Shown here: positions 1 to 64,000 of the stretch, in pieces
Numbering within the stretch: position 1 is the stretch's first letter
Layout of the letters: every line of letters starts with the position of its first letter
From: Octopus vulgaris
Taxonomy: Eukaryota
Length of the DNA stretch: 64,000 bases
Reading direction: 5' to 3'
NCBI GenBank assembly: GCA_951406725.2
Contig: OX597829.1
Location: 12,462,001 to 12,526,000 of the forward strand
Notes under the pieces: generated by a model
What the model saw: only the letters and a program-made list of their open reading frames with translations
Database searches by the model: none
What the model was told of the DNA's origin: nothing
Made by a program: the position numbers and the translations under genes

Positions 1-159
1 TCATGGTGATCAAGGTGAAATTCACAACGCATCATATACATGTATTATTTTCATATTCGCAAATTTGCTCCTGTAAACTGATAGAAGAAAACTGAAAGAA
101 GCCCGTTTGTTCCCAACTTTGACCATCCATAAATTCAAAATTTGGGAATTTATTTGAGC

Positions 160-900
160 AACTGTCTTTGAAGACTTATATGTCGTTGAATGCTAGAAAC
201 GAGGAGTAGATAGTAAACCGATAACTAATGAAGGGTCTATCGTTGTTACTTCTCCTGTTTTCAAGATTTTCTGTCGTTGTTTGCGTAATTAACTCGCTTG
301 TTTTCATTCTTCATTTTGCTTACACAGTTGGTGACGTCCTGTACCCAAATATGCACATATATATATATATATATAATATATAATATAAATAATATGTAAA
401 TATATGCATATATACATGCATATATGTACATACCTACATCTATATGTATCTATACTTGCATAAATGGGTACTGGACATAGAAAAAACGTTGAACACAATG
501 AGAAACGAAAACAAAAACAAAAACATGAAAACGAACTTTTTTTCAACAACGAAAAAACAGAGTACAAGACATACAACACAAGGAATATTCCCCTTCTTCA
601 GTTGTCTCTGTTTAGTCTACTCCGCGTTACGAAGGTAAGGACAAGACGCGACTTCGTTGAAACAGTCCTTCCCGCAAAGCAAATTAAATAAAATTTGAGA
701 TTTTTTGCAGAGGGGTAAAAGTGGTAACAAGAACAGGTCAGTAAGAACAAAACAAGACAGTAAAAACAATAAAAGTAAAAACAGTAAAGGACAGAACAAA
801 GAGAATAAAACAGTAAAACAAACGATGAGGGCTGTTAAGCCAAGACGCTCTGAACGCTTGAGGAGATAGCTTATAAGAGAGACAGGATAAGCGGTCTGGT
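160..900. repeat. Two related PLE-pLTR-like repeat remnants, tail-to-tail around an (AT)n tract, each with a decayed hammerhead-like motif
   Basis: gacgtcctgtacccaaatatgca (~332-355, +) matches the reverse complement of ttgcataaatgggtactggacat (~456-478). Both pieces carry ctgtyt..gaaga/acga..G(A/T)AAGNGGAGTAGAY-type motifs (~163-212 +; ~613-665 -). Confidence 0.35.
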
Positions 901-1550
901 CTTGTTGAAGATAGCAGTTGGAAAGATGGCTTCCCCTTTTTACATACCTGTAACTTAGGGGTTTAGCATAAAAGGTTATAAAATAAGTACCAGCTTTGGA
1001 AAACTATAAGTACTGGGGTCTATACGTTCGAGTTTTAAGTGAAACAAGTAAAAGTTAAAAGATATATATACGTGTGAATGAATGCATAGTAAAAACGCAG
1101 AGGCACAGAAGATAAAATAAAGATAAAAACAAGCAAATATATACACATGCGCACACACACTTGTAGATATATACACAAATGTATGTCTGTACATACATAC
1201 CTACATAATACATACATATATACATACTTAGAGAAATTGCTCTGACAAAAGCAGCTTTAATTTTCTTTGGTCATTCAATTTACCTCAATTGATCAATAGA
1301 CCAATTGAGTAAACCTATCAGTAATGTACCTATAATGACTACTGGAAACAGATGTAAGCCAAATTTGGTCTAACAAAGGAATTATATGTAATGTCCATTA
1401 TTTTTAACTTCTTAAATATCACTCTATAAAACCCAGTTTATCTGAAACCTTTCCATGGATTTACAATATAGAACTTGGGGCTCTACCAAAAGATTACTAG
1501 GATTACGGTTTCAACTTATGAAAATCCCACAGCCTACACTTCTTTGTCAG

Positions 1551-1890
1551 TCATAATGCTTATGTCGAATGTGGCATTTGAGCCCTGCGAACGATTTGCA
1601 AAGAAACCCGCAGATGTTGCATATATGGGGATTACGCATCAATGCGCAACGGTATATTTGTAGCCACTTTTTTCTTTTGCCTTGCACCCATAAGCCTGTT
1701 AATTCTGGTTGAATACGATGATCTCCATTTTTCTCGCTCCGTGGTTGTTTAGTGAAAGGTTTCGTGGTCTATAATGACTGCTGAGACGTTACTTTTCAGA
1801 TTATCCTTATATCTGAGCCATAGTCGACCAAACTTTCTGTGTCTACAATCAAGCTATCGATTTCGCCAATCTTACACTTGCTAAACAAGT
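1551..1890 (-). mobile_element. RTE-clade LINE 3' end remnant (C-terminal C2H2-like finger)
   Basis: Minus strand translates to HICNICGFLCKSFAGLKCHIRHKHYD*, matching the CxxC..S.xGL.xH.R.H tail of RTE ORF2 proteins. Confidence 0.6.
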
Positions 1891-2209
1891 CGACACATAT
1901 ATATTTACCAAATGAAAGACAGAAGATGGAATATACGAGAATATATTATTAATCAACAACAATTATTTCGACACATCTAGCATCGACTACTCTTGTGGGA
2001 CACACAAAACTGGTTCAGGAGTATCCGGTGGTGCAGACGTATTTCGTCGGGTGATAAATAGATAAGAAAAAGACTCGTTGGAATGACTGTAGAAAAACAG
2101 CCAGACGGAAGAAAAATTCTTCATATATACAGAAAATGCAAAAATCAAACCGCAGAAGACAATAAGAGAAACGAACACTTAATCCAGCGAGAAAAGTATT
2201 GAAAATAAC

Positions 2210-4080
2210 CGTATAAGAGGGCTATTAGGAACAGTAATGGCCCCAGAACAGTTCCGTGGGGGCCACCACTTAGGACTTGAGTTTCCTCAGAAATGGCACC
2301 ATTGGCTGCAACTATCTGACTTCTGTTTTTAAGGAAGTCAATCAGCCACTCTCCCAGTTTACCAGCGATGCCAAGGTCTCGTAGCTTATGACTTATCATA
2401 CCATGATCTACCTTATCAAATGCCTTTGCAAAGTCAAGGTATATCACACTGACATCTGAATGGTCAAGCAGTTGTTTCAAAACCCAGTCATAGTGCCGTA
2501 GGCGCGGTAAGAGGCAGCTTCTTCCTGGACAGCTATGTATTGTTCAGTAGGTCAATTTCTTCTAGGAACATTATCAACTTCAAATAATGACTCTACGTGC
2601 TTTTGTTCATGCAGTGACATCTCAGAGTAGATGTGGCCTACTGGATATTTGATATGTGGGAAGTTGAAATCACCCAGGAAGGGTATGTTGATGTTCTGAT
2701 CTAGGTTTGTTTAAAACCTCTTCGATGCGTTTGAGGCTATCCTCAAATATTCCATCTTATTTTGTGGTATTCGGCGGATGATGTATTGTGTATACAACTA
2801 CATCAGCTTGCTTTATATGTATTATTAAGGTGTTGCAAAGTGAGTTTGAATGTGACAATAATACAAGAGGTGTGACATCTTCACGGATGTACATAGCAAC
2901 TCCGCTGTGCTTTCTTCCTCTTCTGTCTGTACGAAAGAAATACATCATACACTGCTATGTGCACTTCCGCATCTGTTACATCAGGGGCTAGATGCGTTTC
3001 AGGGCGTGCCATGCATAATGCTTGATTGCATGTAGCAAGTTCTTTTAGATAGAGAATTTTACCTGTTGCTGAGTTGTAGTAGTGGGTGCGATATCGGGGT
3101 AGGTGCGATATCCTGAGCTTGTCACCTGGGTCGGTCTTGTGCGTTCGAATGCATGGCTTTGACAGCTGCAGTAGTATCTTCTGGGCCATGTTCAGAATAG
3201 ACTTTTGTTCGAAAGCTGCTGTTCGTACAGCATATTGCCTTTTGAGGGGTGCAGAATGCATGCGTTGATCTCTTTTCCTACTCTTTTCAGATCCATGCTC
3301 GATGATTTCTCTCTGTTTTTGCTGGTTTTGTCTTGGGTTTCCCTGCTTTTGTTTTGATAAGTTTTGGGATGGGCAAAGCCTCAGCCCTCCCTCTCCTGTT
3401 TCTCCATGGCAGCAGGTGCCATTAAGGTGAAATTTACATGCAACCTGGGCTCCGTCCGTTTCTATCCTTATGCTTCTTCGGTTTTCCTTTTGGCATTTTG
3501 GGTTTTTTGTCTTTTTGCTTGTCCTTCCTGTTAACTTTGGACATCAGGTCATCAGGTTTGCTGGCTGTATCAGTTTTTTGTCTGCTTCTGTTTATCACCA
3601 CAGTCCAACTTTGACTATTCTTATTGCAGTTGTTGCTACTGGCAGTGTTGGTTTTGGGACCAGTAGTGTTCGCAGATTCTTTTTCAGTACTGTTTTTGGG
3701 GTCAGTGATGTTTGCAGTTTCGTTTTTTACACTGTCTGTTTGTCCTTCATTGGATTCCAGGCATGCAAGGTCGTCATTGAACACTTCTGTCTCCTTCATT
3801 ATGTTTTCTAGAAGATTGATAAACGGCTTGACAAGAGCATAGAAACGTATGAACTCGTGTTTCTTTCGAGCAATCTGTGCCATGGACCTATGGTAAGCAT
3901 AGCTTTTGAAGACCGCCGCTATCCGGTCGTTGGACGGAGGACCCTCGCTCATGCTCCATCCTTGAATAAATAGACGGGGCTCTTCTAACTGCCAATTTCG
4001 ACGCAGCTTTTGTATTTTGTTTGCCTGAATGTGACTCTGTATGAATTTGCTGTTGTTGGTGTCCATCTGTTGATTTTTAT
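2210..4080 (-). mobile_element. Degenerate CR1/L2-group LINE: ORF1, APE endonuclease and partial RT
   Basis: RT motifs VIYLDFAKAFDKVDH and SGGPHGTVLGPLLFLI (2145-2480). APE motifs ETHL, RTDRRGRKHSGVAMY and GDFN (~2660-3060). Basic low-complexity ORF1 at 3434-4066. Many frameshifts. Confidence 0.85.
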
Positions 4081-4480
4081 TGAATAAAGAAGAGAGAGAG
4101 AGCCGAAATGTTCAGAGAGAGAGAGAGAGTGAGAGAGAGAGGGAGAGAGGGAGAGAGAGATTAATAGGGAGTTTGCGAAAAGGATACGGATGTTTGTATC
4201 GAAGAGATAGAGAAAGGAAAGTTCAATGAGAGATGGAATATGAGATAAAGAGTCTGAATCAAGTGGTGTCGTTACGTGTAGGAGAAAAATAAGGTGGTCT
4301 ATAATAGGATGGGAGAAAGGGAGAAAGAAAGGTATCGTAGATGATTCCAAAATAGTGTACTTTACATGGGTGCAAAAAATCGAAAAATATAACTTTAGAA
4401 ACGTTCTGAGAGAACGATAGAGAGAAATAATGTTTAAGAGGAGAATGTAAGAATTTAAATGTCGTGCAACTTTATGAACG

Positions 4481-4519
<39 letters not shown>

Positions 4520-4753
4520 CGAAAGATAAAATTGATGTTATGTACTGAAAATGGATTCAGAAAGAGAATGTTTTTAAGGAGACAATCGAGAAATATTTAA
4601 CACTAGGAAAGTTTAAGGCAGAAGAAAGAAAGAGGTATGGTGTCACTAATTGCATAAAAGGAATCGTGGTAATAAGTTTTAAGGACGTTCGATAAAAAAC
4701 GAGGTAATGAACGTTAAGTAGGTTCGAACAAAATATTTATTTTAACTCTGAAT

Positions 4754-4803
4754 GTACATCAATCAGACATCTACATAGATATGTAGATGTCTGATTGATG
4801 TAC
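4754..4803. repeat. Perfect 24-bp-arm palindrome with a 2-nt loop
   Basis: gtacatcaatcagacatctacata-ga-tatgtagatgtctgattgatgtac. Confidence 0.95.
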
Positions 4804-5194
4804 TTGGTGCAGACATGGTTGTATTTATTATTATTATTATTATTATTACTATTATTAATATTAATAGTAATTTTTATTGACTTTTATAGGTTTATAATTT
4901 TATGAACTGAACTGTGTCTTTTTTTATTTTTTATGTACAGGTCTGATTTAAATTTAAATGTGAGTGTGCATATATTTTCCTGTAGGTTAGTTTTGGAACT
5001 AGTAGCCCAATATGTAGAATAACTGTGTTTGTTAATATATATTGATATATTTTGTTTTGTTTATTTTGTATTATTGTATTAATGAGTATATATATATGTG
5101 TAGTATTATGAGTGTCTATGCACACGTTTTTATATTTTATATTTTTATATTTATATGTATAAAAAAATTTGTTCACACTTATAATAAATTAAAT

Positions 5195-5305
5195 TCTCTG
5201 AAGAGGCCGTGGGACATCCTTGTTAATGTCTCATTTATACCTGCCTTATATGGCTTATAGGTTAAATGAGGCATACTTGCCCTTACGGCCGAAACAGCTG
5301 TCAGA
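5195..5305 (+). ncRNA. Type I hammerhead ribozyme with extended stem II, in an AT-rich PLE pLTR-like remnant (~4805-5488)
   Basis: tct-CTGAAGA-ggccgt...acggcc-GAAA-cagctg-TC-aga. Intact core, 6-bp stem II base, palindromic stem III, GUC triplet (cut after 5302), short stem I. Confidence 0.8.
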
Positions 5306-5486
5306 TATGATATAATTATATATTATATTTTATATTTTATATTTCTAATTCCTTGTCTAATTATATTTACAATATATTTTGTATAATGCCTTTACTGTTA
5401 TGTAATGGTGTAATAAAGTATTGATTGGGTATCATCTGATGGTTGATGTTTGATTGATTTAAGTATGTTTCTCCATTTTCTAATTT

Positions 5487-5543
<57 letters not shown>

Positions 5544-5574
5544 GTGTGTATATGTTTGTGTACCTGTGTTTATC

Positions 5575-5752
5575 CCCCCCAACATCGCTTGACAACCGAT
5601 GCTGACGTGTTTACGTCTCAGTAACTTAGAGGTTCGGCAAAAAGACCGGTAGAATAAATGCTAGGCTTACAAAGAATAAGTCCTGGGGTCGATTTGCTCG
5701 ACTAAAAGGCGGTGTTCAGCATGGCCATAGTCAAATAACTAAAACAAGGGAA
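5575..5752 (+). mobile_element. SINE family 1, 3' half
   Basis: Matches the 3' half of the copy at 16998-17390 (gcttgacaaccgatgctg...ggggtcgatttgctcgactaaa.ggcggtg). Confidence 0.85.
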
Positions 5753-5814
5753 AGAGTAAATGAGTATGTAAATATATACGTATGTACGTATATGCTAGAT
5801 TGTGAATGTATGCC

Positions 5815-5909
<95 letters not shown>

Positions 5910-6668
5910 TTGTGTGTGTGTATTTATATGTATAAACGTCAAAATATATATGTATGCAGACGCTTATGTGCATATGACGATGAAGTTGCGTCCACATATA
6001 TATGTGTTTGTGTTTGTGCGTGTATGTGTGCGTGCGTGCGTATGTGTGTATGTATGTGTACGTGCGTGCGTATGTGTGTATGTATGTGTACGTGCGTGTG
6101 AGTCGATATATGGATATGTATTAGTACGTACATGCACATATATGTTTGTGTGTATATGTGTATGTACATATGTTTGTGTGAGTGTAGATGTTTCTAACAC
6201 AGGAAGATTTGTCTACGTATTGTGACAAGATGGTTGTATGTATTTCTCAAACACATTCTAATTCAAAACCCTTTCATGTCCAAGATATTTTCTTGTCATC
6301 ACAACATACAAAAATAACATATAAATGTATATAATTAAGTATGTAAGTCTTCTCTACGTATAACTACAACAATAAATATTATATAAATAATTACAACTTC
6401 AATACAACTCTTTTATCTATTTAAATTTGTTGGTATTAAAAAACATTATTGCTTAAATTAACACATACTAATCATCTATATTTATCATTTTCTCGGAGGA
6501 ATAATTCCGTAGTAGACATGAATAGACACCTAATAAAAATTTCTCTCGCTGTTTACTTAATCTATCGCAGGGAGAATTCCTTAAGCATTCCTGAAATGGA
6601 CTTAAGCCTGCAAATGCGATAAACAAAATACCTCATGCATACATACATACATACATACATACATACAT

Positions 6669-6720
<52 letters not shown>

Positions 6721-6722
6721 GT

Positions 6723-6935
6723 GAAGGCGCATGGCTCAGTGATTAGAGCGTCGAGCTTACGATCGTGAGGTTGTGAGTTCGAATCCCGGACCGGGCTACG
6801 TGTTGTGTTCTTGAGCAAGACATTTTATTTCACGTTGCTCCAGTTCACTCAGTTGTAGAAATGAGTTGTACCTGGGAGGGTAACTTTCTAGGTGTAATCC
6901 CACAGTCAGTCATGGCCGACCGAAGGGGTTCTCAG
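6723..6935 (+). mobile_element. tRNA-derived SINE family 3
   Basis: A box TGGCTCAGTG, B box GAGTTCGAATCCC, then cttgagcaagaca core. A related tail fragment lies at ~13072-13285. Confidence 0.8.
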
Positions 6936-6974
<39 letters not shown>

Positions 6975-7325
6975 GCTACAGTAATGGAAATCAAATTTAT
7001 TAATTTGTTAGTGGTGACCAGATTTGAAGTTTCTAAAAAAAATTACCGTTATTCGCACACCATGAAAGGGAGAATTTAGTGAATCGACAGAAATCATCAA
7101 TACGAAGGAAACAAGTAACAAGAACAGTTCCCGGTGAACTAATCAATATTATTATTTACAAAATAAAGGGTGATATATGGTGCAAATCCAAACTCTATCA
7201 ATACTTTCAGAAGTAACAAACAACATTGTTGCAATAAGAATACAATTTATAAACTATACAATACCATAATAATTATTAGTTTGGTTATTAAATGTAGTTA
7301 GTAAGTGAAATGAAACAGTTTTTAT

Positions 7326-7427
<102 letters not shown>

Positions 7428-7590
7428 GCATGTATATATGCATATATATATATATGCATACGTATATATAAATATATATACATATGGAGTTAATCCAAAC
7501 ATGAAAACACAAGAGAGAAAACACAACAACGCGAGGACGTGGAACAAGTATAGTATTATTGGACGCTCAGGAAAGAAGGGAAGAAAGAGG

Positions 7591-7625
7591 GTTTAACGTT
7601 TCGAGCGGAGCTCTTCGTCGGAAAC
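7591..7625 (-). ncRNA. Minimal hammerhead-like motif within a short (TA)n-embedded PLE-type repeat (~7485-7680)
   Basis: Minus strand: gttt-CCGACGA-a-gagc-tcc-gctc-GAAAC-GTT-aaac. Stems I and II pair; the core has a U4C change; palindromic AACGTT stem III. Confidence 0.6.
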
Positions 7626-7743
7626 ATAGGAAAAGGAAAGCTCCAAAGAAGGGAAGACGGAGGAAAAAATCGCCAACGGTATACATACATATACATACAC
7701 ACACACAAAAAAAAATATATATGCATATACGCACATACATATG

Positions 7744-7791
<48 letters not shown>

Positions 7792-8269
7792 CATATATAC
7801 ATATACATACACAGGGACACATTTACACATATATACATATATATACATATAAACATACATATACATATATATACACATGCGTATACATATATATATACAC
7901 ACATACACATATATACATACATACGCACATGTGCAGATATACATATATACACACATATACACATTTATACACATACATACACATATCCACATATACATAT
8001 ATATATATATATACATACACACATATACTCATATACACATATATATGTACTTTCCTATATATACGCTGAAGCACATACATATGCTAACTATATATCGATT
8101 GTGTCAGATGAAAAAACATGTCTGTGTATAGAAGAGCTTACATGTATATACACAAACATATACTTATCTATACATGCACATATATGTACACTTATACAAG
8201 TATAGATACGAGTCCAGATATACACACTTAATACAATTTCCTAAACACGAATTTAGAATAGTATGTACA

Positions 8270-8990
8270 AGATAAAACACTCTCACGTCTTTCATTGAGC
8301 AATTTCTTAGATGTTAATATCAGATATAATTCATTTATACACAGGGTCCATCTAACGTTATTTTATGATTTTATACGATCTAGCATGCCTAAGTATATTT
8401 CAGTTTCTTTTCTAAGATTTTTTACTATCCTTCAATTCCCAGATTAGTCTATTTAGACAAGCACTGTTAAATCTATCTCTATTCCTAAAGGTCAATCCAT
8501 GGTTTGCTACCCGTTTTTTAATAAAATTTTCCGTAGACCCTATGTAAAATGAAATGTTCTTCCGTATTCACCCTACATCTATATGCAATATAATTCTGTA
8601 AACAAAAAATATTAAATAAACATTTATCCTTATATCTACAATCATAGTTTCTAGCTGGATCATTATTTGTAATATTATTGTTATTTTTTCTTCTATTATA
8701 AAAATTGCCTAAATATTTATTATTAAAGGAGGAGATAATTCTAAACAAAGTTTTAGATACTGAAAGCCTATTCTAATCCTTTTATTATTAAATATTTTAT
8801 AATATTTATGTTCTAAAGTGCTTAGATATAGATCTATAAAATAGCTTGACCAGATTCGTTTTCATTTGTCGTTCGCAAGGAATGATAAACCAAATATAAT
8901 TATCTTCATTATACTTAACATCATTGGGTGTATTTGGGTTGGCATATGGCATACATTTATTATCATTAGAACTAAATTTATTCAAATATT
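8270..8990 (-). mobile_element. Penelope-like element 3' part (linker and GIY-YIG), Naiad-type
   Basis: IWFIIP..KTNLVKLFYRSISKHF; YDCRYKDKC (CxCx5C-like); IAYRCRV. Confidence 0.75.
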
Positions 8991-8999
8991 TGTGCCTAG

Positions 9000-10134
9000 A
9001 ATGCCCAGAATTATTTTGAAAGGTCAAAAAGAAAATTTCCTTCCCAACCCTAAAGTTAGATTAATTGGCCAGGAAGTTCTGACCTAGGCAAATTTAGTAA
9101 AATTATTCTAGATAACTATATACCCAAACTGAAGAAAAATTTGAAATTAGATATCTGGTCAAATACCCAGGAAGCCAGTAATTGACTTGACGAATTAGGT
9201 AATAAAAGTAGAAGTATATTCATTCAATTAGATATTAAAAAAATATTATTCTTCAGTTAATCTAATTGTATTAAATAGTGCACTTATTTTTACTAATAAA
9301 AATTCTAACCTAAGTTTAAGAGAAATTAAAATTATTTTGGAAGCTAGGAAGTCCATCATTGTATTCGATAACTAGTACTGGGCCAGAAAAAATACTCCCG
9401 ATTATTTTGACATTAAAATCGGCTCAGCCGATTCAGCCCAAGTTACTGATTTAGTACGTATTTATATACTATATCATTTCCACAATTAATTCCCGGAAAT
9501 TAAAGGTGGTCTCTATAGAGATGATGCACTATTTCTGATCAATAGTAAATCCAATAGAAAAATAAACCTATATATGAAAAAGTTCCATATTATTTAAAAA
9601 AAGATTTGGTTTATCTATCTCTATAGAAAAATCAACATGATTCAGTTAACTACCTAGATGTAAATCTGGATGTTGTTACTGGCCTATACAGTCCCTATCA
9701 TAAACCCAATAGTAGTTTAAAATAAATCAACTTTCACAGTTAATCGGGCTGATAACATTTTGGAACGCGTTTCATATATGTCATCTAATGAGGAAATATT
9801 TTATAATAATGTAGAATACTATAATAATGCAATTCAAAAGGCAGGGTACTGGAATATTATAGTATACTGTAATAAGAAAGAGATCTACAACAAATCTTAT
9901 CATAATAATGGAAAACTGATAGACAACGAAGCGGGTGCATATAATAGTAGAAAGATATCCAATTTATTTGGAAATAGCAATATGATTAAAAATAGCATTG
10001 ATATTAGTCAGAACAAGAGTAGTAAATATACCCTGAATAAAAATACAAATAGAAATAAACTTAGGTCTAATGATAATAAATATACGCCATATGCCAACTC
10101 AAATATATCCAATGATGTTAAGTATAATGAAGAT
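9000..10134 (+). mobile_element. Penelope-like RT segment, inverted relative to the adjacent 3' part
   Basis: FIQLDIK; FDIKIGSADSAQVTDLV (MGSxDxAxxxxLV motif); GLYRDDALF; thumb region in ORF 9760-10488. Ends in a linker duplicated in 8900-8985. Confidence 0.8.
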
Positions 10135-10559
10135 ATGCATGTACATGTATACGTGTACATGCAACTATGCATGTACACGTATAGAAATCCACACACACAC
10201 GCGTACACACACACACGTGCCCATACTCATACGCGCACACACACATTCATACACGTGCAGGTAACCATACGGGTACAGTTATATTCAAATGCAAGTCTAA
10301 AAAACATACATGCTATATATGCATATTCTCACACTCGCGTGGACTTCCACGTGTATATGCAACCATACACATGTTCTTATACATGTACATATATACATAC
10401 CTTCACACACGTACATACACACGCGAGCACATGCACAAGATATAAGCACATGCACAAGAAAAGTGCAGGGCGGAAGGAAAAAGAGTAAAAATATATAAAG
10501 CAATAAAAATATAAAAATATATCTCTATAAATATGTGAAAAAATATGTAAAAGATATAT

Positions 10560-11390
10560 AAGAAATATATATAAAAAGTATAGAGATAAAATGCTTGTAC
10601 GTGGACACAGTATAAAATGCAGGTTCTATCTGTGATCTTAGGGGACCAAAAACGTAACAAATATTTAGCCACACATGGACATAAGCCAAAATGTTCAGTT
10701 CTTGAATTTAGACATGTAGTGGGGTCTAAGCTACATATGAGCCATCTTTCCATATCACAATGACACCACTTAACATTGCTGTTGGTGTAAGGCTTGCACT
10801 TGGCTAAGATCTTCCAATAGATGATATAACTGGCAGCTTTATCTTTTAAGGACCATATGTGACTGGATAATTTGCTCGTTTTCCTTTTATCCCAGTGCCT
10901 GATGCTCAAGGTGTGGTTATTGAACTGGGCCTTCAAATTCCTCTCTCTAAGGCCCACATATTTCTTTGTCGCAACTGTGCCATTATTGGTTGTAGAGTCT
11001 ACGGCGGCTTCATAAATGATGGTCTTGGACATGCAAGCTCCATTCAGATGGCACAAATTTTTATCCCTGCATGAACATCTGGTTTCATATTGTAGTTTTT
11101 TGTGTTGTGTGCGATTATATTTTTAAGATTAGTAGTTGAGCTGAAACTGATTTTTAAGTTAAGTTTATTGAAGAGTTTTCTGTAACTATGGTTGACTGGA
11201 AAATGTCTATCTATCAGTGCTAAGAAATACTTGCCTATATTAAAGTTCACTTCGGAGGAATAGTGGGGTGTGAACCAGAGACTTTTACTACGCCTATGCT
11301 TCCTTTTCTTTATTATTGGACTAGTGACAGGTGTATAGGTTATTTCCTCGCTAAAACCACTATTAAAAATGTCCCTGTCCGAGGAGAGGC
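10560..11390 (-). mobile_element. Penelope-like element 3' part (GIY-YIG), Naiad-type
   Basis: NIGKYFLALIDRHFP..KLFNKLNLKISFS; CSCRDKNLC (CxCx5C); IIYEA...KYVGL; SKLSSHIWSLK. Confidence 0.85.
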
Positions 11391-11475
11391 TAAAAATTGA
11401 GCTGTGGCTTTGATTTTACCATATGTATATATATATATATGTATATATATAATATATATATGTATATATATATAA

Positions 11476-11518
<43 letters not shown>

Positions 11519-11528
11519 CAGAAAAGGA

Positions 11529-11625
<97 letters not shown>

Positions 11626-12486
11626 GTAAGTGCAATCATATTTCTACTATCCCTTATTTAACAAACCTTTTCTTCTATTCAATTATCATATTTTCAATGT
11701 TGTTGTGTTCGTGTTGACATTGATTGTGTGCAATATACCGAAACAAATACCACTTGAAACGACAATAATAATAATGATAATCAGAATGATAATTATGATG
11801 GCGATCTCCAGAACCGAGTCTAGAAGTTTTTAACAAGGTTATGCACCTAGTAATCAATTATCAGTAAATTAAAAAAAATTCCTTGTTTTTTTTTAAAACT
11901 CAATCGTTAAACACACCGTTCGATCTAGTGAGTAAAAGTCTTTCAATACACTTTCTTCTTCCCTCCTTTCTCTCTTGCACTCTCTCGCTCTCTGTCTCTG
12001 GCACTCTCTCTCTAGCACTCTCTCGTTTACACCCTCTTTCTCCTCTCTTCGGACATTCTATTATTTTAACTTCCTAATGTTTTTATTTGGCAATGCAACT
12101 CTATTTCACTGACGCTTTCTCGACACAACCTTGCAGATTCGTTTATTTTTTACATTTTTATTTTATTTTTTGGCAACAGGTCCTTTTTGTTGTATTTTTG
12201 TCTTAGTTTGCATTGGCATTCTGTCTCTGTTTCACCCAATTAATCAACAAGGCACCGGTAAAAAACAAATAATATGTCTGGACGTGTGAACGAACCCTGA
12301 GAATGGCGACATACCGACAGCAACTAGTCGACTTGTCGTCGCATAGAGCACGCACTGCAAATTAGCCAAAACAATCGACCTCAACACATTGTACATATTG
12401 ACTTTTGCAAATCTAATTTTTTTTTATCGACCAAGTTAAAACCATGACTAAAAAAAAAAGATAATGAACAATTCTAAAGAATATTG

Positions 12487-12647
12487 GTTTCAAATTTTGA
12501 CACAAGGCCAGCAACTTCTGGGGAGGAAAACGTCGATTATGTGACAGTAGTTCTTAATTGGTACTTATTTTATCAACCCCGGAAGGATGAAAGGTAAAGT
12601 CGACCTCGGTGGAATCTGAACTCAGAAAGTAAAGGCGGACGAAATGC
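12487..12647 (-). mobile_element. SINE family 2, partial
   Basis: Shares ctgagttcagattccaccgaggtcgacttt and gataaaataagtacca with the other family-2 copies. Confidence 0.8.
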
Positions 12648-14157
12648 ATAATACTAAAGAAAAACGCCTTAATTCTGAAGAATATTGAACCTTCCTTTTT
12701 CTAGGTTCTTCTAAAAGAACAAAAGAAAGAAAAGAGCAAACAAACTACAGCAGAAATTATGAGTTCTATTACAAGAATGATTAAAATGTCCAGCAGTCGT
12801 TTTATATTGTTAAACATTTTTAAAATTAATAAAATTGCTAAATCTTTTAAACCTTTTTAAACATTCATAATGTATCGCTGACAATTATAAACACGTGCTA
12901 CAATGCTAATTTTGTTATTAATTATAGTAATTATAGAGATTATAACATTTAATATAATTTGTTCAGGATGTTTATTGACACCTAAATATACTAAATGATC
13001 GTACAGAATGATAAAATTTCTAATTCATTTTTAATTAGCTATTATTGTTAATTTGCATGTGTAAGAAATACTCCACTCAGCTGGCAAAATGAGTTGTACC
13101 TGAAATTTCAAAGGGAGGCCAGCCTTGTCACATTCTGTGTCATGTTGAATCTTCCTGAGAATTTCGTTAAGGATACGCGAGTCTGTGAAGTGCTCTGTCA
13201 CTTGTACGTTAATTCCTTAAGCAGGCAATTCCACTGATTGGATCATCTGAAACACTCGTCATCGTAACCGATGGAGTGCCAGTTATGCACTCAATATAAG
13301 AGTGCCAGTAAGAAATAGCTAGAAGGGCAAGTGCTAGATAATTTTTTTGTGGTTTTTCAAGACCTAATCAAGCAAACCTATGATCAAAGACAATCCATCT
13401 ATGAGCATACCTTCATTGTTTTTGTATCATGTACTATCTTATCCGACATCTCCTTCCTATGTGTTATTTCAAAATTTGGGTTGCTATTTCTAGCATATCA
13501 AGAAAGTTAATCCGTCGCTCGGGTCAATGCTACACTCTAATACTTGAATGAGGTTACCGGAGTACTATGCACTGCAAACATCTGGTCCAAGCCATCCCAC
13601 ATACTTCGGGACCTGTAAAAAAGCAAAAGTACTATTTTGTCCCGCTAATGATAAAAATATTCCTTGAAGGATGGTCTGCTCCATCAAATCAGTCTTGAGG
13701 CTAAAAACTGAAAGGTAACAAAATTTATTGGCATATATAATCGCTCGACATTGTCTAGAAATAATTTTAAAAATCTCCCACAAAATCTCCCCTAAAGGGA
13801 CTTATAATGTAACACTCATCGGTAAAATTTCCACTTATTTCTTATTTTTATTTTCCTAAAATTTTCGTTGCGTCTTGCAACCTTTTCAATAGTCTTCACT
13901 CTGTCCGTTATTTACACTGCGTTCCGTTTTGTTTCTGCGCATGTGTGTGGTCAGTGTGTGTGTGTGTGCCTATGCATGCATGTACGTATGTATGTGTGTA
14001 TGTATGTATGCATGTGTATGTATGTATATATGTGTGTGTGTGCATATGTATGTATGTATCTTGTATATTCATGTGCTTGCATGTCCGTGTTTGTGTATTT
14101 TCTATATATGTGGGTGTGAGCGTGTGTTTGTATATGTATGCACCTCTGTCTCCTTGT

Positions 14158-14164
14158 GTGTGCA

Positions 14165-14200
<36 letters not shown>

Positions 14201-15662
14201 GAAACTATGTACCATGTTTGTATGTATGGATGGATGGGCATCTCTATATGTGTAGTTCTGTATCTCCATATGTGTCCTTGTGTGAAGTAGAGTGTGTGTG
14301 ATCATGTGTGTCAGTCTCCATTTACGTATGTGTGCTTGTATGTTCTTACAACCTATGTACCTATCCGTCTGTATGTTGATCTGTTTATTTTCTAACTTTG
14401 GTTAGAGACTGTGAACAATAGAGTGCAGCACCTCCACTCTTATTATATGAAACCCATAACTTCAAAATATGTTGTTCACAAGAACTCAGCTTTGTCACAC
14501 AACATGAAAATTAACATACTGATAGTAGACTTAGTTAGAATAATGAACAATGTGTCCCCACTATGCGAACCCTATGAAATGAAGAAACATATACAGAACT
14601 TCATGCACCGCATGCAGTTCTCTGGATATGATCAGAAAGATAGGGTTCGAGTATACAGCGGGGCTAGAAAGAAATTAGACAACATTATACGTAATGATAC
14701 CAGTGGTGCCTGCCCTAGATAGAGAAACAAAGAATGGAATAGAATACAAAGAACTTGTGACAAATCAAACAGGGCGAACACGTGGTAGAAAACCGACAAA
14801 TATCAAGGAGTGATGTTTGTAGAGACCACAGCCCATGAAGAACTAGCCCACAGATTTAGAAAAGCTCTGAAGGAGACCAAACTCAACATTAAAATTGTTG
14901 AAAAGCCAGGAAACTCCGTCAGATCACAACTATGTAGGACACACCCGTTTAAGAATACCATATACACCAATGATAACTGCATGGTATGTAGAATTAGCCC
15001 TGGTATTAAGTGTAGAACTCAAAATGTAGTTTACAGCATAAGATGCATAGAATGTGCTTGTAAGGACATAAACATGATGTACATAGGGGAGACGTATAGG
15101 AGCATTGCGGAACGGATAAATGAACATCTAAGACAATATGACGACAGAAAACAGTCCTCCATACTCTACCAACATGCCAAAGACCACCATGGAGGTAACT
15201 TGGGTCAACTTGACATCCGCATCTTATCCAAGCACCCAAAAGACCCAACACTCAGACAAATGCGGGAGTACGTCCTTATAAATAAAACATCCCCAATATT
15301 AAATAGGAAATATACACAGTAAATACCATACCTCCATACCCACAGTTTACACAGGTAGAGTAGAATAGTTAGTGGACTGTTATATAGATAGATTTATGTA
15401 TGTGTGTGTGTATGCACATGTATTTTTTTGTATGTAAGCATATGGATATGAAAATAAACAGATCAACATACAGACGGATAGGTACATAGGTAATACGAAC
15501 AAACAAGCACACTTAGGCAAATGGACACTGATACACATGTCTATATATATACACACACTTTACTCCACACAAGGACACATATGGAGACACGGATCCACAC
15601 ATCCATACATACAAACATGGTGCATAGTTGCATAACACACACACACACAGACATGCACACAC
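14158..15662 (+). mobile_element. Penelope-like element (RT thumb and CCHH GIY-YIG) flanked by ~230-bp inverted repeats
   Basis: ORF 14411-14722 (YMKP..SALS..K..RMQFSGY) and ORF 14810-15322 (CMVC..NVVYSIRCIEC..YIGET..RINEH). 14158-14390 is the reverse complement of 15450-15662. Confidence 0.88.
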
Positions 15663-16284
15663 AGATTCGGCTCACTGAGCAACGGTTGATAAACAAAGTA
15701 GAAGTTGAAAGACAAGAATAAAAGCGATGCTGGGAATAGTATTTCATCCCAAGTTAATTCCAAGACGTCAGTGATCAGCCGTCAATCAGCTATCAATGAT
15801 CAAAGATGTTCCAGCCGTCACCATTCTGTCTTTTTTCTTCAACTGTTATATCTAGGTATTCTAGATTTTTCTCAGCAATTTCGGCTGGTTACACTCGTAA
15901 CTGCTCCAATCTGGCCGGCCCCGCGAAAATCTAAGCTATGAGCACTAGATTCCTTAGAAGAAAGCAAGCGAATGTATACGAAAACATGGACACATATATA
16001 TAGTTACAACATGGCCTGGTTTTCACGTTTTTTAGAAACTTTATTCAACTGATATATTATTCTATATACATTTACACGAATTCGGAAATATATATAAAAT
16101 AACAATTTTAAAGGGGTGGCTTATAATTAATTAGAGCCTAAATGCAAAATTAATGGAGGTCACAAAATTGACAGAGGGTGCTAACTAGCTCGCATTTACT
16201 AATGATAAAAGTTAAACTAACCCAAAGTCACAAATGCACTGTCTTAAATGACTGACAAAGGAAAATAAGTCTGTAGCGTACATT

Positions 16285-16338
16285 GCCAGATCGCGATTTC
16301 GGATTTTTATGTAGATCATCTTAATCCTCATCAGCGGC
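16285..16338 (-). ncRNA. Type I hammerhead ribozyme, intact core
   Basis: Minus strand: gccg-CTGATGA-ggatt..aatcc-GAAA-tcgcga-TC-tggc. AUC triplet; palindromic stem III. Confidence 0.9.
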
Positions 16339-16620
16339 TCTTAACGGCCAGAGTATAACTCAACTACCTCTGTAAGTTTTATAAGAAAAACTGTTGGAAA
16401 TGTTTGCTGATTTCTGAAATGATAAAAGTGTAAACGACAAATTAAAAAGGGTGGCTAATGAACAATTAGGACCTAAAGGCAAAGTTAATAGAGGTCACAA
16501 AAGTGACAGAGGGTACTAACTAGTATTGCTTTTGTTAAAAATAAGAGTTGAACTAACTCAATGTCACAAAGGCACTGTCTTAAATGACTGACAAAGGGAG
16601 GTAAGTCTCTTGCGTACATA

Positions 16621-16674
16621 GCCGGATCGTGATTTCGGATTTTCATGTAGACCATCTTAATTCTCATCAACGGC
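16621..16674 (-). ncRNA. Type I hammerhead ribozyme, second copy (C3U change)
   Basis: Minus strand: gccg-TTGATGA-gaatt..aatcc-GAAA-tcacga-TC-cggc. Stem I extends via a-t and gcgt/acgc beyond an internal loop. Confidence 0.75.
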
Positions 16675-16997
16675 TCTTAACGCCCAGGGTTAAACTCAAT
16701 GACCTATAAGAAAAACTGTTCAAAACGTGTGCTAATTTTCAAAACGGTAAAAGTGTAAACAACAAATTAAAATGGGTCACTTATTTGCAATATATATATG
16801 TTTGTCTGTTTCTCTACGCGTGCGCATGTATGTGCGTGGCTGTAATGTAAGAAGTTTAGTTCCCAAACACATGGCTCCAGGTTCAGGCACTCCGCGTTAC
16901 AGCCTGGGCCGACCCAAGCATTGTGGGCGGATTTCGTAGACGGACAGTGAAAAGTAGACCGTCGTATATATATACACACACACACACACACATATAT

Positions 16998-17390
16998 AGG
17001 AGTGGCTGTGTGGTAAGTAGCTTGCTAACCAACCACATGGTTCCGGGTTCAGTCCCACTGCGTGGCATCTTGGGCAAGTGTCTTCTGCTATAGCCCCGGG
17101 CCGACCAATGCCTTGTGAGTGGATTTGGTAGACGGAAACTGGAAGAAGCCTGTCGTATATGTATATATATATGTATATGTATGTGTGTGTGTGTTTGTGT
17201 GTCTGTGTTTGCCCCCCTAGCATTGCTTGACAACCGATGCTGGTGTGTTTACGTCCCCGTCACTTAGCGGTTCGGCAAAAGAGACCGATAGAATAAGTAC
17301 TGGGCTTAGAAACAATAAGTCCCGGGGTCGATTTGCTCGACTAAAGGCGGTGCTCCAGCATGGCCGCAGTCAAATGACTGAAACAAGTAA
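16998..17390 (+). mobile_element. tRNA-derived CORE-like SINE family 1, near full length (extra head ~16830-16965, extra tail ~17420-17610)
   Basis: A box GTGGCTGTGTGGTAAG, B box GGGTTCAGTCCC, cttgggcaagtg core, internal (TA/TG)n, conserved tail. Many copies in the window. Confidence 0.9.
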
Positions 17391-17778
17391 AAAAAAAAAA
17401 AGAGATGTATATATTTGTGTTTCTCTCCCACACTGCCTGACAACCGGTGTTAGTGTGTTTACGTAGAGTAACTTAGCGGTTTGGTTGAAGTAACCAATAA
17501 GATAGGTATCAAGCTTTAGAAAAATGAGTACTGAGATTCATTCGATTAAAAAAGTTTTGAAGGCAATGCTTCTGTATGGCTGTAGTCTCATGACTGAAAC
17601 AAGTAAAACATAAATATGACTCTTTTCTTTAGTTTTGAATTGAAAGAAATTCTTATTGTATAACTTTCTTGCTGTCCCCTCTTTGTACTTTTTTGATTTT
17701 GGTGACGGTGTAGAGTGCACTACGCATATTAGTTTCAAATTTTAGGACAGAAGTACTGCTACTACTAATAATAACGAT

Positions 17779-17990
17779 TTTAAATTTTGGCACAAGATCA
17801 GCAATTTCACTGGTGGGAGTAAATCGATTACATCGACCCCAGTGTCCAACTGGCACTTATTTTGTCGACCCCTAAAAGATGAAAGATAAAGTCGACCTTG
17901 GCGGAATTTGAACTCAGAATGTAGAGACGTAAGAAATGCCGCTAAGCATTTTGGCCAGCGCGGTTACGATTCTACCAGCTCGCCGCTTTG
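17779..17990 (-). mobile_element. tRNA-derived SINE family 2
   Basis: Minus strand: ggcgagctggtagaatcgt...ctgagttcaaattccgcc.aggtcgacttt...cactggggtcgatgtaatcga...gtgccaaaattt. Confidence 0.85.
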
Positions 17991-19187
17991 AAGTGCCCTG
18001 TACATATTAATGGATTAAATGCTAGTGTATAACTTTAAGGAGCACTAGCTGGTTTTTAACAAGCTGAGAAACTGCTTTGAGATATACTTGATTGAAAAAC
18101 ACTATCTATTGAAATCGTCTCAGTCGTTTTCGTGTATTAACTAAACCATTGAAATGTAAACAGATTTAACATTGCCAATACAATTGTTATGGCTTCTTCG
18201 GGATTAGGTTTTGTGGCAGTAGAATAATATTAAACGTAAGAAATATTCTTCAAGAAGAGATTGAATTGTAGTTTACTGACTTTTGAAAATATATGCATAT
18301 TAAAAAACAACGATAAAAGCATTCCCATTTGATAGGAAATTATTGTTTAGCATAATCTCAGCTGTCACTATTTAAAAGCGTCCCAGACTTGACAATACAG
18401 TCATTTTTCTTTGGAAGTAACGTCTAGAATTGCGCTGTGCTGTGTCTGCTTCCATTTCGTATACATTGGTTTTTGCCCAAACCTACAACTGTCTTCTTTT
18501 CCTTAAAAATTTGAATAGTCTTTAGAATAGTTTAGTTGTTGGATCGTTTCATGCTGCTACGATCTAAAATACTTAATTTCAAAATGATTCACTATTATTA
18601 CAGCAACATATGTACCAGCCTGTGTATTTGCGTAGTGAAATCATTCTTTCGTCATTAAAATGAACTCTATTTTTAGCTGAGACAGAATGAGACAGACACA
18701 TGTTTGGAATTATTTACTCTAATGGCTGAAATTTGAAAATAATAAAATAATTCTTTTTAAACATTGGTACAAAGCCACATATTTTAATTTAATCAACTCC
18801 AATAACTTAATTACAATTTATTTTATTGAACCCATTATATTGGATGGAAAAATTGACCTTGAGAGTTTCAAGACTATAATCAAAATCTCCGATGTTCTAC
18901 CGATTTTTCCAATCAAACTTAAGCAATTACGCGAAGAAGACATACGGTAAAATATCTAAGGAAAAAAGACGTCATGGTCACAGCTGGAACATCTTTCATC
19001 ACTGACGGCTGACAAAGTTCTTGTAACTAACTTGGAATCTAATCCTGTTTCTATTCTTGCTTTTCAACATGCACCCTTATTTGTTTATCTTATCTGCAAT
19101 AACCCATCACAAGAACTCTAATATTGATCTGCTGGAGGTAGCAGCTAAATCTAACTCATCAAAATACAGCGTGGAAGTAAAAATAAA

Positions 19188-19587
19188 CGGTATTAATACT
19201 GTTTTCTTCTCATCGAAGACCTGGTACTAAGAAGCAATATTCATCCCCACTTAAACGTGGACGTTCTATTAGAACAAACTATACTAGCATTGTCAATCTA
19301 CATGTTGGAGGGGAACTCAATCACTACCTTCTCTAGCGGCAGAGTGGCCATTATTGACAAGGCCAAACAAGGTCGAAATCATATGGTTTGGTTGTCTCGG
19401 TGCTGGAGACGGTGAGGATTTATCTCCCCACTAGCGATATAAAAAAAACGCTGCTTTCTTTTTAACCAAAAACCCAATATAAGAGTTTCTCTCATGGTAA
19501 CTACAGCAATATAGTTTCTTCTGAAAAAATCACCTATATTTAAGTGGGCATAAACATAACCTCACGATATTAGTACTGCCTCTGTCA
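19188..19587. mobile_element. Fold-back MITE family, internally deleted copy
   Basis: aatattcatccccacttaaacgtggacgttctattagaacaaactatact, then the right arm as in 27540-27788. Ends tagtactgcctctg, the reverse complement of the cagaggcagta terminus at 27174. Confidence 0.7.
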
Positions 19588-19610
19588 AGAGATAATAATA
19601 ATAATAATAA

Positions 19611-20127
19611 CTGATCTTAACTGATCGGAAGTGTTATCATGTACATTGTTTTGTCTTGGTATAAAAGATGGGCTACAGCAAATATTCTGCTCAATACCAC
19701 AGATTTGCTTGTCAGTTGTTTGACCTTAACCAGTTGAGCATGTCCCGTAGTGGCTGACGATATGTGCATCTCTGATCACGAGCAGAAGTAGTGGGGGAGC
19801 ATTATAGCCATGTGTTGAGAGGGATTCTTTGGGGTTTGAATAATTCACCTCTGGAAACATGGGTGGTTCTTTCAACATACTTAAACAACCCTTATTCAGG
19901 GACCTTTTGAGCGGGATGGGCTACTCAACCTGAAGAAAATTCTACCTGGGCCCCACCTGCAAGGTCATGCGCTGTTTATCTTGATATGAGATCACCATGT
20001 CGCGCACATATGGTTGTGATGCATGTGCCTGGTGTACCCTTATCAGACGGTTAGTCATGATGGGTATATTGGGCTTCGTATATTTTACCCCAGTGTCACT
20101 TTGATGGCATGAACTGCTCTCTCACTC
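19611..20127 (+). mobile_element. (AAT)n-targeted ~550-nt non-coding retroposon, copy 1 (slightly 5'-truncated)
   Basis: Highly similar to 62300-62853. Flanked by (AAT)n on both sides; ends ctctcactc|aataat. Confidence 0.9.
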
Positions 20128-20191
<64 letters not shown>

Positions 20192-21665
20192 GGCCCAACT
20201 TTTGGCTCAATTCCAGAAATATCGGGTGAGCACTCAATTGGTGGTTGATTTCATCGCTAAAATATTGTTGTTGTTATTATCATTTGTAGTAGTAGTATTA
20301 GTAGTAGTAGTAGTAGTAGTAGTAGTAACAGCAGCAGTAGTAATAGTATTATTATTGTTTTTATTAGTGGTGGTACTGGTGGTGGCAGTAGTAGTTGGGG
20401 TGGTGATATTGGTGGTGGTGATAGTAGTAGTAGTAGTGTTTGATACTAAAGAGGTGTGCTTCCTTTGTCGTTGTTGCTTATGTTGCTAAGTGTTTATTTA
20501 GATGCTAATGCAGACAACATGCACACACACACATAAACACACATGTGCACACACATACACACACGATACACACACACATACAGATGCTTGCACGCACGTA
20601 GACAAACAATGCACATATATACATGCACAAATATATACAGATGAACACACATAAATGTACGAAATATGCATTCTGTATATATATACACACACACACACAC
20701 ACAAATTCACTCCAGCACAGAATCATAGACAAATATGTGCAGAAAATCGAACAGACACATACATATATTCTCGCACAAAAACAAAAACGCAAGCACAAAT
20801 ACATAAATACACACACACATGGAAACTCGCATTCGTACGCATACACAGTAACACACACACAGATGCAAACACACACACACACAGACACGCATACACACAT
20901 GAAATTTTCTCCTGCATAGAATCATACGCAATTACGCGCAGAAGAATCAAGGATGTACAAACATGCACACGCACATTGACTCACATAAACACAAGCATAC
21001 GTTAACACCCTCCCACTCACACAAACGAATACTTACTTCCCTACGCATACATAATAGCATACACATACACACACACACTAACAGAGAACACACACATAAA
21101 AATGCATAAAGAAATTCACACCTGCACAGAATTGTAGACGAATTCGCGCAGAAGAATCAAGCAGATACACGCACACACATGCGCATTCACATATACAGAC
21201 GCAAACACGCATATATAAACACACAGACTTGCGAAAGCTCACGTTCGTGCGCATACACAGTAACACATACACCAAATTTACTCTAGCACAGAATCATACA
21301 CACGCATACTCACATACACATACACAAAAGTACATACGAAAGTTCACACTCGTACACATGCATAGTAACACACTAATACGCACTCATACATACACGTGAA
21401 CACATACACACACACTGATACACGCACATACATACACACAACACACACACACGCATACACACACATACACACACACACACACACACAAGCCTGATATTGC
21501 TTTCCCCTTTCTGCTCTTGTCTTCGTACAATTGCAACCGTTACCGGAAGTAAACATTATTGCTCGAGTGAAGCCTAACTGTTAAAAGTAAACAGAATATT
21601 TCGATACTTTCAACGAGCGCCAGGATTTGACAAAAATCAGACATTTTGTTTGTTAACAAACAAAT

Positions 21666-21698
21666 AGTAGTAGTAGTAGTAGTAGTAGTAGCAGTAGC

Positions 21699-21745
<47 letters not shown>

Positions 21746-22001
21746 CATTATGAAGAATAGTAGCAGCTGCGGCGGTAATAGTAGTAGTTTTATGTTACAG
21801 TAGGAAATTGGCAGTACTCATTTTTTTTCGCTTTTTTTTTTCGAAACCAACAATATAAAATCCCCAACCGGAAATAAACGTACGCAGTTGAGTACAATAC
21901 TGTAAAAACAAAGAAAAAGTGAGAAAAGAAACAGTAGAAATATAAAGGAAATTAACAACACTAAGCAACAACAATAGTAGTAGTAGCAATAGTAGTAGTA
22001 T

Positions 22002-22054
<53 letters not shown>

Positions 22055-22266
22055 ATGGTAGTAGTGGTTGTGGTTGTTATTGTAGCATTATCAAGAGCAG
22101 CAGCAGTAATAGTTGTACTAGTATTATCAGAGGCAACAGCACCAGTAGCTGCAGTAGTAGTAGTAGCAGCAGCAGTAGTAGTAGTACTAGTAGCAGCAGC
22201 AGCAGTAGTAGTAGTACTAGTAGCAGCAGCAGCAGCAGTAGCAGCAGCAGCAGCAGTAGCAGCAGC

Positions 22267-22323
<57 letters not shown>

Positions 22324-22335
22324 TGTAGTAGTAGC
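21666..22335. repeat. (TAG)n/(CAG)n microsatellites
   Basis: Long agt/agc tandem tracts at ~21666-21745 and ~21975-22335. Confidence 0.95.
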
Positions 22336-22554
22336 CTAGTCGCAGTTCGGTAGTGATAGAGGAGACCTATTATGACAGATACTCTGACCGTAATTATTTT
22401 GTCTTTCTTACATTTGCAATAGTATAAACCGGATTGCTTCATCTAATGTAGCTTGCATCATGCGCTAATATGATGCGATGTGATTTGACTGCGATTTGAT
22501 TTTCTAAGATTTGCACAAAAATGTGTTACAAAATAACAAACTATACTGCGGTAG

Positions 22555-22866
22555 TTTTGGTGAAAAATGCACTCTTGTTTATATCACTACGAGGAGATAA
22601 ATCCCGCTACCTCCAGCGCCGAAACCAGTAGGTCTCAACGTTATTTGGTCTTGTCAAAGATGGATATTCGACCGCGTGATACAACAACGACTCATCTCTC
22701 TGCCAGCGATATATAGATTGTCAGTCGCAGAATAGGCGCTGCAGCCGCGATTAGCCAGTTAGCTTGTAAATATATGAATATTTATATATATTAGCGATGG
22801 AGGCCGTATTAATACCAAGAGGTAATATTCATCCCCACTTAAACGTTGATGTTCTATTAGAACAAA
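22555..22866. mobile_element. Fold-back MITE family, left-arm fragments
   Basis: ttttggtg.aaaatgcactcttgtttatatcact...tttggtcttgtc, then gaggccgtattaatac..aatattcatccccacttaaac, matching 27174-27500. Confidence 0.7.
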
Positions 22867-23966
22867 GGTTTAAGACATTGTATTTGATGTTCTAGTGATT
22901 CTGTCTTTCCTTTGTTATTATTTCATGATTAATGATTTCTCTTGTATGTTAATAATTCGATGTTTTTAAAACACTCGGGGCTCATCAAATAGTGCGTTCT
23001 GAGTAGAATGGTCTGAAAAGAGGTGAAAAATTACCATTGCAATCATAAGTTAGCCTAACTGATACCTACATAGGCGAGTACAGCAAAAGATAAAAACAAA
23101 TCATCTTCATCACAATCGTCGTCGTCGTCGTCATCATCATCATCATCATCACTGCCACCATCACCACCACTGCCACCATCACCACTAGCACTAGCACCAG
23201 CACCAACACCAGCACCAGCATCACCACCACCACCACTAACACCACCACCACCACCACCATGTAATTGCCAATCAAGTGTGGCGTCCTATACAGGAGAGTG
23301 CTGCTGACGTTCAGAGCCCCATGAAGACATTCTTTTCCAGCTTGCTAACGACACACATTCTGTATCTGATTAGTATTTACGAGGAGAGGTCATCTCTAGC
23401 CTTACGTGATACACACGGACTCGAGTTTCTGGGTTGTTACCCGTCCTCACCGTGTGTTAACTACCAGTTAGTGATGAAAACCCATACCACTCGCAAAATA
23501 CTATATGTTTTTTCCAGCAACAAACTGTCACTAATCTCGAAAAAGGAGAAATAAGCAATATTAAATCTGTGAGCGAGATATAAACAGTGGCAATACGGAA
23601 TCATAACATATAATTGCTTGAAAAACTTAGAGGATGTAAACTCTGTCTTTCTTCAACTTCTCTTTTTCTCTACTCCCAGATGAAGGACTACATACCAAAT
23701 GATGGATATTCTACTCACTGCAAGTTCACTGTACCACTTTCACTCCTCTCTATATTTTTTCAAGCCTTTCCGACGCAGAGCTACACAAGATTCCCTGTAG
23801 TTTGCCTGATTATATATACAGACATACATATATATAAGGGACTTCTTTCTGTTTCCGTCCATCAAATCCACTGATAAGGCTCTGGTCAGCCCTTGTCTAG
23901 AGCGGAAGACACTTGGCTAAGATGTCACATAGAGGAATCGAACCCGGAATCATGTGGCTGGAAAGT

Positions 23967-24000
<34 letters not shown>

Positions 24001-24044
24001 CCTCCTCCTTCTATCTATAAATATATATATATATATACTTACTT

Positions 24045-24260
24045 TTACTTTTACATGTTTCAGTCATTTGACTACGGCCATACTGGAGCACCGCCTTTAG
24101 TCGAGCAAATCGACCCCGGGAATTATTCTTTGTAAGCCCAGTACTTATTCTATCGGTCTCTTTTGCCGAACCGCTAAGTGACGGAGACATAAACACACCA
24201 GAATCGGTTGTCAAGCAATGCTACGGGGACAAACACACACACACACAAACACACACATAT

Positions 24261-24298
<38 letters not shown>

Positions 24299-24460
24299 GA
24301 CAGGCTTCTTTCAGTTTCCGTCAACCAAATCCACTCACAAGGCATTGGTCGGCCCGGGGCTATAGCAGAAGACACTTGGCCAAGATGCCACGCAGTCGGA
24401 CTGAAGCCGGAACCATGTGGCTGGTTAGCAAGCTACTTACCACATAGCCACTCCTGCGCC
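24045..24460 (-). mobile_element. SINE family 1, full length
   Basis: Reverse complement of 16998-17390, starting ggcgcaggagtggct. A degraded head lies at ~23830-23970. Confidence 0.9.
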
Positions 24461-24478
24461 TATATATATATATATAGG

Positions 24479-25826
24479 ATATGAATTAGAGATAAAACCA
24501 CTATTAGGCAACACAAACAGTGATAGATATAAACCAATACATGACTAACAAATAATATAAATATAATTAATATAATATAACATATATATATATATGAAAT
24601 TTAAAATTTAAATTTAAAAATTAAAATTTTTTTTTTATTTTTTAAATTAAAAATTTTTTAAATTTTTTAAATTAAAAGAAAAATTATAAAAGTATAAAAA
24701 GAATGATAAACATAATATAATAAGTAAAAACAACACGTACGTTTCATGGCTATAATTAAATTCGAATTACAATTAAGTCTAAATTCAATTGAAATAAATT
24801 CAAACAAAAATTATCGTCAATCTTCAGGTTAATGATAATAGTTAAATAAATAAGCAATTAGAGTTAAACAATATTTTTTAAGAAATAAATAAAACAATAA
24901 TTTTTCTTATAAAAAAAACTCCAATGGCTAAAAGAGAAACTTAAAACATTAGGATTATGTCATACAACCCATTTATTATGTTAAATATTTATTTTTAAGG
25001 TAAAAAGAATAGATAGAAATATGTATTTATCTATGAAGATATAATATGGCTTTAAAAAAAAAAACATAATAAACTCACGAATATCCTTAACTCAGTTATA
25101 GTCCAATATTTAATTACCAAATAATTTAACAAAATAATCACTATTCATATTTTTAGATTTAAGTTCACATCTAATAATATAAAATATTTTAAAATAATAA
25201 CTAAATTATTATCAACCAATATAGCAATTAAAATCTAAAATTTTCTCTATCAATACATATATAGACATATAATGAAAAATATATAAATTAATTAATCCAT
25301 TATTACTTACATAAATATTAAATATTAATATAATATATTTATGAAATACATTAAAAAATTAAAGATTAAAAATCAAATTATAAACGTATAACCTATCTTA
25401 AAAGAACCGTGTAACTATTTTACGATCTATATATCTCGTTGGCTAAGTAATATCTTACAAATAACGTACAGTTATAATCTAATAATTAAATACATATCAT
25501 CAACCACGAAATAATTATAGAATCAAATTAACAATCAGTAGTTATATAGTATACAATACAACACAATAAAACTTATTAAAATATCTTAAATAGAAAAGGT
25601 TTACTTAGCTTTCAAAAATCGTGTCATTAACTAAAATTTTAAAACGGAAAACGAAATTTTAAAAATAATAAATAAAAAAAATTTTAAATTTGAAAAAATT
25701 AAAGTTTTAAATTTTATATATATTATATATTATATTAATTATATTTATATTATTTGTTAGTCATGTATTGGTTTATGTCTATCACTGTTTGAGTTGCCTA
25801 ATAGTGGTTTTATCTCTAATTCATAT
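24479..25826. mobile_element. Very AT-rich ~1.35-kb element with long terminal inverted repeats and an internal degenerate hammerhead (PLE-derived)
   Basis: 24479-~24590 is a near-perfect reverse complement of ~25715-25826. Minus-strand CTGAAGA...GAAACGTACGT at 24731-24831. Confidence 0.75.
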
Positions 25827-25909
25827 TTTATATATTTATACTGTGAAATTTGATTTAATCCTAAATCTAATTTTTCCCTGTAAGTTTGGAGCCATACTCC
25901 CTAATATTA

Positions 25910-25961
<52 letters not shown>

Positions 25962-25989
25962 AACACATACTTACATACATTCTTTTATT

Positions 25990-26337
25990 ATTTTACTCAT
26001 TTCGTCCATACTGGAGCACCGCCCTAATGGCTTTTAATCGAAGAAATCGACACCAGGACTTATTCTTTGTGAGCCGAGTACTTATTCTGTCGGTTCTTTT
26101 GCTGCACCGTTATTTTATAAGGACATAAACACACCAGCATTAATACACACACACACACGTACACACATATATGCGACGGGCTTCTTTCAGTTTCCGTCTA
26201 CCAAATCCACTCACAAGGTTTTTGTTGGTCCGAGGCTATGGTAGAAAACACTTGCCCAAGGTGCCACACAATGAGATTGAACCCGGATCCATTTGAAATG
26301 GAAGTAAGTCTCTAACCACACAGTCACGCATGCGCCT
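25990..26337 (-). mobile_element. SINE family 1, diverged
   Basis: ctggagcaccgcc, cttctttcagtttccgtctaccaaatccactcacaagg, acacttgcccaaggtgccac. Confidence 0.85.
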
Positions 26338-26539
26338 ATATGTTAAAACATATTGAAAGCATCCAGAATTTCCGTGTCATCAACTAGAATCTTTAAGGGC
26401 TTTTTTTTATGTAAAGCATGCAAAATCAACGTTTGTATTTAAAATTAATTGGGAACATAATAGTATGTTTTTCTTTAATTTTATTTGAAACAAAAATAAA
26501 TACATTTGAAGGACAAGATCTTTATTGTTTCAATTTTCA

Positions 26540-26775
26540 GGGTTACTCTGCAACTTGTACCCAAGATCCCATCACATTCAAACGAAACCTGTACAAATTT
26601 CTTCAAGGGATACCAGATAACCCACCTATACCTGTTTACATCTTAGTCAAAAATATCTCCCAACTTGATTGAACCACGATGCCACAAAACATGACTTAGC
26701 ATATTCTATGAGGTGAAGCCATTAAGTTAATCATTTCTTGGGTCAATCTTAGGCCGAATCATATCTAAATTATCT
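26540..26775 (+). mobile_element. CR1-like LINE extreme 3' end
   Basis: ITFKRNLYKFLQGIPDNPPIPVY..NISQLD resembles the FKxxLDxFLxxIPDxP ORF2 terminus; a short 3' UTR follows. Confidence 0.65.
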
Positions 26776-27173
26776 TATTCTGATATAAGCTTCATATAAG
26801 TTTTAAAGACGGAGACATATTTGCAGGAAAGGTAGTACTTGAGTTCCACATGCCTAAGCAGCTGATCATGGAAAGGACCGACTCAAGGCGCTTGCGTGTT
26901 CCATAGATCCGAAAGAGCGTTATATCAGTATGACACATAATGTCTGATATAGTTTATAGACTTACCATTCATCTTCCTGTCCAAAAAAAAGAGCATTTTC
27001 AAACAGGAAAAGGTCTTCAAGTAAGAATATAGCCGAGAGACACATCTCAGTGCAGAGTTCCAATTCAACAATGGAAATGGAAAATTTACGTTAATACTTG
27101 CAATCTGCAATTTCCTTTATATTATATATATATATATATATATATACTGTATTCATAAACTATATGTTACCAA

Positions 27174-27788
27174 CAGAGGCAGTATTAATACTGATAATAT
27201 TTATTCCCAATCAAATGAGGTTTTTTCTGTTAGAACAAACTATACTGTGGTAGCCACCACGAGAAAAACCTTCACATTGGAATTTTGGTGCAAAATGCAC
27301 ACTCTTGCTTATATCACTAACGGGGAGATACATCTCTATTATCGTTACTACCGAGATCAGCAGATCACGTGATTTCGACACCGTTTGGTCTTGTCTATGA
27401 GGGATACTCGAGTGCTAGAGACAGATTCATCAACTCTCGCTATTAATATCGTCTCTGTCGCCAGTATGTATTTTATATTTTTGAAGCTAACTGGCTAATC
27501 GCGACTCCTGTACGTGTTCTGGTACTGTCAATCTATATATTGCTGGCGGAGAGTTGATTCCCTACTGTCTCTATCTGTCGAGTGTTCATTATTGACGAGA
27601 CCAAACAAGGTCGAAATCATCTGATCTTGTGGCCATGGCGCTGGTGTTATCGGGGATTTATATATCAGCTAGCGATATAAACAAGAGTGCATATTACATC
27701 AAAAAAGCTAATATGAGAATTTCTCTCATGGTATCTACTGGAGTATAATAATAACAGAACATCCCATGTTTAAGTGGGGATAAATATT
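27174..27788. mobile_element. ~600-bp fold-back (near-fully palindromic) MITE
   Basis: Arm pairs: aatatttattccca/tggggataaatatt; cactcttgcttatatcacta/tagcgatataaacaagagtg; gatttcgacaccgtttggtcttgtc/gacgagaccaaacaaggtcgaaatc; tcaactctc/gagagttga. Confidence 0.85.
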
Positions 27789-28591
27789 GAATTCAATGAA
27801 GATTACTTAAAAATGGATAGTCAGACAAAGCAATCATAAAATTATTACCTGTATGAATTTGGTTATTCCGACGTTATCTCCAGGTGATAACTGCTTCACG
27901 TTCCAAGAATGTGGTACTGCAGAAAATAGAGGAGAGTTCAGGGTGAAATTGTGTATTATGCTGAAACTTGAAGATTCTTGCATATGACTAGAAGTATTGG
28001 AAAACTACAATGAATTTAAGATCAATTCAGAAAATACTTCAACGTTTAGAATGCCCTCAAGACTTTGAGAAATATTTGCAGCTATTTGTGTCTTTTGTAA
28101 TCCTCAAATGTCATTCAGTTTTGGATGTCTTTCAGAGAACAATTTGATTGAAGATCGTTTACATAGAGGATAAGAAAGAAAAGACGCGGAAAACTAAACG
28201 TCTCTCTTCAGGCGATAAATCAACTTTTAATCGAAAATGGAATACTTTGTCGGTGAACAGAAACGTTGGAGAGACTTTCGGGATATAAACGAACGAGAAC
28301 TTATTTAGATATTTTAAATAGTCTGAATAAAGAACAATAAATAATTGCAAATGTAGTGACAGATGCAGTTGAAAAGGCGAGGAGTACTCCATAATGGAGT
28401 TGCTTTTATATCGCTGCTTGCAGGGGAAGTGCTAAAACTTATCAAATGAATATTATCATTTCTTGTCTTATGAGTCACAATTTAATAGTGACAAGTGCTG
28501 CATGGACAGCTGTTACTACTATACCACTGTTAGGTGTGAGATGTTTAATTGATGTAAGTACTTGTGACATTTCTCCTACATTAAGCCAGTG

Positions 28592-28747
28592 AGATGGCAG
28601 AATTATTAGCGCGTCAAGAAAAATGCTTAGCAGCATTTCGTCCTTTCCTACGTTCTGGGATCAAATGAGTACCAGTTGAGCACTGATGTCAATGTAATCG
28701 GCTTACTCCCCTTCCCGAAATTGCTGGAGTGAACCAAAATTTGAAAT
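28592..28747 (+). mobile_element. SINE family 2, internally deleted
   Basis: tggcagaattattagc...aaatgcttagc...agtaccagttgagcactg...aaaatttgaaa. Confidence 0.75.
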
Positions 28748-29771
28748 CAATAATTCTCTTACATAAGTCTAATTGAGGAACCGAGACTTAATTATCATTG
28801 ATGAAGAAGTCATTATACCCAAATTAGCCATTCTTGTGATGGATAAATACTCTCAAGATATTGGTATCAACTATATACGTCGGAGAATGATCAGCCAATA
28901 TTACAGACCATGTTACCTACTATTCCACGGCTGTCGCCTAGATTTGTTTTTTTTATGAATGCCTCAAATGATCACATCTCTGGCAACATTCAATATCGCT
29001 TAAATTCAAAATATCCGAGTCACAGAAACAGAGGCTTGGCAAATTTGTTGCTTCTGCTTGGAAATCAAATTAGTGTTAATTGGGCAGTATTCAATTGAAT
29101 TACCCAGCTCATTTACTGCATCTGGTATGCTGCCACAGATTAAATTTTAAAATATGCTCATCATGTAATTTTCTGCAATTAATTTGTAATGGAAGAAAAC
29201 TAGAAATTGTTACTTTACATTGTAAATGCAATGAAAGTTTCTTTATAAGTGGTGTTTGATATCTATTGATTGAAGTTTAAATCTATTGATTGAAGTTTAA
29301 ATGTTTTAAATCTATAAGATTATCTTTATTTAATGCCAATTAATAAAACACACGGTCAAATATTTAATAAGAGAGGGATTTAAATACCCCACTAATACAT
29401 GTACATAAATAGTTAGTTATATGTTGCATATAAAGCGAAAAAATTAGCTCAAAATTTTGGGGTAGTTAACGCCAAAAAGTAATGAAAACAAAACAAAAAA
29501 AAAGAAAGAAAGAAAGTACCACTTGAAACGTTGTTACGCAGTATTAAATCAATTTATGAAAATGACCATTAATGACAAAATGAGTCTAATGACCAACGAT
29601 GTGATAATTATTCTGGTATAACAATGTAATGACGGCAATGTAATTAAATATTGATTTTAATTGATTTTTTCCCCCTTTTTCCAAATAATATTCATTCTAT
29701 AAGTTGTTGTCATCGACATAAGTTTGTATTCATGCAGTTAATCCGTGGCGAGTGATTGAGCCTCTTCACCC

Positions 29772-29990
29772 TTATGAGTGCGAAAGGTGCCAGTGCCTGA
29801 GGTGGCTGTTCAGGCCTAGGGTGGTATAGAAGAATCTGAAGCATTTATTGGAGAATAGAGTTGACAGGGACGAGAATGTACGAGTCGTACTTTGCGTCTA
29901 CGACGTCTGATTTCTGCTTCTTGACGTTTGTTATTTTCCATCTGGTCTTCCTTCAAGGTTTGCTTCTCAATCATGTAGTTTTGGGTACAG
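29772..29990 (-). mobile_element. RTE-clade LINE 3' end remnant
   Basis: Minus strand: ENNKRQEAEIRRRRRK...KCFRFFYTTLGLNSHLRHWH (RTE C-terminal finger). Confidence 0.6.
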
Positions 29991-30639
29991 CCTCATTGCG
30001 TGACATCTGCTATAGCTTTGGGTCGATCAAAGCCTTGTGAGTGGATTTGGTAGACAGAAACTGAAAGAAGTCTATCATACATACATACATATATATGCAT
30101 ACATATATACATGCATACATACATAAATATATACATCCACACAAACACACACACACACGCACGCACGCACACACACACAAACATACACTCACACACACAC
30201 ATAAATACACGACTGCACGTTGGGCGGTACTTAGCGATTGTGTCCAGATATTTGGGTCAATACAACAGCGGAGGAGGCTGTCCTTGGGAGTGGTATCAGA
30301 AACCGAGTTTGAGAATTTCGTGTGGACTGTTCGGACCAAAGTGGTATCGAATAGCCGGGAGCATTTATCGCTATAGAGGGTTGCGAGGACAAGGAATTGC
30401 GAGTCACTCTTAGCATCTTTGACATCTGATCTTCTTGTCTGTTATTTTCCATCAACTCCATTTCATTGACGATGTCATGGAGCCATTTTGGGTGGTCCTT
30501 GGCAATTATCTCCCAGGTATTTGGGTCAGTGCAGCGGAAGAGTGTGGCTTTTAGCTGGTCCCGGTAACGGAATTTGGATGCTACACGTGGTGTGGTGCTC
30601 GAGGCCTTCTCTTCAAAGAGTTCGCGAGGGAGACGTGTT

Positions 30640-33360
30640 TCAAATATGCATATACATTATACATAGTTTGTTAACTAGTTCTCCCTCTAATCTGTTTCTT
30701 TCTATTGCTAAATCTTTGCTAAACCCTATCGATTCTACTCTTATCGCTCTCTTCAGAGCGATCCACCACCAGTTGCTGACGATTTCCCCCGTAAACTATC
30801 AGTTAACTATTTCGTTAATCCGGTTCCTGTAGTCTTTGCATACTGGTATGGACGCATTCCACTTCCAGTAACCGGATCCCTGTCCTATCTGAATCGACTG
30901 TGCATATCAAAAATTTGCGATTTGTGTAGCCGACCAATTTGAATTGTGGACAACCTATGCTATCCCTATCTTCTGACATAACAAATACTATATCTAAATA
31001 CGATCTGAATGACCCGCTGTGGTTACACCATGTCCACACTGGCATATCAGAGAATTCCAGTCGGTACCTGTCTGGAAATCCCTGAGCAGGTTTCCGAGGC
31101 TTTTACACCCACTTCTGCTACTTACTAAACCACATAGTCCTTCCGTACGTCCAAAATACTATTGCAGTTCCCCCACTAGTACTAAAGTGCGAGACGTTCT
31201 CAAGAATGTTTCTAGACGCCTGAAAAAATTTGACCTTCTAGCTCCTCTTGGGACATAAACCTCCACTAGTCTAAAGGCGCCACCTTCGCTGCCGTTCACG
31301 TCCAGGACCATCACCCTACCATCCAGATCTAGGAAGATAGCGTATACTTGGAGACCTAAGGATTTACGGAGTAACACTGCTACACCGCCCCCCGCCCCCG
31401 AACACCTCGTAGTCCTCGAAAATGGATGCTAGAGCGTGTTTTCCGGAGATCATTGTTTCACTAATGGCAGCCACATTTAAATCAAGCGATCTGAGATCGT
31501 TGAGTAAGTGACCTTGCTTCCAAGCTGATCCTAGGCCACGCACATTCACACCATTCTCAGCACAATCATGCTAATCACAGAAAGTAAAGGAGGAGGTTAT
31601 TCACCTTGGTTTTCGAGAAGACCAGAAGTTCCGAAACTCTTTACTGGCGATTATTTTTTAAAAGACCTTCCAACTGCTTTTTATCAACTGTTTTTTAAAA
31701 AATCCCCACACTACATGGAAATTTTTCTCATAGTTATATAAATGTTAATTAAGGGTCTGTACGGAGCGGGGGTTGGGGTTGAAATATTCAAATTCCTTTC
31801 CCTCGGTCTCTATTTTCTTTATTTTTTACTTATAATATCCACCAATTCACTGTTGCACTTGTTCACAACGTTGAAATTGATGGATACATTTTGACAACAG
31901 TCTGATGGATATTCTTGTTTTTTAAGTTCCGCTATTGGTTGTTTTTGTGTTTTTGTGGTTTCATGCTGTTGTTGATGTTGCTGTTTTTGAAGTTATTGTT
32001 CTTGTTCTTGTTTTTGCTGGAGTGGTTGTTAAATTGTGTTGCAGTTGTGGTTTCTCTATATCTTTTTGTTGAATACTTAGAGCAGGGCTGAGTACTATCC
32101 TCCTCTTTTAACTACCCCCTTCTGTCACAGTGATCCATTGTCCATTCAGCTCTTCTTTCTCCATATCATTGCAGTAGATGTTGGTTTGGGAGGCAGAGCG
32201 TTCAGGAGAAGGTTGTTTTCTCGTGGCATTGATGGTGTAGACTCCTTCTTTGTGTTGGTTTGGGCATGGATATGGGCGTTGGTGTGGGTGTAGTTGCAGG
32301 AGTCTTGAAGACTTATTCCTGATTTTGAGTTTGTGGTGTTTGTAGTGTTGGCAGTAGTGAGAGTTTAGTTTTCCTTATTTCGGGGTAGAAAGCTTTTAAG
32401 GGAGTTTCAAAACCATTCATGTGGCATGTTGGCTTTAACCACTCATGTGGCATGTTGGCTTTCTACCCTCCGCTAAGACTGACAGGTAAGTACTATCCGG
32501 GAGATCAATTAGATCATGCAGGTAGTCTGTATGGACTTGCTTACATTGTAAGGTCAGTTCCAAACCTATACCTGACAAGTTTTGTTTTAGTATTTTCTTG
32601 ACGTCCAAGATTGTGTCGTCTTCTTCATCTAAACCTGCCAAGACGGCCGCCACTAACCAGAGAGTGGATATTTCTGGTATCCCGTTCAGCATCCTAACCT
32701 TAGCAAGGCGTTCGCCGCGATAACTGGAGATTAAGAAGTTTTCACTCCGGAAAGTGGTCGCAGAATGAAATATGACTTCTTCTTCACTCCCAAATCTCAC
32801 CTCAATAGTTCAAAACTTCTTTCCTCGAGTTATATTGGTCTCCTGTTTCCATACGCGCCCAAGGCAATTTTGTATTTCACGCTCAGACGCATTTTTCACC
32901 CGCCGAAATTAATCTCCTATGCAGCGGTATGTGACTGTAAATCCCAAGATACTCTCTATTACGTTGGAAGCGACACTTCTCTCATTCCTTTTGACAATGT
33001 CCCATGCTATTTTAAAATCTTCTTCGTCTATGCGGAAATTTTCCAAATTTCTCGCTGCAATCGCAAAAGAGATCATTGTAGCGGAGGTGGCTGTGGCGGC
33101 GTGGCGATATTCGCGTTTTTGTTTCATTTCTTTAGTATTGTTGTTGCTGTTGATGATTTTCTTGTTCATGTTGTTGTTGTTGTTGTCACTGCTGCTGCTA
33201 CTGTTGTCATCGTCGTCGTCACCGAAGATTTTGACGTTGCTTAGAGACGAAACAGTATTCGCCTCAGTGACGTCATTAAGTGTAGCCCATTCTACATCTT
33301 TGTTCTCATTTTTCTCTGACAATGATCTCGTTGTCGAACAATATTATGGCTTCTTTATCC
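30640..33360 (-). mobile_element. L1/Tx1-clade LINE 5' portion (ORF1 and APE endonuclease), degenerate
   Basis: APE: NVRGL, AISET, LDGRVMVLDV, FRLVEVYVP, WTWCN..RSYLDIVFV (31549 to 30815). ORF1 pieces 32435-33322 end in EGRKPTCH (zinc-knuckle start). Confidence 0.85.
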
Positions 33361-33589
33361 GCCATCTTTAATTAATTAAGCAAAATTGCAAAATATTTGC
33401 TATTGCCGAAAGTAGTTAAAATTTGAAAAGTATTGATGCGCACCGCCTGCAATACAGGGGGTGTTTCTACACAAAAATATTGCATGGCATATAAGGCTAC
33501 TTGTAGCTCGATGTTAGCATTTGTTTCTTTTCCAACTGTCTAATCTGCTGAGTATATATGAAAACAACAATAATAATCCCTTCTACAAA

Positions 33590-33772
33590 ACTGCACAAGG
33601 CCTGAAATTTTAGGGGAAAGGACCAGTGTTTTACTGGTACTTAATTTATCGACCCCGAAAGGATGAAATGCAAAGCTGACTTCTGGAATTTGAACTCAGA
33701 ATGAAACGATGGGCGACATATCGCTAAGCATTCCGTCCTGCGTGCTAACGATTTTGCCAGCTCACCACCTTA
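33590..33772 (-). mobile_element. SINE family 2
   Basis: ctggtacttaatttatcgaccccgaaaggatgaaa; ggaatttgaactcagaa; tgctaacgattttgccagctc. Confidence 0.8.
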
Positions 33773-33839
33773 AAAAAAAAATAATGATGATGATGAGGAG
33801 GAGGATGATAATAATAATCATATGCTAATATTGTTTGGG

Positions 33840-35718
33840 CGCAATACTCCTTTCAAAAAGTATTAGCATAAACTGTGGCATTTTCCAAGGTGACTCACTT
33901 TCACCACTAATTTTCTGCATAGCACTAATACCACTCTCAAGTGAACTGAATAGAACAGGGTATGGCTACAAAATTGACAACAGGAAAATAAGCCATCTAT
34001 TTTATATGGATTATTTAAAACTATACGGCAAAGATGATGAAGAGCTTCAAGGACTCTTACATACTGGGAAGGGATTCAGTGATGATATCGGGATGGAGTT
34101 TGGCCTTGAAAAGTGTGCCAAAGCCACTTTTAAGGAAGGGAAATTGGTAAAGTCAAGTTCAATCGAATTAGATGTCGAAACAGTAATAAAGGAACTTGAG
34201 CAGGAACAAACCTATAAATACCTAGGAATAAACGAAGGCTCTGGTATCCAGCATGCAAGCATGAAAGAGAAGGGTAGTAAGGAATGTTATAGAAGAGTTC
34301 AAGCAGTCCTGAAGTCTGTGCTGAATAAATATAATAAGGTGTTAGCCATAAATTCCTTAGCAGTCCCAGTTGTTCTTTATAGCTCAAATGTGCTTAACTG
34401 GAATACCAGTGAAATTGTGAAAATTGACAGAAAAATCCGCAAGCTACTGACTTGTAATAAGATGCACCATCCAAAAGCAGACGTGCTTCGTCTTTACTTT
34501 CCCAGAGCTCAGGGAGGTCGAGGCTTGATCCAGCTTGAACTTACATACAAAACCACCACAATCGGACTGGCCAAATACCTTGAAGCAACCAACGATTGGA
34601 TGCTAAAACTTGTTGAAAAACATGAAAGACCTAAAAAACTTCGCTCTATTCTCAAAAGAGAACAAATCATTCGTTACTGATCTCTTAGATACCTACCAGA
34701 TTGATTAGGGTGAAAGAAATGCACCAACTTATGCTGCAAAGAACATAAAATTAATTGCAAAGACAAAAGCACATGAAAATTTAGCTAGCAGATGGGAACA
34801 GAAACCTCTCCATGGCAAGTATGCGGCTCGTAGCAAACAAGCTGATGTCGACCAGAAACACACGCACCAATGGTTACGAAGCTCAGGGCTAAAAGCAGAG
34901 AGTGAAGGTTTCATATTAGCTGCTCAAGACCAAAGCTTTTTAACCCGGAACTACCAAGCCAATGTGATAAAAAATAGAGCTGACCCAAAATGCCGATCTG
35001 TAACAATGAGATTGAAACAATAGACCACCTAATCTCAGGGTGTAGAATCTTAACACCTGTAGAATATAAAGCAAGACATGACAGAGTCGGCCAGTATTTA
35101 GATTGGACAATATGTCGGTATTATAAAATCAAAACAAATGGTATAAACACCATCCTGAAGCTGTGACTGAGGGAGAAAATGTGTCGATTCTATGGGACTT
35201 CCCCGTACATACAGACAAGACTATAAAAGATAATAAACCGGATATTATTATAAAAGATCAGACAAAAAAGATGTGTTTATTAATTGACATGAGTATCCCT
35301 TGCGATCACAATATAGCGGCGAAAGAATTTGACAAGATTAGTAAATATAAAGACCTGCTAATAGAAATTGAAAAAATGTGGCATCTCAAGGCGACTACAG
35401 TACTAGTGATTGTAGGATCTCTAGGAATGATAAAAAAAGGTACTGAAACATATTTGAAAATGATTTCAGGCTTACCATCCCTACGGGAAGTACAAAAGAT
35501 CGTATTAACTGGAACGGCTTATGTACTAAGAAGAGCACTATCGCTGTGAAAATAACATCCATCCATGAATTTATTTATTTATTAATTTTTAAATACATAT
35601 TTTATCTGTGAATTTGCGTGTGTAATCTGAGAATGCATACAATGAGCTTCTCTGCCCTAGGTGTATGGTAAACACTCGGCGAGAAACGAAAGAAAATTTG
35701 AAGAAAGAAGGAAAAAAA
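33840..35718 (+). mobile_element. R4/Dong-clade non-LTR retrotransposon, lineage A, 5'-truncated pseudo-copy
   Basis: GIFQGDSLSPL, HLFYMDY, PRAQGGRGL, KPLHGKY, AAQDQ, ETIDHLISGC, RHD, and RLE KPDIII..LIDMSIP..K..KYKDL. The 3' UTR is followed by aataat. Confidence 0.93.
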
Positions 35719-35741
35719 TAATAATCGTTATTATTATTTCT

Positions 35742-35950
35742 ACTCTAGGTACAACGCCTTGAAAATTTTTGGAAAATGGGGGCTGATCGATTATATGGAC
35801 ACCAGTGCATAACTCGTACATATTTCACCGACCTCGAAGAGATGAAAGACAAAGTAGACCTTGGTGGAATTTGAACTCTGAACGTTGCAGCAGACGAAGC
35901 ACCGCTAAGTACCTCCCGGTGTGCTAACGACTCTACCAGCTCGCCGCTTT
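35742..35950 (-). mobile_element. SINE family 2
   Basis: ggaatttgaactctgaacgtt; gtgctaacgactctaccagctcgcc; abuts (AAT)n. Confidence 0.8.
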
Positions 35951-35966
35951 AATAATAATGATAAAG

Positions 35967-36061
<95 letters not shown>

Positions 36062-36062
<1 letters not shown>

Positions 36063-36760
36063 TATTCACTGGGTAATTTGCAAAAACCTGGATTTGCCCC
36101 ATGAAAAAAACTGGTGGGAACACAATCCACCTCCAGTGCTTGAAAATGACCACATCTCACTCCTCTGGAACTTCACCCTTCAAACTGACAGAAAGATAGA
36201 TGCAAATAGGCCAGACGTCATATTGAAAGACTTCAGACAAAGAACATGCCTCCTCATTGATATGACTGTCCCAATCGATATAAACGTATCTGTCAAGACC
36301 TACCAAAAACTGAGCAAATATAAAGATCTTGAAATAGAAATCAGCAAAATGTGGAAGCTGAAGAATAAAATAGAACCTGTTGTCATAGGTGCCCTGAGAA
36401 TGATAGCGAAAGGGACTGATTGCTACCTAACTCAGATACCAGGAAACCCCAAAATGGCAGAAATTCAAAAGATAGTGCTCATGGGAACTGCTTATATCCT
36501 ACGCAAAATACTCTCTATGTAATCCCAAGGTTTAAAACAAACTTTTTTTTTATTCTTATTTTAATTTTTTATTTTAATTTTATTTATTTATTTATTTATT
36601 TTCTTATGTATTAGACATTCACTAGTACAACACAACCCCCCCCAAATATTTGGCACACTATGCATAACAACAACGTGAACTTCCAACCTGTTGTCTCTTG
36701 AGGTCTCTGGGTGAGACTTGGAGCCAACTTGTACAGACATAAAGCAAAAGTCAAACATAG
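36062..36760 (+). mobile_element. R4/Dong lineage B 3' fragment (RLE and 3' UTR) in (AAT)n
   Basis: ANRPDVILKD..LIDMTVP..KLSKYKDL. Very similar to 47810-48444; ends caaacatag|aataat. Confidence 0.92.
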
Positions 36761-36807
36761 AATAATAATAATAATAATAATAATAACAATAACAATAATA
36801 ATGATAA

Positions 36808-37326
<519 letters not shown>

Positions 37327-37424
37327 TGGTGATGAAGATGGTGGGGTTAATGATGAGGATGATGATGATGAGGCTGATGATGATGATGATGATGATTGTG
37401 ATGATGAGGATTAGTATGTACTTC

Positions 37425-37806
37425 ATTACCTCCGCCAAGGAAGGATGTTATGTTTTCATCGGCGTTGGTTTGTCCGTCTGTCCGTCTCTGTGCAAAATAA
37501 CTGAAAAAGTTGTGAACGGTATTTAATGAAACTTGCAGAAAAATTTGGTAATAACACAAGAAACAGATGATGAAACCTTGGTAATGATCCGGGAATTTTT
37601 ATGGATTCTTGAAGGATTTTTCATTTGTCATATTTATTTTACATAACGTATTACAATGTTACGTTCTTTGATTATCTCCCTTGAAAACACGTTCATCGTT
37701 TCCACGTAACGTATGGTTGCGTTGCTGTTTCCAAAGTTTATTTTCGTTTCTGTTAGAAGTTTTACTTGCGTATCTATCTTAAAATTAACTGCTTGGCGGA
37801 GGTCTG
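37425..37806 (+). mobile_element. HINE/DINE-1-like non-autonomous Helentron
   Basis: Subterminal inverted repeats acctccgccaag (37428-37439) and cttggcggaggt (37792-37803), with ggttatgttttc and gtccgtctgtcc microsatellite-like block after the 5' IR. Confidence 0.75.
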
Positions 37807-37982
37807 CTGAGGATGTCATGACAAGCCTTGACTATTGGGATCGACTCCAAAATTTCAGGCTTTGATCCCGCAACCGCCGCTGTGAGACTAATTTGTTGTT
37901 GTCATTGATGTATTCTAACTGCTTCAGATGAATCCTATTTTTAAAGGGTTTTTTTAAAATCATATGGCACTGTTATTTTTTT

Positions 37983-38113
37983 TTACACCCACCAAGGAGG
38001 TTATGTTTTTGCCGACGTTGGTTTGGGAAATTGGGCGATTTTCAGCATGTGTGTATATGGGTGGAAATGAGCTGCTTGGCGGAGGTCTCCGTTCTCCGAG
38101 TGTCTTTCTAGTT
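37983..38113 (+). mobile_element. Second, internally deleted HINE-like copy
   Basis: ccaaggaggttatgtttt...cttggcggaggtctccgttctccgagtgtctttctagtt (3' IR, hairpin, ctagt end). Confidence 0.7.
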
Positions 38114-38866
38114 CTTAAATGCAAACGTATAACTATCCTAAAATGTCTCAAATTAAGCACCAAATTTTCTCGGATTCTGTTGTTACAACTCGGTAGTCGT
38201 TATTGTTTAAGTTTGTTACTCTGGTGATTGTCACAGTATTCGTTGATTTTTGGTATCATTGTTGTTGTTGTTGAAATTAATCATCGTCATCCTTGTCGTC
38301 ACCATCATCATGACGATGATGATGATCATCGTCACCATGATCGCCATTGTGGTCTTCATCATCATTATCATAACCATCACCATTGTCATCTTCACCATCA
38401 TCAATACCACAACCATCAACCACCACCACAACCATTGTTACGAATGTCACCACCACAGACACACCGTCATGTCCCTCATCATCATCGTCACCATTATTTT
38501 CATTTCGTTTTAAATGTCTCTCCTCTCTCTCTCTTTTTGCTATTGATTGTTTTTGTGCTTTCCATTCTCCTCATTCCACATGTTTGCTCAGCACCGAAAT
38601 TTCGAAACTGAAATGTCCTTCATCCTTCAAATACGGTGACTTCGGTCAAAATTTATCACCCTCAAACATACCCCACCCACTGTACTTCCACTCCCGAATC
38701 TCCCACACCACTACCTCTCTCTTCTCTCTCATTCTCACCCTCAACCTTATTCTTCGCTCATTCATTCAACAACATTCATAATTTTCTTTCAATGCCATGA
38801 ATCACATTCAAGCCCCGTTTGTTTCTCCCACAACGGCTTCACTCATGTTTTTGACAATGATTCTGT

Positions 38867-38921
38867 TTCTTCTTCTTCTTCTTCTTCTTCTTCTTCTTCT
38901 TCTTCTTCTTCTTCTTCTTCT

Positions 38922-38968
<47 letters not shown>

Positions 38969-39350
38969 TTCTTCTTCTTCTTCTTCTTCTTCTTCTTCTT
39001 CTTCTCCTATCCTTCTTCTTCCTCTTTTTCTCTTTCTTCTTCTTCTTCTTCTTCTTCTTCTTCTTCTTCTTCTTCTCCTTCCTCTTCTTCTTCTTCTTCT
39101 TCTTCTCATTTCTTCTTCTTCTTCTTCTTCTTCTTCTCCTATCCTTCTTCTTCCTCTTTTTCTCTTTCTTCTTCTTCTTCTTCTTCTTCTTCTTCTTCTT
39201 CTTCTTCTCCTTCCTCTTCTTCTTCTTCTTCTTCTTCTTCTTCTTCTTCTTCTTCTTCTTCTTCTTCTTCTTCTCCTTCTTCTTCTCCTTCCTCTTCTTC
39301 TTCTTCTTCTTCTTCTTCCACCACCACCACCACCGCCACCGCCGCCGCCA
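38867..39350. repeat. (CTT)n microsatellite with an internal higher-order duplication
   Basis: The block ctcctatccttcttcttcctctttttctctttc occurs twice (~39004 and ~39135). Confidence 0.95.
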
Positions 39351-39966
39351 CCACTACTACTTCGTTTTCTTCCTCGTCTTCTTCCTTTCTTCTAAACTAC
39401 TAGTACTATTGCTTCTTTTTCTCTTGTTTTCCTCTCCCTTCTCCTTTATCTTTTTTTCTCCTTCTACTCCAACTTCTTTTCTTCTAATTCTTACATTCGT
39501 CATCTTCTTTCGGCTTTTCTCATTTTCCCTCTTCTCAAGCACGAACACCACCGTCATCATTATTTCTTTCTTTTTTATCTTAATCCAAATAAAGTAAACA
39601 GAAACGGTAGAAAAACTGACAGCAGCGGGTAACGGTACAGTTGCGGTGGTGACGATGCAGATGGTGCTGACGGCATCAACGGGGACGTCGGCGGCGACGG
39701 GGTAGAGAGGTTGTGAAGGTCGTAGCGTTTTTTTCTGTCTGGGAAGCTGACAATTAATACTGTTACAGAAGAGTTTACACAGAAACCTATGTAAATACAA
39801 AATCTTACTTTATAATTCTGTCACTGCCAGTTGTCCTCTTCTTTTCTGTATTCCTCAAACAACAAAGTTTTCCTTTCCTTCCTTTTTTTAGTATCTCCCC
39901 CGCCCCCCTTTCTTTCATTATAAGATACGTTTTTGGTTTATGAAATGTTCTCCCCTTCCGTCTATT

Positions 39967-40015
<49 letters not shown>

Positions 40016-40017
40016 TA

Positions 40018-40119
<102 letters not shown>

Positions 40120-40147
40120 ATTATTATTATTATTAGTATTATTATTA

Positions 40148-40229
<82 letters not shown>

Positions 40230-40281
40230 ACTATTATTATTATTATTATTATTATCATCATTATTATTATTATTATTATTA

Positions 40282-40384
<103 letters not shown>

Positions 40385-40410
40385 CATTATTATTATTATT
40401 ATTATTATTT

Positions 40411-40586
40411 GAAGGCGGCGGGCTGGCAGAATCGTTAGCACGCTGGACCTAATGTTTAGCGGTAATTTGTCTCGGCTTTGCATTTTAGACTTCCGGGGAC
40501 GATAAAACAAGTACAAGTTAAACACTGGGGTCGATGTAATTGACTCAACCCCATCTTCCCCAAGCTGCCCTTCTGGCAAAAGTTGA

Positions 40587-40588
<2 letters not shown>
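40411..40588 (+). mobile_element. SINE family 2, internally deleted
   Basis: gaaggcggcgggctggcagaatcgttagcacg...cactggggtcgatgtaattgact. Confidence 0.85.
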
Positions 40589-40663
<75 letters not shown>

Positions 40664-40795
40664 CAATAATAACAATAATAATAATAACAATAAATGATAA
40701 TAATAATAATAAAATAATAATAATAATAATAATAACAATAATAACAACAATAATAATAATAACAATAATAATAATAACAATAATAATAACAATAT

Positions 40796-41040
40796 AGGCG
40801 CAGGAGTGGCTGTGTGGTAGTAGCTTGCTAACCAACCACACGGTTGCGGGTTCAGTCCATCGTGGCATCTTGGGCAAGTGTCTTCTGCTATAGCCCCGGG
40901 CCGACCAATAATAATAAGCCTGTCGTATATATGTATATATGTATATAGCATGACAACCGATGCTGGTGTGTTTACGTCCCCGTCACTTAGCGTTCGGCAA
41001 AAAGACCGATAGAATAATAATAATAACAAGTAAAAGTAAA
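40796..41040 (+). mobile_element. SINE family 1 with several internal deletions
   Basis: ggcgcaggagtggctgtgtggta...cttgggcaagtgtcttctgctatagccccgggccgacc...gacaaccgatgctggtgtgtttacgtcccc. Confidence 0.85.
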
Positions 41041-41105
41041 ATAATAATAATAATAATAACAATAATAATAATAATAATAACAATAATAATAACAATAACA
41101 ATAAC

Positions 41106-41194
<89 letters not shown>

Positions 41195-41241
41195 TAATAA
41201 TAATAACAATGATGATGATGATGATAATAATAATAATAACA

Positions 41242-41282
<41 letters not shown>

Positions 41283-41310
41283 TATGAGGATGATGATGAT
41301 GATGATGATG

Positions 41311-41358
<48 letters not shown>

Positions 41359-41359
41359 G

Positions 41360-42176
41360 TCAAGTTCATAGGGATGTTGAAGATAAGTCAGGCGGAGAAA
41401 AGGAGAAAGATATGGCTGTGGATGACTTAAAGTGATTTCAAACCGGAAAAGGAGGCTCTAATCTGTGCTGCCCAAGAGCAAGCATTAAGAACTATATAAA
41501 ATACAGAATAGACAACACAGTAGAAAGTGATAAGTGCAGAATCTGTGGACAAAAGTCAGTGAAACCGTATGGCATATTATCAGCCAGTGTACGCCAATAG
41601 CCCAGAAGAGACGCCACAACAATGTAGCCAGGCTTGTCCACTGGACACTTTGCAACAAATATGGACTTGATAGAACAAAAATTTGGTACAAACCCGAAGG
41701 CATCGTCGAAAATAGAAATGCAAAGATCCTATAGTATTTTATGATTCTGTGCGACCATGAGATAGAGAATAAGAAGCCGGACATAATTGAGAAAGAAAAC
41801 AAACTATGCTGGATCATAGATTTATCATGTCCAGATGACAACATGGTATGCGATAAGGAAGAAAGAAAAGTCAACAAGAGATATGACAGGTTAGATTGGG
41901 AAGTTAAGCAGTTGTGGTCAATGAAAAAGGTAGTGGTAGTACCAATAATTGTCGGAGGCCTGGGAGCAGTGAGCAAAAGTCTCGAGAAGTACATGGAACA
42001 AATAGGGTCTGCAATAAGGATGGAACACTTGCAGAAAACATCACTGCTTGAAACGGTTCGAATATTCCGAAGGGTGCTTGAAAAATAAGAGGTGAACAGC
42101 TGACACCATAGGACATCTTAAGAGGTGAACAGCTGACACCATAGGACATCTCCAAAGTTAGAAGGTGCGCAAGGGC
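41360..42176 (+). mobile_element. R4/Dong lineage D 3' fragment (CCHC and RLE)
   Basis: AAQEQA, CRICG..ETVWHIISQC, RRHNNVA..VHW, KKPDII..IIDLSCP..K..RYD; ends caagggc|aataat. Confidence 0.9.
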
Positions 42177-42192
42177 AATAATAATAATAATA

Positions 42193-42659
42193 ATTGTTTT
42201 GTCTTGGTATAAAAGATGGGCTACAGCAAATATTCTGCTCAACACCACAGAATTGCTTGTCAGTTGTTTGACCTTAACCAGTGGCTGACGATATGTGCAT
42301 CTCTGATCACGAGCAGAAGTAGTGGGGGAGCATCATAGCCATGTGTTGAGAGGGATTCTTTGGGGTTTGAATAATTCACCTCTGGAGACATGGGTGGGTT
42401 TTTCAACATCCTTAAACAACCCTTATTCAGGGACCGTTTGAGTGGGATGGGCTACTCAACCTGAAGAAAATTCTAACTGGGCCCCCACCTGCAAGATCTT
42501 GTGCTGTTTATTTTGATATGAGATCACCATGTCACGCACATATGTTTGGGATGCATGTACCTGGTGTACCCTTATCAGACGGGTAGTCATGATGGGTATC
42601 CTGGGCTTCGAATATTTTACCCCAGTGTCACTTTGATGGCATGCACTGCTCTCTCACTC
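42193..42659 (+). mobile_element. (AAT)n-targeted non-coding retroposon, copy 3
   Basis: Matches 62300-62853 from attgttttgtcttgg onward; ends ctctcactc|aataat. Confidence 0.92.
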
Positions 42660-42699
42660 AATAATGATGATGAGAATAATGATGATGATGATGATAATG

Positions 42700-42788
<89 letters not shown>

Positions 42789-42790
<2 letters not shown>

Positions 42791-44184
42791 TCAACACTTT
42801 AGACGTTCCAGTTATAAGTTACAGCTACAATATCCTTAACTGGACACTAAAGGAACTGACCAAAATAGATAGGAAAACAAGAAAAATAATGACAGGATCT
42901 AGGATGCATTACCCAAAATCTGACATAGAAAGGTTATATATACAACGTATAGATGGTGGTAGAGGCCTTATACAGCTGGAAAACTACTATAAAATAACCA
43001 CCATAGGACTGCAAATATAACTACTTCAGAAGGAAGGAAAACTGATACAAATAGTGGCAAAACACGAGCAAAACAAAAAACTGTTCTCAGTATTTAAGGA
43101 AGCTGACAAATACAAACAAGAAATCATACCACCTAACAAATATGAAGAAGAAGAAGAAGAAGAAGAAGAAGAAGAAGAAGAAGAAGAAGAAGAAGAAGAA
43201 GAAGAAGAAGAAGAAGAAGAAGAAGAAGAAGAAGAAGAAGAAGAAGACGAAGAAGAAGAAGAAGAAGAAATAACAAAAACTATAAAACAAATGAAATCCA
43301 AACTAAAAATAGAACAGCAACAATGGCAAGAAAATCCCCTTTATGGCAAATACTGGACTAAACTAAATGCAAAAGAAATAGACAAAGAAAAATCCCAACA
43401 ATGGTTTGAGAAGCTCAGGACTCAAAGCAGAGACAGAAGGATTTTTAATTGCAGCACAAGACCAAAGCCTCCCCACCAGAAATTACCAAAAACATGTAAT
43501 GAAAAGAAATATAACAACTGCAGAATATGTGGAGATAGACAAGAAACAATAAATCATATTATCTCTGGCTGCTCAGTCCTGGCTAAGGAGGAATATATTC
43601 ACAGACACGACAGAGTTGGGACCTATATACACTGGAAACTATGCCAACATTATGGAATAACAACAGAAAAAAGATGGTATAGGCACACCCCAGAAAAGGT
43701 CACAGAAAACGAGAAAGCAACCATACTCTGGGATATGCCAATACACACAGATAGAGAAATTAAGGCCAACAGACCAGATATAGTTGTCAGAGATCATGAA
43801 GAAAAAAATGTTTTCTAATTGATGTATCAATACCAGCAGATGACAACGTGTCTCTAAAAGAAATGGAGAAATTTTCAACATACAAAGACCTGGAAATAGA
43901 GGTAACCAGAATGTGGAATCTAAAAACAGAAACAATTCCTATCATAGTAGGTGCATTAGGCATGATAAAAAAATATTCAGACAAATACATAACAAAAACA
44001 CCAGGACTTAGAAACACATATAATATACAGAAAATTGCACTACTAGGCACTGCATACATCCTACGCAGAACACTTTCCATACAATAACCATCAGAGCATC
44101 ACGACAAATCACAGCACATACCCAAGGCACACAGAGCTGCGCTCGGTAGCGAAGTGAAAGCACGATATAAAAAATATACTACTG
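42789..44184 (+). mobile_element. R4/Dong lineage C, 5'-truncated, with in-frame (GAA)n expansion
   Basis: DGGRGL, CRICGDRQETINHIISGC, HRHD, ANRPDIVV, KYKDL; poly-Glu at 43144-43269. Confidence 0.93.
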
Positions 44185-44190
44185 ATGATG

Positions 44191-44397
<207 letters not shown>

Positions 44398-47300
44398 TCC
44401 TTCTCCGTATTTTATTCTCATTATTTCGAACTAATACAGGCAGAGTGAGCCTTGAAGAAAGGAAGAGGAAAAAAAAATGTTCGGAGATAAAACTATCAAC
44501 AAAAAAAATACAGACGAATATAGATCTGCTAGTCTTAAAAAGCTGCGCTATGAGCAATGCTTACATGTAAAGAACCCTAAACTGACAGATCCATCTCCTA
44601 ATATAAGAATGGATGCTCGTCATGCTTCAAGGTCAACAAATGAAACAATAAACCGCATTGGTCGTTGCGCGGATTACAAAAGACCACGTACCCGAAAATT
44701 GAACCAAAGTCTGATTGAAAAATCAGCTACTGGATCAAATCTTCCCGACACACAGGAACTTGACGTACCCCGCAACTGGAATATTCCAACAGATGGCCGT
44801 CCATGCTCATCACCAAATAATCAAAAGAAAAAGGAGAAATGGTCTAGGGAAGATAATAAAGAAGTTCTTGAGGCCTTCTACCATGCCATATATTTCCCCA
44901 CAGATAAATCTAGCACTGTACAAGCATACTTAAACTGGAGACAGAAACACCCTGAAGTAAGACCCTACATAGACAGTAACAAACTTGCCAACGTCAGAAG
45001 AAACATTATAAAAAAATTACTGACTGAAGTAGAGATTGATCAAGTTAGACAAGCAATATCGGATAAAATGAACGAAGCTGCAGCTAGAGAAGATAATACA
45101 GAGGAAATAATTATAGACCAGCCCAGGGCTGATAAAAACGAAGTGAGGATTGAAAGAGTTAGTATAAGTGATAGGCAAAGTGAAATACTTCCTGAACCAA
45201 TCATAAACACTAAGACAGATGAGCATCAAATAGATAAAGAAAGTCACACAACAGAACTACATGAGCTAAAAAGTCAAATCATGATTGAATGGCTGAAAAT
45301 TAAAGAAACCAGCATGGATGAACGTGATACACTTCCTAAAATCCGCAACTCTAACCAAAACATGAAAATAATTGGGAAAATCCGGCTTGCACTTAAGGAT
45401 ATAATTTCAGCTAATGATGTTGATATCACAAACCTCAACCACCTATACTATGCATCCGCGAAAATCTCAACGATCCTATGTGGTGTAAAGATTAGAAAAC
45501 GGCAACATTCCCACAAAAAGCCTTCTTGGCAAGAGCGTTTGCAACAACAAATTAACATATTTAGATCTGACATTGAATATTTGAAAAACCTTAAGGCTCA
45601 CAAGACTACCAAACCTACAAAAACCCAAAAATTACTGAAAAAATACAATATGAAAACTATACTTGATATTGATTCCACCATAGAAACCATCAAGCAAAAG
45701 GTATCTGCCAAAGCTGCCCGCATAGCGAGGTATGAAAAGCGTGTTAAATTTTTCAAGGACAACAACATGTTAAAAAATAACACCAAGAATTTTTACAGGA
45801 AGATAGGAAAAACAGCGTTTACTGCAAGGTCTGTAGCATGAAAAGAAGAAGTGCAGGGATTTTGGAATAAAATCTGGGCAGAAGAAAAAACACACAACGA
45901 AAAGGCACCCTGGATTGACAGAATATCTACAGAACTGGACCCCTTAAAGAGCAAAAGTGGGAGGGTGTCAAGGTAGAAGATATAAGATCTGCTCTCAGGA
46001 GGTCAAGCAAATGGAAGTCTCCAGGAAAGGATAAAATTCCGAACTTCTGGCTGAATGCCTTCCTAGAGAGCCATGAACTGCTAACAGAACTGTACAATGA
46101 TGTTTTGCAACACCCTAGTAGGATGCCTCCTTGGCTAGTTAATGGGTTAACATTCCTGCTTCCAAAAAGTGAAGAAACAAATGAACCAAAAAACTATAGA
46201 CCCATAACCTGCTTAACAACTATGTACAAAACACTAACATCTGTCCTGACGGAATATACCTATAGTTTTTTAACAGACAGCAGCATATTCCCCAATGAAC
46301 AGAAAGGATGTAAACGTGGATCCTACGGCTGTAAAGACCAACTACTCATCAATAAGATGATCTTAGAAGATTGTCACAAACGACACAAAAACTTATCAAT
46401 AGCCTGGATAGACTATAAAAAGGCTTTTGATAGCCTACCACATAGCTGGATTAGGAAATGCCTGGAAATGTATAAGATAGCACCTACTCTGCGAAACGTC
46501 TTGACCGTAAGTATGAGATCATGGAGAACCACACTAACTCTGAACAGTGACAATGAATCCCTAAATGCTGGTGATGTAAAAATTTCGTGTGGCATTTTCC
46601 AGGGTGACTCACTGTCACAACTCCTCTTTTGTTTATCCTTAATACCTCTCTCAAAGCTGCTCAATGACGCGCAGTACGGGTATAAAATGTTTGATAAAAA
46701 TATAAATCATCTCATTTACATGGATGATTTAAAGCTTTTTGCAAAAAATGACCAACAACTCAAGGGCTTACAAGCGATAGTCAAACAATTCAGTGACTAC
46801 ATCAGAATGCAATTCGGCCTCGATAAATGTGCAAAAGCTACCTTTATCAAAGGAAAAATGACAGAAACATCTAACGTTAACCAGCAGAATGTCATAAAAG
46901 AACTAGACCCAGCGGAGAGCTACAAGTACCTAGGGGTAATTGAAGGGAACGTAATAAGGCATTCAGAGATGAAGGAAAGGATTAGGAGAGAATGCTATCG
47001 AAGAGTTAGGGCAATACTCAAGACAGAGCTGAATGCAAGAAACAGAATCGAAGCGATCAATGCATTAGCCATACAAGTCGTGACTTACAGTTTCAATATT
47101 GTTAACTGGTCAATTACTGAAATATGTCAGCTCGACAGAAAAATAAGGAAACTGTTGACAATGCATAGAATGCACCACCCTAAGGCAGATACAGAACGAC
47201 TCTATCTGCCAAGAAAAGAGGGAGGCCGTGGTCTTTTGCAGCTGGCAATAACAATGAAGATTGCTACAATTGGCCTAGACACCTACCTGAAAAACTCTGA

Positions 47301-48444
47301 GGACTGGATGTTAAAACTTGTCTCAAAACATGAAAACAAGAAAGCATCATACTCAGTCACAAAACAGGCAAAGGAATATCTAAGTGAATTCCGAATACAA
47401 CCAATTTCGGAATTAGAGATAGATATACAAGAAACAAGCACAGAAAAAGCTAGGCGCATGAAAACCCGTGCCAAAACTGCGGCCTTAGATATTCTGAATA
47501 ATAAATGGCAAGAAAAACCTCTCTATGGCAAATACCCAAAGAGAGCGAATAATGCAGATATCGACAAAGCCCTGACCCATCAATGGCTAATGGCCTCTGG
47601 CTTAAAATCTGAAACAGAGGGGTTTATCATAGCAGCTCAAGATCAATGCCTACCAACAAGAAACTACCAGGTCAACATATTAAGGAACGGCAGTAGCCCA
47701 ACATGTCGTGTATGCTGACAACAAAATGAAACCATTGATCACGTTGTCTCCAAATGCAGTCTTCTAGCGCCTACAGAGTACCTCAATAGGCATGATAGAG
47801 CTGCACAATATTCACTGGGTAATGTGCAAAAACCTGGATTTGCCCCATGAAAAAAACTGGTGGAAACACAATCCACCTCCAATGCTTGAAAATGACCATA
47901 TCTCACTCCTCTGGAACTTCACCATTCAAACTGACAGGAAGATAGATGCAAATATGACTGTCCCAATCGATATAAACGTATCAGTCAAGACCTACCAAAA
48001 ACTGAGCAAATATAAAGATTTTGAAATAGAAATCAGCAAAATGTGGAAGCTGAAGACTAAAATAATACCTGTTGTCATAGGTGCCCTGGGAATGATAGCG
48101 AAAGGGACTGATTGCTACATAACTCAGATACCAGGAAACCTCAAAATGGCAGAAATTCAAAAGATAGTGCTCATATCCTACGCAAAATACTCTCTATGTA
48201 ATCCCAAGGTTTAAAACAAACTTTTTTTTTATTATTTTTATTTTATTTTTTATTTTTTATTTTTATTTTTTCATTTATTTATTTTTTTATTATGTATTAG
48301 ACATTCACTAGTACAACACCAAAAAAACCCCCCCAAAAAACCAACAAATATATGGCACAGAACTTCCAACCAGTTGGTCTCTTGAGGTCTGTGGGTGAGA
48401 CTTGGAGCCAACTTGTACAGACATAAAGCAAAAGTCAAACATAG
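44398..48444 (+). mobile_element. R4/Dong lineage B, near full-length (~4 kb), inactivated
   Basis: N-terminal ORF 44477-45841 (KWSREDNKEVLEAFY); RT 46105-47718 (YRPITCL, WIDYKKAFDS, GIFQGDSLS, YMDDLKL); CRVC..HVVSKC; RLE. Contains stops and frameshifts. (AAT)n on both sides. Confidence 0.96.
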
Positions 48445-48470
48445 AATAATAATAATAATAATAATAATAA

Positions 48471-51400
48471 TATAATTGTTACGGCAATGATGGCCGTAAC
48501 AATTGTAACGGCAATGATGGCCGTCTCTCCACGAGTCAATCAAACCTCAAAAATGATAACACTATCGTAGCACCAAAATGTTTTTGGAAACTAAAAAGAA
48601 AACTAAATCAGTATACCAAATCGCTTGTCCTATGGTTAATCTGGAAGTGCGTCCCCCTGGGAAGAGCCAGCCTGGGATCGAAAAGTCATCAACTGGCACA
48701 AACTCTTCTCCGAATACAGACATGGATGGTCACTTGAACGGGAAATTCCCCAACTCGAGCCCTCCAAGTTCACCACCACAGAAAAAAAATGTAAGCGGAA
48801 CAAATGGACCCGAGAAGAGTATAAAGAAGTAATATACGCTTATTACTATGCATTAGGTAGGCCATCTCAAGAGAGACACACCGCAAACTCTTACAGTTTA
48901 TGGAAAACACGGAATCAAGACAGTAGGCCCTATTTGGACGAGAACAAATTGGCAAATGTGAGGAGGGATATCCTTAGAAATAACAGACTCACAGACAGTG
49001 AAATAAGCGCGATCAAGCACGCAACGGAAATGAAATAAATATAAGACACAAAGGAAATGAAGAATCAGATGAACAGTATAGCCTGCCACGAGGCTTAATT
49101 GAAAGACTGCTATCTGACCAAAGTACGCAAAGGCCTGAAGATACAAGAAATTCTATTGAACCTGTTAAAGATAGCCAGGAAAAGATAAAACAACAGTAAC
49201 TGAAGATCTCGCATTTGCTGAAGAACACAGAGAGTCTATGGCAGAAATGAGGCAGAAAATCCTGAATACACTTGAAGTTGTAAGACATACAAGTATGAAT
49301 GATAGTGAACCACTTCATAAACTCTCAAATACAAACCAAAATAAAAAACAAATCCAAATTGGCAACTATGTAACAAATGAAATAATACAAGAATTAAAAC
49401 CTGATTTTACTGAGTTAAATGAAATTATTTACGCTTTTACTAAGGCAATTGAAACCAGCTGTATGCCCCCGAAAAAAGAAAGAAAACCAAACCTGGGAAG
49501 AAATCAAACCCGGAGAAGTAAAATTGAAAAAGAGATTGAATTTATGAGAGGGGAAATATCAATATTAAATGAACTAATATGTGGAAATGATGTAAGATCC
49601 AGAACAGGAAGAAAGATGAAGAGAAAATTTGGATCCTCACCAAGAGAAGAACTGATATCAATAAAAGAAACGCTAAAACAAAAGGTCCAAGCAAAAGCCC
49701 AAAAATACGAAGATTTCAGAAGAGAAACAAGTTTTACAAGCAAAATAAGCTGTTCACATCCAATACCAAAAATTCTACAGAGAAATAGGGAAGGAGAAAG
49801 TAACCGTTAAAGACCCCCCTCGCATGGAAGAAGTTCAAAACTTTTGGAAAAGGATTTGGAGTGACAAGAAGACGTACAACATAAATGCAGACTGGATTAT
49901 ACAAACTGAAGGATCCTACCAAAATTTACAACAAGCATGGGAAGACATCACAATAGCAGACCTAAGAAACGCACTCACGAAGGCCCATAATTGGAAATCC
50001 CCGGTAAAGATAGGGTGCCGAATTTCTGGCACGCATCGCTCCCATGCGCACACGGTAAGCTAGTTCAGCTGCTCAATGGAATTATGAGAGACCCAAAGAA
50101 AACACCCGAATGGTTAGCAAGTGGTATTACTTACCTACTCCCAAAGAATAACGAAACCAACCTTCCAAAAAACTATCGGCCTATAACCTGTCTATCCACC
50201 ACGTATAAAATCCTAACATCTATCCTGGCGGAGAAAACATATACATTCATGAAGAAGAACGATATTTTCCCCATTGAACAACAAGGGTGCCACCGAGGCT
50301 CATATGGATGCAAAGATTAACTGCTAATTAATCGTATGATCCTTGAGAATTGTCACAACAAGCACAGAAATCTCAGCTCCGCATGGATTGACTATAAAAA
50401 GGCCTTCGACAGCATACCGCATCCATGGATCTTCAGATCGATGGACATCTTCAAAATTTCCCCTGTGATTTCAAGCTTCCTGAAGCACAATATGTCGTTG
50501 TGGAATACGAATCTCCTATTATACCACTCTAATGGAGTACTTGCCTCAGAAAATATAAACATCAACTGTGGAATTTTTCAAGGTGACTCACTTTCACCTT
50601 TAATATTCTGCATAGCCCTAATACCCCTTACAAGTGAATTAAACAGAACAGGGTTTTATATGGATGACTTGAAACTCTATGGTAAAGACAATAATGAACT
50701 TGAAGGCCTATTGCGCACTGTGAAAGCATTCAGCGATGACATCGGGATGGAGTTTGGACTTGAGAAGTGTGCCAAGGCCACTTTCCAGAAAGGGAAAGTG
50801 AAGATCACAAATTCAGTCGTGTTAGATGTTGACACAGTCATAAGATAGCTTGAGCAAGAACAAACATACAGATATTTAGGGATAAATGAAGGCTCTGGTA
50901 TTCAGCATGCAAGCATGAAAGAGAAGATCAAGAAGGAATGTTATAGGAGAGTTCGTGCAGTCCTGAAATCTGAACTAAATGCACGTAACAAGGTGTTAGC
51001 TATAAATTCCTTAGCAGTTCCAGTTGTTATTTATAGCTACAATGTGTTGAACTGGAATATGAGTGAAGTAAAGAATATAGATAGGAAAATACGCAAGCTG
51101 CTGAGTTGTAATAGGATGCACCACCCAAAGGCAGACGTAGATCGCCTTTACCTTCCCAGAGCCCAAGGAGGTCGAGGCCTGATCCAATTTGAACTAGCTT
51201 ACAAACAGCCACAATTGGACTGGTCAAATATCTTGAAATAACGAATGACTGGATGCTAAAGCTCGTGGAATATTACGAGAGACGAAAGAAGCTTCATTCT
51301 ATCATAAAGGAAAGCAAAAAATGTGCTATTGACCTCGTGCAGGATACCCAAACTGAACAACCTGAGGGAAGTACGGCAACTATTGTTGCAAAGAAGGTGA

Positions 51401-52378
51401 CAATAATGGCAACGAAAAAAGCGCCCGAGCAATTGGCTGATAGGTGGGAGGAGAAACCTCTGCACGGCAAATATGTGGCCCGCAGCAAACAAGCTGATGT
51501 TGACCAGAAGCGAGCCCATCAGTGGCTACGGAGCTCAGGGCTAAAAGCAGAGAGCGAAGGTTTCATCCTCGCTGCTCAAGATCAAAGCCTATTAACCCGG
51601 AACTACCAAGCCAATGTGATGAAAAATGGAGCAGACCCCAAATGCCGATTCTGCAACGACATGATTGAAACAGTGGACCAACTAATCTCTGGATGTAAAG
51701 TCTTAGCACCAGTGGAGTATAAATTAAAACATGACAGAGTTGGCCAATATCTATACTGGCTAATAAGTCGGCATTACAATATCAAAGCTGCCGACAAGTG
51801 GTATAATCACCACCCTGAAGCTGTAACTGAAGTTGAAAATTTAACGATTCTGTGGGACTTTCCAGTACATACAGACCGAACCATCAAGGCCAATAAACCA
51901 GATATTGTTGTGAAAGACCAAAACTATAAAGTTTGCTTATTGATCGACATGAGCATCCCCTGTGATCATAATATCTCGGAGAAAGAGTTTGACAAGCTCA
52001 GAAAATATAAAGACCTACTCATTGAAATTGAGAAAATGTGGCATCTAGGAGCACTAGGAATGATCAAGAAGGGAACCGAAAATTATATGAGAATGATCCC
52101 TGGCTTACCATCCCTGCAAGAAGTGCAAACGACTGTCTTAACTGGTACATCACACGTATTTAGAAGAGCATTGTCGATGTGAGAACTATTACTATTACTG
52201 TTTATACCCATACCCTGTTCTGTTTAATTCACTTGTTTTAATTTAACTTAAAAAAAAAATGAGCGAACTATTGAGTTTAGTTTAATGGCCTACCAATGTA
52301 TACTATGAGTATCTTTGCCCTAGGAGTCGGGAAGACACCCGGCAAGAAATGGAAGCAAATTTGAAAGAAGAAAAAAAA
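48471..52378 (+). mobile_element. R4/Dong lineage A, near full-length (~3.9 kb), inactivated
   Basis: KWTREEYKEVIYAYY-like N-terminus; WKSPGKD; YRPITCL; WIDYKKAFDS; YMDDLKL; CRFC; KHDRV; ANKPDIVV..LIDMSIP..KYKDL. 3' UTR homologous to 35640-35718. Confidence 0.96.
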
Positions 52379-52380
52379 AT

Positions 52381-52913
52381 GCCCTGATGCAGTACCAGGC
52401 AGTGGCTCTCATGGCTTCTGATCTTAACTGATTGGAAGTGTTATCATGTACATTGTTTTGCCTTGGTATAAAAGATGGGCTACAGCAAATATTCTGCTCA
52501 AAACCACAGATTTGCGTGTCAGTTGTTTGACCGTAACCATTTGAGCGCGACCCTTAGTGGTTGACAATATGTGCATCTCTGATCACGAGCAGAAGTAGTG
52601 CGGGAGCATCATAGCCATGTTCTGAGAGGAATTCTTGGAGGTTTGGATAATTCATATATAGAAACATGGGTGTTTTACTCAACATCCTTAAACAAACCTT
52701 AGTCATGGACCTTTTCAGCGGAATGCGCTACTCAACCAGAAGGAAATTCTAACTGGGCTCCACCTGCAAGGTCATGTACTGTTTATCTTGATATGAGATG
52801 TTGCGCACATCTGCCCGGTGTACCCTTATCAGACAGGTAGTCATGATGGCTATACTAGGCTTCGTATATTTTACCCCAGGATCACTTTGATGGCATGCAC
52901 TGCTCTCTCATTC
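52381..52913 (+). mobile_element. (AAT)n-targeted non-coding retroposon, copy 4 (full-length 5' end)
   Basis: Starts gccctgatgcagtaccaggc directly after the lineage-A 3' end; ends before (AAT)n. Confidence 0.92.
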
Positions 52914-52969
<56 letters not shown>

Positions 52970-52979
52970 CAACAACAAC

Positions 52980-53064
<85 letters not shown>

Positions 53065-53071
<7 letters not shown>

Positions 53072-53532
53072 GATGGGCTACAGCAAATATTCTGCTCAAT
53101 ACCACAGATTTGCTTGTCAGTTGTTTGACCTTAACCAGTTGAGCATGTCCGTTAGTGGCTGACGATATGTGCATCTCTGATCACGAGCAGAATTAGTGGG
53201 GGAGTATCATAGCCATGTATTGAGAAGGATTCTTTGGGGTTTGAATAATTCACTTCTGGAAACATGGGTGTTTCGTTCAACGTCCTTAAACAACCCTTAT
53301 TCAGGGACCTTTTGAGCGGGATGGGTTACTCGATCTGAAGAAAATTCTAACTGGGCTCCACCTGCAAGGTCATGTGCTGTTTATCTTGATATGAGATCAC
53401 CATGTCGCGCACATATGGTTGTGATGCATGTACCTGGTGTACCCTTATCAGACGGGTAGTCATGATGGGTATTCTGGGCTTCGTATATTTTACCCCAGTG
53501 TCACTTTGATGGCATGCTCTGCTCGCTCACTC
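53065..53532 (+). mobile_element. (AAT)n-targeted non-coding retroposon, copy 5 (5'-truncated)
   Basis: Runs from aaagatgggctacagc to cactc|aataat. Confidence 0.92.
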
Positions 53533-53552
53533 AATAATAATAATAATAATAA

Positions 53553-53896
53553 CAATAACGTGTCTTTAAAAGAAATGGAGAAAGTTTCAAAATACAAAGA
53601 CCTGGAAATAGAGGTAACCAGAATGTGGAATCTAAAAACAGAAACAATTCCTATCATAGTAGGTGCATTAGGCATGATAAAAAAATATTCAGACAAATAC
53701 ATAACAAAAACACCAGGACTTACAAACACATATAACATACAGAAAATTGCACTACTAGGCGCTGCACACATCCTACGCAAAACACTTTCCATACAATAAC
53801 CATCAGAGCATCACAACAAATCACAGCACATACCCAAGGCACACAGAGCTGTGCTCGGTAGCGAAGTGAAAGCACGATATAAAAAATATACTACTG
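53553..53896 (+). mobile_element. R4/Dong lineage C 3' fragment
   Basis: VSLKEMEK.SKYKDLEIEVTRMWNL; 3' UTR as in 44090-44184; ends actactg|aataat. Confidence 0.92.
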
Positions 53897-53939
53897 AATA
53901 ATAATAATAACAATAATAGTAGTAGTAATAATAATAATG

Positions 53940-54056
<117 letters not shown>

Positions 54057-54087
54057 CTGATGATGATGACGATGATGATGATAATAA

Positions 54088-54164
<77 letters not shown>

Positions 54165-54212
54165 CTGATGATGATGAAGAAAAAAAATGCATTCTAATTG
54201 AAGAAAATAATA

Positions 54213-54601
54213 ATGAAGAAAAAAAATGCATTCTAATTGATGTATCAATACCGGCAGATGACAACGTGTCTCTAAAAGAAATGGAGAAACTCTCAAAATA
54301 CAAAGACCTGGAAATAGAGGTAACTAGAATGTGGAACCTGAAAACAGAAACAATTCCTATCATAGTAGGTGCATTAGGCATGATAAAAAAATATTCAGAC
54401 AAATACATAACAAAAACACCAGGACTTTCAAACACATATAACATACAGAAAATTGCACTACTAGGCACTGCACACATCCTACGCAGAACACTTTCCATAC
54501 AATAACCATCAGAGCATCACAACAAATCACAGCACATACCCAAGGCACACAGAGCTGCGCTCGGTAGTGAAGTGAAAGCACGCTATAAAATAAAACTACT
54601 G
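54213..54601 (+). mobile_element. R4/Dong lineage C 3' fragment
   Basis: Same RLE C-terminus and 3' UTR; its 5' ~27 nt are duplicated at ~54174-54200. Confidence 0.92.
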
Positions 54602-54619
54602 AATAATAATAATAATAAT

Positions 54620-54686
<67 letters not shown>

Positions 54687-54689
<3 letters not shown>

Positions 54690-54784
54690 CACATATCGTC
54701 AGCCACTAAAGACATGCACAATTTGTTAAAGTCAAACAACTGACAAGCAAATTTGTGGTATTGAGCAAAATATTTGCTGTAGCC
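54687..54784 (-). mobile_element. Inverted internal fragment of the (AAT)n-targeted non-coding retroposon (copy 6)
   Basis: Reverse complement of ggctacagcaaatatt...gtggctgacgatatgtgcat. Confidence 0.85.
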
Positions 54785-54789
54785 AAGAT

Positions 54790-57080
54790 GTTTTTTCAGA
54801 TTAGGTTATATTGAACTAATGCTCCGATGATAATTGTTTCCTTAGTTTGGGTTTCGATTTCAAGAGAAGTTTGAGGCACTTGAAATATGCAGTGGTGATC
54901 TTGTCTTTCATTTCTCTGTGCAAGATATTGTACAGCTCCAGGATCCCAAAGTACTTGTACCCATGAACATCCAGTCTTCCATGCTCTCTCCGTTTGGCAA
55001 TTCTATACCCATACAGTTTACTCTTTTACTCCGCTTCAAATTAAGCACCGCACAGTTCGAGATCACGAATTCCATCCATGTAACATTACTGCACATTTTC
55101 ACAGTCTCAACCAGCCTCTCCATTTCAGGCTCTGTTTTCGCGAACAGTTTTAAATCATTCATAAAGAGAAGGTGGTTGAGGCTAGGTTAGTTCTTTCTCA
55201 TAGTGCACGTTGATTTTACGTAGGACTACAGGAAGTGGGATCAAGGCTATAATAAATACCAGAGGTGAAGAAGAGTCGCATTGGAAGATACCCCTTATGA
55301 TTGTTACTTCGGCTAATTGCTGGTTGTTTCAGAAAAGACGTGTTTTCCAACTAGGCATAATGTTCTGAATACAACTAGACATACACGTTCTGAGCTATTC
55401 CACACATGTCGAGTGTTTCCAAAATCCACGAATGCAGCAATATGTCGTAAGCCTTTTTAAAGTCTATCCAGGCCATACAAAAGTTTTTGTTGGGATACCG
55501 TTTGCAGTTGTTCATTACATCCTTGTCTATCACAAGGTGGTCCTTTGTGCTCTTGGATCCTTTTCGGCATCCCTTTTGTTCTACTGGCAGAAGATTGTTT
55601 TCTGCAAGGAACGTATATATTTTCCCTGCGAGGGTACCTGTTAATAATTTCCATAGGGGGTTAAGACAAGAAATGGGTCAGTAATTGCCAACCTCATTGC
55701 TCTTTGACCGATCGTTCATCAACAATGTTGTTCTTCTCTTTACCATCCACTCCGGAACTGTAACGCTCTGTAGGCAATCGTCTAATTGCAACGCAATTCT
55801 CTAGTGTATTGGCCTAAACTACTTGAGCCAGTAGCCTTGAATTTCCTCTTGTCCTGCTGCTTTCCAGTTAGCCAGTTTTGAAACCTTTGCAATGAAATCT
55901 CCCTTTGTTATGCGCGCATTGTCCTGGCGTGGAGCTTCTGAGTGATGGAGTTCGGATCTCACAGGATGAATCCACTCAACTCTGTGGTTGTGCGAAACTT
56001 CTTGCCCCCTGTTGTTATTCCAAAATTCGCGTCCGTCTGCTTCGGGAGGTATATTATCTTCCTTGTTTCCTCCTAAGCTCTTCAAAAACTGCCTCTGGTT
56101 ATTTGAAAATAATCGGTTTTGCTGAAACAACTGCGATATGTGTTGCACCTTTAATATTTTAGCCCGCACACGTTGTTTTAGGGTTTCGATGACAGTTTTG
56201 AATCCTTTCTTTTCTATTTGGTATTTCGCATCAAGCTATTCCCTTGCACTTCCTTTTCCATTTTTCCATTGCCCTTTTGACCACTTTTCTATGCGGCTCA
56301 GATCAGCTTCAATTCTCCGCTTCCACGATGGTTCCTTCTGTCCGTCTACTTTTCTCTCTTTCTTTCCAACCAGTTGAACTTCTAAAATTGAAGCGGATCT
56401 GATCAACTCCTTTGTTTCCGTTAGATCTTTTGTCAGAATGTGTTTCAGAATCTCATCAACGTTTTGGGTCGCGCGTTTTACATTGTTACGGTCGAAGCTT
56501 CTTAGATTCACCGGCCTTGTCTCTGCTGTAGTAATTATTATATCTTCGAGTCTTTTCCTTAGGTTTCTCTGTCCCTTAGTCATATCCTCTCTTATTTTAG
56601 GATTTTCTACATTATATAAATTCACCTTGCCTACACATTCGCTGATCTTCATCTACATTATTCTACTCGAGATTCTCACCACTACAGAGGATTTTCCTGT
56701 TAGTGTGGAAGCCTTTATAATTGCAGTTATTTGATTTCATGCTGTTCTTTTTTCCTGTATTATACCTATTTGTTCACTGGGTGGAGAGGGTGTCAAACTT
56801 TGGTGTTTTTCGTTTCCGTATTATACATTTTGATCTTTTATGTTTACATATTTCATTAATATTCTTAATTTTTTTTCTGCAAATACACATATGCACCCGT
56901 CCCTCGCACTCCAATCGCACCCGGCCTGCCACTAGGCCACCCTGCTTTTCTACTGTTCCACTGTTCAAACCAGCCAGCCGAGGAGCTGCCACGTCGACAA
57001 ACCACCCCGACTGCCCGCCGTTCAGCCACCTTACTGCATCTTACCAATTCTTTATTTTCCCTCACCCCTCTCTATTAGCT
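54790..57080 (-). mobile_element. R4/Dong lineage E, N-terminus and RT, 3'-truncated, old
   Basis: ENKELVRC; KEPSWKRRIE; NWKAAG..IQGYWLK; RGIFQCDSSSPL; NHLLFMNDLKLF. Confidence 0.88.
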
Positions 57081-57119
57081 TTATGTTCTGTCAAATATTG
57101 TTTCCGTTTAATTCATTGC

Positions 57120-57952
57120 AGCATTAAATAGATGCTTTCCTAAAACACATAAATACTACCATTTATTCAACAAACACAGTGAAATTATCGTGTGCAACAT
57201 CTCACAACATGGAGTACTACATACACAAATACAACAACCAGAAATTGAACACACAAACAACGTCTACTGGTAGAGAACAAGCAAATCAAAACTACACAGA
57301 ATTTAACAAGAATAACCAAAATAAACAACAGATAGACTGCAAAATCTCACAGAGCATAAAAGATGGTGACAATATAGTTGAAATATATAATCCAAAATGA
57401 TCCAACAAAACATATTACCGATTAAACAAAGCCCCAGGTACTACAAATCAAACGGAACATCATGAAAACAGAATCAAAAAGACACCAGATAAACATAAGA
57501 ATAATAATACGATTAAATGCACATGCCGTAGAAAATCCGCATGTCTGCTCCAAAACCAATGTACTCGAAAAGACATAGTATATAAATGCATAATATACAC
57601 ATCTCAACATAATTACGTGTACATAGGTGCCACTGAAAACCAATTCAAAGTCCGTTATTGAAACCACATCTCGTCATTACGAAAACTAACGAGACCGTAC
57701 ACGACCTCGCTGGCAGACCTCATATAGGGACTGAAAGAATAAAAAGTTAAATACCAAATAGAATGGTCAAACATAAAAAGAATAAAAAATGCACATCCAT
57801 GTACTTCACTCTGCGGCAAATGTGACCTTTGCCTTGAGGAAGCACTGAGTATTCTACTGAGTAATGAAAATCTAGGGAATAAACATAATGAAAAAATTCC
57901 AAGATGTAACCTCCGTGCCAAATATGCATTTTCCAGATGGAGCAGTGTATAA
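57120..57952 (+). mobile_element. Penelope-like element 3' part (GIY-YIG), Naiad-type
   Basis: FPKTHKYYHLFNKH; CTCRRKSAC (CxCx5C); DIVYKC..YVYIGATENQFKVRY*NH; KCDLCLEE. Confidence 0.85.
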
Positions 57953-58793
57953 ATTATATTTATTATTATTCTGTCTTGCTAAGCCCATATTTTACAGCCT
58001 TCACGTATGTATAGGAGTGTATTTATGATGGAGCGTTCAGCGATATAACTATGTAGAAATAACTATGTACAGGGAAATGAGTAGCTAAATGTGTAAGCGT
58101 TTATGTACAGATGTGAATGTGTTTATTGATATGTAGGTGAGTATATGTATATTTGTGTACATCTGAATATATTTACATATATTATATATATATGCATATA
58201 TGTGTGTACATGTCTGCGTGTGAATGTGTGTGTGTGTGTATGTGTGTATGTATGGAAACACTCAGTAATGTACTGTATATCGGTGTGTAAGTGATTGTAT
58301 AAGTATGAGCTAATGGACGAGTGTGTTTGACATAATAATACAGTTTGGCATGTGCAGAATAACATGTTGAAGCAGAATAAATAAACAGACAACGTGCACA
58401 CTGCAGCTCATGTCGAACGTGATAACACACTCATACCGAGAGAATTGAAACCGTCAGCGTTTGTTAGTTTCAAAGAAGAAGCCATGGATGTTGTAGCGTG
58501 GAAATCTAAATTTCCTTATGGAGACAGCAACTGAGTATCGCCTGGGGAGATACATATAGACCTTCTTCTACAGGTGAATCGTTAAATGATTTAATTTAAA
58601 CTTAACTTTAAATCCTGTATATACGAGGATCTGAATGTATCGAAACATTTGTAGCGATTAGAAAGTTGCCTAACTGTACTTACTCTTCTTTTTTACTCTT
58701 TTACTTTGACAAAAATGTGTGTGTACGTGTGTGTTCCCGCGTACATGTATGTATATGTCTACATGTGTGCACGGACAAACTCACATATAAATA

Positions 58794-58842
<49 letters not shown>

Positions 58843-59799
58843 AAACATTCAGATGAATACGAAATAATTGAATAGGAAGGAACAAAAACAAATTCTATCA
58901 TTTTACTCTCGAACTTTCTGGCCCTATTTGTCTTCTATTGGATCCGAATGAAACGATAGCTTGAGGAAGAAAAATTGTATGACCCAACGCCGAGCTGTCA
59001 ATTTTGCGTGTTATCTTGTCAATTCAGTTCGCTGTCCCATTCGATTTGTCCCGCAAATGGGACATGGAGGGGAGACGATGTCTATTAATGAAAGACAATC
59101 ATTTTCGTTAACATCTGCATAAGAAAGCGGGGAAAAAAATCTGTTTCCACAGAGACGAGCCTGCAATAAATGTTGTGGTTTTTGTAATTGTTTCTGTTGT
59201 TTTTATTGAATGCATCACGTTTTAACGACGCTCGAGTTGGGTCTGTCAGCATCTCCTTAATTGGTCGCAGTACGGCACGAATCTCTATTTAGGTATATTT
59301 AGTTTTCTCATATATATATGTTGACTGTGACGCCTTAACAGACGCTCAAACTCGCAAACTGGAATGGAGATTATTTTTGTGATCCAGCCTTCCATAGACA
59401 TCACGTAATTTTCTCTTATCGCAATCTCTATTTTATCCTCATCGTTTCATCTTACATTACTGCTGCTTTTTCATCATCATCAACATTATCATCATCATAG
59501 TCGTCGTCGTCGTCATCATCATCCTCATCATCACCACCAGCACTACCATTACTATTTCAACCACCATCACCACCACCATCATAATAATCATCATCGTCGA
59601 CCACCACCACCACCACCGTCATCATCATCATCATCGTCGTCATGGTCATCGTGATGGTCATCATCATCATCATCAGCAGCAGCAGCACCGACAGTTGCTG
59701 CAGTAAGAGCATCACCAAGAACAAATCAGCAGCTGCACTCTTATTTATTTCGTCCTCTTTTTCTTCATCACTTCTATCAACATCATCCTTTTCTTATTT

Positions 59800-59864
<65 letters not shown>

Positions 59865-60051
59865 TTCTTTATTCTCTTTTTTCTTTTCCTTTATGAACAA
59901 TTTCACTTTCTTCGATTTCGTTTCCTTCCCTTCCCCTCACTACTTTTCTTTTTCTCCTTTCTTTCATTTTCTAACAATTTAACGTGCTCATCTTTGTGAG
60001 ATCTCTTGGAAACTTCGCAATTCTTTGCTTCAAATGCATTCTTTCTAGCAG

Positions 60052-60135
60052 ACATGGTAACATTAATGGACGTGAGGGAGAGAACTACGACTGGGCAATG
60101 GATGGAAGAGGGTGACGATGAGAAGTATTGGTTGG
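60052..60135 (+). CDS. Candidate 84-nt phase-1/phase-1 host exon resembling the start of an Eph receptor ligand-binding domain
   Basis: Pyrimidine-rich acceptor ttctttctagcag and donor G|gtgaga. The only open frame is (D)MVTLMDVRERTTTGQWMEEGDDEKYWL, with TLMDxRxxTxxxxW spacing as in EphB-type TLMDTRTATAELGW. Confidence 0.4.
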
Positions 60136-60414
60136 GTGAGAAAATATTAGAGATAACAGATACGTGCGTGTCTGCACGTTATTCTGTTGGTTCAGATTAT
60201 CCTTTGTGTGCGTCTGAAGAATTATCGACATTGTGCATGTGTGTATACATGCATCTATGTATGTATCTGTGTGCATTTATGTATATATGTATGCATACAT
60301 ACATACCTACATATATATAAGCACACGCATACATATATGCCTGTATGTAAATATGTATGCATTTATGGTTGAATGTATGTGTATGTATGAGTGTATGTCT
60401 TACCCTTTATCTTT

Positions 60415-60580
60415 ATCTCTTACTTGTTTCAGTCATTAGACTGAGGTCAAACTGGGGCACCGCCTTGAAATTTTACTCGAACTAATCGAACCTAGTATAT
60501 TTTGTAAAATCTGGTACCCATTCCATCCGTAGTTATTGCCGAACTGCTAGATTACGGGAACGTAAACATACGATCACCGT
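60415..60580 (-). mobile_element. SINE family 1 tail, diverged
   Basis: ttacttgtttcagtcattagactg; gcaccgcctt; ttgccgaactgctag. Confidence 0.75.
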
Positions 60581-60704
60581 TTGTTATGGGACCGTGTGAG
60601 ACACTCAAAGACACAAAGACACACACACACATAGAAACATACATAGAGGCAGACATAAATACGCACACACACACACACAAACACAAACACACATATATAT
60701 ACAT

Positions 60705-60740
<36 letters not shown>

Positions 60741-60808
60741 CTATATATATACCTGTGCGCGTGTGTATGTGTGTGTATGCATATATGAACTTCTAAATGT
60801 ATACATGC

Positions 60809-60850
<42 letters not shown>

Positions 60851-61697
60851 TTACACACATACATACGCTCTTTCTCATACGAACACACACAAGCATATGA
60901 ACATACATATATGTACAAATATTTAGTGCATGTATGAGTCTATGTCATGTGTTTATATGTACGAGTGTATGATCACGTAATATATAGCATAAATTTATTT
61001 TGACCCTTACATACAAATGAATTACTGCGCGTGTTCATTTGCACAGATGAGTTAAGTGCGTGTATGCATGTGCGCGCATGCCCGTGTGTGTATGTTTAAG
61101 GATTAGCCGCTAACGATATCACCCCCTGCACCAGGCTCACTGTGGTATGTTATGCATATGGCCATGGTTTGTGATAGTCTGTGTTAGACGAGGTTAAATT
61201 TAGGAAGTTCGTCCTACTTACAGACTTAATAATAAGTACGGTGCATGTGTGAGTGTGTTGGTGAGAGTTATTGAGGTTCGTGGCAGATGTATGGGGCGTT
61301 GATTAGTGATGATGCAAATGTCAAGGGTTATTGTGGTGAAAATTTGATGAAGACTGCAACAAGGAAGGCTTCTCTGTATATTTGTTTTATTTCTTTATCT
61401 CGTTTCAATTTAGAAATATGGCTGCCAATGCTTCTCAATCTCAGAGGTTATGTAGGAGTTGAAATGTATGAAAATTTAAGTGACTTCGCTCAGAAAAATC
61501 AAGTGGATGTAGGGTAAAGAGAAATGAGAAATGAGAAATAAACAAATAAAGAAAGACAAGTGATCTTTAAAGTCACTCGTTCGGAGACGCGCTTATAATG
61601 TGAGAACAATGAATTGGACTGAGGAATGAACTACAATTTATGGAACAACAACAGTAGTAACACCATCGACATCAGCAACAAAAACAACATCAACAAT

Positions 61698-61904
61698 GAT
61701 TTCAAATTTTGGCATAAAGCCAGCAATTCCGAAGAGTGGGTAAAATCGATTATAATGACTCCAGTGCTTAACCTATAATTATTTTATCGACCCCGAAACG
61801 GATGTGAAGCAAAGTCGACCTCAGCGGAATTTGAACTTAGAACGTAAAGAGGAGCGAAATGCCACCAAGCATTTTCCCGACGTACTAAGTTATGTTAGCT
61901 CACC

Positions 61905-61905
<1 letters not shown>
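61698..61905 (-). mobile_element. SINE family 2
   Basis: ttcaaattttggca; ttttatcgaccccgaaa; aaagtcgacctcagcggaatttgaact. Confidence 0.8.
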
Positions 61906-61963
<58 letters not shown>

Positions 61964-62014
61964 ATAAATAATAACAACAACAACAACAACAACAACAATA
62001 ATAATAATAATAAA

Positions 62015-62058
<44 letters not shown>

Positions 62059-62068
62059 CGACGACGAC

Positions 62069-62100
<32 letters not shown>

Positions 62101-62160
62101 TGATGAAGATGATGATGATGATGATGATGGTGATGGTGATGGTGATGGTGATGATGATGT

Positions 62161-62299
<139 letters not shown>

Positions 62300-62853
62300 C
62301 CCCTGATGCAGTACCAGGCACTGACTCTCGTGGCTTCTGATCTTAACTGATTGGAAGTGTTATCGTGTATATTGTTTTGTCTTGGTATAAATGATGGGCT
62401 ACAGCAAATATTCTGCTCAATACCACAGATTTGCTTGTCAGTTGTTTGACCTTAACCAGTTGAGCATGTCCGTTAGTGGCTGACGATATGTGCATCTCTG
62501 ATCACGAGCAGAAGTTGTGGGGGAGCATCATAGCCGTGTGTTGAGAGGGATTCTTTGGGGTTTGAATAATTCACCTCTAGAAACATGGGTGTTTCGTTCA
62601 ACATACTTAAACAACCCTTATTCAGGGACCTTTTGAGCGGGATGGGTTACTCGACCAGAAGAAAATTCTAACTGGGCCCCACCTGCAAGGTCATGTGCTG
62701 TTTATCTTGATATGAGATCACCATGTCGCGCACATATGGTTGTGATGCATGTGCCTAGTGTACCCTTATCAGACGGGTAGTCATGATGGGTATCCTGGGC
62801 TTCCTATATTTTACCCCAGTGTCACTTTGATGGCATGCAATACTCTCTCACTC
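62300..62853 (+). mobile_element. (AAT)n-targeted non-coding retroposon, copy 7 (full length, 554 nt)
   Basis: ccctgatgcagtaccaggc...ctctctcactc, with (AAT)n on both sides and the same 5' start as copy 4. Confidence 0.93.

Positions 62854-64000
<1,147 letters not shown>

Follow-up and report, generated by a model that had tools for sequence, protein, structure and literature searches.

Several described systems come close to the repeat reported here. EhSINE1 of Entamoeba histolytica, whose partner is EhLINE1, is likewise a non-coding element of ~550 nt that is mobilised by an RLE-LINE, as described in the accessible parts of two papers (PMC2996970, PMC1635306). The R2 SIDEs and R2/R1 hybrid SIDEs of Drosophila are also non-autonomous and site-specific, with a precise 5' end and without a Pol III head, and the same source, as far as it was available, describes R2-group enzymes as copying RNAs with their own 3' UTR and R2-group elements as requiring it (PMC3414825). 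Dong elements (R4 clade) of Bombyx mori, Anopheles and Biomphalaria target TAA repeats, as our element does (PMC3812793, in part); B. mori Dong has the same TAA| register, and it relies on an HDV-like ribozyme to process its 5' end (PMC3774820, in part). Octopus tRNA-SINEs (OR2; CORE, Deu) and Ceph-SINEs are abundant, short and tied to microsatellites as well (names from the available text of PMC4758252 and PMC8967140). In an octopus annotation, 893 SINE families are given as recently active but unclassified, next to 51 Dong-R4 families (PMC13282606); because of these many unclassified SINE families, the element is probably present, unnamed, in the automated octopus library.

The window, i.e., the whole 64,000-nt stretch of Octopus vulgaris DNA analysed, contains on its + strand a full-length copy of a 556-nt non-coding repeat (ATGCCC...CACTC) at 62298..62853, with its first three bases variant and 96.9% identity to the family majority over nt 4-556. 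The copy lies between two + strand target arrays, (AAT)21 at 62234..62296 and (AAT)35 at 62854..62958. Its head (nt 1-102, 62298..62399) is predicted to form a long hairpin closed by GCCC/GGGC, lacks an A/B box, and is the part tandemly duplicated at 5' junctions. The middle (nt 103-272, 62400..62569) is common to a 489-bp TAA/TTA-flanked MITE, whereas the 3' half (nt 273-556, 62570..62853) is predicted to pair with nt 219-270 and to form a long hairpin at 456-503. A sequence-only reading of the window had listed seven copies, and all are present at 88-97% identity to the family majority. Besides the copy above, these are 5'-truncated + strand copies at 19611..20127 (nt 40-556, in an AAT array), 36808..37179 (nt 166-555, following the 3' end of Dong A sequence), 42193..42659 (nt 74-556) and 53068..53532 (nt 92-556), an older full-length + strand copy (88%) at 52379..52913 that adjoins the poly-A end of Dong B, and an inverted fragment on the - strand at 54687..54784 (nt 100-198) after an AAT run. 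The common 3' end proposed for the six + strand copies was found as CTCTC(A/T)C(T)C followed by AATAAT, with the 36808 copy one base short. Two copies do reach the same 5' start, which is however ATGCCC and not (g)ccctg. The statement that all copies sit in (AAT)n in the Dong orientation applies less widely: the 52379 copy has the Dong poly-A end rather than an AAT run on its 5' side, and the Dong orientation holds for the six + strand copies but not for all seven, since the fragment at 54687 lies in opposite orientation to its own AAT run. The window also carries a Dong/R4 lineage A copy with RT and a broken ORF (44397..48444, +), which represents the candidate partner class, a lineage B copy (48472..52378, +), and the 3' part of lineage C (42790..44190, +, with more 3' pieces at ~53557-53896 and ~54210-54601). 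tRNA-headed SINE copies occur at the same arrays in ATT orientation (61745-61905, 33622-33822 and 35786-35950), and a piece of a more distant RT element lies on the minus strand at 54900-55899.

We then counted the element in the genome (2.8 Gb, 227 contigs). A 23-mer near its 3' end had 13,850 exact matches, which sets a lower bound of at least 13,850 copies, and its first 20 nt had 7,228, while the reversed-pattern controls gave 0 in both cases. A DNA search returned 4,269 candidates; among the 40 scored, 40 of 41 matches covered approximately the whole element at 95-100% identity. Seventy 10-kb stretches taken at round coordinates contained 12 3'-intact segments, of which three were 50-nt pieces in tandem. 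This extrapolates, with wide error, to roughly 36,000-48,000 copies. From the exact counts and the stretch sample, the total is likely 25,000-50,000 copies, or roughly 0.5% of the genome. Most copies differ from the majority by 1-12%, and some are up to 13-17% diverged. The absence of a meaningful ORF was confirmed: there was no ORF, and Pfam at E<=10 in six frames, with X at stops, gave no match to a coding relic in the element. Short, non-coding and dispersed in many copies (556 nt, >=13,850), the element is a SINE in the broad sense. A scan of metagenomes with the head motif gave 0 matches.

The junctions were examined genome-wide, as the sequence-only reading had proposed, and the 3' register seen in the window recurred: AATAAT directly followed 10,901 of 12,720 exact 3' ends (85.7%), and AATAA directly preceded 3,793 of 7,228 exact heads (52.5%), with 0 in the reversed-pattern controls for both. 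Thirty of 30 heads taken in genome order were preceded by an AAT or, rarely, AAG array; at L124, L125 and L134, element copies lie between (AAG)n and not (AAT)n. In a set of 128 distinct 3'-intact copies, whose loci were partly picked by similarity, an array-type 5' flank was found in 101 (70/80 full-length and 31/48 truncated). Many of the copies without such a flank are 5' duplications, fold-backs, internal deletions or ATT-side junctions, and in 17 of the 48 truncated copies the 5' flank is not an array. Given that (AAT)>=4 runs make up 0.68% of 700 kb sampled at round coordinates, the location of copies in AAT arrays with fixed junctions is far beyond chance. The element thus has the fixed 3' end, variable 5' truncation and simple-repeat tail of a SINE, together with the (TAA)n insertion in one orientation and register that characterises the Dong/R4 target class.

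The RT-bearing elements of the window come from lineages of which intact copies exist elsewhere, including many open frames of >1,200 aa. Intact relatives of the lineage B copy encode RT-CCHC-RLE proteins of 1,235 aa, and one natural copy carries YMDD, CCHC, RHD, PD..D and K..KY in such a protein; the solved structures nearest to it are R2 proteins (E 3.9e-28). We take the RT-CCHC-RLE layout and the TAA target to denote Dong/R4, on established knowledge and not on a tree with named Dong. The assignment also leans on what the available text of PMC3812793 and PMC1635306 gives for layout and target. Dong lineages A, C and E terminate as X followed by AATAAT, and full-length Dong A, B and C start as AATAA|GAGA.., the same register as element heads after AATAA. 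Median divergence was 2.8% for the element (n=59), 2.9% for Dong B (16), 2.1% for Dong C (18) and 4.9% for Dong A (8). The near-exclusive location at AAT with Dong junctions indicates that the element likely borrows the Dong enzyme, and we consider it probable that the element is a non-autonomous retroposon mobilised in trans by a Dong/R4 RT-RLE protein. Its ends, target, orientation, 5' duplications and the intact Dong ORFs of similar age are direct observations. To this extent the earlier proposal of a SINE-like parasite of a site-specific RLE retrotransposon has gained from junction counts, orientation, 5' duplications, ages and intact ORFs; a common tail was not found, and mobilisation in trans is what we infer.

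The 5' duplications occur in both element and Dong. The first 16-68 nt were tandemly duplicated in 7 of 63 element heads (5 loci) and in 2/9 Dong A, 1/3 Dong B and 1/2 Dong C copies, as against 0/65 in a control tRNA-SINE; note that the contrast is thin, as without L153, a locus fetched for its array, the element has 4 loci of ~60. At L153 (G000:C1:30148152-30149001), a full-length copy is preceded by ~13 tandem repeats of nt 1-68. Contigs of four runs contained joints reaching back 127-139 nt to the element start. Full-length Dong A, B and C copies with tandem duplications of 21-40 nt at the 5' end were seen at L357, L358, L157, L165 and L187. There are also fold-back or head-to-head insertions (L041, L175, L367 and window 54687-54784), in which an inverted element or Dong piece lies 5' of a copy and the arrays point outwards; the 54687..54784 fragment resembles the 5' fold-backs of L041 and L175. 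In the chimera L033, Dong C ORF sequence is joined directly to element nt 241-556, which may reflect a template jump or a deletion between neighbours.

We searched the element for the heads of known SINEs. ARAGORN found 0 tRNA in the element, and it has no A box, while the control tRNA-SINE has both A and B boxes; the claim of no clear A/B box therefore stands for the A box and needs qualification for the B box, of which there is a single weak match at nt 118. The element contains three T4 runs; these and the lack of boxes speak against a type 2 Pol III promoter. A tRNA-derived SINE (SINE2) was ruled out, as there is no tRNA-like head with A and B boxes. A 5S-derived head (SINE3) was rejected since 267 of 1,000 shuffles matched the 5S of the same genome as well as nt 1-130 did; the best 5S match anywhere in the element (nt 103-213) was equalled by 34 of 1,000 shuffles. 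A 5S rRNA gene cluster on both strands lies at G000:C4:35207565-35335000. Rfam at E<=10 gave chance matches only, with no 5S, SRP RNA, U snRNA or ribozyme, so that a 7SL- or snRNA-derived SINE was also rejected at this threshold, which very diverged relatives could escape. No Rfam ribozyme matched the element, nor the Dong B 5' end. An HDV-like descriptor found no ribozyme motif in the head, but equally missed both Dong B controls, and no hammerhead core was found at the element ends. A GGACGT..TGCTCT motif that probably forms a pseudoknot is common to Dong A and B, and is missed by both Rfam and the HDV descriptor. Self-comparison of the element showed no terminal inverted repeat, and the element itself was therefore rejected as a MITE or DNA transposon.

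The RNA is predicted to be structured. Folding of a natural copy gave z -3.99 (0/100 shuffles as good), and the majority sequence gave z -4.37 in sense and -0.18 in antisense (40 shuffles each). Single domains folded more weakly on their own (z -2.1 to +0.4; for the head, nt 1-102, z -2.1 with 8/150 shuffles as good), indicating that the signal is largely long-range. The confident predicted helices are 114-121/209-216, 219-228/546-555, 231-243/436-448 and 456-468/491-503. Non-CpG variants present in >=8% of 162 copies fell on 12 of 205 pair-keeping and 2 of 151 pair-breaking sites (p 0.025), a test that is partly circular because the structure was predicted from the majority sequence, and in which the copies are related. 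Rare changes were alike at the two kinds of sites (0.0166 vs 0.0176). These results are modest evidence that source copies are selected for the fold. Derivation from a structured RNA, as suggested by the sequence-only reading, is thus favoured by the predicted fold and by variants that keep pairing, whereas the search for a source RNA gave none.

The link with a MITE was absent from the sequence-only reading: nt 103-272 recur as the core of a DNA-transposon MITE (164/170, majority vs majority). This second family, traced from loose contig ends (1,274, 896 and 399 motif matches), is 489 bp long with TIRs, inner inverted arms of ~95 bp and 3-bp TAA/TTA duplications, and has >1,000 copies (loci L233-L282 and L306-L335, e.g., G000:C1:49319495-49322518). 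Its duplication type presumably places it in the PIF/Harbinger superfamily. A search for an autonomous parent gave 12 Harbinger-type DDE_Tnp_4 matches, and the 10 kb around ten of them contained no TIR pair but matches of 16-19 nt only. As for the direction of transfer, pairing of nt 217-272 with the element-only 3' half yielded a gain of -37.7 kcal/mol (shuffles -14.8 +/- 3.8, 0/150), as against 0.0 kcal/mol with the MITE arm. Because the pairing partner of this piece lies in the 3' half of the element itself, it is likely that the MITE took it, i.e., that an older member of the element lineage donated nt 103-272. The opposite direction, in which nt 103-272 passed from the MITE to the retroposon and made the latter a chimera with a DNA-transposon middle, concerns the origin only, and we regard it as rather unlikely. 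It would agree with the age of the MITE, whose copies (median 10.4% from the majority, 49 copies) are older than most present element copies (1-12%), and with L335 and L343, where the MITE left arm is joined to nt 273-556; however, the left TIR is missing from these two loci, which resemble products of template switching or recombination, and element copies diverged by up to 13-17% also exist. The pairing energies above speak against it too, as do two sites where the MITE has CA and TG and the element keeps CG. At L342, an element with a MITE-type junction was observed, and a further match, L341, looked unrelated; such mixed forms are rare.

The Dong ends were compared with the element. Alignment of 111 Dong 3' segments, covering the ends of ~15-20 lineages, showed no likeness (three exceptions merely run into an element copy), so that the reported lack of homology to Dong 3' UTRs was upheld in these comparisons. 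Nor did the 5' regions of Dong B (30 loci), A (30 loci) and C (3 loci), the three lineages whose 5' ends were sampled, match the element; among the ends sampled, neither its 5' nor its 3' end comes from a Dong partner as in SIDEs. A predicted hairpin (CC, 3-nt bulge, GG stem ... YU, C bulge, GG) recurs ~30-45 nt upstream of the AAT tail in Dong 3' UTRs that differ greatly in sequence (window 52320-52345, 48375-48410 and 44120-44150; L173 and L223), and is a candidate recognition signal for the RT. The motif was absent from the element, although the descriptor used recovers lineages C, H and B2 only. Element nt 546-556 contain ~9 nt complementary to the start of Dong B RNA (L157:1887-1897), a low-complexity match that may be due to chance. 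It is conceivable, though in our estimate unlikely, that the element is a classical stringent SINE or SIDE with a tail or head from a Dong lineage outside those sampled, recognised by Dong in the ordinary manner. The 51 Dong-R4 families in the octopus library, as given in the available part of PMC13282606, compared with the ~15-20 lineages whose 3' ends were sampled, leave room for such a lineage, and R2 SIDEs are built from partner ends according to the accessible text of PMC3414825. Against this, none of the 111 3' segments matched, and the contigs of four runs (80% likeness), which showed the MITE in 59 and 63 contigs, showed in the tail no upstream continuation with good support among the 18 loose ends listed, with 1,197 more beyond these.

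We also surveyed sequences ahead of AAT arrays in 1.06 Mb. Those that clustered were Dong ends, the element and reversed tRNA-SINE heads, and the only LINE ends among them were of Dong lineages; 58 of 241 flanks were singletons and unclassified. These arrays also host the abundant tRNA-SINEs, in the reverse (ATT) orientation. Dong is thus not alone in targeting arrays, and this tRNA-headed SINE points to a second microsatellite-linked system. Penelope-like insertions are known for tandem and fold-back 5' copies, as seen at L041, L175 and L153. These two observations, together with the Penelope-like families that the accessible part of PMC13282606 gives as recently active in the octopus library, are in line with other machinery, either Penelope-like or an APE-type LINE with an (AAT)n tail, Dong being a mere neighbour. 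We nevertheless hold this to be improbable, because no such element occurred among the clustered flanks of the 1.06 Mb (58 singletons unclassified), the register and 5' duplications fit Dong at both ends, and neither a hammerhead core at the ends nor an Rfam ribozyme match was found. Very improbable, and already largely refuted, is that the element is the long 3' UTR of a LINE in truncated copies: a fixed 3' end with variable 5' truncation would be expected of one, but 7,228 exact heads stand against 13,850 exact tails, this fixed 5' start argues against a longer LINE, and no sampled head ran on upstream into an ORF, the outcome that the sequence-only reading had set against itself, as 30/30 of them follow a triplet array.

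Under the preferred reading of mobilisation by Dong/R4, the Dong endonuclease would nick the ATT strand and prime on the element 3' end in target-primed reverse transcription. The template would be recognised through its folded 3' half and pairing of the AAU tail, rather than a tail copied from Dong, and repeated re-priming at the cDNA end would generate the 5' tandem duplications. The R2-group requirement for an own 3' UTR counts against this recognition of a foreign RNA. Regarding the source of the RNA, the least certain part of this reading, we tentatively favour an uncapped RNA released from read-through host transcripts by cleavage at the head hairpin, much as B. mori Dong uses its ribozyme; an internal promoter is an equally open possibility, and a single master gene seems rather doubtful. 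Several shared variants suggest several source copies. An extra 5' G is tied to the cap, as known from L1; G precedes 0 of 85 element heads, which fits an uncapped RNA end. The most far-reaching version, a Pol III-independent, self-processing structured RNA unrelated to tRNA, 5S, 7SL or its partner that hijacks a supposedly stringent site-specific RLE retrotransposon by shape alone and has attained tens of thousands of copies in AAT microsatellites, would be a new kind of SINE and is in our judgement rather unlikely.

No description of a Dong-dependent SINE was found in the open-licence literature, and subscription papers and Repbase Reports may bear on this. Four element motifs did not occur in the paper full texts searched or in 4 of the 8 supplements to PMC9115989. 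Known R2-group parasites are few, or are cut-down partners. If the preferred reading is true, insertion of a foreign 556-nt RNA at the Dong target tens of thousands of times would mean relaxed or structure-based template choice by an RLE enzyme, and the element would be a natural template for working out the requirements of R2/R4-type proteins, a matter of current interest for RNA-templated gene insertion. Furthermore, the known SINE heads would be joined by one of unassigned type, about half a percent of this genome would be accounted for, and a retroposon and a DNA-transposon MITE would be on record as having exchanged sequence.

EhSINE1 has ~400 copies, no sequence-specific target, internal repeats of 26-27 nt and a 3' end in common with EhLINE1. 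Unlike it, the element has >13,000 copies, an (AAT)n target and no common tail detected with Dong. SIDEs consist of the partner's 5' ribozyme and 3' UTR and are rare, whereas the element ends match no Dong end sampled. The octopus tRNA-derived SINEs, which further include OK and OR1, have tRNA heads with A/B boxes, and those found here are ATT-oriented and without 5' duplication. Tourist-like PIF/Harbinger MITEs, with which the 489-bp family has TIRs and 3-bp TAA/TTA duplications in common, differ in that the element has neither TIR nor TWA duplication and probably moves as an RNA copy. Dong itself is autonomous, with an ORF of ~1,200 aa and an HDV-like 5' ribozyme, while the element has no ORF and no recognised ribozyme; Dong and the element are alike, however, in their TAA| 5' register and in their 5' truncation.
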